Part shown: piece after piece, positions 1-64,000 of the stretch
Layout: each line of letters opens with the position of its first letter
How positions within the stretch are numbered: the stretch's first letter is position 1
Origin: Picochlorum sp. SENEW3
Lineage: Eukaryota
Direction of reading: 5' to 3'
Assembly: GCA_034226945.1 (NCBI GenBank)
Contig: CP120454.1
Location: forward strand, 310,001-374,000
Length of the DNA: 64,000 nucleotides
Translations under genes and position numbers: made by a program
Notes under the pieces: generated by a model
What the model saw: only the letters and a program-made list of their open reading frames with translations
Database searches by the model: none
What the model was told of the DNA's origin: nothing

Positions 1-5
1 TGCAG

Positions 6-470
6 GTTGTTCGCCGCGGTGGTTCTGCCCCAAAGAAGGCAAAGAAGACTTTGACCTTCCACATCGATTGCTCCAGACCAGTCGAGGACAGTATTATGGA
101 AATTGCTGCCTTTGAAAAGTTCTTAACTGATAAGATCAAGGTTGAAGGAAAGACTGGTACGTGTGACTCGTGAAAGCATGGAAGACGATGTCGGCCGAGT
201 TCATGTGCGGATTCTGACACGGATGATTTGATTCTTGTAGGTGTGTTGGGGGATAATGTCAAGGTAACCAGAGATAAGACGAGAATCACTGTGACGAGCG
301 AGGTGCCAATGTCCAAGAGATACCTCAAGTACCTTACAAAGAAGTTCCTGAAGAAGCATAATGTCAGAGATTGGCTCCGTGTGATTGCATCCAACAAGGA
401 TAGATCAGTATACGAGTTGAGATACTTTAACATTGCTGATCAGGCAGAGGATGAGGAGGATGAAGAGTAA
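6..470 (+). CDS. RPL22: 60S ribosomal protein L22e (5' partial; exons ~6-156, 241-470)
   Basis: Spliced translation ...[40 protein letters not shown]...[29 protein letters not shown] matches eL22. GT-AG intron at 157-240. Chlorophyte-type TGTAA poly(A) signal at 490-494. Confidence 0.97.
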
Positions 471-607
471 ATATGCGTATATATTTGTTTGTAACACACA
501 ACTAGAAGAAGAAATGCATCCTCATTGATTGGCTCTACTCTTTACGTGTACATATATTCAATGTAGTATACAGAGCCGACAAAAACGTTCGTCAATACTG
601 TTCTTTC

Positions 608-2868
608 CTAAATCTTCACTGCAATTTTGGCCAAAATTCTCTTCCCATGTGGCGTGCCTCGCAGTGCCGGAAGATGTGGGCGAATGGCGTCAATCAAATC
701 TGCGTGGACGTCCCCACTCGAGACATTAAGAGCGCTTTGTATCACATAGTTTCCATATGGATCTTGTAGCAACTGCCCAAGGTTGGGTGACTGCAGCAAT
801 TCTTTCACAACTTCTTCTCTGGCCTTGTTGAGACCGGATCCTCCCAATTTCAGGCATTTTTCCACAACGTTAGAGGAGAATTTCTGGGTAGATAATAATG
901 CATAATGACCTGTCAATTGTTTCATGACGAGCATGGAAGATTCCGCGTGCCCAAGTTCTAGAATGTACTGCACTACATAGTTTCCGAACGGGTCCTGAGA
1001 CAAGGGCAAGGAATGGACTGAAATTTTTTCAATAATGGCCTTTCTCTGCTGATTTGTTGAAAAGTCGATACAACGCTGTAGTACACAGCATCCATGGCGA
1101 TGGGTGGCAATGTTGAGACAATCTTCTGATGCTGCATCGTAAATAAACTGTGCTTCAGATGGCCCCAGTCGTTGCAGACATCTCTGTATGACATGATTGC
1201 CATTCAGATCTCGTATCAAATCGACTACATTAGTAGACAGGGCATCTACAACCAGTTCTATCTGCTCTCGCGTTGTCAATGTTTCGATCAGTTTCTGGAC
1301 GGCCCTAGTTCCATGTGTATTTAATGATGCTGATGCCAAACCTCCATCCACAGTTGCTGCTTGCAACACTTGCAGCCGTTGTTCTTCACTACACCGATCT
1401 AAAAGTTTTTGAATAAGGTAGTTACCAAATGGATCCTTCATAAGCTGAAGAATGTTTTCTTGGATTTCCTCAAACACAACATCAATAGCAGCAGCACCTC
1501 CCTCATCAAACTTCTTCTGCAAGAAACGACACCCTGCTTGATCCTGGGCGACTTCAGCAACTTTCCCTTTAACTTCTGATAAATTTTCGTATTTGTAAGC
1601 CTGCCCATCGGCTTCGTCACCCAATGGTCCCAACACACCAGATCCTCCTAATTGCCTGCCTCCAGAAGATTTACTTCTTCTCGGCTCATCGCGAACCTTG
1701 CTTCGATTTCTATTTCTATCTTCTCGATAATTATTTCCCTGAGACCGATTGGATCGTCGCATATCTTGAGCATCAGCATATCCTGGACCTCGCTTTCCTC
1801 TCATTGCAGCCTGATTTGACATGGCTGCCATGGCCGCTGCCGCTGCTGCCGCTGCCGCCTGATTACTCTGAAGGATTGCTGGATTCAAAGCTGCCATCTG
1901 TGCAGCGGCCAATGCAGTATGATTTTGATTCAATCCTGCAATTAAGGGATTAGCTCCATAGTCCATCCCAGGAATGCTGGCATACAACTGCTGCTGCTGC
2001 TGCAAAGCTGCCTGATATGCAGCTTGATACGCAGCGTGATACTCCAATGACCCACCCATATGCTGCATATGATGTTGACGGGAATGCACATCGCCGACAG
2101 GGGGCATACCATCCAACTGGCCTTCTGGATGTCCAAACCTCGGTGGAGGTGTTGATGCTCCCATCCTAGAAGGCAGACCACCCTCAGACTGAGGAAGTGG
2201 CTGATTCACTCCTTGTTGAGCATGAAGAGAGCTAAGATTGGGGTACGAACTGGCGCTCTGCATGTGTCCTCCTGCACCATGCTGGACACTGTTTCCATTC
2301 ACATTCAACTTGGTCAATGCCTCCAGCACAGTCGCACTTGCATCCTGCCCACCTGCTGATGATGATGCCATATTCATCTGTTGCTGCTGTTGCTGACGAT
2401 GCAAAATCTGATCCAGCTCTGTAAGACCCTCATGAAACGCTGGTAAATCATTGTACAGGGTTCTCCCTTCAAGTGGAGGCGGTAATTTTTTTCCACGAGC
2501 TATCTGAGATTGATAAAATCGCTCATACTCATCATCCAGTCGAATATCCATCAACCGAGACGCATTATCCCAACGATCATCCAGATGAGGTGGAGCTGAT
2601 ATTGCCCTGGGAACGTCAAGTTCCTCAAGGAACGACGTCACGCTCTGATTCAATTCATTCCTGAACCAAGTAACAATAGATTAATGTTTCATTCGATATT
2701 CTTCACCCAAACGCCTATACCATGCACATTGTCGTACCAGTCCGCTCCAATCAGACCTTGATTCGGCTGCTGTTCTACAGAGTCAGCCCCCACCTGCTGC
2801 TGATTCGCATTCCCCTCCAATCCATATTGGCCCTGTTCATTAGAACTAGGATTATGGGAAGGAAACAT
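608..2868 (-). CDS. Pumilio/PUF RNA-binding protein
   Basis: C-terminal PUF repeats (DQAGCRFLQ, DPFGNYLIQK, NGNHVIQR, HGCCVLQR, KFSSNVVEK, DPYGNYVIQ) follow a Q/A-rich low-complexity N-terminus. First exon from the ATG at 2868, then an intron at ~2662-2737. Confidence 0.95.
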
Positions 2869-3212
2869 GTCTAATTCACGAGCAACCAAATCTCCTCGGG
2901 TGATTTTAAATCACCAAGTGCTAACCAGTGGTGGCTCCATTCTCAATACGAGACGACACCATGACCTATGAAATGTACAGTATGTTTAAATTGATACAAA
3001 TGGTGCTGTTCCAAGTGCATGCGATCACAAGTGCCATGGATATGGCTTCAGGGTATGTTGAAGATCTGGATCTCTGAATGTAAGAGATCTATGGAAATGT
3101 AGAGACACGTGAGGTGATGGTCTCTATTCCTATCCCTAAACCCATACATACATACAATTGCTAACATCTATTGCCTTTCAGTATCTGTGTGAATGCAGAG
3201 AGGCAGGACGAC

Positions 3213-4019
3213 ATGGCAGAAGAAGAGGAAGGGGACACAAACGCCCTGCTGTTTCGCCAAATGCGAATTCAGAGAAAGAGAGAAGAGATTGCTTTAAAAA
3301 AACAAGTTTTGGAGAAGAAGAGGAGAGACCATGAGCGTTCTGTGGAGAAACAATTGGATGTGCACGTACAAGAGTTTCGGAAAGGGTTGGAAGGTTTTGC
3401 GAGACGTTATGGGAGAGACATGGATAAAGATACGACTCTTCAGCAGACATTTTATAAATTATGTGCTCGGGTTGGGTTGGATCCAGTGCTGATGGCTCAA
3501 AGTGCGTCCGTGGAAAGCGCATCTGGAGGGAATAGGAAGCAGTACTTGTACAGTGTGGGTGTGGCTGTGCTGGATGTCTGTGCTGCTCGTAGAGATTTTG
3601 ATGGTGGACTGTGTGATATAGATGTATTGGTGGATCGAATACAAGAGAGAGGTGGATCTAGTTTGCGGGATGAAAGGAAAAGTGTGGTACGGAAGGATAT
3701 ACTCGCTGCTGTTGAGGAGTTGGCAGTGTTGGGACATGGTATATGTGTGCTTAACTTTGATGGGAAAGACTACGTGAAGAGCGCACCGACAGAATTGTCG
3801 ATGGATTGCACCAGGCTTCTTGAATTATTTCATACATGGGAGGGGCGGTTTACGAGGAGAGAGGCGATGGATGCGCTACAGTGGACAGAGCAACGAGTAG
3901 CAGATGGCTTGTCTGCTCTTGCCAGGGAAGGCCTCGTTTTGATTGATGACCCCGGGGAAGCCATGCCTAGATTGTATTGGTGCCCTGCTGTACAGTATCA
4001 CATCGGTTTAGCACTATAA
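3213..4019 (+). CDS. VPS22: ESCRT-II subunit VPS22/SNF8 (EAP30 family)
   Basis: N-terminal coiled coil, then FYKLCARVGLDP, KSAPTELSMD, and C-terminal L.REGLVLIDD...LYWCP winged-helix motifs. Start uncertain; a possible upstream intron lies at ~3114-3181. Confidence 0.88.
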   Translation: MAEEEEGDTNALLFRQMRIQRKREEIALKKQVLEKKRRDHERSVEKQLDVHVQEFRKGLEGFARRYGRDMDKDTTLQQTFYKLCARVGLDPVLMAQSASVESASGGNRKQYLYSVGVAVLDVCAARRDFDGGLCDIDVLVDRIQERGGSSLRDERKSVVRKDILAAVEELAVLGHGICVLNFDGKDYVKSAPTELSMDCTRLLELFHTWEGRFTRREAMDALQWTEQRVADGLSALAREGLVLIDDPGEAMPRLYWCPAVQYHIGLAL

Positions 4020-4023
4020 TAAT

Positions 4024-7000
4024 TTAATTTGTATTGCGCTGACTACCCTGCAAGCTTGAATCGCTGAGCACGATTCTGAAATCATCAAACCCATTCTCCA
4101 AATCTAAGAGACCAGAGTTTATATATGCTTGGCGTTCAAGCATCGATTCGAGCAAATCTTTCGATGATTCGTCCATATCGTCGTATGATACGTGAGGCTC
4201 GTCAGCATTGACTGCATCTTTGAGAAGCTCGTGATAGCTCTTTTCTTCCCATCCTTGGATAAGGGTTTTCCACCAGTGGTCCATGCTAGCCTTTGGCATG
4301 GCAACATGGACTTGGTCGTCTTCGAGGCACCAGGTGGATTCTTTAGGTTTTACGTTGCCGTATAGTTCGCCTTCCAACACTTTTCCGTACCATTTGAGGT
4401 ACACAAGCACGCTCTTGGATGTTATCTGGACAGTGATCTCGTCCTTTGTTGTGCCCTTTGGAACCTTGACCCATGCTGATATATCTCCTGATGTTTGTTC
4501 CCATGTAATCTTATCTTTTTGAGATATTCCCAGCCATGCTATTCGGGTGGCTCTGACTTGCGCTTCGGGAGTCGAATCGTACACTTCAGTCACCTGAATA
4601 TCATCATCATCATCATCATTCTTGCCCAAGTCCTGGTTGTCACATTGTTCAACAGCTACATCATGCTGAACAGGCACCGCTTCTGAGACCACTGGTTGCT
4701 CTTCGAAAGACGACGTAGAATCTTTTGCAGTATTCTTTGGAGATAACTTGGGCTGGGCTTTGATGCGAGTGGGTTTCTGTGTGTCCTTGATAGATGATGT
4801 GGCGAGAAATCCTTTTGGAAAGCAAGAGAGCTGAATGTCTTCTTTCTGGCCAGGCCTATCGAGGCAATGTTTGCGATACATAATATCTTCGATATCTTCG
4901 TCATTAAAGTGTGCCCATCCGTATCCTTTCGGGATTTTATTCCTAGTTTTCAGCACCTTGTACTTGCCAGCTTGCACAGTTTTCTTTGCCAAGATGTCTG
5001 TGAGCTTGAGGGCTTGGTCTCTCAGATTGGGTTCGCTTCGTGTAAGGAGTTTTAATCTCCGCAGTATCCCAGATCTATCATCTATAATGGATTCAAAATC
5101 ATTTCCTGAGCATGATGGTACGATGCATGTCAATTCTTTCAAACTCGTGGCAACCACATTGAAGCTGGCTGCATCAGATGCAATAATGCCTGATAGAATC
5201 TTTACGTTGGAGGATTCCAGAACCTTCTCTTTCGCTTCCTCACACACAAAAAGAATTCTCATACATATCTTTTGAGCAAGCTCTACTGTTGATATCGTCA
5301 CGAATGCACAACTTGACAAACAGAGTGAGAAGAGCCCAGCCTTGTACAACAGCTTCACAATCACTGGCACGTCAAGTGTGACAAGTGTCAGGATGCATTC
5401 GAGGTACATTTCTACTACTGGCTGTTCATTTTCAGTGATACTATCTATGTTCTGTGATCGTTTCAGCTCGGTAGATGCCATAATATCTGACGGGTTTTCC
5501 AGGTTTATTTTCGTGAGAAAATCCCCAACAGGATTGTCACTGTAATCCGCTGCATATGGCATTTTCTCGTACGAGATTGTATTCAAATGCTCATCTAACA
5601 CTTTTGTCGATCTCTTCGGACAATTCTGCACAAGTGTTTTCCCAATGGCAATCAATTTATGATGAAGCTGAGATGCACATTTTTTCCCATCCTTCCATGC
5701 AATAAATTCATCTGCTACCAAAGGTTTGCATTCAAATACTTTTCTGATACAAGAGAGTATACTCTTTCTCATCTGGATTGCTTTTTCGTTATAAATCGCA
5801 TCCTTTTTCTTTCGCAGCTCCTGCTTTGCCTTCATCTCGGGGTCATCTGATGTACCTTCCTCCTCCTGATCAGAACAAACCTTGGCAATTTCCTGACTAT
5901 TCTCAAATGCTACCAGGAATTGACGAACGCTTCCATTGACAATAGATGCACGGAAAAATCCAGTCGAGTCATGCTCTGATGTATCCGCGTACAGACTTGT
6001 CAATGCACAAGCCTGAATAATCGCCTCTGGTCCCACACAATTGAGAGCCAAATGAGCATACTCCACCATGGACAGGATTCTATGTACATAGGATTCCTTT
6101 GCATGTGTCCCTTTCCATAGTCGAAGCATGAAATGATTCTTGACCCAAACATTCTGCTCCACCAATTCACGGAGCACTCTCATGCAGCTCCCAGCAAACT
6201 CGACATTCTTCCTTCCACATGCAGAATCCATGAGAAGACTCCATACTTGACTCGACCATACCACACAAGAAGATTGCATTGCTGAAAACACACGACACAC
6301 ATCCTCATGTGTCGCTTCATTCATATAATATTTCAAAATTCGACATGCATGTGTCTCTGTATACAAGGAGAGTGCAGCCACCACACCATCCTCCCTAGCC
6401 AAACTGGCCAACTCTTCCAGAACACAAACCACATCAACAGACTCATCATCTCCATCAATATCAAGTTTCAACATATCAACGAGTGCCACAACCCGATCAT
6501 GCCTCGCATCCTCAAACATTGTCAGCGCCTCTACCTGTTGCCTCAGTTCAACCACATCATCAGGAATCCCATGGACATGTTTCTCACCCACCAATCTATC
6601 AAAGCAGTCACGAGCACCATTCACATACTCTTTTTGATACACGCCTTCCATCATGAGAGATTCATGCGCACACATGAGCAATGCAACACCGCCTCTGTAC
6701 AGGGCTTTACCCAACCCTGTCACCTGATCACACGCCCCATCAATCACCCTCAATGCATCCTCGGATGCTTTTACATACTCTCCACAGCGACTATACGCCT
6801 ATACACACACATCCAAACACATGATTGCATATACAAAAGAAAAAAGGACAAAATAAACTAGACACCCACCAGACTCCTATTATTCAACAAACTGACCAAC
6901 AAATCACAATGGCCAGCCGTATCATCTGGCGACGATATCCCAATCAAATCAATCCCTTTCGAATAATCTTCTATCGCATGTTCATATTCCTACAAAAGCA

Positions 7001-7248
7001 TCTCCATCGATGACATCATTTCAAAAACCATGTACCACTGGCTGACTTGCCACTCAAACACAAACACCGACATGAAACCAACAACAAAGCCCGCCGTTCT
7101 TCATTATCCTGACAAATATTCCATACAATATTAAATAGTTGCATACCTTGCGCTCAAAATACGCATTCCCATTCGTTTTGTATTCTGTCGCCTGAGCCAC
7201 AGTGCTCTGCTCCTGCTCCTTCTTGCCCTCGTCACCACAGTCCATCAT
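4024..7248 (-). CDS. TPR - helical/ARM-like - CS (p23/NudC-type) domain protein
   Basis: Spliced N-terminus ATEYKTNGNAYFERK|EYEHAIEDYSKGI...LLNNRSL|AYSRCGEY..A.EDA forms TPRs. C-terminal WEQTSGDISAWVKVPKGT...LEGELYGNVKPKESTWCLED is a CS domain. Confidence 0.8.
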
Positions 7249-7601
7249 AAAGAATATACACCATTCAATCTATATATATATACCGCCATGGCAATAAAAA
7301 CCGGCCCAGGATGATGTTCTGTCTCGAACAAGTCAACGTTGACCAAGGCCATCCCACCATCTCCCATCAAACAAACCCATTGACAGAATGACAACACATA
7401 AACACGCTTCGAGGAAAAAAGGTGTTTTTAAAAAAGGCGCCTTTGCAGATTCTTCACACAGTTCCGACCAACAGGAACAGAAGAAGGCAACCCTCATCCT
7501 CATCGTGCAGATACTGCAGTTGAAATTTTTTTAATCCAGCGTAAGCATTTCATGGAGGCGAGAGGACCAGAAGGAAGACCCTCCTCGTGCATGAAATTAT
7601 A

Positions 7602-8534
7602 ATGTCGCTGGTGTCATTCGTTCAACAGTCACCACGGCTGGCAACCCTAGCTCTTGGTATGCTGATAAATATGTTGACATCACCTCAATAGTATGCATCG
7701 TATCGACTGTACATGTGTTGTACAGGGTCTGTGTTTATATCCATGGATGGTCTTCTTCTGACCAAACAGGCTCAGGGATACATTGCTTCTCATTTCAATC
7801 TAGATGGGGAGAATCTTCCAGCTCGACGTAAAAAGCTTGCTGGCCAGGTGTCTTCAAGGCTTGTTGGGTGTGTGTTCCTCATCCTCATGTTCCCAAGCGC
7901 AATCTCTGTTCTCTTGGATCCCATGATGAGGAATGACATGTTGTATGCCATCAGTGATGCCTCTCGGCAGTGTATAGTAGTAGCTAGTGCGTATTTCATC
8001 TATGATTTATATATATGCGTGACGCGGTACTCTCAAAATGGCTTTCCATTCCTAGTCCATGGGGTGCTGTGTTGTTTGGCATATGCATACCCTCTGCTCT
8101 CTGGAAACATGCATTACCTTGGGGCGAATTTCCTCATGTGGGAGGTATCAACTCCTTTCCTGTATTTGAGATGGTATTTGATAAAGACAGAGAGGGGTGA
8201 TTCACCCATGATGGGCATTGCAAACGCGTTGTTTGCTCTATCCTTCTTTGCATGCAGAGTGGTATCAGGGCCAATCATGTCCCTGGCATTCTGGAGAGCC
8301 AGCGGGGCAGATTTGACAAGTGCCACGAGCACCATTCCCCAGATTGTGCTGTACATGTACAGATCGGCCATGTTTATTTTGAATGGATTGAACTACTATT
8401 GGTTCCACACCATTATTAATGTTGCCTTCTCAAAGGGAGGGAAGAACAAGATTACAGATTTGCCTGATTACTTGAACCAGAATGGCAACAGCGTGCAGAA
8501 GAAGGATGATATAGACCCGAAGAAGGAATCATGA
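7602..8534 (+). CDS. TLC (TRAM/LAG1/CLN8) domain membrane protein
   Basis: AYFIYDL, FLVHG, FLMWEVSTPFLYLRW, FALSFFACRV and LNYYWF motifs with multiple hydrophobic helices. Short first exon at 7602-7656. Confidence 0.88.
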
Positions 8535-8769
8535 TGCATGTGGAAGACTCTGGACAAATCTTGATCAAGTTCCGCACATCGATGTGTTTGCGATATCGTA
8601 TGTAGGAAGGAAGATTCAAAATAGTCACAGGGTTTTTTATCACGTTGTTTTGCTATTGTTCTGCGTGGTGTAGTAGAAATATTCTGAATTTCTTTTACTA
8701 TTGAGTAACACATGTAACTTGTTGTATAGAATCCGTCGATATTTTTAACAAAAGAAAGAAAGAAAGGCC

Positions 8770-11536
8770 ATGTCCGACGATAGTCAGGATATTGCCGTTG
8801 AGCTGGACAGTGAATATGCGGAGTCGTCATCTGATTTTAGTGATGAATATTCTTCATCTGAGTATGGATCACCTGTACAAGAGAAGGCGGTGACAAAGAG
8901 GAAAGCGTCGGTTGACGCTCAACAACCAATTGAACAACAACAGCAGCAGCGCAAGGTTGTGCGGAGGGAGATGGATTCTGCAAATGATCCAAAGAAAGAT
9001 TTGTTGTCGGAGGAGGATCAAGAGAGAAGACGGGAGAACATTCGTGCTATGCTGAGTGGAAATCTGTCAGGAGTGAGAAGGCATCCATTGTTGCCTGATG
9101 TGCTGACAGTCCAGGGGGATACAGCTGTGCTGAAGAGGCCATTTAAGAGTCCATATCCGAATGCACCGGCTATGTCGGAATCTCTGAAGAGGGCTCTGAT
9201 GGCGAGGAGGCAGTTTGTTCCTTTTGGTTCGGGTAAAAAGTTTGTTCCTGTGCAAGTAACAATTCCTGATACATATGTGGAGGAACCTGCTGTTTCTGCG
9301 GATAAAAGCAAGATAGAAGAGGAGGTTGATCTTCCTGAGGGTATTGAGGAGCTTGTGTTGTGGACATCATCGGATGGAACGTCTCATGTCAAGGTTGACA
9401 ACTGTCTGGCGAGATTCTTGCGGCCTCACCAGCGAGAGGGCGTGAGATTTATGTTCGAATGTGTCATGGGATTGCGGGACTATGAGGGTCAGGGAAGTAT
9501 TTTAGCGGATGATATGGGTCTGGGAAAGACACTCCAAAGTATTGCATTGTTGTGGACGCTGCTGAATACCGCTCACCCAGAACTTGGTGAGCCAGTTGCC
9601 AAGCGCATCGTCATATGCTGTCCTACATCTCTTGTATCGAACTGGGACAATGAGTGTATCAAGTGGTTGAATGGTAAAGTAAGGACAATGCCTATATGTG
9701 ATTCTTCTAGAGAAGAAGTGATTGACAGTCTCTCTGAATTTCTGTCTCCAAGGAACCCAGCTCAAGTTCTCATCATTAGTTATGAGACCTTTAGGATTCA
9801 TGCAGAACGGTTTACTAGCGATGGAACATGTGATTTACTTATATGCGATGAAGCACATAGGCTCAAGAATGATCAGACTCTCACAAATAAGGCCCTGGGA
9901 GCCATGGCATGTAGGAGGAGAATTTTACTGAGTGGAACGCCATTGCAAAATCAGCTCCAAGAGTTTTATGCCATGGTCAACTTTTGTAATCCTGACGTTC
10001 TAGGAAGTCCATCGGAGTTTAGGAAAACGTATGAGAGGCCTATTTTGGCGGGAAGAGAGCCAGGAGCATCAGAGGAAGAGAAGGAGTTGTCAAAGGAGCG
10101 ATCAGGTACGATAACAGTTCACTTGTTTGCTTGTTTTTGATGCCTGTCATCTTTATCCAATCATTCTGTGAAGGTAGAAATAATTGACGATTTGATGTTT
10201 ATTGGTTGCAGATGCATTGTCATCCTTTGTAAATGCTTTTATTCTGAGAAGAACAAATGACTTGCTCAGCGCTCATTTGCCGCCAAAGCTTATTCAGCTT
10301 GTGTGCTGTAAAATGACACCCATTCAGATTGATTTGTACACGAATTTTGTTCAGTCTCGATCTGTGACGTCGTTGCTCACAAAAAAGATTGGAAAGGCCC
10401 TATCTGCCATCACAACAGTGAGAAAGCTGATGAATCACCCCAAGCTTATATTTGATATGGTCCAGGCTGCCAAGTCCAAATTCAACTCTCGAGAGAAGAC
10501 AGGGTTTGAGGAATGTCATGACTCTCTTCGTCCAGAATTATACGAGGGCTCTGGAAAAGGGTATCGGTCTGAACTTCCACAGGGATGGGAGGAATATTCA
10601 GGCAAGTTTGCGGTCGCTGCACGAATGCTGGATCTTCTGAGAAAGCAAACAAAGGATAGGGTTGTCATCGTCTCGAATTTCACACAAACATTAGATATCT
10701 TCTCGACTTTGTGTCGTGAAAGACGATATCCATTCCTTCGATTGGATGGGTCAATTTCCTTGAAAAAGAGGAAAATAATGGTGAACAAATTTAACGACCA
10801 AAAGGACGATCAGTTTGTATTCTTGCTCTCATCTAAAGCTGGTGGGTGTGGACTCAATCTAATTGGAGGTAATAGGCTGATTCTTTTCGATATGAGTTGG
10901 AATCCAGCTGATGATAAGCAGGCTGCAGCTCGGGTATGGAGGGATGGTCAACAAAGACGGGTGTATGTCTACAAATTTATGACGACTGGTACAATAGAGG
11001 AAAAGATTTTCCAGAGGCAAATCAACAAAGAAGGCCTTCAATCAGTCGTAGATAGAAAGTCGGATAGCGGTAGACAAGCAGAGACAAATGTGATGAGTTT
11101 TGAAGAACTCAGGGATCTCTTCAGTTACAATCCGGACACGCTCTCCACAACCTATGAGCACATGGTTTTAGAAAAGGAAGAAGAAGATATGATTTCTCAA
11201 GAGACGCGGAAAAGAATCAGAACGGATTCGGTGGACAAGAAGCAGCAAGGAAATCCAAAAGAGGATGATCTAGCCAACTGGGGGCTGCATTCAGATGTTT
11301 CAACAGTTCCCGATCAATGCCTCCAGCTGTGCGGCGGCAATGATGTCTCTTTTGTGTTTTCATGTCAAGTTGATGGAAGACCTGTGCCACCAGAATCGCC
11401 ACTCCTCCCTGCTGCTGGCCAAAAGCCCAGCAGGACAGTGTTGGGCCCAAGAAGCACAAATCTAGGCACTGGAACGACAATGTTGAAAATGCAGCCAAAG
11501 CAAACAATAATATGTGATAGCGAAGAAGACGAATAA
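8770..11536 (+). CDS. RAD54: DNA repair and recombination protein RAD54 (SNF2 ATPase)
   Basis: LRPHQREGV, ADDMGLGKTLQ, CDEAHRLKN, LSGTPLQN, LLSSKAGGCGLNLIGGNRL and WNPADDKQAAARVWRDGQ motifs. Intron at 10106-10211. Confidence 0.95.
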
Positions 11537-11537
11537 T

Positions 11538-12608
11538 CTAATCATCATCATCCATGACGATGATTCTCCTGTAGTCTTTGAGCTGCAAAGAGTATCTGAT
11601 AATATCGCTCACTTCACTTGCTGGATAATTCTGCAACAATTTGATTGCACCAGAAAAATCACTCTTCAGCAAAGAATCCCTCTGTAATAAAACCATAGCA
11701 GCACAAAACCGTAGGACAAAATCGCGCCTGGATCCATCCTCTGCAATCATTTGATCCCAAATGGCAACCAAGTCTGGCAAGACAAATTCCTGAGTAAACA
11801 GTGTTGTGACCCATCTAAACGCATACAATTGGGGAGACAGCTGCAAGGTTTCCTCTAAATGCTTCCATAAAACTGCATCAAAACCTCTCAATAACTGTGA
11901 AACCTTGTTCATCATCCCAGATATCCCCAACTTTGATTTATCTAACTGCAAGCAAAAGTTGTCTCGAAATTCGCTCATAATGTTCACAAATCCAAAGAAT
12001 GCCAGCACTTCTGGGTCCCCATCGAGAGCCTCAAGCAAGCCTTCATCGACGCCATTTTTGCTTTTTGCTGAACCCAGTACATAGTAAATGACTGCGTATA
12101 TTTCATTCATTCCCTGAACATATCGAATGCCAGGATTCAACTTGTAAAAGATGAACAGGGACCTACTCATCTTGGCTCGATGAGATATTCCACGGAAATC
12201 GCCTGAAAAAAAGTTTAAATCCGGGTGTGTTCGATCTATGTCTCTATCTATCTGCTCCTTCATTTCCTTGTCTTCAAAATACTGTTTCCATTTCGAACTA
12301 GAATTGGTACTCAGAGGATGATCACTTGCATCAGGAGGACCAGACTCCGCCGAATCAGGATCTATATTGAATTCATCACAAAATTTTGAGTATTCTAACT
12401 GCTTTTCGGCCAAACATGTCGACCAAGCAGACCGCTGTCGTGGAATAATGTCCAACAAGATTGACCAAAGAGCACTCCTAACACAACCTTCTTCTGCAGG
12501 GACCCCCTTGTCTCGGATCAGGCATTTGATATTATCCAAGCAGATTGATTCACTGTTTATTTCATTCAGTAAGAGATGCGTAGACTCCCATAATGGCTGC
12601 GTAGCCAT
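11538..12608 (-). CDS. TBC-domain Rab GTPase-activating protein (TBC1D13-like)
   Basis: QIDRDIDRTHP (R finger), YVQGMNEI (Q finger), YAFRWVTTLFTQEF. Confidence 0.92.
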   Translation of the reverse strand: MATQPLWESTHLLLNEINSESICLDNIKCLIRDKGVPAEEGCVRSALWSILLDIIPRQRSAWSTCLAEKQLEYSKFCDEFNIDPDSAESGPPDASDHPLSTNSSSKWKQYFEDKEMKEQIDRDIDRTHPDLNFFSGDFRGISHRAKMSRSLFIFYKLNPGIRYVQGMNEIYAVIYYVLGSAKSKNGVDEGLLEALDGDPEVLAFFGFVNIMSEFRDNFCLQLDKSKLGISGMMNKVSQLLRGFDAVLWKHLEETLQLSPQLYAFRWVTTLFTQEFVLPDLVAIWDQMIAEDGSRRDFVLRFCAAMVLLQRDSLLKSDFSGAIKLLQNYPASEVSDIIRYSLQLKDYRRIIVMDDDD

Positions 12609-12904
12609 TGTCACTCTTCTATGCGGTAGGGTTGTCTGAGCAACTCAAATCCCTGTTTGTTCTTCCATATATAAAACAAATACGTATCCATCAAGTACTG
12701 ATGGATTGAAAATTATAAACAACAGGTATTGCGAGAAAGATGATGCGGTAGATTTTGAAATCGAACAACATGATCATGATGGGTACCCATCTCCTAAAGC
12801 ACAAGATAAGGTTGAATGAATGCATGCGACTCTGGGACAATGTACTATTTTATAATCAAGTATTCATTAGTAATAGGTATTTACGTATTTAGTGGATCAG
12901 TTCA

Positions 12905-14032
12905 ATGACACATATGGTCAGTGCCGCCAGGTCGTGCCTTCCCACCAAGAAGCATACTTGGAACGCTGCTAGAGCATCATACGTACGAGGTCCACGGTGT
13001 TTGTTTGGGAAAAGAATCCATCAAACATTATCAAGAATCATCGAATCAGTTAGATGTCAATCTGCAGATGCCGAGCATTCCAGATACCTACGGGTACATG
13101 GGGCTGTCGTTGAGGGTCTCGAAGTTATGCCCGCTCTTGTCAGTGTACTTCAAGCTCTGGGGGGCACTTTGGTAGATCCTGCTGATAGAAGTGATATGAA
13201 TCCATTACTGATCCCCATAGTAAAAAACAGCGATGGCTCAGTAGTGGCAATGCTTCGCCTGCCACAGACTCGGTCTGTTCAAGAGATGGCAGTGGTGAAA
13301 ACGAGACCTCAGTCTACATATATCCAGCTTCTGGCTCGTCGTGCGGATGAATTTATTCATAGAGCAATGGCAGAAGAAGATTGGAATAATGCACAGATGG
13401 GTATATCCGACAGGCCCATTGCAGCAGCAGCTGGAGAATATGGTGCTGCATTGTATGAACAGAACAGTGTGGCGACCAGTGGACTTCCTTCACTGAACGC
13501 GTACATAGCGAGGAAAGTAGGAATGTTTCTAGATGTATGTGAGGAATTAGTTCAGGCGCACCTTGATAAGGGTGATCCCATGAGCGGTCTGATCACTGCC
13601 GAGTGGTACATGAGAGATGGACAATTTCCCAACTGGGGCAAACCCTACGAGTACGTTTCTGATCTCATGATTTCATCAATGAATAGAAAAGAGGAAGGGA
13701 GGGATATAGCTCGATTGGCTTTGAAGACGCCATGGTGGACGCTGGAGAAGGGGTTTGAGCACATCAAAGCTACCAGTGGATTAACAGGAGATGCAGATTC
13801 TATTCGCAAAACTCTGCTGGAGCAGGAAGAGATGGCTAATGTTGGGGCCTTGCAAGGAAAATACAAGACCAATCCAAAATCAAATGAAGAAGAAAGAATC
13901 GAAGAAGCGTCGCACTTGTTGAATAAAGTGGTTGCAGGAGAATGCTCCTGGGCAGATATTAGACCTGAATTGGAGGCAAAATATGAGCTGGCTGGACTCA
14001 TTGATATGGCCAGATTCATCGCAATAATTTAA
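12905..14032 (+). CDS. PAB: PROTEIN IN CHLOROPLAST ATPASE BIOGENESIS-like
   Basis: Transit-like N-terminus. NPLLIPI, DEFIHRAMAEED, KVGMFLDV, FPNWGKP and ARLALKTPWWTL match the plant PAB family as recalled. Confidence 0.8.
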   Translation: MTHMVSAARSCLPTKKHTWNAARASYVRGPRCLFGKRIHQTLSRIIESVRCQSADAEHSRYLRVHGAVVEGLEVMPALVSVLQALGGTLVDPADRSDMNPLLIPIVKNSDGSVVAMLRLPQTRSVQEMAVVKTRPQSTYIQLLARRADEFIHRAMAEEDWNNAQMGISDRPIAAAAGEYGAALYEQNSVATSGLPSLNAYIARKVGMFLDVCEELVQAHLDKGDPMSGLITAEWYMRDGQFPNWGKPYEYVSDLMISSMNRKEEGRDIARLALKTPWWTLEKGFEHIKATSGLTGDADSIRKTLLEQEEMANVGALQGKYKTNPKSNEEERIEEASHLLNKVVAGECSWADIRPELEAKYELAGLIDMARFIAII

Positions 14033-14091
14033 TATCATGTTGATGATGATATCATACTACGTTCCCGACAGGAGCTCTCATATGGGATCCT

Positions 14092-14136
14092 GGCGCCCTG
14101 CCAAGGCGCCCACGTCTCCATCTCAAACGGTTTGAA
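14092..14136. promoter_or_regulatory. Cell-cycle-type promoter motif cluster (GGCGCC x2, AACGG MSA core, TTTGAA CHR-like)
   Basis: GGCGCC at 14092 and 14105, and AACGG at 14126 directly followed by TTTGAA at 14131, upstream of the KEN-box ORF. These are short motifs and function is inferred. Confidence 0.35.
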
Positions 14137-14513
14137 ATGACATCTTTGAACATCATCGTCACCCAATTCACAATGCATTATACCTAAAACATCAAAAGAT
14201 TGATATTTATAGTAAATATACTATATACGTATACGTAAAACCACAAATAGACAGGACTGTGGAAACCCAACGCGAGACTGTCAAACCCAACCGCACGACA
14301 ACAACTTCAATCATATCTTTCAGCTACCAAGATGTATGCATCAAAAGGTGCGATATAACAGTATTAAAATCAAACATGTACCATACATTGCACTATCTGT
14401 GGCCATTGAGTAACACTAGCCGATCTGTCACTGCAGTGATTTCGAAAACCTGCCGATCGCTGGTGAAGCGAGGAAGGAGACTGCTCAGATCAAGACGAGC
14501 ACAGGTATCAAAG

Positions 14514-15041
14514 ATGTCATATTTTTCTGGAAAAAGACAACAGCAGATTATTTTGGAGCAGATTGAGGCCTTATGCCCCAAGTTCAAGGGTGACGCCCAC
14601 GTCGACGAGCAACTGTCTCGAGATTTTCAATCCAAAGTCGCTATTCCAGAAGATACAGGTTGTATCGGCACGGACCAAGATGCTTTTGTGCAATGCAATG
14701 GCAAAGACGATGGCTTCACGTTTGCGACCCCTCACAATCAGGATACCTACCCCGAGTTACCAACCTGGTGGAACACCAAGCAGCCAAACAACAACAAACA
14801 ACAGGATCATTCGGTCAGCGATATGCAAGATGTGTGTTCCATCCATGATAAGGAAAATATCAATCCCAATACACCAGGTGGTGCATTGAAAAAGATGCGT
14901 ACCGCCATGGATGCAGACACTGCATGCTGGGGACCAGTGAAACGAAGCAGACCAAAGAAATCATGCATTGATCCAATGGATTGTTCACCAACAATTCAAA
15001 GGAAGAAAATAAGAGTCCGCCGTACTCTCATGGAATTGTGA
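14514..15041 (+). CDS. Hypothetical KEN-box protein
   Basis: Open frame 14259-15041 with the likely ATG at 14514. Contains DKENINP and TP/SP motifs. No family recognised with confidence. Confidence 0.6.
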   Translation: MSYFSGKRQQQIILEQIEALCPKFKGDAHVDEQLSRDFQSKVAIPEDTGCIGTDQDAFVQCNGKDDGFTFATPHNQDTYPELPTWWNTKQPNNNKQQDHSVSDMQDVCSIHDKENINPNTPGGALKKMRTAMDADTACWGPVKRSRPKKSCIDPMDCSPTIQRKKIRVRRTLMEL

Positions 15042-15350
15042 TCGGTACAGAGATCAATATATGATATAGATAGTACTGTCTCTGAGGCACAGACATTGAT
15101 ATGAGTTTGCACGCGTGTTGAAATTTGAAATTGCGGGGGCGCCTTCCGAGTACAGATTTCAAATCAGCACTAGAAAACAGATGGCTACTATGATCGATAC
15201 TCATCCTGATAATTTGATATTTTCTGAGTTTAAAGCGTAGTATAGACATACGTGTGGACATACACCCATACCATGTCTGATTTGGGATCCTTGGGCTTGA
15301 AATCGCATGACGAGGTACGTTGATCGTTTTCCAATCGCAGATACCTTGGT

Positions 15351-17324
15351 ATGTGCAGTAACTATTCATCAATATCAATGCAGAGGTTGCTTTTGCGCGC
15401 TGTTGAAGAGGGGGATGAGGGAAACAGCCCTGACAAGGAGGATGACCTGGCACGGAAGAGGACGGGAACGTTGCGAACGAGATCGTCGACTCGAAGAAAA
15501 TTACAGATGGAAACGAACCAAGAGAATGAATTGGTGAATACTGGTGAGGAATCTGTGGAGCCGGTGTTTTCTCGCAGAGGGAAGAGAGATAGAAAAGCAC
15601 TCAACGAGGCGAATACAAGGACGAGCCAGGTGCAGGCACGGTCGAGCACTGTTGGCAAGAGGAAAATGCGAGGAGGGCGTCTATCCGATGCACATGATAT
15701 CGCTGTAGTAGAGGAAGGTGAAGGACAGGGAAAGCCGTTGACAAATATGCGCAGTGTGAAGAAGCGGGCTGCTAGGAAGGACAAGGAAACTGTTATAGAA
15801 TCCAGTGTCCTGTCAGAGAGAGATGCCACGATGGACAGAGAATCTGATGATGAAGATATCTGTATAGACGATGCAGATGTACCGCAGACTGATGAGCACA
15901 TTGTTCCTTCCCCTGAACCTGTCCATCGTCACAAATCTGTTTGCCATGATGTGGGCAGCAGAGAGCACATGTGTCGGTGGCTGACGAAAAGCCTGGCACA
16001 TCCTTTGAGCATGGAAGCAAAAAGTGCAGGTATTCGACCTTCACTGCAAAAAGCTGTCGATTTCATCCAAGAAAACGTGAGGAATACGATTGAGAAATCG
16101 TTCAATAACTCAATCTTGGTCATTGGAGCTCCAGGCTCGGGAAAAAGCTTGGCAGTCTCGCGAGTATGCATGCAGGTTGATGAAGAACGGAACACGGACA
16201 AAAATGATCCACAGGTTGGCATTGTTAGACTATCTGGATGGGCATTCTCGGACGAAAAGGCCTCTTTCAGAGAAATAGCACGGCAGTTGTGTGAAAAGTT
16301 GCATTTGGACTTTGTCCGGACAGCTTCATATGGAGAAAATATTCAGTTCCTTCTGGCAGTTCTCAAAGCTCTTGCTGAATCCAACAAATCAGCACTTTTC
16401 ATTCTAGAAGACTTTGACTTGTTTGCACACAGCAATAAGCAAACATTCTTATACTGTCTCTTAGATTCGCTGCAAAAGAGCCATGCGCAGGCCATGGTGA
16501 TTGGGACAACGTGCAGATACGATTGCCTCAATCTCCTGGAAAAGAGAGTAAAGTCTAGATTTAGTCATAGAAATGTCATATTGACGCCACCAATATCCAC
16601 TGGAGATTGTCAAGACAAGAATAGCAATGGTGATGCTGAGGATGGAGCATTAGCCATCTTGGAGTCCATGCTCCAACTCCCAGAGAAGGAATATCCCCAA
16701 ACCAGTGCGGCGCGGAAGCATAATAAAAAGGTTCATGAGGCTGTCCATCACGCCAAGGTGTCTCAAGAAATGTCGAAATTCTTAGAATCCTCAAACAGCT
16801 TGCGCCAGATTGCCAACATTGCCAGAAAAGCAATCGCCATGTACTGCACGCAGGCAAAGTCCACTCTTTCTTCAGACATGATCCTCAAAGCATTCAACGC
16901 GGTCAAAACAAAGTCACTTCATGGGTATGTACCGCGCATATCCCGGCTGAGCGTCCTGGACTTGACAGTTCTTGTGTCTGCCTACAAGGCACACACATCC
17001 CGTGCTGATGGGCTTTTGAACTTTGAAATGATCCACCATGAGTTCCGATCATATGCTACATCGGGAGATCACGTAGACAATTATTCCAAAGCAGCAGCAA
17101 GCAAGGCGTTTGAGCACCTCATGTCCCAGGGAATAATAACCTTTTCAAGAGAGAGATCAGGCCCTCTCTGCCGCAGAGATAGAAACTATGCCTCAGTCCT
17201 ACTGCAAATCACCCGACAGGAGTTGATCGAAGGATTGAAATTCCACAAGCAATGCCCGATGAGACTGAGAGAATGGTGCACAAAGGAAGGAGGACCGCGG
17301 ATGACTGCAACATCATTCCTGTAG
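15351..17324 (+). CDS. ORC4: Origin recognition complex subunit 4
   Basis: NSILVIGAPGSGKS Walker A, ILEDFDLFAHSNKQTFLYCLLD and LLEKRVKSRFSHR are typical of ORC4. Long disordered N-terminal extension. Start is 15351 or 15378. Confidence 0.92.
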   Translation: MCSNYSSISMQRLLLRAVEEGDEGNSPDKEDDLARKRTGTLRTRSSTRRKLQMETNQENELVNTGEESVEPVFSRRGKRDRKALNEANTRTSQVQARSSTVGKRKMRGGRLSDAHDIAVVEEGEGQGKPLTNMRSVKKRAARKDKETVIESSVLSERDATMDRESDDEDICIDDADVPQTDEHIVPSPEPVHRHKSVCHDVGSREHMCRWLTKSLAHPLSMEAKSAGIRPSLQKAVDFIQENVRNTIEKSFNNSILVIGAPGSGKSLAVSRVCMQVDEERNTDKNDPQVGIVRLSGWAFSDEKASFREIARQLCEKLHLDFVRTASYGENIQFLLAVLKALAESNKSALFILEDFDLFAHSNKQTFLYCLLDSLQKSHAQAMVIGTTCRYDCLNLLEKRVKSRFSHRNVILTPPISTGDCQDKNSNGDAEDGALAILESMLQLPEKEYPQTSAARKHNKKVHEAVHHAKVSQEMSKFLESSNSLRQIANIARKAIAMYCTQAKSTLSSDMILKAFNAVKTKSLHGYVPRISRLSVLDLTVLVSAYKAHTSRADGLLNFEMIHHEFRSYATSGDHVDNYSKAAASKAFEHLMSQGIITFSRERSGPLCRRDRNYASVLLQITRQELIEGLKFHKQCPMRLREWCTKEGGPRMTATSFL

Positions 17325-17476
17325 AATGTCAACCGAGTCTGGGATGGATACTCGAGTCGATCAGTCCAACGCACGCTGTAATAAAACCATATACTACTTC
17401 ACTATATAGAAATATCGTTTATTTATTTCCAAGAAAGGAATCAGAGCATCTACACGGATATTCTTGGTGCGACGAT

Positions 17477-18607
17477 ATGTCCAGCCTGACAACGATGACC
17501 TCCCAAGCCCTACGCGGCTCTGGCATCACAGCAAGAAAGAACAATAGATCTCGTGCCTTGCAAGTCAAAGCAATGGCCGGAATTGGTCGATTCTTCGTAG
17601 GAGGTGCGCATTGTGCTCAGTGGCTGAATGTTCTGGATAAGGTGACGAGTATCTCTTGCACCCCAGTACGGGTTTACTTGGCTGATTTACAACCCTATAA
17701 GCATACTGACATTAATTGTGTGATATATATGCCATCAGATGGGTCATCTTCCAACGTCCCTCATCATCGTGCCCTTGTGGTTATGTCGTGCCTTGTGCAG
17801 GAAATTGGAAATGCAATGGGACAGTCGAATCTGTAAATCAATTGGTGAAGGATTTGAACTCTGGTACGTTGCGATGCATCCATCCATGCAGGATATCACT
17901 GACTGATATGCCATGCTATTCATGTGTCTGCAGGAAGCATTCCATCCGATGTTGACGTCGTCATCGCCCCTACATTCGTCCATCTCGAGACAGTTCGACA
18001 GAATATCACTGGACCATATGAAATAGCAGCACAGAATTGCTGGACTGGCAAAGGAGGAGCCTTCACTGGGGAAATCTCTGCAGAAATGATCAAGGACATG
18101 GACATCCCATGGGTCATTCTCGGCCATTCTGAGCGTAGATCTCTCTGTGGAGAATCGGTCGACGTCGTTGGAACAAAGGTTGAATATGCGCTGAGCCAAG
18201 GGCTCAAAGTGATAGGTTGCATTGGAGAGACCTTGGAGGAGAGGGAAAGTGGAGAAATGTTCAACGTGTTGAATGAACAATTGGAGCCCATCGTGAAGGC
18301 TGTGGACGATTGGTCAAACGTTGTTATTGCATACGAACCAGTATGGGCCATTGGAACCGGTGTTGTGGCCACCCCAGACCAAGCCCAAGAGGCCCATGCA
18401 TTTGTCCGCTCTTGGTTGTCTGACCACATCGGCAAAGACACGGCAGAGAGCGTACGAATCCTCTATGGAGGATCCGTCAATGACGGAAACTGCGTGGAAC
18501 TCGCGAAGAAGGAGGATGTTGATGGATTTCTGGTCGGAGGAGCCTCATTGAAAGGAGATTCATTTGTTCAGATTTGCAACGCCAATAAAGCATCCGCAAC
18601 AGCGTAA
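17477..18607 (+). CDS. TPI: Triosephosphate isomerase, plastid-targeted (exons 17477-17603, 17801-17863, 17934-18607)
   Basis: FFVGG|NWK, VILGHSERR, IAYEPVWAIGTG and DGFLVGGASL motifs, with an N-terminal transit peptide. Confidence 0.97.
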
Positions 18608-18669
18608 ATTTTCCATCCTTTTTCAGTCTTGGTTCAATACTTGATACAATTTCTATGTAATTGACATGA

Positions 18670-19085
18670 TCAACCAATCACCAGTTTCAGAAATATCACC
18701 AGAATATTCAACACCACCAGTGGCATTCTCATATACGTGGCAGCATGCAACGTCCCTATAATCTGATGCTTCAACGCCCCAGGACCCTCTCCTATAGAAT
18801 TCTGACCCAACTGAGAAAACCCCCATCCATCTACACACACACATGGATGCCATCAGGACTACACACACACAACCACCCTGCAACCCAAAGAGGAGGAAGA
18901 AGAAGAACAATCCCACGTACATTTCTCGAGAACACGCTTCTCATTCAGAATAGCACCCGCATTAAATAATAATAAAGCACCCTGTAGTTCATCATATGAG
19001 AGACAATCATACAGCTCACAGACACAAGGAGGTGTTGTTGGGATCACACAAAGAGACAAACCTGTAACAGAGTCCACAGAGACAT
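18670..19085 (-). CDS. Yos1/IER3IP1-like small ER-Golgi membrane protein (3 exons; not recovered as one ORF in the track)
   Basis: Manual splice gives MSLWTLLQ|GALLLFNAGAILNEKRVLEK|YGWGFSQ...LKHQIIGTLHAATYMRMPLVVLNILVIFLKLVIG*, which matches the Yos1 family pattern. Confidence 0.9.
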
Positions 19086-19421
19086 TGTCATCCTAAAGAT
19101 CAGTCATTATCAATTCAAAAGACAACGTCTCTGGTACCAAACACGTGCTCGTCCTAGCAAGGCCTCTGACTATTTTTATTCTATCCATTTACGGCATATA
19201 TGAAACATCGATGGATCCGCCATCCACATCGCCATGATGATCAGATCGGGATCCATCTGATTGCCATACTTTTAAACAGTTGATCGAAACTATTGTGAGT
19301 TGTCCACTAGCACGAGAGCAATCAGTTGACTACCGTCCTAGTGACATTGCTGCGTTGCATTCAATCGTTCCTTCGTTTATTCGACTGACTCACTCGGTAT
19401 TTAACCAGATACAGTATCACT

Positions 19422-20813
19422 ATGTCTGATTATGAATATGATCAAGAGGTATGAGGGGAATCGATGGGTGTGGTGGCTGCACGGCACCGTTGGAAATGCC
19501 ATGGACTCAATCGATAATGACGTGTATGTCTGCAGAGTCTGGATGAGGGTCTTGATAACCCAGATGTTGTGACTAAATACAAAGCTGCAGCCAAAATTGT
19601 GAACAGTACGTTGCTGATGAGGGTGGCAGACGGGTTTCATGAGGTGTCGGCGACTGCGAGCGATGTGACGAATGACACGGTGTTTGTTATGTATAGATGC
19701 AATTGCTGCTATTGTTGACAAATGCAAGGCAGGGGCCAAGGTTGTGGACTTGTGCGATGCTGGGGATTCTTTTGTGACTGAGTAGGTTGCTGAGTGGGGT
19801 TGAGTTGATGGATGCCTGTATACTATAATGCATGTGTGTGTGTGTTATCATGTAGGCATGTCTCCAAGGAGTTTAAAGGAAAGGATATCGAAAAGGGTAT
19901 TTCTGTGCCAACCTGTATATCTGTGAATCATTGCGTGGGACACTTTTCTCCTTTGAATGACTGTACTCAGGAGCTCAAGGACGGGGATATGGTGAAGATT
20001 GACTTGGGATGCCACATTGATGGGTACACTGTGCAGGCGGCCCATACAGTTGTTGTTCAGAGTGGTGATGCACCAATTACTGGTAGAGCTGCTGATGTCA
20101 TGCAAGCCACCTCAATGTGCTATGAGGCTGCTGCTCGTTTGATAAAGCCTGGGAAAAAGGTGGCTGACGTTGCTCCAGTGCTAGCAAAGATTGCAGAGGC
20201 GTATGGCTGCAACCACATAGAGGGGGTCATGTCGAACCAGATGTCGCGATTTATCATCGATGCCGGTAAGGTGGTGTTGAACAGACCTCAGCCAGACCAG
20301 AGGGTGGAAGATGAGGAGTTTGAGGAGGGTGAGGTGTACTCCATCGACATGATTGTGTCTACAGGGGATGGAAAGCCAAAGATGGCTGATGAGAAGGAAA
20401 CAACTGTTTTCAAGCGTGCATTAGAAACCCAATATCAACTCAAGATTAAGGCTTCTAGAGAATTGTTTGCCGAGATTAATAAAAAGTACCCGACCATGTT
20501 GTTCTCTCTCAGAGGCATCGATGGTACCGCTGGAAAGACCCGTTTGGGACTTGCAGACTGTTTGAATCATGGACTCTTGCACGCCTTCCCAGTAACGTAT
20601 GAGAAGGAGGAGGATTTGGTGGCTCAGGTGAAGGGAACCTTTTTGTTGATGCCCAATGGAAGTGACAGGCTGAACCAATTCCCACAGCAGACTGTCCAAT
20701 CCGACAAGTCAGTGGATGATGAAGAGATCAAGGCTCTGTTGTCCACATCATTGAAGAAGAAGAAGGGCAAGAAGGCGAAGAAGGCTGCCGCTGCTGCTGC
20801 TGCAAGCTCATGA
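19422..20813 (+). CDS. EBP1: Proliferation-associated protein 2G4 / EBP1 (MetAP2-like fold)
   Basis: DVVTKYKAAAKIVN, KGISVPTCISVNHCVGHFSP, KIDLGCHIDG and a Lys-rich C-tail. Three short introns at the 5' end. Confidence 0.93.
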
Positions 20814-21021
20814 TGGCACTCTATTCGGTCAGTAGTAGAATGCGCATGAGTCTCAAATTTTCTCACACCCACAAGACAGATGAATTACAAGTAATATGTA
20901 AAATTCATATGCGTAGTGGAGTACCGATGCGTCTCATTTCCGCACCTGTGGGTACAAGTGAGGTCCGTGGAGACACGCATTCGTTGACAACGGTGTATTC
21001 AATGTATACAGGGATGGTACC

Positions 21022-21450
21022 ATGACGATGTTGTATATTGTGCAGAAAGTAGGTCATATTGGGTGGCAAGCACGGTCATATGGGGTCACACTGAAAACGA
21101 GGACATGTGTGGCCTCAAGACAGGGAGTGGTTTCACGAGCAGGAATGGGAGGAGGGGTTGTTGAGCGACCGACGCTTCCAGGTTTGACTCCAAACAAAGA
21201 ACAGCAGCGCAAAAGGCCTCCTATATTCAAAGTGTTGCTTCATAACGACGATTACAATAAGAGGGAGTATGTTGTCCAAGTTCTTCTCAAGGTTGTGGAA
21301 GGATACACTGTGGAGGATGCGTTGAATGTGATGCAAGAGGCTCATATTCATGGTATGGCTGTAGTTATAGAGTGCTCACAGGAAAAGGCTGAGGAAACGT
21401 GCGAGGGGATCAGGAATAGTGGTTTGCTGTGTACCATAGAGCCTAGGTGA
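21022..21450 (+). CDS. ClpS: Plastid Clp protease adaptor ClpS
   Basis: FKVLLHNDDYNKREYVVQVLLKV...VMQEAH..G.AVV...QEKAE, with a transit peptide. Confidence 0.93.
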   Translation: MTMLYIVQKVGHIGWQARSYGVTLKTRTCVASRQGVVSRAGMGGGVVERPTLPGLTPNKEQQRKRPPIFKVLLHNDDYNKREYVVQVLLKVVEGYTVEDALNVMQEAHIHGMAVVIECSQEKAEETCEGIRNSGLLCTIEPR

Positions 21451-21486
21451 TGTCAATTTTACAATGTAATGCATTCATTTTCATCT

Positions 21487-24197
21487 TTATATCCGTACTA
21501 AAGTTGTACCAACGTGTACATTGCATATTTTTGAAAAACCTGAAACAGTTAGAGATGATGCTGATATTGAGGGGACGCGAGAGAGAATACTCCTGCGGTC
21601 AGGCAGGGATGCGGTGGTGTTCCACAGCATGATGTCAGATTCATCGAGAAGTTTGATTTGCACGGCGTCTCCCTGTCCAAGCAGTACAATTGCATTGATA
21701 TCAGTCTCATCCTGCATTATATTGGATACTGTGTCGTAAGAGCCATACAAAGCCAAGGGTTCATCATATATATATAACATACCTTGAAGTACACCTTCCA
21801 GTGGGACTTGACATCCTTTCTCACTGTGATGCACGAGTCGTCATTGTTGTCTAGAGCTCGTATATACTGATCTTCAATACTTGGAGGGTATATTTCTTGT
21901 GAACTTAGAGAGGCTAATGTGGCTAGAGCAACAAGTTCATATGCATACACGTGTGCATTGCATAGAGTCACTGGTCGTTCAAGAGGGCCACTGTACTTTG
22001 CCTGAATCGTATTTGCTTTGACAAGGGATCTTTTTCTACATCTAACAACCTCAAGGCTTCCTGGTACGACAAGAGCATCGTTTGAACAGAAATCTATTGC
22101 TTCACTAGAATTGCCATCTATAGATTGTGTCCCTCCTGCCAGTGAAAATGACACCCTTAGGGGGATCACTGCGTTGGGAGACATACAAATTTGAAGTGCC
22201 TGTGCTGCGTTTCGAAGAAAATTTGAATCGCTGGTGAAGCTTGCCATGGTTGTCGCGCATGCAGCGTATTCAAATTGTAAAGAATGAATCAGAAATGGTC
22301 TCGTAAGTTTCAAGCCCCATCGCTCCTTCTTCCCTGCCTGTGTTGAAGAGCAGCCTTCTAAAATGTTTTCCGAGGAAGAGATGGACTTGTCTGCTGTTAG
22401 TCCTCCCATGGTGCTTGATTGCCATACCGAAAGAATTGCGCCAACATTTGAGATGCTGTCACTCTCACCTAATTCAATCTCTGTACTTGATGATAGAATT
22501 GAAATATGTTCTAGGCATAAGTTTGACAATCCATTTCCTAGTATGACAATTTTGATGGACGTTCCTTGCAAGATCTCCCGGCATAGAATAACTTTTGTTA
22601 GACTATCAAGCGGGACAAACTCCTCTGTGCAGTTTTGGTACGTGCCTGATGATGATGCCACCTGGACAAGTCCATGCACAGGCTTGTCAATTGAAGTTTT
22701 AGATACTGAGGCCCGTTCTTGCATCAATTCTATTCCAACGATTGGAACTGTTGATTTCAATTCCCCAATCCAGAAAGTGGTGTTCTCAGATTCCTTTGGG
22801 AAACATGTGGACATTGCCTTGTCATTCGAATTCTCTCTTGTGGCAAGCATGGCATACTGGGAATTCCGTGTGAATGGATTCGAGTGCTCTATAAAACTCA
22901 ATTGTATGTCCATCACATTCACTCCTTCAAAATATCTCTGCATTTGTGATTCTAATACTGAATATTCAGGAATGTCCGATTGCCATGCCAGCTTAAATGG
23001 CTCAAGTAATGTGTATATTGGCACTGCTTCGTCGACTTCATCATGATTCATTTTCTTCATGTATTCTATATTTCCAGAGACAATCATATCAGCCATCATG
23101 GCATGCATACGAAGGACTTGCCCTGGCGTAAAGGTATTCCTACAAACATCTGGCGATGTGTCCATGTACAAATTCCCTGGGAGGAAGAGATGCTCGCCAT
23201 CAACCCTCGATGGATCACAAAATGGCGTCTGTTTCAAAGCACAGCCCTCACTTCCTCTATATACTGGTTGAGTATCGGCAATGAAATCGCCATCTATTTT
23301 GCAGGTCTCATAGCTTGGAAAGGGATGAGCGAGCCCAAACATATGGCCCATCTGGTGCACCAAGCTCGTCGGAGAATAGTTTAAAGCACTCAACCTAGTG
23401 TATATAACTCCCAACTCCATTTTACCCGACTTGGAAAGATGAAATTTCTCATCCCCAGATTCAAACGAATCTCCATACACTGCAGAGAGTCCATTCACCT
23501 CCTCCAAATTGCATACAAAGACCACCAGAGAAGAAAATGAGTTCATCTGCCCCAATAAGTCTCTTGTAAAACCTCTATCATGGCAATTCGACTCGGTTTT
23601 CTCGTCAACATGAACAAAATACACGCCCCTACCATACAGAGTGAAGCGCACATTTGCTCCAGCAAAAGCCTTGTTTAATGCTGCCATTTGCTTCTCCACA
23701 ATTCCTTCGGTCCGGCTTTTATCGATAACTGAATATGAGTGGAGCACCCAGAATGAAATAGAGACAGAGAATTGGGACAAATTCCCCAAAATCTCCTTTC
23801 CCTCTTGTAGCGATAGTGAGGAAACCTCCTTCCCAAACAATGCTGTTTCCGCCCCAAGAGCCGAGTCTTCGTACCGATCCCTGGCATGAAGATGATTCTG
23901 ACAGTCTATGTTAACGACATCATGGTCCTGGGCACCCAGCTGGGGAACTCCTTCGTCATTTCTCAAGACATCTGAATAATGCTGCTGTTCTGACAACCTG
24001 GCGTTGGGAACGATTGCTCCAACAATAATCAGGGCGATCCCAGCCAAGATCATTGATATCCCAAGAACACCTAAAACCGATGATCTGCGGAGCCAGGCCA
24101 TCCCGCAGTGGATACCTGAGCTTTGCACAAGTTGACTTGCCTCTTGCGGACCACCGGTGCCACGAGTCAAACTCATTCTCCTTCCCACTGGAGCCAT
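21487..24197 (-). CDS. Membrane-anchored pappalysin-like (M43) metalloprotease homolog with HQxxH site and beta-rich C-terminal domains
   Basis: N-terminal TM helix. LVHQMGHMFGLAHPF, DGDFIADT, Met-turn NLYMDTSPDVC and FTPGQVLRM motifs. Terminal exon at 21487-~21712. Confidence 0.8.
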
Positions 24198-24372
24198 AGA
24201 GCCATCTTTATTTATAAACAACCATATAATTCAAAACTAGGTATTTTCAAGGCCAAAGTCAAAGTCACAGGCTCCCTCAAACGCGCTTTCAGCGCTGCTT
24301 CTCCAACGGGGATGGTCACTGACAGATAATCATACAGAACCTTACACGTGGTACTATGGTGTAAACTTTATT

Positions 24373-27300
24373 TTATTCAAGAGTGAGGACGGATGCCAGA
24401 TATGAAATCTCCTTTCGATCGCCGACCCAATCGCTGAAGTTCTCCTCACTCCCTGATTCCAAAAAGGCCCTGAAAGCAATCAAATAAAAATACCTTTGCA
24501 GATAATGCAGCCCCAAGCGCTTCGCGAAGGATGCATCTGCAGGATCAACTTGATCGATGGACTCTTCTTCGGATATCCTTTTGCATTCGAGGATATCCTG
24601 TGTGATGCTCCCAATCGATTGACACCTTTCTATTGCATCATCCACCGCCTTTTTGGCATCTCCTCCCCGAGGGAGCGCACGCAAGAGGTTCATGATGCCT
24701 CTATATTCTCCTGCTTCGATGGATCTAGATAGATCAAATGTCTCAGAGTCATTTCTCACGAGGCTGGAGGGTTGTGTTAAGCTTTCCCCGTTTGATTGAT
24801 TAGACAAGGCTGTTGGGGCAGTAAGGCATGTGCTAGCAAAGGTGGCGGAAAATCTGGCACTGCTTCCTGTGCTCGTTCGAGACAAGAAGACATAGTATGT
24901 GTTTTTATTGGTCTTCTTACTGGGAAGGCCGACATGTGCATGCAATTGGTCGAGATCCTGTGTCTGTGGGGTTCTCTCTCTCGACATTGGCACTCTCTTG
25001 TACTCCAAGTTGTATCCTTCCGCTGCCAAGCCCAAGAATACTTCCGCTGGTGTCCAAAGACCCTGCATGTACATTTTATAGGGATATACCATTATCTTCG
25101 ACAGGCAATACGGTTGAATTATGAAGATCAACATACCGAGTCTATGTCACCTCCTTCTCCTGTTGTTTCCCAGAATGCAGAGACAAAGGTTGTTGGCTGG
25201 TATGCAGTGGTTTTCGTGATATCTTCTCCTCTATCATCCCTCTGCATTTGATTTCCGAAGGAATTGAACTTGGCCAAGTTGAATGTTCGATTTTCTGACT
25301 CAAAAGACAGGCGAGCTAGTGGAGCTGCCTTCTCATCTTCTCTATGGAGCAAGACCTTTCCTCCCCAAGCAATTGATTCATTGATCATATCTGTCCGCAA
25401 TCGCCTCTCTAGATCTTCAATCTTGACTGCCTTTATTCCGGCATGATGCAAAGCAGCTGCCGGCATTTCCAGTTCTCTTCTCATGTAGGCTGTCCCATTC
25501 ACGTAAAGGACCAGTTCCTCTCGAAGATCCGTGAAAACAACGCGCGCATGTCCACCAGAAAGAGCTCCAATCTTTTTCATAAATTGTCTAAGGCCAGATA
25601 TTGTTGCATTCCCAAAAGTGAAAATCGGTTGCTGATTCACTTTTCTCATATCTGATAGACCTTTCACAAGTAAGTCTTTTGGAACATTTGTTCCATCTGT
25701 ATTCTTTTGGAGCATGTAACTCTTCAGAATTGTTCTCTTGCCGATTGTATGACCTCTTCTTCTGAGCAAAATTCTCCGCGCCTCCGAAATAGACACATGG
25801 TGATCACTGCTTGGCTCCTCAGTGTAATCATTGCTAGAATATTGTGGTATGAGATCTGGTGCGACTGGGACAGGCGCAAGGGCCCCAGCAGGGTTCAGAT
25901 GGATTCCATCGATTGATGAAGTTATGTCCGTCCGTGCTAGCAACCAATCTTCGAAAGTAAGCGATCTGCCTTTCTGGCGGCATTCATGGAGGTAGACACT
26001 GAATGCAATAAGCATACAGTACCGCTCCATGTACGCTGAGCCCCTTTGGAAAGCGCTATGTCGACTCTGTAATTCTGGTCGAAAAAATGTTTCGACAGAT
26101 TTTGGCTTTCTGTATCGCATGATCGCTGTTCTTAGGTTTACTAGAACACCACAAGCATCAATGACTTCATCAACTTCTGCTTTTGCCTCCATCCCTCTTT
26201 CAAGAGTGCGAGTGAACCTCCTAACGCCAATATATTCGCCATTTTCCATATTTCTCTTCTCAGGATCCACTGATGGAGTTCCTGACATCAGCAGAGACGT
26301 CCTTGGTGTTTCCACAAAAGGCCCCTGAAGCTCATAGGCATCACCCTCGTCTGAGCTGTTTCGTCGAGGAGAATTCCCTCCAATGTCCTCATCAAGCCTC
26401 TCTAAGGTATCCACCTTTTCCAGAGCTGATGCATTAGGTACTGCAGCTCCATTGAGGTGCATTCTCAGAAGAGCCCCAATACACATCCCTGTCGTTGTTC
26501 TTCCTCCTCCCAGTTGGCATGTATAAATCAAAGCATCATTTGGTCTTGCAGCCGCTGCAGCGCCATAAAACAAGTCAAAATCTTTTGGCTTTGGACAAGT
26601 GCCATCTGTTAAAGGAATTCTGATGAAATTGACTCTATAATTTTCTGCCTGTAACTTTTCCAGAACCTGTCGAGGTGTCTCAACAAGCATACTATCCACA
26701 ATCTTGACAATTTTGTCCTTCAAAATCCGATTACCATCCGCCAGAATCTCCTCCACAGTCACAATCATTTCACCATCATACTCAGAAGCTTCCTGAATCA
26801 CGTCCTCTCGTAACCTCTGTTCCATTTGATCAAGCCTCTGTGCATCAATACCTCTGTACTCCATCAAATTTTTGAACGGTCTAGATGCTTCCCTCAGGAC
26901 GTATGGATCGCCATTAATATAAATGACAGGTTCCTCTCTCATCATATGCCAAACTGCGTAATTATTGGAACTGTCTCCTGGGCCTGCACCAACAGAGTCC
27001 AGGACCCGTTTGATCCCATCTACAGTTGCAATAGCACCCCCATACACATGTATCCCAGGGCTTCTCAGTCCCCTAAAATTCGGAGCACCTCCTATTTCAT
27101 ATTTTAGCCTCGAACTCTGGCATCCTTTAAAGTGATCCAATTTCAGTATTGTGTGAGGACCAAGCACGGACCCAGGTCTATGAGCAATATGCTCTGCAAA
27201 GGACTCTTCTCTCTCAACCAATGCCTCATTATCTTTCCCTTTCTCATCAAAATTCAAGGCAGAAAGAGGATTAGCACGCAAAAGCCTCTCCAAAATCGCG

Positions 27301-28496
27301 AGGAGCTCGGGGCGATCAGTCACCCATGTTGAAAATGGGACATGGGTGGGTGATCCAAATGCAAATGCTGGGTCATCCAAATAAGCTGCAAACACGATGA
27401 GTGAGTAATATCTATCTAGATATTCAAGGCAAACTTGTAGAAGAGACTGCCTCCTCATTTCATTCTGCTCGTGGAATATCCTTGACCTGTACGCTGCAAT
27501 GGCTTCCCTCAGATTTTGCATTGCTGCGCACGCATCCAGTACCAGATCGAGCGCAACTTTTGCACTTCTCCCATTTTCTAATGCTCGTAGCATGCTTCTA
27601 ATTGCTAGAAACATTCCATTCCTCAGATCATCAGCACCAACTTTTGGACTGGCAATGTCGAGTTCCTCAGGATGGCACCACCATACAGGGAGAGGGCTTT
27701 GTGGAAGTACTGGCGGCGGTGCTAGGTACCCCTGCGCTTTCCTCAGAAGAATCATGCAAGCAATACACATTCCTGTCGTTGTTCTTCCCCTTCCCATCTG
27801 ACAATTAAAGACTATGGCATCACCATCTTCAATCTCCCAGCTCTTTCTCATTAGAATCTCAAAATCATCACCACCTGGAGCCTTTTCATCCGTGACAGGG
27901 ACCCTTAGATAGTCTAAATTATATCCATCGTTACATAGCTCTTCATATACCTCGGCTGGAGTCTGAATATCGACATCTGTGACAGGCTCCCAATCCACTA
28001 CAATCTGAAATTGATCATCCTCCTCGGCAACCATGACACTCCCATCATACTGACTTGCTTCCGCCAAAACATCCGCTTTCAACCTTTTCTCCATCTCCTC
28101 TACACGTTGAGTATCTATGCCTGTATACTCCAAATTCGCAAAGGGCTTGTCAGATTCCCGCACAACATAGGGACTGCCATTAACATAAATCACAGGTTCC
28201 TCCCTCAGATTGATCCATGTCACCTTCCTCCTTCCTTTTTGAGCCCCCAACAACGCCAAGACATTCCTCAGCCCAACGACTGTTGGAATAGCGACCCCAA
28301 AAACGGGAAGGCCTTCGATACCACGAAAATTGGGCGCACCCTCAACGAGCGGTCGTAGCTTTGTGTTTTGACAACCAGGAAAGTGGTCGCTTTTCAGCAG
28401 AGAATGGGGTATCAACACTTCACCATTTCTATTTGCTACTATTTCATCCGCATTATACTTCGTTGAGCTGCTCTCTGGAGGACTGGTACCATTCAT
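24373..28496 (-). CDS. Paladin-like triple PTP/phytase-domain protein
   Basis: Three repeats of GAPNFR / (N,D)(L,M)REE / P(V,L)TD type. P-loops are NCQMGRGRTTTG and TCQLGGGRTTTG, with a degenerate third (SRTSTGSS). Intron at ~25063-25137. Confidence 0.92.
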
Positions 28497-28911
28497 GAGT
28501 GTCGAACGGTTAGAGACCCAAACTCGTATATCGCCCTGAACAGAGAAAATCCAAGACTTTTCTGCCCGTAAACAGAGTCAGATACACACGAGGAATACAC
28601 TGCGAGTAACCAACCTTCAACCTCTGCTATCACGTGGAAAACAGATTTTTGCTGCAGAGTTGAAGGGGTCTTTCGTTCTTCTTTGTCTCACAAGAACATA
28701 AACAATGAATTATTATTGTACTCCTTCGACTGGCACCAGGCAGTGGCATCTATGCATCCACATTGGCAACCCAATATTGGGGCCTTTCGTCCAGACAGGT
28801 CCAATCCAATTTTCTCTCCATTGACAAACTGATCTTCATATTCGCTGCGGCATTTGCATCATAATCTGATACAATGATGCATGTTACAATATTAATGGGT
28901 CTATAATCAAT

Positions 28912-29522
28912 ATGAGTTTGGATATTCCCAGCGATGTGGTGCAGGAATTGGAAGCATGCAAGGTACGTCTTCAGCACAAGAGTCTGGCGTGGGACAGGAT
29001 CTGATATATGCATTGGATTTGTAGAAATCTCTAGAAACATGTAAACGAGTACTGTCAGATGTGTATGATGGCCATGCGTCGCTACGGGAAAGCCAACGCG
29101 ACGTGGAGCCTTTGGAAGCAGGTAAGCAGTGCCAGGAACTGGCAGAGTTCACGCTGTCTCTGTGCCAAGTTTTATTACGATGTAGAGGCGTCAATCCAGA
29201 TAGCCTATCTTTCTTTCACAAAGAGAGGAAGAGACTGGAAGCATACCATAATAAGATCAGCAAGGCTGAGGCACAGGTGAAGAAAAGGATGTTGACTCTG
29301 GACGTTGATGCTGCAAATCGATTCATAGCTGCCGCTCAGGGTAGGCCAAGTACATCGACAAAGTCTGTGAGTACAGCACAGCAGAAACAGAAAAAGAAAA
29401 AGACGCGTGGGAACGCTCTTGGGGCCAAGGGCAGCAGAGAAAGAGATCCCGCTTTATCTTTTCTGGAGGACTTGTCCATACAAAGAATTGATACCGAGTC
29501 AGTACCAGAACGAATGAATTGA
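28912..29522 (+). CDS. C1D/Rrp47-like exosome cofactor (Sas10/Utp3/C1D family)
   Basis: Exons 28912-28962 and 29025-29522. LLRCRGVNP...ERKRLEAY..KI...LDVDAANRFI followed by a basic tail. Confidence 0.75.
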
Positions 29523-29593
29523 ATGAAAAAATCTTTTACCGATACGTTTTAGTTGTAGTCAAATCTCCCATGTGTGTATAGTAGTAGTAATAC

Positions 29594-30320
29594 CTACGCC
29601 AAGAAACCCAGCTTTTCACCATTCTTTTTAGCAAGCCTAATAAGACCTTGAACTTGCTTTGTATCCACACCTATCTGCTTGCAAAAGTCCTTGATCACTT
29701 GAGAGTGCAGCGAAATAGCTTTCCCTCGCAATTTGTTAAACTCTTTTGTTCCAACAATATCTCTAGTTATTCTAACTATGGGGGCAAAAGGCCCAGTGGA
29801 GCCTTTATTTCCAGCAACAATGTGCACAGCTGTCCTACGTCCAGTATCTGCGCAAGACAATAGTACAGTTAGTAAAAGGTCCACATCAGCGATTGTATTG
29901 ATGAGGGAGGACAGATACCCAGTGGGTGCTCATATGTGTAGAATGGACAGACCCTCCCATCAAACTCCACGTGTCACAGGCAAATTCTGGAACCCCATCG
30001 GGAACCAGCAGCCACTACCCGAGTTGACTATTTCCCAATATTCCGTCACATCTTTGGGCTTTCCCCCTCATCTATTACCATATTGATGTTTTCAGCATAT
30101 TGTGCGTACCTGTATGCCTTGATCTAGCCAATCTTGGATTTGTGCACGTGGTCGTAGGCAGCACCGCTGCACTCGATCCATAAAGACCGGCACCGACACA
30201 TTTGACCGATGAGAATCCTTTCTTGCTCACACATTGTTTACTAAAGTGGGAATGATACCCTTGTGTGGCCAATCTGGACCTTGAAACAGTGGTAGCCTTG
30301 ACCGTGATGCACGTGGACAT
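29594..30320 (-). CDS. PGR5: Proton gradient regulation 5
   Basis: FAPIV...FNKLRGKAISLHSQVIKDFC...LIRLAKKNGEKLGFLA. Transit-peptide exon at 30110-30320, followed by a ~260-nt intron. Confidence 0.97.
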
Positions 30321-30474
30321 TGTAGGCTATCTGAACAATTAAATAACAAAGTGGAGGAAAAGAAACTACAAGATACTAAATTTTATTTCTCAACAAAAGC
30401 AATGCGTGGTTACTGTGGGTCAGCAACGACAAATGGGGCGCACAGCCCGTTGGATTCCTCCTACAATGAGAATT

Positions 30475-33249
30475 TCATTTTCCTGACGAAAATTTCCTCT
30501 TATTCTTGGGTGGCTCCTTCACCTTTAACACTTCAACATCGATTCCAGAAGTTTCCAAAAATGATATCCATGCCCTCTGTTTATCAGAAAGGGTGTCTCT
30601 CGGGCCCTTTACCTCGGATAATTTTGCAGATTGTGTCTCAGGTCTCCACAACAGGAGGTCTGGCATGCCACCTGTCCAACTGGAATAGTCTTCACACATG
30701 AGAGAACAGACGGCTGCGATACCTGCTCCACCAACACAAGAGATGATGGATTGTATAGTGGCGAGATCGTACTTTTCCCAGGATATTCCTCTCACTGAGA
30801 CACCGTAATTATCTCGCCAGCACCTTTCCACGAGAAAAGGACCATTGCCTTGGCGTACATCGTGTAAAATCTGATCAATCGTTGATTTTCTAGATTCATA
30901 GAATCCTGGAAATCCCAAATCTAAAGGAGCTGTCTGAAATGGAGTCCGAAATACATTTGGAAGCGGTTGGAAGAGGGCAGGCCATAGCAACAGGCTGAAG
31001 ATTGTGCACCATATGCCTCCCTCACTGTGAATTCCTCGATAGCATCCTCCTTCGTCGGATGCATAATATTGTAAAGCTAGTTGCTCTACTGAGCAAACGC
31101 TAGAATCGTATCCCAAGAACCTACTTTTTCCGCCCCTGGTGTTCTCGAGAGGATTGCCTTCAATAACAAGAACGTTTGGGTCTTTGGGCATGAGCTTCGC
31201 CCACGACGGCTTTTTCCATCGCCTCGGAGGCTTTGCAAGTTTTAGTATTCTTCGCTGAAGTGTGAGCCTTTCGTCAGGACGGACGCTAGGATCTGCCAAT
31301 GCTGTCTCAGCAATCTCAAGGGAGTCAGTAGGTCTCCCAATATGTTCCAAATTGATCGATAATCTGATCCACCAATACCCTCGTCTTTCCTTACAGTATA
31401 TACCACCCAGAAGCTGTTGAAGCCTCTCAATCGCAAGTTTGTATTCTTTCTTTCTCTCCAGCATACCAATCCCGACAGTTGCCATGATACAGTAGATCCA
31501 TTTACTGTGGTACTGCATGTAAAAGGGGGGCTGGAGTCCATTCGAATCTGACATTTTGTTTTCTTGTCTATCCAAAAGTTTCCAAGCCGGAGCCAGATGG
31601 TATTCTATAGATTTGAAATCTTGTTCCTGGAAAAACAAAGCCATGTGATGCAGTCCTGACGACAAATGCAAGATGTGTTGATGACATACCTGTATTGCAT
31701 GAACCAACCTTTCAGCAGCAAATAAGGACCTCTCGTAGTCTAAAAATAGTTGTCTGTTGGGAAATACTTCCTGTTCACGAGTGATGGCATAAGCTGGATA
31801 ACGAATGTGGCCTGATTCGACTGCCTCCCAAGTCCCGAGAGAATGTCCTTCGTTCAGGAAAAATAACCGCTGAATCCTATGAAAGGACTGCCTATACTCC
31901 TTTGTCACCTCGAAAATATCTCCTGTTACATTGAAGATTACTTTCAGGGTAGCATCACGGCTCTCAGAATGCTTTGACGTCAAACAACTTGCTACATAAC
32001 CAACTAGCTCATCCTTCTTTTTTGTTCGCAGCCTCTTACTAGATACATCATGCATCAAAGCTTCTGCTTCAAAATTGCTCCCTTTTATCTGATCAATAAT
32101 ATCTATCAATTCTTTTTTCTGAAACACGTCACATAAAATTGATTTTATCGTTTCAGCATCCCTGGAAGGAGCATTATTTGCACCACTGCTCAATGACTCT
32201 TTCGTGTGGACTACTGCTAGCAAACCATGATCGCACAATTCCCGCAAAGATGCTGTCACATCCTTTGAATATCTATTTTCGAGAAAATGTATGGAAAAAT
32301 ATGTTTTCTGCTTTTGTGCTAGACTTGCAAATAAAATTTGGCCTGTGGATCCCTGTGACTGGAACAAAACCTTGAATCTCTTATCATTGTCGCCGAGCGC
32401 TTTTGACTCAATTTTTTCTACAACATCCAAGATTTGATGGACTCTTTGCAGTAAACGTGCTGAATACACACTGCTGTCCTTGTCAAGTCTGTGTATTTCT
32501 GCGACTTCTGCAAGCTCTTTGATACAATCATCCTTTGAACCAAATGATGATGGTGCTTTCACAAATGACAAAGATATCCTAACTGAGACATTTTTTATTC
32601 CCAGTGGCTCATGTAACAAAATACCTCGACCTTGAACAATGCCTGCTTTCAGCAAAGGACCAAGCTTTGCTGCAACAACTTGTGGCACATATCCAAGGGA
32701 ACCTGTACCGTCCCATGCCACAGCCAATGTCGCGTTGGGGTCATACCTGTTATCCTCATCCCAAACAAGCTTGAATTCATCCCCCTTGTTCACCACATGT
32801 TTCCCACAGAACCGTCTGCCCACAATCTGTGTTTCAAAAGACATCCCGTCATTTCCAGCAGACTGAGGCTCGACTGAGACATCACGGCCATCCAAAAGAT
32901 TCGCCTTATCACTGAAATTGGCTTTCCCATTCTGTACCACGGTCGAATCGCAAGATCTGGTCATCGTATGAAGCAGACTTCTCTGCTTCTTTGGTCTAGA
33001 CTGATGTGACCTTGTTAGGCAAATCTCCACGTGCTCGCTCATGACCAACTCACTTGAATCCCCATCGAATTCTTTCCAGCATATAGGACACTGATATCCA
33101 TCCCATGAAACAGTTTGTGCCGCACTTTCTTCTCGAGCGCCTTGTCCCGCCTTTTCACTGTCACTCGAGTCAACAAGACGAACATTTGGCCCCACAATCC
33201 TGCTCAGGGTACCCATCCCACGAATATATGATGTATTATTTGAAGACAT
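30475..33249 (-). CDS. FAN1: Fanconi-associated nuclease 1 (UBZ, HIRAN, VRR_NUC)
   Basis: CPIC...HVEIC UBZ finger, IVGRRF...NRYDPNA...LGYVP HIRAN domain, SVEQLAL, HSEGG and GGMPDLLLW...SEVKGPRDTLSDKQRAW nuclease motifs. Probable in-frame intron at ~31627-31689. Confidence 0.95.
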   Translation of the reverse strand: MSSNNTSYIRGMGTLSRIVGPNVRLVDSSDSEKAGQGAREESAAQTVSWDGYQCPICWKEFDGDSSELVMSEHVEICLTRSHQSRPKKQRSLLHTMTRSCDSTVVQNGKANFSDKANLLDGRDVSVEPQSAGNDGMSFETQIVGRRFCGKHVVNKGDEFKLVWDEDNRYDPNATLAVAWDGTGSLGYVPQVVAAKLGPLLKAGIVQGRGILLHEPLGIKNVSVRISLSFVKAPSSFGSKDDCIKELAEVAEIHRLDKDSSVYSARLLQRVHQILDVVEKIESKALGDNDKRFKVLFQSQGSTGQILFASLAQKQKTYFSIHFLENRYSKDVTASLRELCDHGLLAVVHTKESLSSGANNAPSRDAETIKSILCDVFQKKELIDIIDQIKGSNFEAEALMHDVSSKRLRTKKKDELVGYVASCLTSKHSESRDATLKVIFNVTGDIFEVTKEYRQSFHRIQRLFFLNEGHSLGTWEAVESGHIRYPAYAITREQEVFPNRQLFLDYERSLFAAERLVHAIQVCHQHILHLSSGLHHMALFFQEQDFKSIEYHLAPAWKLLDRQENKMSDSNGLQPPFYMQYHSKWIYCIMATVGIGMLERKKEYKLAIERLQQLLGGIYCKERRGYWWIRLSINLEHIGRPTDSLEIAETALADPSVRPDERLTLQRRILKLAKPPRRWKKPSWAKLMPKDPNVLVIEGNPLENTRGGKSRFLGYDSSVCSVEQLALQYYASDEGGCYRGIHSEGGIWCTIFSLLLWPALFQPLPNVFRTPFQTAPLDLGFPGFYESRKSTIDQILHDVRQGNGPFLVERCWRDNYGVSVRGISWEKYDLATIQSIISCVGGAGIAAVCSLMCEDYSSWTGGMPDLLLWRPETQSAKLSEVKGPRDTLSDKQRAWISFLETSGIDVEVLKVKEPPKNKRKFSSGK

Positions 33250-33569
33250 ATCCTCTATTATGAATCCTATCACCAAATATCTATCAAAATGAACAGGTCA
33301 ATGCTTTAAGCAACAACCGACACCAGTTTTGCTTACATCTTGGAGCCAGACATGAAACACAAAGGCAAAACACGTGCTACTGGTCGTCATATTATTTATT
33401 TAACGCATTACATGCATGTATGAATTTACATACATGTAATTAATTAGTGTGGGTTACAGCACCAGCCTGGGAGTTCCCGCTCAATGGAGGGACTGGATCG
33501 ACCGATCGAATCCGTCCATTTGGGGCCCCGCTCCAGACATTATTGGCAATACAAGGAATGAAGATAAAA

Positions 33570-33730
33570 GGAACAGCTTCGTTGGGATTCTCTACAGGTA
33601 TAAGAGAATTACTCCTCGCACACTGAGTAATATTTTATGAAATGGATATTTTATGAAACCTTAGCTTAAGACGCATCTTTTGGTATACTTTTTGATAACA
33701 TCGGTGCAATATTGGTGACGCGAGAGGCGA
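33570..33730 (+). repeat. Left terminal inverted repeat of MULE
   Basis: Reverse complement of 39032-39192 with 5 mismatches by manual comparison. Contains ATATTTTATGAAA twice. Confidence 0.97.
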
Positions 33731-33981
33731 TTCTTTGTGGATCTTTCTCGATCTTGTTCATATTCCCCATCAATTATCGTCTTTGACAGGGTTTGCGTCA
33801 GTCGAGGATACATTAACTGCTCATTAGACCAGGATCGCCTAGTTAGTGACTCATACCATATATTTCTTGCATATTTAATAAGAAAATCAGTATGTATAGT
33901 TAATTCTTTCATTCAGATGAGCAGGACGTGCTGTGCCACGCGGGGAAAGAGCCCAACCACCAGTTGTTAGTTGGTCTCGCG

Positions 33982-36528
33982 ATGGAGAAAGGTCTAGGTC
34001 CGTTTCCTTGGATGAGCACTAATTTGAACTTTCAATTTTATGCTTCAATGGATTTTGGTGAATTGTAGAGGTGATAAACCGGGTGACACTAGCTCTCGAG
34101 CAGGGCGAGGACTCGTCAACCGGTTTTGACAAAATATGCAACGAATCTGCGCGATTACGACTTCGAAACAAAGAGAAGTTGCTAGAAAAAACTGTTTATA
34201 TGTGTCATCGGGGTCCTCGAAAGAACAAAAGCAGGGAACCAAAAAATGGAAGGCGTCACGTCAATTCCAAGAAAGATATCGAGTGCTGTTATGAAATGTG
34301 GGTTGTCGTATTCGCATCTGAGCCCCAAAATCGTTATTTTATCACTGTACATGGTCATACTGGCCATGATCCCGAGAATAATCCTCAAGAGAGGAGGTGG
34401 TTGAACTCCCTCGAGCAAGGAGTAGTTGAGAACTATTGCTTCAAAGTACGTCTCCATGTTGAAAAGTGTTCGGAATAAAGACTATCTTATACATGTATAT
34501 TTTTGTAGCTGTTTCCCCTGATGACTCCCGCACAGATATTGGATCAACTGCATCAAGGAGTGACACCAGGGGATTTTTCCAATTCGCTTGCATCCCTGAC
34601 CCTTGACCGGATCAAAGCAATTCAACAGAAATATTGGAGAAGAAGTCGTATATGCGATAAAGATAGTGATGCTGTACGAAAATTAATACACGCTCCAAAT
34701 TTCCCGCTGTTGTCTTGCTCCAAAGATTTGAAAAAAGGGTTGTCCATAAAGAGTGCAGATGTCCTACATTATGTACATCGCACGGAGGGTTTTCACATTG
34801 TTATATGCTCCAAGGCGCAGTCTTTACTTTTAAGGAAGCTTGGTGATCTCGTTTTCTTGGATGCAGTTCACGGAACGACAAAGTATGGGTATTTGAACTT
34901 AACAATGCTTGTCCTTGATGAATTTGGTCATGGATTTCCTGTTGCGTTTATGCTTTCACAGACAGAGACATCGAACGATTGGAATTTCCTAATCAAATCA
35001 GTATTTGAGGTCGGTTAACATGCCCTGCTACCTTGCTGTAACCTGAATAATGACAAGTTATGGATTCTTGCAGAAATCTGGAAGGGATCCTTCCAGGACA
35101 ACATTCATGATCGACAAGAGCACAACAATTAGAGCAGCAATAGATCAAGTGGGTGGGAATTACTTCCTCTGCATATTTCATATGATGCAGGATATAGACC
35201 GTCGCCTAAACAGGCATGTTGCTGGCATTCAGTCCAAAAAGAAGTCCAAGATAAAGGGCCGAATAAATTATGAGATCACAACCCTGCGTCACATTAGGGA
35301 TGAGGGAATCTTCCTTGATAGGAGTAGAGCTTTCAAAAATAGAATTCTACAAGATCCGAGAGGAATGTCTAATGTCGCGGGTTTCGTGACGTACTATGAG
35401 AAGAATTGGGAGGCTTGTGCAGACAAATGGGCTGCATTTGGGAGATTGGAATTCGCAGAATACCAGCAAGACACTAATAATTTGATCGAATCCTTTTTCA
35501 GACAGTTGAGAAACCGCCATTGTAGAGATAAAAAGACACGACTAGATGAGCACTTGCGTGTATTGGCATACAACGTCATTCCTACCTATCTGCGGAGGAG
35601 GAGCAGCATTGAAATGGGTCTGATGGGGTCAAAAAATAAAGAGTCGAACGAGATTTTAGAGAATCAGGTTCTCCAGATGATCAAAGGAGGACTTTTTAAA
35701 CTAGATGACACTTCCACTGGGACTGGGTTCGTGCATTATAAAAAGAGTGTCAATTGGTTCTGCATGGCAGAGTTGTCCTGTACATGCCAAAGGAACTCTG
35801 TTGTCTGTGTCCACATAGAAGCAGCTTTTAGACACTTTGGGTCAAATAATGTACAATTTACGTATGAAATATTGCTAAAACACGCAGACTATCTCAGAAA
35901 AAGTGGAGCTGTAAAGTTTGTGTCTGGGACAGAAGATCGTGCAATCACACATGTAGCACCTCCATCGTGGTCCAGATCCTTGGATAATAAAAACCGAATG
36001 TACTATATAGATTCCGGTAGGAGAGTATGCACATGCCCAATGTTCCAGTGCATGAAATTCTGCGGCCACATTCTTGCTACAGTTGCAGATGCAGTGCTGG
36101 AAAATTTGAATGACTACGGCCTAGACTATAGATCTGTGATGCCTGCACATGTTTTTCAACATCCCAGAATCTGTACTGCTCGGCACAGAGACCTCTCAAT
36201 ACAGATAAACGATGAATTGGCATCGTGCCTTGAGCAAGAATGTTCACTGCAACTAGAAAGATCAGACGAGCCCATAGGATATGAATTATCATCTTTAGCC
36301 TCAAGCACAAAACTGCGGCAAATTTGTTGGAGGATTCCTGAGGAGAAGCAAGAAGAAGCGGCTGAGATGATTGAAGAGTTAACGCACATTTTGGAAAAGA
36401 ATTTCCTGCTCTCTGAATTACCCACAACATTCACAAAAGAGACAGTCGAGGTTGAGAAAAAGCGAAAATATTCTAGAATCAGTACAGACAGAAAATACAA
36501 GCCTTTGTTTCCCGTCCTTAAAAAATGA
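33982..36528 (+). CDS. MULE DDE transposase with N-terminal FAR1/WRKY-GCM1-like Zn finger and two SWIM fingers
   Basis: Exons ~33982-33997, 34069-34445, 34509-35009 and 35074-36528 join in frame. Motifs: VFLDAVHGTTKYG (D1), FMIDKS (D2), CIFH (CxxH), TNNLIESFF (E), CTC..CVH and CTC..CGH. True start uncertain. Confidence 0.93.
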
Positions 36529-36550
36529 TGCAACTGCCAATCAAACCTTG

Positions 36551-38855
36551 TTACATGTCACTCAATATCCCATGCACTTTAAGTCTGATTTGATGAACGA
36601 GATGAGGAGAAAATACCCATGCCTGGATGAGCGACTGCATTTTTTGCTTATCAATGCGGACACTGCTTTTATCAGTCAGTATTACTCTCTTTTCTATCAG
36701 ATCCACCAAAGATTTGATACATGCAAGGGTGTATGGACCACAGTCATTGCTGTTTCTCTGCCTAGGTGATGAGCAAGACTCAACATGGACGTCCTGAAAG
36801 TCAGGCGTCTCCCCTCTTTTCTTAAAACAGCCCGCATGGAGAAAAAATCGAACACTCTCAATATCTACACAGTCTGTGTGATTGGAGATCGAATCCAAGT
36901 GCAGGATGAAAGTGCCCTGATGGTCAAGGGGATTCCCGATGATCAGAAGGCTCCAGTGATGCGATACAAAACAATTAGGGACTAGCAATAAATCGACATC
37001 TGGAATTTTGGTCCATAAATGACTCATGCTTTGCAAATCTCCGTTCCGCTTTAGAATGGACCCGTAGAGGTATGGCTGGCAAACCCATGCATACTGGAGA
37101 CAGTTAGCATCTGCAACTAAATTCCTGTAGATATCAGCCAAGCGACCGTTCGTGTGCATGGCATAAGCCGCAATTTCTGTACAATTAAACCACAGCGTCT
37201 CATCATCCCTGAGGGCGATCAAACGGTCCGGAGAGGATGTAATCCTCCTTTGAGAAGCTTCAGCCAATCTTCGATACTCCTCAACTAACGCATGATCGTC
37301 CTCTTCCTCTAGAAGAGTATCATCACCTTGATCTGGCGTTATTGTCTCAGTGGAACTTGGATACTGATAGATACGTGTTTTTGTCTTTCGGACGACCTGG
37401 AAATTGAGCCCCATTTTCAAGAGAAGTTCATTCAGATCATCGGTGCCCTTTGAAATGCTGGCCTTAAAGCCCACAGATTCCCCACTGACGACATTTTGTT
37501 TCTTGGACGCAATGCAATGTAAAAGCTTCGTTGAAAATCTCCTGCTTCTAGTACAACCGTCCAAGAGCACTTCGCAGCGGCTGACGCTATAACTGGTAAT
37601 AGTGCCTCGCTTTCCAATGCAGTTACGTTCGCTTGCACCAACGACAACTACTCGATCACCTGTGCAAGATGGGTCAACTCTCTCCTTCACAGGCGTCACG
37701 ATCAATTTATCTAGCAAACATGGCCTCATTCTTTGCTGCTTTGAGCCCTCCCATTCGACGCTTGCCTGTTGTGTTGCCTTGTGGAGTTTTGTCACCACCC
37801 CTGTATTGAAAGTGGCTACATTGTACACTGTTGTTCCAACCTCAATCTTGCTTGGATCTTGATCCGGAACAAAACTTTCTTCAGAATCACTTTGCGCATC
37901 AGACAATTCTGGCATTATCTCTTTATGTCTGCGCTGCTTCATTCCAATATGGCCCTGCAAGCGAGGGAGCACTGCACCGCTAAAATACACTGCAGCACTA
38001 GAAATCATTTCCGGAATGCCATCCTGCTCCTCTATACTTATAACTTTTTGCCTTGATTCAGTTGGTGTATGACAAATTGCAATCAAGACTGGATTCAGCT
38101 TGCAATAATCATCTGTCATTCCCAGTAGAGGCCCACCCTCAGAGAGAGATGCAAGCTTTTGCTGCATGTGGTCCTGGATCAGGAAAAGTTGCAACTTTGC
38201 CTGCAACGGACCTAAGAGTCGTATAAACCCTTTCAAGTAACGATTTAGCTTTCATGATCACATACCTGAAGCCACACATCCTCTGGTATTTTACCATTTC
38301 CAAGGTACCTCGTGAAGAATTTCAAGAATATTAAATCGTCTCCCTCCACCCAGTACGGCGAATGCTCTATTGTCGTTGTGACATATGGCTTCTTGCTATA
38401 GAATAGAGTCTTTGGAAAATCACATATCTGCTCGTAACTATTCACACTACCCTGCATGTACAGTTAAACTTGTGTATGCGGTCTCGGAATTTCAGAAGCA
38501 ACTGTCGAGGCCGCACCATCTCACTCGCAGTCTCCACCAAAATGTTCATATATTCTGTATCGTTTCTTTTCTTTTCGAGCATCTGATCCTTCAAGCGGCA
38601 CATCTTTCGGTTGTGATAGACTTTCTCATCCGTAATTTTCAACAGACCTGGAATGTCGTCTGTATCGAGCACGTACTTCTGGAGTTCATTCCACCTATCG
38701 GATCCAATATCTTCATTCCCTAAAAGCCTCTGTGCAAATTTACTGTGGGTAAGTCCTCGCGCACGTAACTTGTCAACGACTTCGTCGCTCAAATTTTCAA
38801 AATCATGTGCGAGCTGAACTTCATAATCCGTCGGGGTCCGTGCTGAGCGTGTCAT
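36551..38855 (-). CDS. Transposon-encoded Ulp1/SENP-like (C48) cysteine protease with tandem SH3/KOW-like modules, ~724 aa
   Basis: Exons 38855-38517, 38451-38266 and 38200-36551 splice in frame via GT-AG introns. Catalytic motifs LLLVPNC..HHWSLLII, HLDSI and PRQRNSNDCGPY are present. Confidence 0.88.
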
Positions 38856-39031
38856 TTTTTCTCTGAATTTATACTTCCTCAATCATAATTCAAAATATAT
38901 AGAGTGGAAAGGATATCGGCCGGTGCCAGGACTTGGTCAGGTACCCGTCCGCAACGGGTATGCTTATAATGTCAATGATGTCCGATTCAAGACCCTTCCC
39001 GACCGTAGAAATCTCGTAAATCTTCGCCTTT

Positions 39032-39192
39032 TCGCCTCTCGCGTCACCAATATTGCACCGATGTTATCAAAAAGTATACCAAAAGATGCGTCTTGAGCTA
39101 AGGTTTCATAAAATATCCATTTCATAAAATATTACTCAGTGTGCGAGGAGTAATTTTCTTATACCTGTAGAGAACCCCAACGAAGCGGCTCC
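39032..39192 (-). repeat. Right terminal inverted repeat of MULE
   Basis: Inverted copy of 33570-33730, followed directly by TSD AAGATAAAA. Confidence 0.97.
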
Positions 39193-39575
39193 AAGATAAA
39201 ACTATAAGAACAACCAAAAAGGGCAAAATTTCGACTCGAGATACAACTCCTCCTGTGATTAACCCACTGACACAGGGAGAAGAAGAGTGTCGCAGCAACT
39301 CTAGCAGGTAAAACTGTCATAAACGACCTTGATCCAGAGCACTGTAAGAGCACACATTTCCAGCGAGGAGTATCCATTCAAAGAAAGCAGATGCATCACA
39401 TGTTCATAATTTTGAGATAGATGACCGATGTAAGAGAGTGGAATGGAAGACATTCCAATAGAATGTTCGTGAAACATACAAATGCAAGATAGAAGAGCAC
39501 TGTCATATTCTCCCAGAGCCCGGCTCTTGTGGTGTCCAACACCGGGAGGTTTGAAATATGGTGGGTAGGTGCAGA

Positions 39576-40301
39576 TCAGCCTCTTCTATTGGGATCCAAC
39601 TTGCCTTGTTTTGCTAATTTTATCACTGACGGTGGCGCTTCATAGTGCAACAATTTGTCAATCAGAGCAGCCGGATCAGAGTCTTCTAGTAAGATTGCTC
39701 TACTCGCTGGTCGAATGAATTCTTCAGACGTGGCGTGGTCCAGAAATTCTACGAATTTGTCAAAGTACCCGTTGATATTCAAAAGCCCCACTGGTTTGTA
39801 ATGCAAACCCAATTGCTGCCACGTGGATATCTCAATTGTCTCATCCAATGTACCTAGACCACCTGGAATAGCTATGAAAGCATCTGCCTCTTCAAACATC
39901 TTGGCCTTTCTGGAGTGCATATCTCTAACAACTACAGTCTTTCCAACGGTTTTGCCGCTCACCTGCATGGGCAAATCATATATATACGACCTCAATGGAT
40001 CTGATGTTGATTTTGTATCCGATTATTGTGCACCTCATACCTCACGATCCTCAAGATAGTCTGGAATCACGCCTAAAACACCGTCGTCTCCCAACCCTCG
40101 GTACACTGTTTCAGCAATAACGCCCATCAGGCCCACGTTACCGCCTCCATATACCAATCCAATATTCCTTTTGACCATCTCTTCACCTAGAAGAACTGTT
40201 TGAGCAGCATACTGTTTGTTTCTGCCGATGCTAGACCCGCAGAAAACTGCAACTTTTTTGAAATCTTTCGTGGTGGTATGCGCCATGATCACTTTCTGCA
40301 T
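39576..40301 (-). CDS. LOG: LOG family (cytokinin riboside monophosphate phosphoribohydrolase / lysine decarboxylase-like)
   Basis: VAVFCGSS, LVYGGGNVGLMG, MHSRK and PGGLGTLDE motifs. Intron at ~39963-40040. Confidence 0.93.
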
Positions 40302-41094
40302 TATTTTTTCTCAATATTTCCGTGTTGAATACAGACATAGAGGGATTGGAAGGATTATTCAATCATGCGGGATACCTACCGAACTCCTTATTGGAGAACC
40401 TCAGCCCATCAGGATTTCAAACTGCTGGCGCATGCATGCGAATGCATATGCAGGTCTTGGAGCTCGAGCGGATACCCAACAGTTCAATCTAAAACAGATT
40501 CAAAACAGGCCTCCATCGTTTGACCGTCGCTGAGGGAGAATGCGTGGGATGAAGACAATATCCGATCTCAGGCATACTTTGATGGGTACCCTTTCATCTA
40601 TCAGGGAACAGTCATCCAACCGACAATCCGAGAATTTGAAATTGGTGGCACATGCAGTGCCCTCTCTCATACGTAATTTATACGTAATCACTTTCTCAAA
40701 ATATTCAAAAACGTTTTGACGTCCGTGATTCGTTGCACATTGGTGACAGCGATACAAACCCAGCATATAGACCACCCACGTCAAATCTCATTCGATTCGA
40801 CTTGAACGCAAGTTTCACGCCACGCTCATATTTATGCATCCAAGCCTACAAGTATGTTTTTTTCATTTTTTTTGAATATTTTGTGCACATGGATGGGTGT
40901 TTTGCGATGAATGACTCGGACCTTGCGTGCTGCTACAAAGCAAGGCAACGGTTTCCCTTGCTATTGCTTTGGGTGCACGGTTTTGTGCCATGCATTGTTT
41001 TCTTCCATCGCACTAGACTAATCATAAGACTCTTATGTATCATATGTGTGCAGACATACACTAAACGATAGTTTTGTTTCGTAAAGTGAGAAGG

Positions 41095-42348
41095 ATGGCT
41101 TGCCAGGCTGAGGCAAAGGCTGCTGCCCAGGAGGCCGTTTTATCGGAGAACAAAGAAGGTAACAGCAATATTATCACTACATGTGCTGTTACAACAAGTT
41201 CAACATCTTCCACGAAAATTAGTGCTCCAGAGGTGGAGACTGCTGAGACCTGGGGACAATGCCTTGGGAACAACCAGGTTGATCATCTGCAAAAGCCTGT
41301 AGCTGGCATTAGCATGTCCAGGCATGCTATTAAGAATCGCAGAAGGCGTGCTGCACGACGTGCCAAGAACGCTGTGGATAAAATCCGCGTGAAAGAAGAT
41401 AAGGAGGAGGGAGAAACAGTGGCCACACCAAGGATTCGGGCAGTGCAGGATTTCAAGCCTGCTATTGATTTGGAGAGCATCGCAAATCAGGTATCAGTTG
41501 ATAATGGTAATAGAGATACGTTGAGCAAGCAAGTGGAGGTACATCACCCAAAATGGCTGAGGAGTACAGCTCAACTCTTTTGGGTGGAGTCAACTGAGGA
41601 GAAACAGCATGAATTCTACTACGGAGAGGAGTTAGATGCTCATGAGAAGATATATTGTGTCCTCCATTCAATTGATGACTCTTGTCTCTCCCATGATGGT
41701 TATGAACGACCAGTATATTCGGGAAATTGGCATGACTGGGAGCAGCTCTGTAGTCCATGCAAGGGTCGAGGCGAAACCCCAAAATTGTATATTCATAAAA
41801 TTCGCTTCATTGGCATGGATACAAAGTCAGCGATATTTTATCAAACGGTGGATGAACAGTTGAACTACCATACATTTACTGCTGATGGTACCCCAGTGCA
41901 TACTGCCCAGATGTTGGAATGGCACGAAAGAGAGTTTAATCGCCGATGCAAGTCATCGAGAGATTTTGAGGCATTGATTGACGAGAAAGAAGTGGAGCTT
42001 GCTGAGTCCTGTGGCATAACATATGGTCCGGATGGGAACCCGAATGCAGAGACATTATCCAACTTGGAATACGGCGGTGTAGTTTTCAGGGGGAGACCAA
42101 GAACTGTTTACAGTCATGTTATGGTACCCACCGGAAGGGACAAGGACGGAAATATCATTCAAAAGCACGAGTATACCAAGACATTGCTGGCATACAAATC
42201 ATTCTATAGAGTTATGTCAACAAGCAACAAGGAGATATACCACTTTGGAGGAGAGCAATTATTTTACCAGTCGGGTCAACCTTGTGTACAGCTGTACGGG
42301 AATCCTGAAGCAAATGTCGATACATTTCAGGAGTCTGTATATCTTTGA
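41095..42348 (+). CDS. Hypothetical protein (no family recognised)
   Basis: Uninterrupted ~417-codon frame containing an Arg-rich patch (KNRRRRAARRAK) and a globular-looking C-terminal half. Confidence 0.7.
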   Translation: MACQAEAKAAAQEAVLSENKEGNSNIITTCAVTTSSTSSTKISAPEVETAETWGQCLGNNQVDHLQKPVAGISMSRHAIKNRRRRAARRAKNAVDKIRVKEDKEEGETVATPRIRAVQDFKPAIDLESIANQVSVDNGNRDTLSKQVEVHHPKWLRSTAQLFWVESTEEKQHEFYYGEELDAHEKIYCVLHSIDDSCLSHDGYERPVYSGNWHDWEQLCSPCKGRGETPKLYIHKIRFIGMDTKSAIFYQTVDEQLNYHTFTADGTPVHTAQMLEWHEREFNRRCKSSRDFEALIDEKEVELAESCGITYGPDGNPNAETLSNLEYGGVVFRGRPRTVYSHVMVPTGRDKDGNIIQKHEYTKTLLAYKSFYRVMSTSNKEIYHFGGEQLFYQSGQPCVQLYGNPEANVDTFQESVYL

Positions 42349-42400
42349 TGCAATATGGAAGCCATCTTACAACTTTCAGTGACAGATGATCTGTATGAGA

Positions 42401-44288
42401 TCATATTTCAAGAAGTTTATCTAGTGTGTGAGATGCACCCTTATCAGACAATTTTTTCGTCCCATGTCTCAACAAATCACGTGTCGGTTTTCTTGCACTT
42501 GTTTGCAAAGATCCAAGGGGGCGGGACTGCAACGTCTCATTATTCTTAAGACTTGGAGCAGGTTTGAACAGAATGTTAGATGCTGTACTCAGGCTATGAC
42601 TTTGTATCTTTGATTTTGTTCGATTGTCTGCCTGAAGTAAGAAGAATGAACGACGCCCTCCAACCTGTTCCTGCTTAACTTCAAATTGCGATGCCAAGTC
42701 AACAAGCTGCTGCAGATATGAGTCCCATTCGTCCTCGGGATCAATATTCATCCGATCGTAGTAGTTCTTCGCTTCTTCAACCCTTCCTCGAGCGATAAAA
42801 TACAGGCAAAGGGCTCTCAGGAACTGAGAATTTTTTCCAGTCTTGTGAGCATTTTCCAACCATTCTACTACTACATGCTCCTCAACAGAGATCGATATTG
42901 GCAATCTAATCATCTGAAATAATAGTCCATATTTATAAGAATACGTACATATCTCGTTCCAAAACATGTGAGCCGCTTCCTTCCACTGTGACTCTGTAAA
43001 AATCAATGATAGCTGCTGAAGGTGTTCTCGAACTCTAATGAAACATTCTGCTATCAGGTTGTTCGCCAATAATATACGAATACATCCCAACACATCTGAT
43101 TTGTTTTGGGGATTGATAAACATCTGAGATAGAAGTGCCAGAGCTTTCTCTGAATGCCCAAGAGTTACCAGCTTATCCACAAAGGTGATGGGAAGCAATG
43201 ATCTAGTTTCAGTATCCATGTTCCACAAGCTTTCTGCCAGCTTCAATGAATCTTCATCATGAACGGCTCTATCTAAATACAATGCAATACTCCATATCCT
43301 AATCTGCGACGTTTTAGTGCGGAAGTACACATGGAGCGCATCTGCCCATCTCTCCAAATCCACAGATCCACAGTCCATTACACAGTATGTCACCAAAGAT
43401 AACAGCACCGCGACAGGTACATCCATCCTGTATGCCGATACTACAGATATAGTAGCCTCAATGACTGAGTTCCGAACATATATATCTTGCTCTGCCCCGT
43501 GATACTGTTCCAATATCTCCGAAAGCAATGATGTACTACCATTCTCTAAAGCATTCCTCCACTCCTCTGCATTGTGGTATTTACCACACCTCCAAATCTC
43601 TCCATCATCTACGGTCATTATGACACATGAAATGCATTTAAACATTATAGAATGCTTCTCTGATTCTATCTTAACGTCTTTGAAACTTTGAATCATATTC
43701 TGAGAGAGAGGATTGCTCATCTCCCGCCCAGTCTGCTGATAATGCATCGACTTCTCCATGCTCTGCCACGATAAAACATACTCTGAGACTCTACAAATAG
43801 AATCACTGAATAATATAGCCTTTCTCAAAGAAGGCTCCAGAGTATTCTCTACATCACAGCCTCGTTCAACCACATGTGTTAATGTCTCCATCTGCTCTTG
43901 ACAAAATGCCAAGCAATGCTGCATCCACTGAAAGATACATTCCACAGTTGTTGCCCCGCAATGTCGCACTAACTCATCTGAGGAAATCTGCAATCACATG
44001 AAGATGTCATTTGAAATTCATCGCGTTAAAATGAACTATCAGTCCAACCAAACTCATACTCACCTCCTGAAAAGCATCCAAGACAAGAGAGGAAATGCCA
44101 TGAGTTACAGCGACATCGAATATATCAATTATTTGGTCCAATAACCCATCGCCTGATGAAGAGGAATCAATAAGGCCGTCCTTCTTGGCCTGCTTCCAAA
44201 GCTCTGTAATAATACACTCTCCACTCCCATCATGCACGCTCAAATACTGACCCGGGGGTGTCTCAGTTATTCCCTGTAGCTGTTCCAT
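42401..44288 (-). CDS. HOS1/ELYS-like nucleoporin
   Basis: IFDVAVTHGISSLV resembles HOS1 LFDVAMNNNLISVV. QMIRLPI..EE...LYFIARGRVEEA resembles the ELYS domain. Intron at ~43988-44063. Confidence 0.7.
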
Positions 44289-44511
44289 TCTACTTTATTT
44301 TCCGTTCTTGATCAGAGATGACCCTAGAAGAGTATTGAACCGTCAAACCCATTGTCTCGAATTCTTCGATTCACACCGTCAAAGAGAGCATTTGACCGGA
44401 TGATGCCACAGGTTTCCATTGTTGATGTTGCGCACGACAGTCTCCGCACCAGCCACAAATCTATCAAGCTGTCGCGATAAGATCAAAAGCATATATTAAT
44501 CTAATATAAGG

Positions 44512-45756
44512 ATGGGGTCTGTTCCGAGTGAGGACGTCGTCAGAGCTCTAGAGCGAGAGGCTTACGCCGCTCTGCTTCGGGCTATTTATGCAAATCCTCA
44601 TGCGAATGCTGATCCACTCGTGCGTTAAATTTTTCATTTATATTTTTAATGAATAGTTCATGACTCAAATGGGTACACACATGCAGTCTATTGATGCTTT
44701 TCTGACCAAGGCAAGGGAACACTTGCGAATTACAAACCACGCGAATATATTAGAAGCTGTTAGGGCAGACTTAGAAAGAATAAGGTATGATTAGGATTTC
44801 TTCTATAAGATGCAGAGTATCGGTGTAATGGCTGAAGGTGGGTGTTGTTATGTGCAGGCAAGGCCAAAGAATAACACAGGGCACAGGAACACCTATACAG
44901 TCTGGGTACGTGGATTCCTTTTGCATCTTTTGTCATTCATTGCTTTATTATTCAATGTACGAAAATGGCCCTGTAGTCCAATAGGTGCACCGGGGGGTGC
45001 GAGAGCAAAGAGCAGAGCCTCTGGCTACAAAACTCCCTCCACTGGTGGGAAGGGAAGATCCAGAGCAATGCGATCTGCTGGAAGCGTGGATCCACAAGGT
45101 CTCGTTGGACGACGAATTTGGCGATATTATCCAGATGAGAATCCCGAGCAGCCATGGGTGGAAGGGTTTCTGACAGATTATGACACGCATTCGCAGACGT
45201 ACACAATTTTGTATGATCCAAATGACCCAGGCCTGAAAGAAACGACAGAATTTGGATTTGACCTGAATTCGACCAACCCGGTACGAAATATAAAAGACAT
45301 TATATTGCTGGAAAATTATGCGGAGCGTACGCTGATTGCTGTATTTTATGTGTGCAGAGTGAATATGTTCTAGGAGACTATGCAAACGTGGCAGAGCATG
45401 TTGGATCGCGCCGAGTTGCTACTAGACCTGCAGAGGTGAAAATATCCGGTCCAGCCAACCATGGACCATCAAAGCGGCGTAGAACATCGGTTAAGATACC
45501 AAATACAGTTCCTTTTACTCCAGTATGGTTAGATGACGCTCTCATGGGAGCATCATCTGAAGATCTACACATCATGCTCTCAATGCTGGAAAAGAAGGAA
45601 ATCGACCTTCTCGCTGCAATTGAAATGACTGAAAAATCTTTAGCAATGGGTGAGGAACTTGAAGTTCGGCTGAAACTTGAAGTCGAGTTTGAAGACCTGT
45701 GCAAGAAGGAGAATGAGATCATGCAGGAATTGAGGAGTTCGAAGGAAATTGCGTGA
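44512..45756 (+). CDS. EMSY-like protein (ENT + Tudor/Agenet-like)
   Basis: ENT: LEREAYAALLRA...LTKAREHLRIT. Tudor-like: LVGRRIWRYYPDE..WVEGFLTDYD...ILYD. C-terminal coiled coil. About 5 exons. Confidence 0.82.
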
Positions 45757-45923
45757 TATGTTACAGGTGTATACCTCGGTCAGCCACTCGCGTTGACAGG
45801 GCCATGTTAACGGATACACAGGCGGCCAAGATATGCCATACTTTCGATGAAAGAATTGGCATGTGCTTTAGATTTGTATATTAATTTACAAATACACATT
45901 GTAATACCTTTAGAGGGATAAAT

Positions 45924-48900
45924 ATGATTCAGAGTACAATGTGCCGCACGGGCACTCCAGTCGCCGCTTTGCGTGACAGTCGTCCTCGTGCAATGGCTCG
46001 TATGTCCCCAATTCGTCGTGCATTGAATCAGAAACCGCTCCAGACTGTTTTTTTGAAAGGAACGCAAAAACCTCGTACAGCCATCGCAAGAAATGCGTCA
46101 GGAAAGCCGGTCTGTTCGGCCGAAGGAGCGTTCCAGGTACGTCGATAAGCTATGACTGATACGTGCAGTAACTTTGGTTACGAATGGCAGACTGATGGGA
46201 ATTATTGTCTTGCAGAATCCATTCAGGTATCCTCGTCAAATGGACGGCTTGCAGAGCGTCTTATCTCAAGTCCCTACTATTGGAGTATATGTTGTCGGTG
46301 CAGCAGCTGTTGCTGCTTTTGGATTAACAGGATCAGTTGGGGCTGGTACTATTGCTCCAGGTGCGACTTCATGCCTATGGCTTCGGATAGGGCTGTGTGT
46401 GCATTGATCCATGTGTTTTCTTTTCCTCTACATGCAGAGTCCATGAAGACTCTCGGCAAGACTGTGGGTGGTCTCGTTGGAGCTGCTCTGGGAGGATATG
46501 TTGCAATGCAATTGAAGGAAAGAAGAGAATCTGCAGCGATTATTGAGTTGTCCAACGTCCTGGTGGAGATGAACAATCCAGCTTTGTTGACCAGGGAAAT
46601 GGTAGCCACTGTAGAAGCAAAGTATGGCATAGAGCTGTGTGTCTCTTGTCTCGAGGAAATGAAATCGTTGTATGGAACATTTATTGAGGCTGTTATCCCA
46701 CCAGGCGCTGCAAATTTGAGCGGAAACGAGCATCTGCTGATTCAGAATTTCAAGCAGGCTCTGGGATTGACCGATGAAGACGCAGCTCCAGTACACATTG
46801 ATGTTGGACGACGGGTGCTTCGCGGGCGTTTGGAGGCTGGGTCTCGTGGTGAAGATTTTGAAGCCAGAAAAACGTTCCAAAAGTTGATTTATGTCTCATC
46901 CCTTGTTTTTGGAGAGAGGAAGGCAGCTTTCCTGCTTCCATGGACACGTGTCTTTGGGTTGACTGATGCACAGGTCCAGGTTGCCCGCAGAGACAATGCA
47001 AAGAAGTTGTTCGAGAACCAATTGAACACAATTGGCCTCAAAAGTGATGCAGCCTTGTTGAGGAGCCTCAGAGAATACCAAGCACAGGTGAGATTGGCTG
47101 ATGAGGAGGCTGTCGAAGTTATTGTCGGGGCAGAGCAAAAGGTTCTTGAAGGATTCTTAGATACAGCAATTGAGTGTATTAAGCGTAGAACACGTGGAAA
47201 GGACTACGGGCCGGCCATTGCCGCTTGCAAGGAAGCCATCGAATTCAATAAAAGCATGGAATCGCTCAAGGGTGCTGAGGAGATCCCATCTGGGATTGGA
47301 GCTGTTTCTTTGGCTGGAACTCCGTGGGAAGTACAGGAAGGACGTTCTAAGGATCTTCGCGAATTATTCAGGTACGCTCACCGTAGGATTTGTTTAGAAC
47401 ATGACGACCGGGTTGATGATAATCTTTTTCCTGTTGCCTTCCTCTTGAGACTTGGATCACTGTCACTGATCCAAGCGGTGATCATCCACACGAGATTTCT
47501 GACCGGCTTTATTTCTGAGTTGTGCGACATATTGTCGTAATTATTAATCTAATCTACTTATTTGTGTTTCTCAGGGTATACCTGGAAGAGAGGCTTTCCA
47601 GGGATGGGGTATTCTCAGATACCTTGGCATCTGATGCCAAGGATCTTCGTTTCCTCCTAGGTATGGGACCAAAAGAAGCCGAATCCATTGAAAATGATGT
47701 CAAAGAGAAGACATACAAAAATCTTCTTAGAGAAGCTGTCACGTCAGGCGCATTGGATGCAGCAGCCTCCAAGGCAGAAATGCTTGGAGAGCTCGTGGAA
47801 AAGGTCCAGTGGGATGGTGAAGCTGCTCTTGCTTTGCACGAGTCTCTTTACAGACAAAAATTGTCTTCCTTCCTCGAAAAATCTCAGATCACAGACGAAG
47901 AAGATGCAGAACTCACAAGGCTCCAGAAGCTCCTGTGTGTTCCAAATGAAGTAAGAAATTCAATTCACAAAGAACTGTGTGGAGAAATATTCGGCAAGAC
48001 TGTCTCCAATGCATTGGCGGCTGGCGTTGATAGATTCAGCTTTGATGATCGCGAAGACATCAAGCGCTCTCTTCAGGCTGTCAAATTATCAAGAGAAGTT
48101 GCAAAAGAGATTGTAGATGATGTTGCTCGCAAGTATCTGCTCAAGTACATTTCAACTTCAAGATCCCAGAAAGACCGTATCTCAGCAGCTAAGGAAGTTA
48201 AAAAGATGGTATTCTTCTCCAATCTTGTCCTTGCCCCTGTCGTAGATGATCTGAAGACTGAGGAGGAAAGAAAGAAGGAGGCCGAAGCTGCTGCTCAACA
48301 GAAAGAATTTGAGGAGATTATGGCAAAGGCAAAGGCAGAAGCAGCTAAAGAAGAATCCAAGGAAGGAGAGGCTAAGGAAGAAGAGCCAAAAGGATTCTTT
48401 GACTCGTCTCCTACTATGGAAACCAAGGAGGACGAGGAAAAGGAAGAAGAGTCTTCTACACCAATGAGTTTGGAGAAGGCCGAATCTGCAGCTGCTGCTA
48501 GAGCTGATGGTGAAAAGGTTGACGAAGCTGGAACCGTCATGAAGTCACAAAAAGATATTACTCTTGCGAAAGACATGGATCTCCAAGACAGAGTTGATGT
48601 GTATCGCAACTATCTCATGTATTGCATGACAGGAGACGTGATCCAAGGACCTATGGGAGTTCAGATGGTCGCGGAAAGAGATGAGAGCGAATTTGCTCGC
48701 CTCAGTCAACTGGGTGACCTCCTTGGACTGACCCAGATGGATGTCATGAAGGTCCATCAAGATTTGGCCGAGCAAGCTTTCAAGGGGCAAGTTGAGCAAT
48801 ACATGGCTGGAGGTGTCCTTACCCCAGAGAAAGCAGAGGCCTTGGAACAGTTACGGGAGAAAATGGGACTTCCAAAAGAAACAGCTGACAAGGTCATCAA

Positions 48901-49498
48901 AGGGTTCCAGAACAAGAAGCTTATTTCCTCAATGCAAGCTGCCAAAGCACAGGGAAATCTCACACTTGATAGAATCTTAGAGCTGAAGGATGCCGGTGTT
49001 GATCCTACCAGTGTTGTGAATTCAGACATGCTCCAGCAATTGTATCGCCAAGAAATATCTAGCAAACTTGGAGATGGAACAGGATCATTCGATGCAGAGA
49101 AATTATTGAACGAAGTACCAAAGGAGCTAGGCATCGATTCAGAAAAGGCAGCAAGTGTGGCCAAGAGTCTCGCTGCCGATAAAAGACGTACAACACTGGT
49201 GCAGGCAGTTTCATTCCTGAGGCAGAAGAAGACAAAGGACACTGTTGAGAGTTTGAACAATTTGATGTCTTGCAGACTTGCAGATCCAGACAGCCCACCA
49301 GAGAAGTGGAATGAAGCAGAGGAGATTGCTGACCTGTACAGCCTGTACTGTGTCAAGGAAAAGGATGAAACCAAGAGAGCTGGAGTCCAGTCTGCTCTTG
49401 GCCTCTCTGATGACGAGGCTAATAATTTAAAATCTATGGCTGATTCCGGAGAATTCAAACTCGGCCAAGACGCGGAAGAAGAGCAGGCTTTCTTTTAA
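45924..49498 (+). CDS. TIC110: Chloroplast inner-envelope translocon TIC110
   Basis: Transit peptide, two N-terminal hydrophobic helices, then FQKLIYVSSLVFG...FLLPW.RVF, YRNYLMYCMTG and RLSQLGDLLGLT. Four exons. Confidence 0.93.
47408..47506 (+). ncRNA. Intronic box C/D snoRNA with two rRNA guides (snR52-like 18S guide)
   Basis: Features in order: terminal CCGG/CCGG stem, box C TGATGA (47414-47419), guide CCTGTTGCCTTCCT, D' TTGA, 9-bp stem CTTGGATCA/TGATCCAAG, C' GTGATCA, guide TCCACACGAGATTT, box D CTGA (47499-47502). Confidence 0.82.
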
Positions 49499-49530
49499 AT
49501 GAACAACATATATGATAGCATTAATAATAA

Positions 49531-50703
49531 TTACTTTTTTGCAACAAACCATTGCCAAAGACACACAAGCCCAGCAACAGGGAACAAGAAACTCAACTTG
49601 AATGTCAAAATATCCATCAGATGACCTGAATATGTCTCAAAACTTGTGAAAATCCCTCCAAGGCGCAGAACTTGTGCACTCCCTTCTGAAAACAAGCGAT
49701 ACAAGCAGAATCCCCAAAGAACACTCAACAAACCTGTACCCAAATTTAACAACTTGAATGTCGATGCTCCGAGTCTATTTCTCTGAGAAGCATCCAATAA
49801 AGTAACAAAACTCGAGTACAGCAAAAATGCTCCAATAGAAAGAGACTGAATCAAGTCCCAGCCAAGAGCTCCTGCAGGGATCTGGATCCAACTCAAGCTT
49901 CCCAATTGGTGACCTAGAAATGATTGTGGCAGAAAATACCTATACCAGACTGTTGTAAACATGAATACCGAAGAGATGGCAGCAAATCCGTAGACATTAC
50001 CAAGGGAAAAGATTTTCAGAGGGTTCCAGCTGACAAAATCTATTCTCATCCCTTTTGAGCACATGAACATTGTTCCAAGAGTGAGAGCAAAAATACCAGC
50101 ATAGACATTGCCACAGAGAGAGACCATCTGAGATGCTGATGGAATGAAAGCAATCTTTGCCATTTCAAAAAAGGACCATGCTGCTACTCCATATGCAAGG
50201 CGTTTGTACGTGTTTGACGTCAGTCTCCCATGTTCAGCTGCCCCCACCAAGCAATGAGAAAGCAATGCAGCGTAGAGATGCATCCCGCCCATCATGCACA
50301 TCAAAGAATTCACCAATGTATTCCCAGATGCAGCTAGATATACTTCAGACAAGATGTTCTCGGGGAAAACTGCCATGGCAATGCCGCAAATACCATGGAC
50401 CAAGCACACGAAGGAAAATGCAGATGGACTTGGATCAATTGGTCTCGACACTGCTGACTCGTATGACGACGCTGATGCAACCATTCCATTCCGTGAATAC
50501 GCCACCCTCATCCCAAACCCCTCTATTCTCCTCGCACAGAGACATCTTGTCGTCTCGCTAGCAGAAACAGCAGTGGCACTCCGTTGCACAGGGTACACAA
50601 CCTTGCTTGACGAAGACAGGGCAACAACCCCATGAGATCTCTGATTACCTCCTGCATGATGAAATGAATACATATTGACTGAATTTGGGTACAGTTGAGC
50701 CAT
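49531..50703 (-). CDS. Plastid-targeted multi-pass membrane protein with internal duplication
   Basis: Ser/Ala-rich transit-like region and about 8 hydrophobic helices. Repeated motif AAEHGRLTSNTYKRL / ASQRNRLGASTFKLL. Confidence 0.7.
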   Translation of the reverse strand: MAQLYPNSVNMYSFHHAGGNQRSHGVVALSSSSKVVYPVQRSATAVSASETTRCLCARRIEGFGMRVAYSRNGMVASASSYESAVSRPIDPSPSAFSFVCLVHGICGIAMAVFPENILSEVYLAASGNTLVNSLMCMMGGMHLYAALLSHCLVGAAEHGRLTSNTYKRLAYGVAAWSFFEMAKIAFIPSASQMVSLCGNVYAGIFALTLGTMFMCSKGMRIDFVSWNPLKIFSLGNVYGFAAISSVFMFTTVWYRYFLPQSFLGHQLGSLSWIQIPAGALGWDLIQSLSIGAFLLYSSFVTLLDASQRNRLGASTFKLLNLGTGLLSVLWGFCLYRLFSEGSAQVLRLGGIFTSFETYSGHLMDILTFKLSFLFPVAGLVCLWQWFVAKK

Positions 50704-50945
50704 CGTTGTAGGACCTCGTGGAACCAACCAACAGAGTCACAGTCAAACAATGACACCGTACCAGTACATTGTGTCAATTTCATTTTTTTGTTTATAATAT
50801 GTATGAGCGGTGATGATGGCAAGGTGTCATCATCCATGCGCAACGTCTCTGACTGATCCATCTGGGTATGACGTGGCTGCAGCATGGTCCGAAACCAAAA
50901 TCAAAATTACATTTCTATCACCATTCGATATCAATTTGAAATATA

Positions 50946-51727
50946 ATGTCAATAGATACATCATTATTGAAGGAAGAGCTTCGTACTTTGTACGAAGAGA
51001 AGAGAGCAGTGGAACAAGAAGTGGAAGAGTGTGTGGGAAGACTTGAGAGCTGCGGTGTTGGTGTAGAGGGATCTCTGGTGGACTCGGAGGTATGAATACT
51101 ATTATTACTTGATGATTTCAGTCATGGTGTGTCAATAGTGGTGTGGTTTGTAGGGATTTCCGAGGAGTGATTTGGATTTGGTATCAGTCAGGATGGACAG
51201 GCAGAGAGTACACGGTGTGTATGTGTCAGCTCGTCATCGTCGACTATTGGGTTGATGACTGATATCGTATGATCCTTTGTGCAGTTTTGAATAATGACCA
51301 TGCGAGGTTGATGGCACAGATAGAGGGAAAGTTGCACAAGCTTCATGCACATACGAGAGGCGATGTGGATGTTTCTGCTCCTATACAACACACGAGGTCG
51401 TACGTGGAGGAGGAAAGGGTTGCTGCTCCTTTGGCGGTGCCTGCAAAGTCTACATTACCTTTTGCTATTGTGGACGAGGTGAGCCAGGATGGGCCAGCAA
51501 TGCATGCGGGTGTTGCTGTGGGAGACAAGGTGTTGCAGTGTGCCCATATTACTGGTCAGACACCGAATAGCCTTGCAACGATGGGTAGTCTCGTCTCTGA
51601 ATCAGAGAATCGAGTTTTGGATTTGATTGTCTTGCGAGGGGACAATGTTGTGAGGCTCAAATTGCATCCAAAGAAATGGAGTGGTAGAGGGTTGCTTGGA
51701 TGTCATTTGAGCCCTATGACAGAATGA
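50946..51727 (+). CDS. PSMD9: 26S proteasome assembly chaperone PSMD9/Nas2 (PDZ)
   Basis: Spliced SLVDSE|GFPRSDLDL..VR..R...LNNDH, PFAIVDEV...PA..AG and WSGRGLLGCHL motifs. Confidence 0.92.
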
Positions 51728-51739
51728 AATATTACATCT

Positions 51740-52839
51740 TTATGAAAACTTTCTTTGCCACCATCGAATGAATTCGAATAAATCTATAGATCCATCCTTG
51801 TTGGTGTCAATAAGCCTTATGGCTGCATCTACTTCTGCAGCCGACTCGATTTCTGGAGAGAAGTCGGCACACAGCTTTCTGAACTCGTCTCTACTAATCA
51901 CGCCGTCATCATCTGCAGTGGCAGTATAATATTATTGTGAGAGGTACTCATCATGCTGGGGACACCATACGATGACAAAAACCTACTTAAATCATATTTG
52001 GAGAATATTCCTGCAATATCTGCAGCTTCTTTTTCTGTTAACCCGTACTTCTCTGCATCGAATCCAAACGACTTTTCTGCTTTAGAAAGTGCAAGGTATG
52101 CTCCCAAGTCTGTGAGCATATCATTTGATGATGCCATTTGCTCCTCCTCCTTCTTCAAAAGCTCCACCATTTTATTCATTGCTTGGATGATTTTCACAGA
52201 GTTCACTGCATCCTGAGCTTTGTCAGCCACATTGAATCCACTGTTTGTTTTGGCAATACCCTCTACAGCATTCAGGAATGCAGCAGAGTTCAAATTGAAC
52301 TGGATACCTGCAATTGTCACCGTGATAAGCTTGAAGACATCAAAAAGTGCTCCACTCACATAATACCCAGCCAGAAGGTATGCAATAGCTTGTCCAATCA
52401 CGGCGGCTACCCCATAATCTTCGCTGGCAAGTCCAAGATATCCCCCAGCGACGAAAGCACCATATGCAGCACCCATGTCCAACACAGTGGAAAATAGGAC
52501 TAGTGCCAAAGCTTTCTTGCTCTGGCCCACAAGAATCTTCCGTAAATCTTCCGGGGTGATTCGATGCCCAACATCATCTTGCCAAGTTTTCAAAATCTCC
52601 CTTGCCTTCTCGGGGGTAAGCCCCGAAGATTCCAACTGTTCCTTCAACTTTTCTTGATCTTTCTCTGTCGCGCCCTCACCACTTTGGATGCGCTTGGAAT
52701 TAATATTTTTATAATATGTTGAATGAATGTGCTTTGTTCTGGGCGTAAAGCATATCGATGGCCTCCTGGATTGTATCGCAAGAAGGCCCCAGACACGAGA
52801 GGACTGCAAACTTGGGTTCTGAACAATGCGGCCAGACAT
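51740..52839 (-). CDS. EF-hand calcium-binding protein with transit-like N-terminus and hydrophobic central segment
   Basis: After an intron near 51914-51987: FSKYDL|NDDGVISRDEF...IDTNKDGSIDLFEF, giving two EF hands. Confidence 0.8.
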
Positions 52840-53021
52840 TTTGCTAAATTCTATCAAGTATTGACAGTTTAAACATATGAAATTGAAAAATATTTGGTTT
52901 TTTCCCCATCAATGGTCTTGGCATGGGGCCCCATTTGGTGCATCTGCGTAGAGATGATGCTGGATTCGACCCAGATCACCTTTGTGTAATATCTTGTAGA
53001 TGAGGATCTTCTCCAGGATCA

Positions 53022-54089
53022 TTATTCTTTCAGGCCATAGACTCTGATATAATCAATGTGCATTGTTTTTGAACTGCTTTCTAGGGTACTAAGAGCCCTC
53101 TCCATCGGCACATTTCCGGTCAAGCCTCCACCCACAGCAACATTCAGCAAGAGGTGGAATTTCTCATCAAATGGAGAATAGGTGGCTGCTTTTCGGGACG
53201 AGCTGAACCAGCCATTCCGAGTACCCCTACCAGAATGAACCCTGTGGAAGAGATTTGAATTGAGATACCATTCGATGCTATCCTTTCTCCAGATGAGTGA
53301 AATTTTGCTCCACTGTTTTGGTGTGATTGATACTTTTGATCCCCAACTGAGGTTTTCTGGCCAAGATCCTCCATAATGAATCGTCCCGATTGCTTCTTCC
53401 ATATTGTTCACAGCCTCAAATATATCTATCTCTCCAGATTGAGCCCAAATTCCATACTTTCCACACCCGCTACAGGAATTGTTTCCGCTGTCAGGCAACA
53501 TCCAGATAGCTGGCCAGATTCCTTCACCAGGCATCACCTTTACTTTCACAGTAATTTTGATGGCATCGTATCCTTTGTATCCAGGAGAGATGCTAAATTT
53601 ATTCAGAGATCTGAGCCTGGCAGAAGAAATTTGCACTCCTTGGCACTTGTTCTTGCATCCCCTGTCAGATCCACATCTCTTTTCACAGAATTTTTGAAGC
53701 GATCTCAAATTTGATCCGGTCTCTTTACGCGCCTTCAATATCAATCGACCTGCTTCTACGTATGCGTTTCTTTTACTCTTGGTATAGTACTGATGCTCAT
53801 TGTTGCCCCAGCCACATATCCCGAACTCGCAACCATCCCCGGTCATATGACTCCATTTGTTCTTGTCCAACCTTTTGAACTCGTCTCTCCACAAAAGCTT
53901 CCATCTTCCCCTGCAAGATCTATGAATATATTTTTGAACCATCTAGGGCGCATACATTGATCAGAAAAGCATTAAAAAGGAACGCCTGGTCTCAACGATC
54001 TAACCGGACAGTACAGGTACCCACCTACAATTTGCTCGCTGTGCTAAGCTTACAATGATACTAAGTAATATTATTGCTTTAATATTCAT
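53022..54089 (-). CDS. Secreted GH16 beta-1,3-glucanase (laminarinase-like)
   Basis: Signal-peptide exon MNIKAIILLSIIVSLAQRANC. WGNNEHQYY, GIWPAIWMLP, catalytic SGEIDIFE, LLLNVAVGG and MHIDYIRVY motifs. Confidence 0.92.
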
Positions 54090-54358
54090 TTTGGAACCTC
54101 TTAGGATTTCTGAAATCGTAATGTCGCTGAGAACTGCTCCCTTTCCCACTCTTGGAATACTTCGGCGTTAACGCGTGGCTCCCCAGTAGGTCCAAACCAT
54201 GCCAAATATCCGTTAAGTATAGTAATTGACAATTATTTTCATCAAAAGTTGGGGTCTTCGAGCCCTTTACTTGCACAAATATTCAAAACAATTGCCATCA
54301 GCCCGCCAGCTTCAGTTGTACCTTCATGATATCATGCCACGATAAAGGTGATGTCGCT

Positions 54359-57300
54359 TCAGTTTCCACGAATCTGAATTTCCGCATCAATCATGCGCGA
54401 AAACTCAGTATCCGAGGATAGCAATTCTTTCGGTTTTCCTACTTCTTGTACCCGACCTTCTGACATTATCGCAACGAAATCAGCGGTCATAGCTCTTGAG
54501 AGCCTGTGCACTGTTTCAACCACAGTGATACCAGAAAATTCAACATCAAGCAAAGCAAATAGTCGGGCAATGTCCTTGGTATTCAGGACAGAAGATGGTT
54601 CATCGAGACAAAGATACTTCGGTTTCCGTAATAATAGCCTTGACAATGAAAAGACTGCCTTCTCAGCCACTGAAAGCCCTGCTGATGATATGAATATGTC
54701 CAGAATGCTCTCATTAGGGCACTTGGGTTTAAAATTCTTCAAGCAATCTGTCTTGCGGAGGCAATCTAACAAAACAGAATCATCATACTCACCATATGGA
54801 TCCAAATTTTCCCGAATCGAAGCTGAAAACATGACCGGCTGCTGTGGGATGTAACCTATATGGGAAAGCACATCTTTCTTGCGCATTCTTAATGCAGATA
54901 CTGGAGTGGCCCCAAAGTAGATACCTCCCATCTGAATGGGGAGTAAACCTAAAAGACAAGACAGAACAGTAGATTTACCTGAACCAGAGCGACCACAAAT
55001 GGCAAATCTAGACTGCTCTGGGATGTGGAGGGAAAAGTTGTCCAATGCCCACTGAGAGGACGACGGATAGGACAAGAAAACATTGCAAAACATGATGTCG
55101 CCGCAAATTGGTTGACTTTCTTGTACATTTGAGCTTTTATCATCTGAGTCTACTTGGGAAGATGATGAACGATCACCAAAATATGCCATAACACGCTCTA
55201 CTGACACCATTTCCCGTTCGGTCTCACTGCCAGAGGTGACCAGGCCTGACAATAGCGATGTGCAAGGAAGGATATAAGACAAACTCAAACCAACCAAAGC
55301 CGTGGTTATATTTGAATGCACCCCAAGATATTCGTCTGCAAATTCTCTACGCTGATTTATAAGGCCTAAAGCAATAATGGCCGATGCAATGGTTGTAGAC
55401 ATCAGTTGCAATCTGGAAGATAGCCAAGCACTTGCAGCAACTGATGAGAATTTAGCCCTCTGAAATGCTTCCAAGTGCTTATTTAAGTACGAGACAAAAT
55501 AGTTATTCTTTTTGAATGATCTTATAATCACTGACCCATCGCAAGATGACTGAGTAATTGAGAAAATAGGAGATTGGTATACTGCTTCTAACCTCTTGAC
55601 TTCCCTGGCACATGCAAGATAGTGACTCTGCACTGCCCTGTACCAGCAGTAAAGCCCCAGAAGGATGAATCCCATTGGTACAACATTCCTCTCTTGACAG
55701 ATGAGCAGAACTAGGATGATCCCACCTATACCGAATGATTGAGCAAGAAAAATGTTCAATATGAATGGCAAGGAATCATCAATTGTCCCAACATCAGATA
55801 TAATGCGATTTATGACTTGACCCCCAGACACAGATAGGAATTTGACGAAAGGCCAATTTAAAATATTTGATAGAAGCTCGTCATGTATTCTTATAGCAGA
55901 ACAAAGCCCTCCCGCTGCGAAAGTAATTGACCTCAAAAGTGTAAAGAATGAGCAAAGAATGACTATCTGAATGTATCCAACAATAAAATCATCATCTTTC
56001 GTTTGATTCTGGACTGAACGTGATTTCAAATGGAAAGAAAGCCACAGATCTGCACCATTTCTAGATAACTGCATCAAGAGCAAGAATAGGAGGGCCATGG
56101 TGATCCACACCTTCTGCTTGGAAAAATAGAAGGCATATGTCTTTGAGGAGATACACCCCGTCAACCTATCTTCAAGGCTTATGGAACTCAAATCAGTTCC
56201 ATCAATTGAATTTGTCAAATCTTCTTCAATATTCTCAACATCCATATCAACGCGTTTACACTCGATGGATGAAGATTGTACCACTAATCCGTCATCATTT
56301 ACAAGGAGGCACATGTCTGCAGCATCCATGATAAACTGAGAACTAGTGACTATAACGACCGCCTTTTCTTTCGTTATGTCTGAAGACACGATCGAGTGAG
56401 ATACTCTGGAGCATAGAACAGCATCAAGACATGCTAGGGCGTCATCGATTAGAAGCAGAGAAGCATGTGGATTGTAGAAAGCTCGAGCAATGTTTATCCG
56501 AGCCTGTTGCCCCCCCGAGAGATTCAGATCATTGTTATCCGAAATTTTGAAGAAATCGCCTCCTGGAATCATTTGAAAATCTTCATCTAGGCAACAAGCA
56601 TCGATCACCTTGCGGTATCTTCCAGGATCAAACTTATTTCCGAACAAAATGTTCTCACGAATTGTTCCAGGAAATAGAAAAGGAGCCTGAGGAACATATG
56701 CAATTATCTGATGGTCATTGATGACTTCTCCTCTCTCACAGTGTATTTCATTCATGAGAGAAAGCAATAAACAGCTTTTACCTGAACCAATTCCACCGCA
56801 GACGGCGACAAGAGGGCTTCCAACTATGCGAAGAGATGGTACCTTTAGAGAATGAAGTGAATGGCTGTGATCCTGCCTTCGATCTAGCGGTGCGAATACG
56901 CCATCCACTATGCTGATTGATTTATGCTTAATGTGGTTTCGAATTTCAGTGGCAGTCAAGGCATACTGAGTTCGAACACCGCAAGCATTTGAAGCAAAGT
57001 ATTCATTTATCCGGAAGGCTGACACATATGACTCCATCATCCTGTATACATGTACGTACATGGTAAATGCAGGCATACCGTACTGTAGTACAGTTGCAGA
57101 AATCATTAAGAAAGAGATACATACATGAACTCACCCGTTGATCACCCATGGTAGTGAGTTTATTGGGCCAAGTAAAATATTAAACAAGGCCATTGTAGGG
57201 AATACCAGATCGGCTGTCAAGTCCTCGTTTGACATCACAGAAAAAATTGTGAATGTTGCTGCACCCATGAGCAGCGATGTGGTCGCCCAGAAGAAGACAC

Positions 57301-58315
57301 AGATAGCATCTTGATACTTGATAATTTTCAAGTGTCTTACCTCTCTTGTTCGTGCAGAGACGATCTTCTCACTAAAGTACTTCTCCCATTGGTATGCTTT
57401 TATTGTTCGAATAGCACTCACTAGATTGGTGACTAACAATGAGCGCTCATCTCTTGCTTCCATCAACCCAGCAGATGCTTTTCTGATAATATTAGCAATC
57501 AGTTGATTCACAGGTATCATGGCAACTATCAGTACAAGCCCAACTGCACATGTCCATTTCATATGAATATAGAGCATAATCAATGCTGCGATAAGTTGAA
57601 ATGCCATACTAGAGATATCAATCAAACTAAAGAAGAGATTTGAAGCCCTTTCAGCATCGGTAGACATCATGTTTTGCATTCTCCCTGAATCCAGAGTTCC
57701 TTTGATAATCAGATTTTCTGAGAAGATTGCTGATATTATGCCAGACTTCATGCTATTCTGCAACAGTCCCTTCCCATACAAAAAGTGGGATTCTATAAAG
57801 CTTTTCGCAACAAATATAGAGATGAAAATCCCGGAGTATGCATAGACAACCTCATCACGCATCTGATGACCATTCTGCACCAAATGAGGACCTGCCCAAA
57901 GCTCATTCTCCTTGCTACCGAAGCAGGACAGCAACTTTCCAAGAATATAAGGACCCGAAAGGTTTAGAATATCAGCCAAGAAACGAAGTAGCATCAACTG
58001 TACAAGCTTATAACCGCCAAGAATAGACATTGTCTTGAACAGTGCCATAGAGCGACAGTCATTCCCAAAATTCCACGCTTCCTGAACCTTCTTCCAGCAT
58101 ACCACGGAATCTAGAACCTTTGGTAAATGTGGTAGATCCTCCAGATCTAATGTCTCTTTCCGCTTCGCGATCTTGAACAAATCATTCATCCACAAAAAAC
58201 CCAACCTAGAGAAAATGTTTCTCTCTTCCTTTTCCCCTAACGCCACCTCAGCATCACTCACGTTGGTGGATCCCTCTCCACCACTGAGAAAACCTTCCTC
58301 AATATCATCGTTCAT
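54359..58315 (-). CDS. ABCC/MRP transporter (short form, MRP7/ABCC13-like)
   Basis: TMD1-NBD1-TMD2-NBD2 layout with GGIGSGKS, LSGGQQAR, ETEREMVSVERV, GRSGSGKS and CLDEPSS. Intron at ~57045-57134. Confidence 0.92.
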
Positions 58316-58577
58316 GATTCCCACTGTATGTCTTGGGCAACACAAGACCTTTCGCCATGGAAAGGCAAATGGTTGTTCCGACACCAGAATTCAGACATGA
58401 CACGCGATTTTCGGACCACAGAAATCACCCACACATGTATAAGCCAAATGTAAAATTTATTAATTACAACTCTTCCATCGCTGATGGGTCATGGAGCATC
58501 CCTCGATCGAGCTGGATGAAGATGGTTGGCCCTTCATGCCTTCAGCAATCTTTGCGTAGCAGTCATCACAGACCCAG

Positions 58578-59618
58578 GTGGGGCTAAAACCCAATCCTAA
58601 CATTACTTTAAAATTTATTAAAGTTGATAATGGAGTATCTTCATATGTACAGTCTGTTATCGATATGATTCGGGTGTGGCCTTGCTTGAGACTTGCACCG
58701 ACTGCGGGAGTCTCTCCGCCTTTGGGGAAGCGCAAGCATTCTTGGCATAGACTACAGCGGTACAACTCTCTTTCTAAATTTGATGAATGCATTGATGACC
58801 AGAACGTGCAAAAATTAGATGGGATGGATATTCAGCAGTTTGAAAAGACATTTGGGTATACCTGGTTGACTCACCTGAAGCTTCTTGAGGAGGATTCAGC
58901 GTTTCGACAGCAAATACTGGAAATGAAATTCTATCGAAGGCTCCAGAGGAGGAGTCATATTATGCCTAACCCAGAAAAGCCGCTCAAGAGAGTGAAGCCC
59001 CTTGAGTTTGGGGAGGTTTCAGATAGCTCTTCTGATATCCTGGAAGAGTTAGAATGGATATCTGATCAAAATGATGTAGCAGAAGATCAGACCATAAAAA
59101 GTACGAAAGACGGCGTGAAAGTTCTTCTTAGTGGTCAGGAGTTCAACATATCTCCTCTCTGGATATCAGTGTTAGTAGACGAGAATACCATGGTGGCAAA
59201 ACTATTTGAAAGTATCGTTCCAATAGAGGAACGGTTGCTGGATAAATTGGAAACACCGATAAGTCCTTTTTATGAGACGGAAGGTTTGGCGTTTAATACG
59301 ATGGCGGAGTACACGTCTGGGCCTTGGAGGAATTTCTTTGTTGGGCTTGTGGGTGAAGTTTCAGCAGAGGAAGATGGCAACTTGTGGCCAAATCAGGTCT
59401 TACACAAGGATAGAAGTTTATATAATGTTAGAAATGCGTCTGATCTTGCGAAATTTTTAGCTGACCCCAACAAAGAAGACATTGAAAGTCATCTCGGCAA
59501 CTTGGAGAGAGTGGCAGTTGAGCGCAATTATAAAAAGGGCTGGTGCTGGCATATGTTGAAAACCCGGTGGGGACAGAAGACTTTGGAAAACTTTGGAATG
59601 ACAATAAATTCTATTTAA
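58578..59618 (+). CDS. Hypothetical protein
   Basis: 346-codon open frame with uncertain 5' structure. C-terminal ERNYKKGWCWHML motif. Confidence 0.6.
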   Translation: MGLKPNPNITLKFIKVDNGVSSYVQSVIDMIRVWPCLRLAPTAGVSPPLGKRKHSWHRLQRYNSLSKFDECIDDQNVQKLDGMDIQQFEKTFGYTWLTHLKLLEEDSAFRQQILEMKFYRRLQRRSHIMPNPEKPLKRVKPLEFGEVSDSSSDILEELEWISDQNDVAEDQTIKSTKDGVKVLLSGQEFNISPLWISVLVDENTMVAKLFESIVPIEERLLDKLETPISPFYETEGLAFNTMAEYTSGPWRNFFVGLVGEVSAEEDGNLWPNQVLHKDRSLYNVRNASDLAKFLADPNKEDIESHLGNLERVAVERNYKKGWCWHMLKTRWGQKTLENFGMTINSI

Positions 59619-59661
59619 ATAAATACATCTTGACTAAAGAATTGACTATTAGCATTTGTTT

Positions 59662-60246
59662 TCATGGTGTGAATATTGCCTCACAGAAGTTCCTGCTATG
59701 TGTTCCACAGTCTATTTTTGCTTTATCTTCACATGCAGATGAGTAGTTCTCTTCACATAATTGTCTTCTGTCTTTGCTGTCTCCTGCAGCATACTTATAA
59801 CTATCAACTGTTCCCAAAGAAACGACCAAAATGAGAGTCATACCTTTTCTCAGAAAAGATGAAATCCATGATGGACGGCATGCTTTCAATGCCTGGACAC
59901 TACAGACCTTTCTGCATGAAGTACACAATATGCTTCAATGTTTCGTCTTACTACATCGAAGAGGGACGTACCTTGCACCCTCAAAGCAGTTATGGCTGAC
60001 TTTGACTCTGCAACACTGTTGCTGCTCTTTCCTAGAAGTTTCAGAGGGGAAAATCTGCGAATGAGCGGGCAAGTTGTTTAAGTGTATGGCATTGGCTCCT
60101 AAAAATAATTAAAAATTGGGAATTTTCGCCAAGAAACCTACCAAGTCAAAAGAACCATCGGCTAGTTGGGTCGGAACCCTTGGTAAAGGAAGACCAGGAC
60201 TGTGAAACCAACTGACCAAGCGCTGTGTCGGGTCGTCATGAGGCAT
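59662..60246 (-). CDS. Small Cys-rich hypothetical protein (4 exons)
   Basis: Manual splice gives MPHDDPTQRL...SFDL|IFPS...CCRVKVSHNCFEGAR|KVCSVQALKACRPSW...|DSKDRRQLCEENYSSACEDKAKIDC...FCEAIFTP*, using GT-AG introns. Confidence 0.65.
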
Positions 60247-60464
60247 ATTGCTATTTTACATTTTTATCAAAAGTTTTGCATAGATATTCTCCGATAAAGT
60301 TAAACAGGAGGGCTGCGCATTGGCCTATCTCGATCAATCCCCGTCGACGGGGCGTCCTCCCCCATTCGACCAATCGCAAGGTTTGAGGTGGCCACTGACC
60401 GGTTGCGACATCGTTCGAGGAGATATGAAGCGATCATTCTTTTCCTCTTGGCATTTCTGGTACT

Positions 60465-61856
60465 TCAATCAATAGCGTTCACTGCTTTAACAGCTGCATC
60501 ATCCAAGTCAGATGCGGTTATGATGGCAACATTGCTGGAACTCAGAATGCGCTTGCCTTCCTCCACATTTGTTCCCTCTAGTCTCACAACTAGAGGAACT
60601 TTCAAGTCTACTTGTTTTGCAGCATTTACTATACCTGAAGCAATGACATCACAGCGCATGATTCCCCCAAAAATATTCACCAGAATTGCTTTGACATGAG
60701 GATCTGATGTCAAGATCTTGAAAGCTGCCACAACTTGTTCTTCTGATGCATTCCCACCCACGTCCAAAAAGTTTGCTGGGCTGCCACCCTTTGCTTGGAT
60801 TATATCCATGGTAGCCATGGCTAGTCCTGCACCATTCACCATGCACCCTATATTTCCATCGAGACCAATGTAATTCAGATCATACTTCCCAGCTTCAACT
60901 TCCCTGGGATCCTCTTGCGATTCGTCCTTCATGGAAAATAGACCTTTTTGTCTAAAGCTTGCATTGTCATCAAATCCTAACTTTGCATCAGCAGCGAGAA
61001 GCCCCTCTTCTGTCTCAGCAAGCGGATTCACCTCAACCATGGTACAATCGCATTCATCAAACAGCTTGTAAAGTGCCTTTATTTGCTCAGCGGCCTTTGT
61101 TTTGTCCGTCAAAACTCCTAGACCTTCTACCATTTGATTTGCCTGCTCATCTGTGATCCCTGACCTGATATCAATGGGTATTTTGATAATTTTATCAGGA
61201 AACTTCTCGGCTAGATCCTCGATGCTTGTGCCACCCTCTCCACAACCAATCATCATCGGCCCCGCAGACTTGCGATCTAAAAGAATTGCAAAGTACATTT
61301 CTCTCTTTAGCTTCATCTTCTCTGCAATGTACACGGTGTTGACCGGTTTGCCCCTGGCACCTGTTTGCTTTGTTACCAGGGTCTCACCAAGCATATTCTT
61401 CGCTATAGCAGGTGCTTCCGACGCCTTGACGATATGCACCCCCCCTTCGAATCCATTCTTAAACGTTCCCAGACCTCTTCCACCCGCAAGAATCTGAGAT
61501 TTGACGACAACCTCGCCCTTATCGTCGGCAAACTTCTCAGCAGCAGCGGGAACCTCTTCCAGAGACTTGATTGCGATTCCATGGGGCACATTCACCCCAT
61601 ATTTCCCCATCAATTCAGCTCCCTGCAGAAAAGATATTTTCCATCACGCACGAAACAGAGAAGTAGAGAAGAACGATCCTTGATGCGGAAAGCGGGCCCT
61701 TCCTCCAAATAGGGTTTATATCGCTGCGTCCCACAAAATAGATGCAAAAGTACTTACTTGGTATTCATGAATGTTTAAAAAACGAATCTGCTCCGATTGT
61801 GCGCCTGGAAGCCTCCTTGCAAGAACATGGGCACCTTGACGGAGCCTGTTGAACAT
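60465..61856 (-). CDS. Succinyl-CoA ligase beta subunit, mitochondrial
   Basis: LNIHEYQ|GA, KSQILAGGRG, GNIGCMVNGAGLAMATMD, PANFLDVGG and VNIFGGIMRCD motifs. Confidence 0.97.
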
Positions 61857-61930
61857 CTTGTTACTGATATCGAACCAAAGATTTTAAAGAATTAAGAATG
61901 ACTACTATGCCGTTTGAATGCATATAAACT

Positions 61931-63259
61931 TTATTCGGCGAATTTGGTCAGGTTATCTTGGAGGAGCTGTTTCTTATACCCCATCAAACGAAGGCTCTCG
62001 TCCTCCTTTCCTCCAGAGTAAAATCTGAAAGCAGGGAGGCCTTTGACTCCCAGCTCCGAGCAGAACATCTCCAAATTTTCATCAGTAGTGTCAACAGATA
62101 CTACTCTGACTTTGCCTGACAGGTTGGAGGCCAGATCCTCTACGAATGGGGCAAGTTGTCTGCATTTTCCACACCATGGAGCCCAAAACTTGACCAAAAT
62201 TTTCTCTCCAGATTGGATCAATTCTTCGAGTTCTTTGGGATTTTCGATCGGTTTCACAGCATTGGATGATATTTCATCCGCATGTGATGCCTCTGCTGTC
62301 TGGAAATAGTCCAAACTCTTTTCCGGGTCTGCTACCATTGCCCTATCCCCAGGCTTCCATCCAGCTGGACACACCTCCCCATGCTCAGCCACGTGCTGGA
62401 TTGCCTGAAGGGTTCTCAAAGCTTCGTCAACACTTCGACCAATTGGGAAATTGTTGATCGTAGCATGCTCGACGACACCTTCCGGATTGATGATGTACAG
62501 CCCTCGAAGTGCAATACCTGCATCTTCTTTTAGCACACCATACCTGGCTGCAACTGATTTCGTAACATCTGCGAGGATTGGAATCTGCATATAACCCAAT
62601 CCTCCCATAGTTCGAGGAGTTTTTATCCATGCGAGGTGGACTTCTGGCGTATCCGTAGAGGCTGCAAGCAGTTGGCAATTCAACTCCTCAAATTCTTTAG
62701 CTCTGTCACTGAATGCAATAATTTCCGTTGGGCACACAAACGTAAAGTCTTTCGGGTACCAGAAGAGGATTACATACTTTCCCTGCATACATACAAAAGA
62801 TCAGACGACAGCAGGCGACAATGCGTGATTCTGCGATGCTAAAATACCTTGTAATCTGAGAGATTCACAGTTTTCATGTCCCCATCAACAACAGCTGCAC
62901 ACAGAAGATACCATAGTCAGTGCATCGCCATCGTTTCTCTTCTTTCCCAACATATATACCATACCTTCAAGGGAAAAATCAGGAGCCGGACTTCCGACCT
63001 GCAGCTCAGTCTCGGGATACAGAATATTATCCCAAGCGCTCGTTGAAAAAGCACGACCTGCTGATTCAGGTGATCTCCATGGAATGCCGCCATTGGATCG
63101 GTTTGATTCAAAATTTACTCCAGATAATTTTGATACCAGAGAAGTCCCAACGCAGCTGTGAAGGGTTCTTGCTTGATTTACCTTGGAAGCAGACCCTCCA
63201 ACAAGACTGCTTTCCCGCTCGATCAAGCGCACAAAAGAAGAGACGAGTCTGTTTCTCAT
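61931..63259 (-). CDS. 2-Cys peroxiredoxin fused to a C-terminal thioredoxin domain, organelle-targeted
   Basis: [25 protein letters not shown] and YF motifs, then [10 protein letters not shown]...GLPAF in the same exon. Presequence-like N-terminus. Confidence 0.92.
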
Positions 63260-63739
63260 GATGTACCGTATTTAGATATGGGATAAATAACAAACGATAT
63301 AATAGTACGGAATGATGGATGCGGCATTGAGCTTTGATGAGGATGGCACCCATGGCTGGTGAGTCATCAGGGTTGAAATGCTCCACCAAGATTTCCATTC
63401 TCATTTGATTATGGGCTATCAGTGGTAGAGTATCCTGAGATACATGTATTTTTTAATTTGCTCGTGCATCAATATGTCGCCCGGGTGATGTCGACTCATT
63501 CGATTTGCACGGTATGTTTCTTCAACTACAGACAACGCCATATAGGTCCCATTATCGCATCCAATTGTTCCGTAATTCTTCCAAAGGATGGAATCATTAC
63601 TTTTAATGGATGCGGATACGAAAATACTGAGATCAGTAGGCAGCTGGTTTATACTCAACTTTGTTGGACTAGGCTGCAAAGGCACAGTATACATTCAACT
63701 TCAATGCTTTTACAATGTGCAATGCAGATATAATTACGT

Positions 63740-64000
63740 TTATTGCTCTTCCACTGATTCAGTTCCAGATTTGACGATGCTATGAGCATCAATCTTCTCA
63801 GGGTTCTGAGACAGATTGTCAACCATCCACTTGATCACCAGGGAATTTGAGATGTACAGGGTGCTCTGTTCAGGAGTCTCGATGATTGTTCTCAGTGGCT
63901 CTATAGCCACAATTTTACCCTCAGCAACCACATTCTGATAGTTCAACAATCTCACCTCATCACCGATTGCAAAGGGAGGTGCAGTGTACAGTGTTATTGC
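63740..64000 (-). CDS. MscS-like mechanosensitive channel (3' end only)
   Basis: LYTAPPFAIGDEV...EGKIVAIEPLRTII......LYISNS matches the MscS beta domain. Confidence 0.8.
   Translation of the reverse strand, partial: AITLYTAPPFAIGDEVRLLNYQNVVAEGKIVAIEPLRTIIETPEQSTLYISNSLVIKWMVDNLSQNPEKIDAHSIVKSGTESVEEQ

What the first reader, a model, noticed from the sequence alone, without database searches (positions are those of the whole stretch)
33561..39201. Intact two-gene Mutator element carrying a SUMO/Ubl-protease gene in a compact algal genome
Seen in sequence: 161-bp TIRs (5 mismatches), a perfect 9-bp TSD, and two spliced genes without stops or frameshifts. The genes read inward from each TIR and end 22 bp apart (36528/36551). 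Established: 9-bp TSDs and long TIRs define Mutator elements, maize MuDR has the same convergent mudrA/mudrB layout, and ULP-carrying MULEs are known from flowering plants (Kaonashi, CUMULE). Inference: this is a recent and possibly active element whose second gene is a dedicated accessory factor, for example deSUMOylating the transposase or host silencing proteins. I am not aware of such an element being described in a chlorophyte.
Basis: partly seen in the sequence, partly recalled or inferred. Interest (0 to 1): 0.85.

Follow-up and report, generated by a model that had tools for sequence, protein, structure and literature searches.

The report
Mobile two-gene Mutator transposon in Picochlorum
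This is an intact and probably still mobile Mutator-type jumping gene in the tiny green alga Picochlorum that carries, next to its transposase, a SUMO-protease-like gene which has travelled with that transposase for a very long time.

Summary
Two 161-bp terminal inverted repeats (156/161 identical) enclose 5,623 bp and are flanked by a perfect 9-bp duplication, AAGATAAAA. Contigs from other public runs join 33560 directly to 39193 with one copy of those 9 bases, which is an exact empty site.

Gene A has 4 exons and 782 aa. It is a MULE/SWIM transposase with DDE, CxxH and zinc-finger residues conserved. Gene B has 3 exons and 724 aa. It carries a Peptidase_C48 (Ulp1/SENP) domain with His, Asp, Gln and Cys conserved, behind tandem KOW/Tudor-like barrels. 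The genes converge and end 22 bp apart.

Both products are identical to annotated proteins of Picochlorum sp. SENEW3 and P. renovo, where at least 4 transposase models exist. One transposase intron is spliced in a metatranscriptome contig.

Five diverged subfamilies (transposase 33-65% identical, protease 24-59%) each have both genes on one contig, and the pairwise identities track each other. The protease is therefore an old, conserved partner and not a fresh capture. What it does is still inferred.

C48 accessory genes are already known in plant MULEs, and ULP domains in animal Mutator elements, so this is a new member of a known kind. I found no report from a green alga. Interest is moderate.

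The parts
33561..33569 (.). Left target-site duplication, AAGATAAAA
   Evidence: The empty-site joint with 9 shared letters is.
33570..33730 (+). Left terminal inverted repeat, 161 bp
   Evidence: 156/161 identical to the right TIR.
33630..33658 (+). Two copies of ATATTTTATGAAA, 16 bp apart, inside the left TIR. They are candidate protein-binding sites (inference).
   Evidence: 4 exact copies in the window, all in the two TIRs. The fifth match has 1 mismatch and lies outside the element. 0 of 100 shuffles reached 5 matches.
33982..33997 (+). Transposase gene, exon 1 (ATG at 33982)
   Evidence: The model equals P0057.
34069..34445 (+). Transposase exon 2, carrying the N-terminal C..C..H..H zinc finger (C51, C78, H102, H105)
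34509..35009 (+). Transposase exon 3, with the start of the MULE/RNase-H-like domain and the first catalytic Asp (D249)
   Evidence: The intron 34446-34508 is spliced in an RNA contig.
35074..36528 (+). Transposase exon 4, with D312, C331/H334, E437, two SWIM-type CxC..CxH motifs and a conserved C-terminal motif. The stop is at 36526-36528.
36529..36550 (.). 22-nt spacer between the two convergent stop codons
36551..38200 (-). ULP gene exon 3. It holds the tandem beta-barrels (aa 289-408 of the 724-aa protein) and Peptidase_C48 (aa 573-695), with H590, D611, Q656 and C662.
38266..38451 (-). ULP gene exon 2
   Evidence: The model equals P0135.
38517..38855 (-). ULP gene exon 1 (ATG at 38855-38853). 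It is a conserved N-terminal region with the motif VLDTDDIPGLL and no family assignment.
39104..39132 (-). The two ATATTTTATGAAA copies of the right TIR
39032..39192 (-). Right terminal inverted repeat, 161 bp
39193..39201 (.). Right target-site duplication, AAGATAAAA

Best explanation
The 5,623-bp stretch 33570-39192 is an autonomous, recently mobile Mutator-like element (MULE) of the green picoalga Picochlorum. It is inserted between a FAN1-like gene and a LOG/lysine-decarboxylase-like gene.

Shown here: the anatomy, the intact coding capacity, the presence/absence polymorphism, the multiple identical copies, a spliced transcript, and the long co-inheritance of the two genes.

Inferred mechanism of movement: the 782-aa DDE transposase binds the 161-bp TIRs, perhaps at the paired ATATTTTATGAAA motifs. 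It cuts the element out and reinserts it across a 9-bp staggered cut, which becomes the duplication.

Inferred role of the second gene: the 724-aa protein has an unassigned N-terminal region, two KOW/Tudor/SH3-like barrels and a catalytically complete Ulp1/SENP-type C48 protease. It is a trans-acting accessory factor that the family has kept under selection.

My committed guess for its action, at about 40%, is this. It removes SUMO (or a related modifier) from chromatin or silencing proteins at the element's own copies, brought there by its non-catalytic domains, and so keeps the element expressed and transposable. About 30% goes to action on the transposase or on SUMO-dependent break-repair factors during excision and integration.
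For: Structure.

Transposase.
- The model is identical to P0057.
- Pfam gives MULE 43.4 bits (cut-off 27.6), ZSWIM1-3 RNaseH-like 35.4 and SWIM 27.3.
- D249, D312, E437, C331/H334, the N-terminal C/C/H/H and the SWIM C/C/C/H are invariant in 5 of 5 aligned family members that are 37-52% identical to it.

Protease.
- Peptidase_C48 scores 51.6 bits.
- A profile of 5 family members hits SENP1 (2xph, E 4.9e-7) across most of its catalytic domain. The family's HW, D-S, Q and D-C-G columns align with those of SENP1.
- H, D, Q and C are invariant in 11 of 11 sequences.

Mobility and youth.
- X2 holds a 5,485-nt contig with 7 differences.
- X18 holds a contig in which the TIR end at 33570 follows 112 unrelated letters, which is another insertion site.
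- One identical 782-aa transposase carries 4 P. renovo accessions.
- 17 of the 24 listed runs, from several studies, hold half or more of the sampled words.

Expression.
- The joint 34445->34509 (63 nt, GT..AG) is in 1 contig of an oligo-dT metatranscriptome.
- In a sister subfamily, complete ORFs for both genes lie on one MMETSP transcript of P. oklahomense, g.6208 and g.6209.

Co-inheritance. In five subfamilies (W, S1-S4) both genes are tied to one contig. The ties are adjacent accessions or locus tags, equal contig lengths, or DNA read directly: the window, and L001/L002, where the genes converge as here. The ten pairwise identities run 32-65% for the transposase and 24-59% for the protease, with r = 0.98; the pairs are not independent. 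The two trees do not conflict.

Not a host copy. Only 40 of 1.84 billion representatives match at E <= 1e-3. Every full-length match (central barrel region plus C48 domain) is a protein of this same build, and the weaker C48-only matches are at 23-43% identity over short stretches.
Against: - No transposition event was observed. Activity is inferred from polymorphism and sequence identity.
- The empty-site contigs may come from other copies of a repeated flank and not from the same locus. That still fixes the boundaries, but it weakens the claim that this particular site is polymorphic.
- The RNA evidence is thin: one spliced contig at depth 4.2. The unspliced ULP contig in the same library could be DNA.
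- TIRs and TSDs of the sister subfamilies were not seen.
- For other ULP clusters (P0009, P0011/P0046, P0071, P0073, P0076) no transposase partner could be looked up.
- The first of the two tunnel tryptophans of SENP1 (recalled) aligns with Met or Asp in the window's subfamily, so substrate handling may differ from classic SUMO proteases.
- Nothing here shows what the protease cleaves or that transposition needs it.
- The fold model was poor (mean pLDDT 42), and only residues 114-233 of exon 3 were confident.
Confidence: 0.82

Rival explanations
1. Pack-MULE-type passenger. The protease gene is a recently captured piece of a host ULP gene with no role for the element.
For: Gene capture by MULEs is common in plants, and the Arabidopsis ULP-MULE genes are described as transduplicated (PMC13317346, passages read). 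The SENEW3 annotation names sister copies 'Ubiquitin-like-specific protease 1D'.
Against: - The gene is full length, with H, D, Q and C invariant in 11 of 11 sequences.
- It accompanies the transposase in five subfamilies that have diverged to 24-59% (protease) and 32-65% (transposase) in parallel.
- No close host homologue exists: the full-length matches are all proteins of the same build, and the remaining matches among 1.84 billion representatives are C48-only, at 23-43% identity over short stretches.
Confidence: 0.04
2. Fossil or domesticated pair. The element is fixed and immobile, and the two genes now serve the host.
For: There is only one copy in the window. No transposition was observed. 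The genes are annotated as ordinary host genes in public records.
Against: - An exact empty site and a second flank at the TIR end are seen.
- At least 4 identical transposase models exist in P. renovo.
- The TIRs are 97% identical and the TSD is perfect.
- Internally deleted derivatives of a sister subfamily occur in two separate collections (L001 and L002), as expected of a living transposon family.
Confidence: 0.05
3. Same element, different job for the protease. It acts on the transposase itself or on SUMO-regulated DNA-break repair and replication factors at the donor and target sites. In this it would resemble maize MURB, which binds the MURA N-terminus and is needed for new heritable insertions. 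It would not be acting against silencing.
For: - MURA residues 1-209 bind MURB (PMC12973397, section 2.3 read).
- Bao and colleagues proposed that Ulp1/OTU domains of transposons act on repair pathways (PMC2836005, discussion passage).
- The layout is convergent as in MuDR.
- A Phaeodactylum MULE carries an E3 ubiquitin-ligase-like ORF (bioRxiv 10.1101/2023.01.02.522487, legend passage), which is another link between MULEs and ubiquitin-like pathways.
Against: There is no evidence of contact between the two proteins. The KOW/Tudor-like barrels (Z 7-8.8, middling) are as compatible with chromatin or polymerase binding as with anything else.
Confidence: 0.3

Closest known systems
MuDR of maize (mudrA/mudrB)
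   Same: Long TIRs and a 9-bp TSD. There are two genes transcribed convergently from the ends, a MULE/SWIM-type transposase plus an accessory protein (layout recalled; MURA-MURB binding from PMC12973397 section 2.3; two ORFs from PMC6446971 introduction passage).
   Different: The accessory gene here is a C48 protease with barrel domains. No comparison with MURB was run. The host is a chlorophyte with a ~14-Mb genome.
Kaonashi / KIU-carrying VANDAL elements of Arabidopsis, CUMULE of melon, and ULP-MULEs of rice and grapevine
   Same: A Mutator-superfamily element that carries a Ulp1-like C48 domain gene, conserved over long times, with a suspected role in helping the element (PMC13317346 passages; PMC2836005).
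   Different: Those Arabidopsis elements are described as non-TIR MULEs with three genes, and the ULP domain sits in a VANC-type protein. Here there are 161-bp TIRs, two genes, and non-catalytic parts (N-terminal region, tandem barrels) that match no Pfam family. Sequence relationship to KIU proteins was not tested.
Recently active TIR-MULE clusters of the green lineage with Peptidase_C48 accessory proteins
   Same: An autonomous MULE with long TIRs and a separate accessory protein bearing Peptidase_C48. This is found in 120 of 1846 active MULE clusters (PMC12973397 Table S6).
   Different: In the held supplement text Picochlorum appears only in the species list (Table S1) and not among the clusters. 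Which of the 120 clusters, if any, are algal could not be seen.
Mutator and Ginger1 transposases with fused Ulp1 domains (hydra, lancelet)
   Same: A Ulp1-type protease associated with a cut-and-paste transposon (PMC2836005 abstract, table and discussion passages).
   Different: There the protease is a domain of the transposase protein. Here it is a separate, convergent gene.
Phaeodactylum tricornutum MULE mobilised into UMPS
   Same: A microalgal MULE with ~200-bp TIRs, a 9-bp TSD, a MULE+SWIM transposase and a second ORF from a ubiquitin-like pathway (bioRxiv 10.1101/2023.01.02.522487, passages).
   Different: It is a diatom element of 3.7 kb, and its second ORF is E3-ligase-like, not a C48 protease. 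Its transposition was seen directly, which is not the case here.
SENP1/SENP2/Ulp1 SUMO proteases
   Same: The C48 catalytic domain aligns over most of its length, with His, Asp, Gln and Cys in place (E 4.9e-7 to 2xph, 5.6e-4 to Ulp1 1euv).
   Different: Identity is low. The protein has element-specific N-terminal and barrel domains. The substrate is unknown.

Membership tests
Mutator-like elements (MULE superfamily, class II TIR transposons) | Target-site duplication of about 9 bp | tested here: met
   There is a perfect 9-bp AAGATAAAA on both sides. The empty-site joint shares exactly 9 letters.
Mutator-like elements (MULE superfamily, class II TIR transposons) | Long terminal inverted repeats (about 100 bp or more) | tested here: met
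   161 bp, 156/161 identical.
Mutator-like elements (MULE superfamily, class II TIR transposons) | Transposase with the MULE DDE domain (Pfam PF10551) and the D, D, E and CxxH residues | tested here: met
   PF10551 scores 43.4 bits against a cut-off of 27.6 on the full protein. D249, D312, E437, C331 and H334 are invariant in 5 of 5 sequences. That these columns are the catalytic ones is inferred from motif context (recalled).
Mutator-like elements (MULE superfamily, class II TIR transposons) | SWIM zinc finger downstream of the catalytic core | tested here: met
   PF04434 scores 27.3-29.1 bits against a cut-off of 19.6. C534, C536, C543 and H545 are invariant.
Mutator-like elements (MULE superfamily, class II TIR transposons) | N-terminal WRKY/FAR1-type DNA-binding zinc finger | tested here: inconclusive
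   C51, C78, H102 and H105 are invariant, but there is no Pfam FAR1 hit at E <= 0.05.
Mutator-like elements (MULE superfamily, class II TIR transposons) | Mobility (insertion polymorphism or new insertions) | tested here: met
   An empty-site contig is seen in X17 and X18, a different flank at 33570 in X18, and a near-identical copy in X2. Direct transposition was not observed.
MuDR-type two-gene elements | Two convergent genes between the TIRs | tested here: met
   Gene A lies on + and gene B on -, and their stops are 22 nt apart.
MuDR-type two-gene elements | Second gene homologous to mudrB | not tested
   No MURB sequence was at hand. The second gene's only family hit is Peptidase_C48.
KI-MULE / Kaonashi (ULP-carrying VANDAL) elements | Mutator-superfamily element encoding a Ulp1-like C48 domain | tested here: met
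KI-MULE / Kaonashi (ULP-carrying VANDAL) elements | Non-TIR ends and the three-gene vanA/vanB/vanC layout, with the ULP domain in VANC (as described in PMC13317346) | tested here: not met
   The TIRs are 161 bp and only two genes lie between them. Homology of the non-catalytic parts to VANC was not tested.
Ulp1/SENP cysteine proteases (MEROPS C48) | Pfam PF02902 above the curated cut-off | tested here: met
   51.6 and 51.2 bits against 20.7. Sister subfamilies score 26.6-48.2 bits.
Ulp1/SENP cysteine proteases (MEROPS C48) | Catalytic His, Asp and Cys, and the oxyanion Gln | tested here: met
   H590, D611, Q656 and C662 (exon-3 numbering 415, 436, 481, 487) are invariant in 11 of 11 sequences. 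They align to the HW, DS, QQ and DCG columns of SENP1.
Ulp1/SENP cysteine proteases (MEROPS C48) | Cleavage of SUMO (or another ubiquitin-like modifier) conjugates | not testable with these tools
   This needs an enzyme assay.

The most novel reading that the evidence does not exclude
The transposase and the deSUMOylase-like protein form an ancient, obligate two-protein transposition module, and they define a whole MULE lineage of picoalgae.

The protease, steered by its KOW/Tudor-like barrels and N-terminal region, switches off SUMO-dependent silencing at the element's own copies.

The youngest subfamily has recently crossed between Picochlorum lineages by introgression or horizontal transfer. 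Its 1,506 aa of protein are identical in SENEW3 and P. renovo records, while two host proteins differ by several percent.

That would make Picochlorum, a fast-growing and transformable alga, the first simple system in which the long-unexplained link between ULP proteases and transposons can be tested by genetics.
Probability: 0.25. Interest if true: 0.72.

Novelty: new member of a known kind. Interest (0 to 1): 0.5.

Why it matters
Ulp1-type proteases turn up again and again in transposons: plant MULEs and CACTA elements, animal Mutator and Ginger elements, and a Naegleria pogo-like element in this scan. Nobody has shown what they do there.

This case is unusually clean.
- The element is small, complete and apparently live.
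- The genome is ~14 Mb and repeat-poor. DNA transposons were reported as 0.35% of the SENEW3 nuclear genome (PMC11092101 passage).
- Five co-diverging subfamilies show that the protease is a long-kept partner and not debris.

[quoted passage not shown] The accessory role could therefore be tested directly, and the element might serve as an insertional mutagen.

There is also a practical point. Public annotations list these transposon genes as host genes ('Ubiquitin-like-specific protease 1D', 'hypothetical protein').

Tried and rejected
- No whole genome is held for the window. TIR copies, other TSDs and orthologous empty sites could not be counted directly.
- Earlier findings of the scan: nothing for this genome or sequence. 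One loosely related note turned up.
- Collection scans that found nothing:
  - ULP alignment in metagenome contigs: 263 pattern matches, 0 confirmed.
  - Transposase and ULP alignments in viral contigs: 53 and 39 matches, 0 confirmed.
  - Transposase alignment in genome contigs: 53 matches, 0 confirmed.
- The second metagenome scan gave 4 loci from 137 pattern matches. L003 and L004 hold only diverged, fragmented transposase pieces with no ULP match and were not pursued.
- Rfam at gathering thresholds found 0 matches and ARAGORN found 0 tRNA genes in the window.
- A permissive Rfam scan of the left flank gave only chance-level miRNA hits. I had suspected a tRNA-derived SINE there, and that idea is not supported.
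- No inverted repeat links the two flanks.
- ESM Atlas: for exon 3 only scores of 0.77 to C48 clusters. For the N-terminal 178 aa there was no usable hit.
- The N-terminal 175 aa of the protease protein have no Pfam hit at E <= 5 and no PDB sequence hit better than E 0.55.
- A transposase profile against PDB gave nothing below E 0.66.
- The AlphaFold model of exon 3 was poor (pLDDT 42) and says nothing about the C48 fold.
- The VIA search gives only a generic small-barrel fold for residues 114-233.
There is no result either way.
- My first splice guess for ULP intron 1 (38450..38396) broke the frame. It was replaced by 38516..38452, which matches the database models.


Full report
**What is there.** The window is gene-dense eukaryotic DNA at about 44% G+C, with long open frames and short introns. 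Between 33570 and 39192 lies a 5,623-bp unit.
- It is bounded by 161-nt inverted repeats that are 156/161 identical and lose all similarity at their inner edges.
- The 9 bases AAGATAAAA stand directly outside both ends.
- No other copy of the unit or its ends is present in the 64 kb.
- Each repeat holds two exact copies of ATATTTTATGAAA, 16 bp apart. These are the only four exact copies in the window.

**The boundaries are confirmed by other people's data.** 20 of the 24 listed public runs hold the stretch or a part of it, and 17 hold half or more of its sampled words. I laid four of them on 31500-41500. All four are Logan contigs, so depth and absence mean little.
- One contig of X17 (probable DNA) and one of X18 (oligo-dT metatranscriptome) join 33560 to 39193. 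They skip 5,632 bases, with 9 letters fitting either side. This is the empty site with a single AAGATAAAA.
- X19 shows the matching loose ends.
- X2, a different organism label, has a 5,485-nt contig over 33576-39059 with 7 differences.
- X18 has a contig in which the left end (33570 onward) follows 112 unrelated letters, which is a different insertion site.
- Caveat: the immediate flanks show 4-14 times higher summed depth and alternative joints. The empty-site contigs may therefore come from other copies of a repeated flank. They still define the insertion precisely.

**The genes.**
- Gene A (+) has exons 33982-33997, 34069-34445, 34509-35009 and 35074-36528. Its GT-AG introns are 71, 63 and 64 nt, and it gives 782 aa.
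- Gene B (-) has exons 38855-38517, 38451-38266 and 38200-36551. It has two 65-nt introns and gives 724 aa.
- The models were chosen with the help of database proteins and are identical to them. Gene A equals P0057 (four P. renovo accessions) and contains P0054 (Picochlorum sp. SENEW3 WPT13259.1, partial). Gene B equals P0135 (SENEW3 WPT13260.1 and two P. renovo accessions).
- The 63-nt intron of gene A is spliced out in one X18 contig of depth 4.2.
- The stops lie 22 nt apart.

**Gene A is a Mutator transposase.** Pfam MULE scores 43.4 bits, ZSWIM1-3 RNaseH-like 35.4 and SWIM 27.3. Single exons score lower, as expected. In an alignment with four relatives at 37-52% identity, the following are invariant: D249, D312, E437, C331/H334, an N-terminal C51/C78/H102/H105 set and two CxC..CxH motifs. 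No solved structure is related by sequence.

**Gene B is a three-part protein.**
- The C-terminal part is Peptidase_C48 (51.6 bits against a cut-off of 20.7).
- A profile of five family members finds SENP1, SENP2, SENP7, Ulp1-like and Ulp2 chains. The best is 2xph, at E 4.9e-7, over residues 26-202 of 238. The family's His-Trp, Asp, Gln and Asp-Cys-Gly columns align with those of SENP1.
- These four residues are invariant in 11 of 11 sequences. That they are the catalytic residues of SENP1 is recalled knowledge.
- The middle part (exon-3 residues 114-233) was the only confident part of a poor AlphaFold model (mean pLDDT 42). It folds as two small beta-barrels. Its best structural neighbours are KOW, Tudor, chromo-barrel and SH3-like domains at Z 7-8.8, which the tool itself rates as middling.
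- The N-terminal 175 aa are about 50% identical to sister proteins and contain an invariant VLDTDDIPGLL. They match no family or structure. Reading that motif as a SUMO-interaction motif is only my guess.

**Host and copies.** Named records place the element in Picochlorum (Trebouxiophyceae): SENEW3, P. renovo and, for a sister subfamily, P. oklahomense.
- In P. renovo the identical transposase has four accession numbers. These sit beside protease models with neighbouring numbers (P002273/P002274, P004084/P004085, P005231/P005232).
- One P. renovo protease model (P0008) is mis-spliced into the antisense strand of the transposase and loses the C48 domain.

**Is the protease a lasting partner?** The word-index searches found few relatives: 6 proteins at E <= 1e-3 for each gene. 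The exhaustive search found 40 in 1.84 billion representatives, 5 of them below 1e-30. Cluster look-ups then tied transposase and protease clusters together:
- W: the window itself, and SENEW3 locus tags 00001103/00001104 on one 1,562,225-bp contig.
- S1: WPT14170.1/WPT14169.1 on one 1,257,191-bp contig, P. renovo NNA_002300/002299, and both proteins on a 6,203-bp contig.
- S2: both on contigs of 6,365 and 6,063 bp.
- S3: both on contigs of 5,264 and 4,813 bp, and both complete ORFs on MMETSP Transcript_3058.
- S4: both on a 5,140-bp contig.

Equal contig length is an inference of co-location. For S4 I also read the DNA. In L002 the transposase (+, aa 437-525, 99%) runs into a convergent protease gene (-) whose 275-aa frame is 99% identical to residues 1-262 of P0070, a 568-aa protein with a C48 domain. 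L001 shows the same arrangement. These two contigs come from different collections. They are internal-deletion derivatives lacking the 3' halves of both genes, which is typical of a living cut-and-paste family.

Pairwise identities of the five pairs run in parallel. For example W-S1 is 46.8% for the transposase and 44.6% for the protease, S1-S2 is 64.5 and 59.3, and S3-S4 is 35.9 and 24.2. Over ten non-independent pairs r = 0.98. Both trees group S1 with S2, and the protease tree leaves W and S3 unresolved.

For further protease clusters (P0009 at 63%, P0011/P0046, P0071, P0073, P0076) no partner could be looked up, so the count is 5 linked and the rest unknown. Full-length matches all have the same build, and several other listed proteins of 290-330 aa match only the barrel region. 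The weaker C48-only hits are at 23-43% identity over short stretches. A recent capture from a host ULP is therefore very unlikely.

**Age.** The two element proteins (1,506 aa) show no difference between SENEW3 and P. renovo records.
- By contrast the window's FAN1-like protein differs from the P. renovo model at 25 of 787 aligned positions, and from the two BPE23 haplotypes at 28 and 32 of 909.
- The ORC4-like protein differs from BPE23 at 13 substituted positions of 647. It differs from a P. renovo fragment at about 10 of 146 positions before that model goes astray.
- At DNA level, X2 differs at 7 of 5,485 positions in the element but at 28 of 1,599 in four flank contigs. I left out two depth-2 contigs with 26-15 differences. 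X17 differs at 28 of 2,633 positions in the element against 25 of 964 in the flanks.
- The element thus looks younger than the split of its hosts. Divergent haplotypes in these diploid algae could mimic part of this effect. Two genes and one flank are not a genome-wide test.

**Site.** The element sits about 260 bp upstream of the FAN1-like frame (30475-33297, -; VRR_NUC, FAN1_TPR and HIRAN). It lies downstream of a LOG/lysine-decarboxylase-like gene (39576-40310, -). That gene's transcript contigs in X19 run through the empty site.

**How it most likely works.** The following is shown: a complete MULE with an intact DDE transposase, precise insertion with a 9-bp duplication, polymorphism, several identical copies, splicing, and a protease gene conserved with it across deep divergence.

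The following is inferred. The transposase recognises the TIRs and performs cut-and-paste. The protease is needed in trans. I favour removal of SUMO from chromatin or silencing factors at the element (about 40%), by analogy with the ULP-bearing VANC proteins of Arabidopsis VANDAL elements and because of the chromatin-reader-like barrels. Second comes action on the transposase or on SUMO-controlled repair factors (about 30%), by analogy with MURB, which binds the MURA N-terminus. A direct test of contact between the two proteins could not be completed.

**What is known already.**
- I read passages of PMC2836005. It reports Ulp1 domains in Mutator transposons of hydra, lancelet, Arabidopsis, maize, rice and melon and in Ginger1 transposases.
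- I read passages of PMC13317346. It describes Kaonashi/KIU as transduplicated Ulp1 in non-TIR MULEs, with VANC-type anti-silencing.
- I read one passage of PMC6446971. It covers extra ORFs in MULEs, and the terms ULP, C48, alga and Chloro do not occur in its text.
- For PMC12973397 I read passages, section 2.3 and supplement look-ups. It surveyed 1007 green-lineage genomes, including Picochlorum sp. SENEW3. Peptidase_C48 occurs in accessory proteins of 120 of 1846 active MULE clusters. Picochlorum appears only in the species table of the held text.
- I read passages of bioRxiv 10.1101/2023.01.02.522487, which describes a diatom MULE with an E3-ligase-like second ORF.
- Picochlorum genome papers (PMC11092101, PMC6141220, PMC9615354) and the Auxenochlorella paper PMC12636532 contain no 'MULE' and no transposon sense of 'Mutator' in their main text. 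I searched them by term only.
- Full-text searches combining Picochlorum, green alga, Chlamydomonas, Mutator, MULE, Ulp1 and Peptidase_C48 gave no description of such an element in a green alga.
- Repbase, Dfam, subscription journals and the supplements of preprints could not be searched.

**Verdict.** It is a new member of a known kind, a MULE with a C48 accessory gene. What is notable is the host (a genome-reduced chlorophyte), the apparent current activity, and the clear evidence that protease and transposase have evolved together. Interest is 0.5.

Noticed in passing
window 33413-33560 and 39202-39592: The DNA directly around the element behaves like a separate insertion or repeat. Contigs of X2 and X17 join 33413->39588 (56 other letters between) and 33432->39592 (20 letters between). 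Loose ends cluster at 33436-33442 and 39557, and summed contig depth is 4-14 times that of neighbouring bins. No inverted repeat links the two sides and there is no Rfam match.
   Followed up: partly
window 39140-39192: One X2 contig matches only from 39140 outward and is preceded by 255 unrelated letters. It is either a truncated copy or a related element that shares only the outer ~53 bp of the TIR.
   Followed up: no
window 33570-39192 against host genes 30475-33297 and 15351-17321: The element's proteins are identical in SENEW3 and P. renovo records (0 of 1,506 aa differ). The FAN1-like and ORC4-like host proteins differ by several percent, and in X2 the element differs 13 times less than its flanks. 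This may reflect spread between lineages.
   Followed up: partly
L001:994-2939 and L002:2-1545: These are internal-deletion derivatives of a distant sister subfamily. The transposase is cut at residue 525 and the convergent protease gene after residue ~262, so both 3' halves are lost. They were found in two different collections.
   Followed up: yes
window 36156-38855 (-): Public gene models treat these transposon genes as host genes. One P. renovo model (P0008) splices the protease N-terminus into the antisense strand of the transposase and drops the C48 domain. SENEW3 names sister copies 'Ubiquitin-like-specific protease 1D'.
   Followed up: yes
L004:2475-3494: A 6,149-bp metagenome contig carries fragmented, 38-50% identical pieces of the transposase N-terminal half. 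It has no C-terminal half and no protease match. It is either a decayed or an intron-rich distant relative.
   Followed up: no
window 31626-31688 and 39961-40038: Two minus-strand introns of the neighbouring FAN1-like and LOG-like genes are spliced out in contigs of run X19 (CT..AC on the + strand). This confirms that both neighbours are expressed in a related organism.
   Followed up: no
window 15351-17321: The ORC4-like protein shares its 90% cluster with a 1,177-aa SENEW3 record named 'Triosephosphate isomerase'. That record is probably a gene model fused with a neighbour.
   Followed up: no

Follow-up and report, generated by a model that had tools for sequence, protein, structure and literature searches.

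The accessory gene of an intact Mutator-like DNA transposon in the green picoalga Picochlorum sp. SENEW3 encodes a protein in which two consecutive SH3-type barrels, as predicted by AlphaFold2 (AF2), lie upstream of an apparently intact Ulp1/peptidase C48 domain. In the model the first barrel is Tudor/chromo-barrel-like and the second KOW-like, and on profile comparison the pair is an unannotated domain family common to protease-bearing and protease-less proteins. The transposon occupies positions 33570-39192 of the window, the whole 64,000-nt stretch of contig CP120454.1 that was analysed (contig positions 310,001 to 374,000, forward strand). Repeat searches delimit its termini as 161-nt terminal inverted repeats (TIRs; left 33570-33730, plus strand; right 39032-39192, minus strand) that are 97% complementary, with 5 mismatches in 161. 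The 9-bp target-site duplication AAGATAAAA is identical on both flanks (33561-33569 and 39193-39201), so that the TIRs and 9-bp duplication expected of a Mutator-like element (MULE) are both present. Paired 13-nt repeats lie inside each TIR; in the left one the direct repeat ATATTTTATGAAA occurs in two copies with 16 nt between them. The transposase is read from two open frames on the plus strand. The N-terminal frame (34509-35018), containing the RNase H-like/MULE catalytic core, matches Pfam ZSWIM1-3_RNaseH-like (E 1.1e-07, 32.2 bits, cut-off 27.2) and falls just under the cut-off of 27.6 for Pfam MULE (E 6.9e-05, 23.6 bits); the C-terminal frame (35047-36528) matches the SWIM zinc finger in two stretches (E 6.8e-07, 29.1 bits, cut-off 19.6). 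With ZSWIM1-3_RNaseH-like and SWIM both above the Pfam cut-offs, the transposase is of the MuDR type. Within this one element the transposase and accessory genes converge on each other tail to tail, and the TIRs, target duplication and MULE/SWIM transposase around the accessory gene bear out the initial annotation, which had called the barrel/Ulp1 gene transposon-borne. A literature search returned nothing joining Picochlorum with MULEs, or with transposable elements and Mutator.

The accessory gene is encoded on the minus strand by three exons (38855-38517, 38451-38266 and 38200-36551) separated by two 65-nt introns with GT..AG ends (38452-38516 and 38201-38265). The rebuilt spliced translation is identical, letter for letter, to the deposited 724-aa Picochlorum protein P0020, and the exon-intron model rests on this identity rather than on RNA joints. 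Exon 1 encodes P0020 residues 1-113, exon 2 residues 114-175, and exon 3, which includes the stop codon, residues 176-724. P0001 denotes the single open frame 36551-38251 (minus strand), within which both peptides quoted in the initial annotation are found; the segment that it singled out, 37515-37855, corresponds to P0001 residues 133-246 and P0020 residues 291-404. The window copy is open across all 724 codons, and a collinear 708-aa ORF from a transcriptome is labelled 'type:complete'. RNA-library contigs from four runs covered only 36762-37381 and a TIR end of the window; none lay over the barrel region, and no exon joint was seen among them. The possibility that the barrel segment is spliced out is unsupported, because the transcript-derived homologue P0033 retains it.

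From its N-terminus, P0020 runs through a helical region, a conserved N-domain and an acidic linker into barrel 1 and then barrel 2; after these come a middle region, another acidic linker and the Ulp1/C48 domain. The helical region encoded by exon 1 (38517-38855) is conserved in P0029 and P0033 (motif DTDDIPGL) and gave no match in a Pfam search. The acidic stretch SDAQSDSEESFVPDQD precedes both barrels; the linker immediately before them (LSDAQSDSEESFVPDQD, 37859-37906, minus strand), delimited from the translation, pLDDT and conservation, falls in the lowest conservation class and has pLDDT below 50 in the first 8 residues of the model. With 18 K+R against 10 D+E, the two barrels together are basic (pI 9.5), and the regions flanking them have pI values of 5.0-5.8. 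The initial annotation had placed the barrels between an acidic linker and the protease; they share one polypeptide with the Ulp1 domain and are indeed upstream of it but not next to it, because about 165 further residues separate them.

The Ulp1/C48 catalytic domain (P0001 residues 415-537; 36641-37009, minus strand) matches Pfam Peptidase_C48 (PF02902) with an E value of 1.4e-13 and 51.6 bits (cut-off 20.7). Members of the peptidase C48 (Ulp1/SENP) family employ a catalytic His, Asp and Cys together with an oxyanion Gln. In the alignment of the family profile with SENP1 (E 4.1e-11) the His, Asp and Gln/Cys motifs coincide, and the motifs of the window protein (HHW, LDS and Q..N.NDCG) are located accordingly, HHW, LHLDS and PRQRNSNDCGPY falling in the columns of SENP1 HW, DS and PQQMNGSDCG, which puts the catalytic residues in their places. 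Judged from these alignments, the Ulp1 domain appears to be intact.

Less can be said of the N-domain, which gave no Pfam or PHROG match; an AF2 model of residues 1-278 (pLDDT 48) was too poor for a fold search. Spliced translation and alignments place its N-terminal half in exon 2 (38266-38451), and alignments place its C-terminal half, common to protease-less relatives, at 37916-38200 (both minus strand). An Atlas feature search with residues 1-130 of the relative P0015 gave a YqaJ cluster as the best match (0.95), 21 of the 30 matches belonging to that set. The catalytic motif of PD-(D/E)XK nucleases is D..(D/E)xK. In the columns aligned to this motif, P0015 reads SLDY..VEIK and the window protein TIEH..IFLK; 'IFLKFF' of exon 2 aligns with 'VEIKSW' of P0015, and opposite the Glu of 'EIK' the window protein has a Phe. 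The N-domain is possibly a degenerate (dead) YqaJ/PD-(D/E)XK nuclease-like fold, a suggestion offered as a lead only.

Barrel 1 (P0001 residues 132-188; 37688-37858, minus strand) has the sequence KIEVGTTVYNV..GVVTKL..ASVEWEG..R..LDKLIVTP, and barrel 2 (P0001 residues 192-251; 37499-37678, minus strand) the sequence GDRVVVVGASERNCIGKRGTITSY..CEVLLDG..RRFSTKLLH. The AF2 model of P0001 residues 121-260, built from a 13-row alignment, shows 5 + 5 beta strands with a mean pLDDT of 83.8 (90-95 in barrel 2) and a pTM of 0.70. Foldseek with this model gave 41 PDB matches at E <= 0.001, with tandem KOW and tandem Tudor pairs leading, which agrees with the initial annotation of two SH3-like barrels. 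Foremost are the Spt5/DSIF tandem KOW pairs (5ohq, 6.7e-06; 4ytl, 1.4e-05), and other leading matches are the spliceosome chains 8i0p_K and 7abi_7, the KIN17 tandem SH3-like domain and the SGF29 tandem Tudor. Structural superposition with VIA-align, in which Z values of 7-9 are, by the tool's own account, close to those usual for small domains, places barrel 2 on the KOW domains of archaeal MjSpt5 (4zn3_A; Z 9.0, rmsd 1.9 Å, 59 residues) and NusG (2xhc_A, Z 7.3, 1.5 Å; 1m1g_A, Z 7.2, 1.4 Å), in keeping with the five strands and the SH3-type fold of such domains. Barrel 1, likewise an SH3-type barrel of the sort found in Tudor, Agenet and chromo-barrel domains, superposes on the SH3-like domain of UBE2O (Z 7.3), a Tip60 N-terminal fragment (4qqg, Z 7.1), the PHF19 Tudor (Z 7.0), Tbtudor (Z 7.0) and the MRG15 chromo-barrel (Z 6.9), as well as on the SMN/TDRD3 Tudor. 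The pair as a unit aligns with Spt5 KOW6-7 at Z 8.2 over 98 aa. Over the whole pair the Foldseek TM-scores are 0.30-0.38 and the rmsd 7-8 Å, and therefore the mutual arrangement of the predicted barrels matches no solved tandem. A fold search in BFVD returned, at TM 0.3-0.4, only unspecific tandem-barrel proteins from phages and giant viruses, of which some are named SprT-like.

At the sequence level, none of the Pfam KOW, Tudor and SH3 models reached its curated cut-off over 13 family members, the closest SH3 score being that of SH3_12 (17.6 bits against 26.2). The window segment has no match to Pfam KOW (PF00467) and scores E 0.079 with KOW6_SPT5 (13.3 bits, cut-off 27); across the family the KOW model matches 1 of 13 members (E 0.037) and KOW6_SPT5 3 of 13, all under the cut-off. 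Outside the protease the family profile finds only KOW proteins in the PDB, namely human SPT5 KOW6 (E 0.0057), L26 (0.078), L24 (0.15) and SPT5 (0.16), and in a phmmer comparison the segment by itself matched no PDB sequence at E <= 10. The true multi-KOW protein P0019 appeared in the HMMER search with the segment at 9.3e-04. In a KOW motif, hydrophobic residues in alternation lead up to G..KG..G. The two halves of this motif can be recognised in GDRVVVVGASERNCIGKRGTITSY, separated by additional residues, and the Gly of GK.G in barrel 2 is invariant in all 13 sequences. The KOW-type label that the initial annotation had given to the second segment stands for the fold (Z 9.0 with Spt5 KOW), with the limit that every Pfam KOW model scores under its cut-off. 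Literature matches for KOW were unrelated to an architecture of barrel pair plus Ulp1.

The superposition of barrel 1 on PHF19, Tip60, MRG15 and SMN/TDRD3 domains, and the presence of the tandem Tudor/Agenet pairs of SGF29, FMRP, ADCP1 and BAHCC1 among the Foldseek matches (E 3e-04 to 2e-03), would suit a 'royal' (Tudor/Agenet/chromo-barrel) reader of methyl-lysine or methyl-arginine that tethers the protease to the marked chromatin of the element, a Tudor-type role that had been envisaged for the segment. Readers of this kind depend on an aromatic cage made up of several residues. In the 13-row alignment, on which alone the cage comparison was made, a Trp in barrel 1 is the sole invariant aromatic; the remaining aromatic columns of that barrel differ among members (Y/F/Q/E/I/R/H), none is invariant in barrel 2, and the Tudor, Agenet and chromo models of Pfam give no match even at E <= 1. 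Because only this one aromatic residue is invariant, we regard a methyl-lysine reader as very unlikely.

An exhaustive HMMER search with the segment found 16 proteins at E <= 0.001, 12 of them true family members: four with Peptidase_C48, one fragment of that type and seven without a protease, the other four matches being repeat or spurious. The seven protease-less members (180-349 aa) have the same N-domain, the same two barrels and the same middle region, and in six of them a basic tail follows directly after the middle region. Word-indexed homologue searches with the N-terminal region and with the protease-less group yielded no further sequences, two metagenome-contig scans and one viral-contig scan for related loci found no locus, and the Atlas offered no usable match to P0014. 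The barrels had been described as modules fused upstream of Ulp1, but they are more than an appendage of it: in 7 of the 12 family members found, the same unit stands without the protease. From these shorter relatives it looks instead as if the N-domain, two barrels and middle region form the older unit and Ulp1 the added part, and the barrels would therefore have a role independent of the SUMO protease.

Conservation with P0029 and P0033 is 53% and 45% in barrel 1, 58% and 41% in barrel 2, 41% and 29% in Ulp1, and 17% and 21% in the middle region, making the barrels the best conserved part of the protein, both between paralogues and with the distant transcript-derived homologue. This conservation and the 12 family members indicate that the segment did not arise by chance. 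The linker LIVTPVK.RV.P and the motif G.RVV..GA..IGK.GTI are invariant in five close sequences. Some gene models are incomplete: P0022, P0023 and P0024, models of the same protein from one species, end prematurely where the reading frame changes, either within the barrels or downstream of them, and P0003 skips part of barrel 1. Shortened models of this sort would suit barrels that are a functionless relic of an ancestral accessory protein, serving only as a spacer, or a gene that as a whole is a decaying passenger; such a reading is nevertheless highly improbable given the strong conservation of the barrels, the two invariant stretches and the uninterrupted 724 codons of the window copy.

We propose that the barrel pair is most likely a basic (pI 9.5) docking module for nucleic acid or protein. 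In the fuller account that we favor, and whose chances of being right or wrong we consider evenly balanced, the barrels between their acidic linkers would serve for docking in an older accessory protein associated with DNA, which acquired its SUMO protease later, and would not act as a canonical methyl-lysine reader. Their ligand would be nucleic acid, either the ends of the element or its RNA transcripts, or else a partner protein, and through this docking the protease would be brought to SUMO-modified proteins, whether at the element itself or within the transposition complex. Spt5/NusG KOW domains bind RNA polymerase II and are best known as protein-docking modules. As these are the closest structures, and as the UBE2O SH3-like domains also match barrel 1 (Z 7.3) and the gene lies tail to tail with that of the transposase, it is possible, if rather doubtful, that the barrels are a protein-protein adaptor handing the transposase, RNA polymerase II, SUMO or a SUMO-modified substrate to the protease; however, the strongly basic charge suits nucleic acid at least equally well, and the protease-less relatives imply a barrel role without any SUMO protease.

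Set beside known systems, barrel 2 is like the Spt5/NusG KOW domains a five-stranded SH3-type barrel (superposition at 1.4-2.1 Å over 50-59 residues), and the barrel pair aligns with both KOW6-7 and KOW2-3 of Spt5. Barrel 2 also contains a stretch reminiscent of KOW domains, G-D-R-V-V-V..G-K-R-G-T-I, and has an insertion in its glycine-rich turn (GASERNCIGKRG) relative to the KOW motif. The barrel-to-barrel arrangement in the tandem pairs of Spt5/DSIF, GPKOW and KIN17 is unlike that predicted for the window protein (rmsd 7-8 Å, TM 0.3-0.4), and KOW proteins are transcription or ribosome factors, whereas the barrels described here belong to a transposon accessory protein with a protease. The tandem Tudor/Agenet readers SGF29, FMRP, ADCP1 and BAHCC1 also have two consecutive SH3-type barrels, but the window barrels lack a conserved aromatic cage and a sequence-family match to them.

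SUMO-protease-carrying transposons are known from flowering plants. Among the anti-silencing factors of transposons, VANC is to our knowledge the only sequence-specific one that has been characterised. The passages of PMC13317346 drawn on here describe VANC-Ulp1 fusions (KI-MULE/KAONASHI, KIU) in Arabidopsis VANDAL MULEs and Ulp1-carrying MULEs in melon, rice and grapevine, and present VANC as a sequence-specific DNA binder with anti-silencing activity; its fold is reported as that of the MAIN/plant mobile domain in an excerpt of PMC13547354, and rice ULP fusions with the plant mobile domain are mentioned in one of PMC12903978. The accessory gene of the plant KI-MULE, as outlined in those passages of PMC13317346, resembles the algal one in having a non-protease start and an Ulp1/C48 end. 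The same passages describe the plant elements as non-TIR MULEs, whereas the algal element has 161-nt TIRs; the Ulp1 partner that they name is VANC, whereas the algal partner is a nuclease-like N-domain (the lead given above) with two predicted SH3-type barrels; and the hosts are flowering plants there and a green picoalga here. The VANC and plant-mobile-domain families of Pfam have no match in P0001, P0020, P0029 or P0033 at E <= 10, a comparison at the Pfam level only, beyond which a remote fold relation may remain for an N-domain with no usable model. ISL2EU transposons, too, are eukaryotic cut-and-paste elements with a second gene, an ORF with a YqaJ domain of the YqaJ-type nuclease family according to the section of PMC4482050 that treats them, and YqaJ is the best Atlas match of P0015; they belong to a different transposon superfamily, and that section describes their YqaJ ORF without mention of barrels or Ulp1.

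By analogy with plant VANC-Ulp1 (as presented in the cited passages of PMC13317346), the barrels are a candidate anti-silencing module, the role suggested for them in the initial annotation. A stronger version of this analogy, which we think unlikely, is that the algal MULE independently built a counterpart of VANC-Ulp1. The N-domain, as a nuclease fold without its catalytic Glu, and the barrels would then recognise the element's own ends, for example through the paired 13-nt TIR repeats, or its nascent RNA, the SUMO protease would strip SUMO-dependent silencing or repair factors and so license expression and transposition, and the protease-less relatives would represent an ancestral DNA-end-binding accessory factor. 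Returning to the docking account, the algal element is a new variant on the known plant MULE-Ulp1 theme, in which an apparently intact Ulp1 shares its protein with a module that is quite unlike VANC, folds well in the model and is strongly conserved, and a small-genome alga offers an intact copy with TIRs and target duplication. If the barrels bind the element's own DNA or RNA, the plant and algal elements would be convergent cases of a 'targeting module plus SUMO protease' among Mutator elements, and the alga would provide a compact system for asking what transposon-borne SUMO proteases do.

The barrel segment lies in the accessory gene of a transposon. Both peptides quoted in the initial annotation are found there on the minus strand, at residues 133-246 of P0001, the product of a 566-codon open frame (36551-38251, - strand) that contains 37515-37855. 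An acidic stretch, SDAQSDSEESFVPDQD, lies N-terminal to the barrel segment of P0001, and the Ulp1/C48 domain (Pfam, E 1.4e-13) occupies residues 415-537; with ~165 residues between the barrels and this downstream domain, the barrels do not directly adjoin the protease. A cluster look-up identified P0020, a deposited 724-aa "hypothetical protein" of Picochlorum sp. SENEW3 that is also a member of the EukProt set for Picochlorum renovo. Joining 38855-38517, 38451-38266 and 38200-36551 (- strand) gives exactly the P0020 sequence, in a model with two 65-nt GT..AG introns that places 37515-37855 entirely within exon 3, as P0020 residues 291-404. Exon 1 (38517-38855, - strand) encodes a 113-aa helical region that has no family match in Pfam, and its DTDDIPGL motif is common to P0029, a paralogue, and P0033, a transcript-derived homologue. 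P0003, a gene model of the same species, leaves out the protease together with a portion of barrel 1, whereas the other models retain the barrel region; P0033 (708 aa, from a transcriptome assembly and labelled "type:complete") is collinear with P0020 and keeps both barrels. RNA-library contigs from four public runs cover the accessory gene at 36762-37381 only, with the barrels outside, and no splice joint was seen in them. At least six gene models of the accessory protein exist in one species (P0003, P0020-P0024), three of which run out into frame-shifted tails, inside the barrels or after them; the multiple models suggest several copies in the species, some decayed or mis-modelled.

Searched exhaustively with HMMER, residues 133-250 match 16 proteins at E <= 0.001, and 12 of these plus the window segment made up the AlphaFold2 input alignment. 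The segment is predicted to form two five-strand sets (mean pLDDT 83.8, pTM 0.70), barrel 1 at 37688-37858 and barrel 2 at 37499-37678 (- strand), and the model has 41 Foldseek matches in the PDB at E <= 0.001. The leading ones are tandem KOW pairs of Spt5/DSIF (5ohq, 6.7e-06; 4ytl, 1.4e-05) and two spliceosome chains (8i0p_K, 1.0e-05; 7abi_7, 2.6e-05), followed by the tandem SH3-like domain of KIN17 and the tandem Tudor/Agenet pairs of SGF29, FMRP, ADCP1 and BAHCC1. The guess of SH3-like barrels was thus correct. The TM-score over the pair is only 0.30-0.38, with an rmsd of 7-8 A, and the model indicates that each barrel matches the solved pairs but that the mutual arrangement of the two differs. 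In a Foldseek-independent structure search, barrel 2 superposes on the KOW domains of archaeal Spt5 (Z 9.0, 1.9 A, 59 residues) and NusG (Z 7.3, 1.5 A), and barrel 1 on the SH3-like domain of UBE2O (Z 7.3), Tip60 (Z 7.1), the PHF19 Tudor domain (Z 7.0) and also MRG15, although the tool itself warns that Z 7-8 is commonplace among small domains; these model-based superpositions would indicate fold class rather than kinship.

At the sequence level, KOW proteins are the sole non-protease matches of the family profiles in the PDB (human SPT5 KOW6, E 0.0057; L26, 0.078; L24, 0.15; SPT5, 0.16). No Pfam model exceeds its cut-off over the barrels in 13 family members (SH3_12, 17.6 bits vs 26.2); below threshold, KOW6_SPT5 matches three of the 13 and KOW one, and barrel 2 of P0001 has an Xrn1 SH3-like match alone (E 0.029). 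The second module, proposed to be of KOW type, is KOW-like in its predicted fold, given the Spt5 superposition, but scores below the Pfam KOW cut-offs, and the barrel pair is an unannotated domain family. Barrels 1 and 2 (37499-37858, - strand) show a weak, in-register likeness to each other (hhalign P 4.6e-04, probability 33%), a possible sign of internal duplication.

Peptidase_C48 is present in four of the 16 HMMER matches, and one more is a fragment of the C48-bearing type. Seven others are proteins of 180-349 aa without the protease, which also share with the window protein a pre-barrel region (..FYL..MLPR..) and a post-barrel region; six of them end in a short basic tail after the latter, and the seventh breaks off inside barrel 2. 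The remaining four were rejected as unrelated repeat or spurious matches (two GDRV..G..G repeat proteins, a genuine multi-KOW protein and an HYR protein). Two long repeat proteins, P0007 (1364 aa) and P0013 (892 aa), combine an MPPLEYVG spacer with a GDRV.LKGLSKKELNGQKG barrel-like unit and match barrel 2 in up to eight stretches. The regions common to the protease-less relatives define the conserved unit as the N-domain, the two barrels and the middle region that follows them; the Ulp1 domain, attached via a second acidic linker, belongs to a subset of the family only. The barrels had been described as fused upstream of Ulp1, and they do lie upstream of it in one protein, but as the unit also occurs without protease, it is Ulp1 that looks like the addition.

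Within the protein, constraint is strongest in the barrels, as judged from identity by region and from the LIVTPVK.RV.P linker and barrel 2 core, which are invariant in five close sequences. Identity to P0029 and P0033, respectively, is 53% and 45% for barrel 1, 58% and 41% for barrel 2, 46% and 37% for the N-domain, 41% and 29% for the Ulp1 domain, and 17% and 21% for the middle region. The paralogue (721 aa, named Ubiquitin-like-specific protease 1D) is represented in that species by two accessions, P0029 and P0031, and its divergence (41-58% identical over the barrels, N-domain and Ulp1 domain) means that two diverged accessory-gene lineages coexist in one species.

The N-domain (38266-38451 and 37916-38200, - strand) matches nothing in Pfam or PHROGs, and AlphaFold2 gives residues 1-278 of P0020 a pLDDT of 48, too low for a usable model. 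In the relative P0015 it reads ..SASLDY..IVEIKSW..QAVTQL.., which we take to resemble the D..ExK core of nucleases of the YqaJ/lambda-exonuclease type. With residues 1-130 of P0015 as query, a YqaJ cluster ranked first in an Atlas feature search (0.95); 21 of 30 matches belonged to the YqaJ set and the remainder to PD-(D/E)XK families. A YqaJ/PD-(D/E)XK nuclease fold is accordingly a lead for this domain. Alignment with the relatives P0015 and P0038 places TIEH..IFLK of the window protein where P0015 has SLDY..VEIK, and the columns of the P0015 EIK read IFLK, FFK and FFK in protease-bearing proteins; if the domain is such a nuclease, these substitutions suggest that activity has probably been lost there. 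In ISL2EU, eukaryotic cut-and-paste transposons, a second gene with a YqaJ domain is described in the part of PMC4482050 consulted.

The barrel pair is basic (18 K+R vs 10 D+E, pI 9.5) between acidic regions of pI 5.0-5.8. The initial annotation proposed a nucleic-acid or chromatin reader; the methyl-lysine version is unlikely, since the single aromatic invariant across 13 sequences, a Trp in barrel 1, argues against an aromatic cage of the Tudor type. The barrels are best read as a putative docking module that would bind nucleic acid or a protein partner. Such a module would descend from an accessory protein associated with DNA, and in the protease-bearing lineage the barrels would position the SUMO protease.

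The element that houses the accessory gene spans 33570-39192 (5,623 bp), is present as a single copy within the window and has TIRs of 161 nt with 5 mismatches, flanked on both sides by a perfect 9-bp target duplication, AAGATAAAA. Two plus-strand open frames that match ZSWIM1-3 RNase H-like/MULE and SWIM zinc-finger models (Pfam) converge on the protease gene. TIRs, target duplication and transposase frames are hallmarks of a Mutator-like element, apparently a recent insertion. Each TIR carries two perfect copies, 16 nt apart, of the 13-nt repeat ATATTTTATGAAA (33630-33658 and 39104-39132), candidate binding sites for the transposase or the accessory protein. In a contig from RNA-library run X18, the outermost 42 nt of the TIR (39145-39186) continue into 118 nt that do not resemble the flank in the window, suggestive of a different insertion site or a related element in an environmental sample. 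Of the flanking host genes, one (30475-33297, - strand) is an open frame of 940 codons for a FAN1-like nuclease, whose domains are HIRAN, FAN1 TPR and VRR-NUC, and the other (39576-40022, - strand) encodes a LOG-type (Lysine_decarbox) protein; a 427-codon open frame at 41065-42348 (+ strand) matches no Pfam model at E <= 0.001.

The literature collection searched contained no report of Picochlorum MULEs or Mutator transposable elements, and SH3-type barrels beside a transposon Ulp1 were not found in the portions of the MULE/Ulp1 literature consulted. Those portions place Ulp1 domains in MULEs of Arabidopsis (KAONASHI/KIU), melon, rice and grapevine (PMC13317346), and describe fusions of rice ULPs to plant mobile, ankyrin and MULE transposase domains (PMC12903978). 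In Arabidopsis VANDAL elements, according to the sections seen of the review, some VANC anti-silencing genes include a Ulp1 domain whose role is stated to be unknown, and VANC recognises short motifs within the non-coding regions of elements related to its own (PMC13317346); by analogy, the barrel-Ulp1 protein might have an anti-silencing role. A MULE with Ulp1 is a known theme, and what is new here is the unannotated barrel-pair domain family alongside. As far as these sources go, VANC, the partner of Ulp1 in those plant fusions, is reported to have the MAIN/plant mobile domain fold (PMC13547354), whereas in the Picochlorum element the partner comprises the N-domain and two predicted SH3-type barrels.
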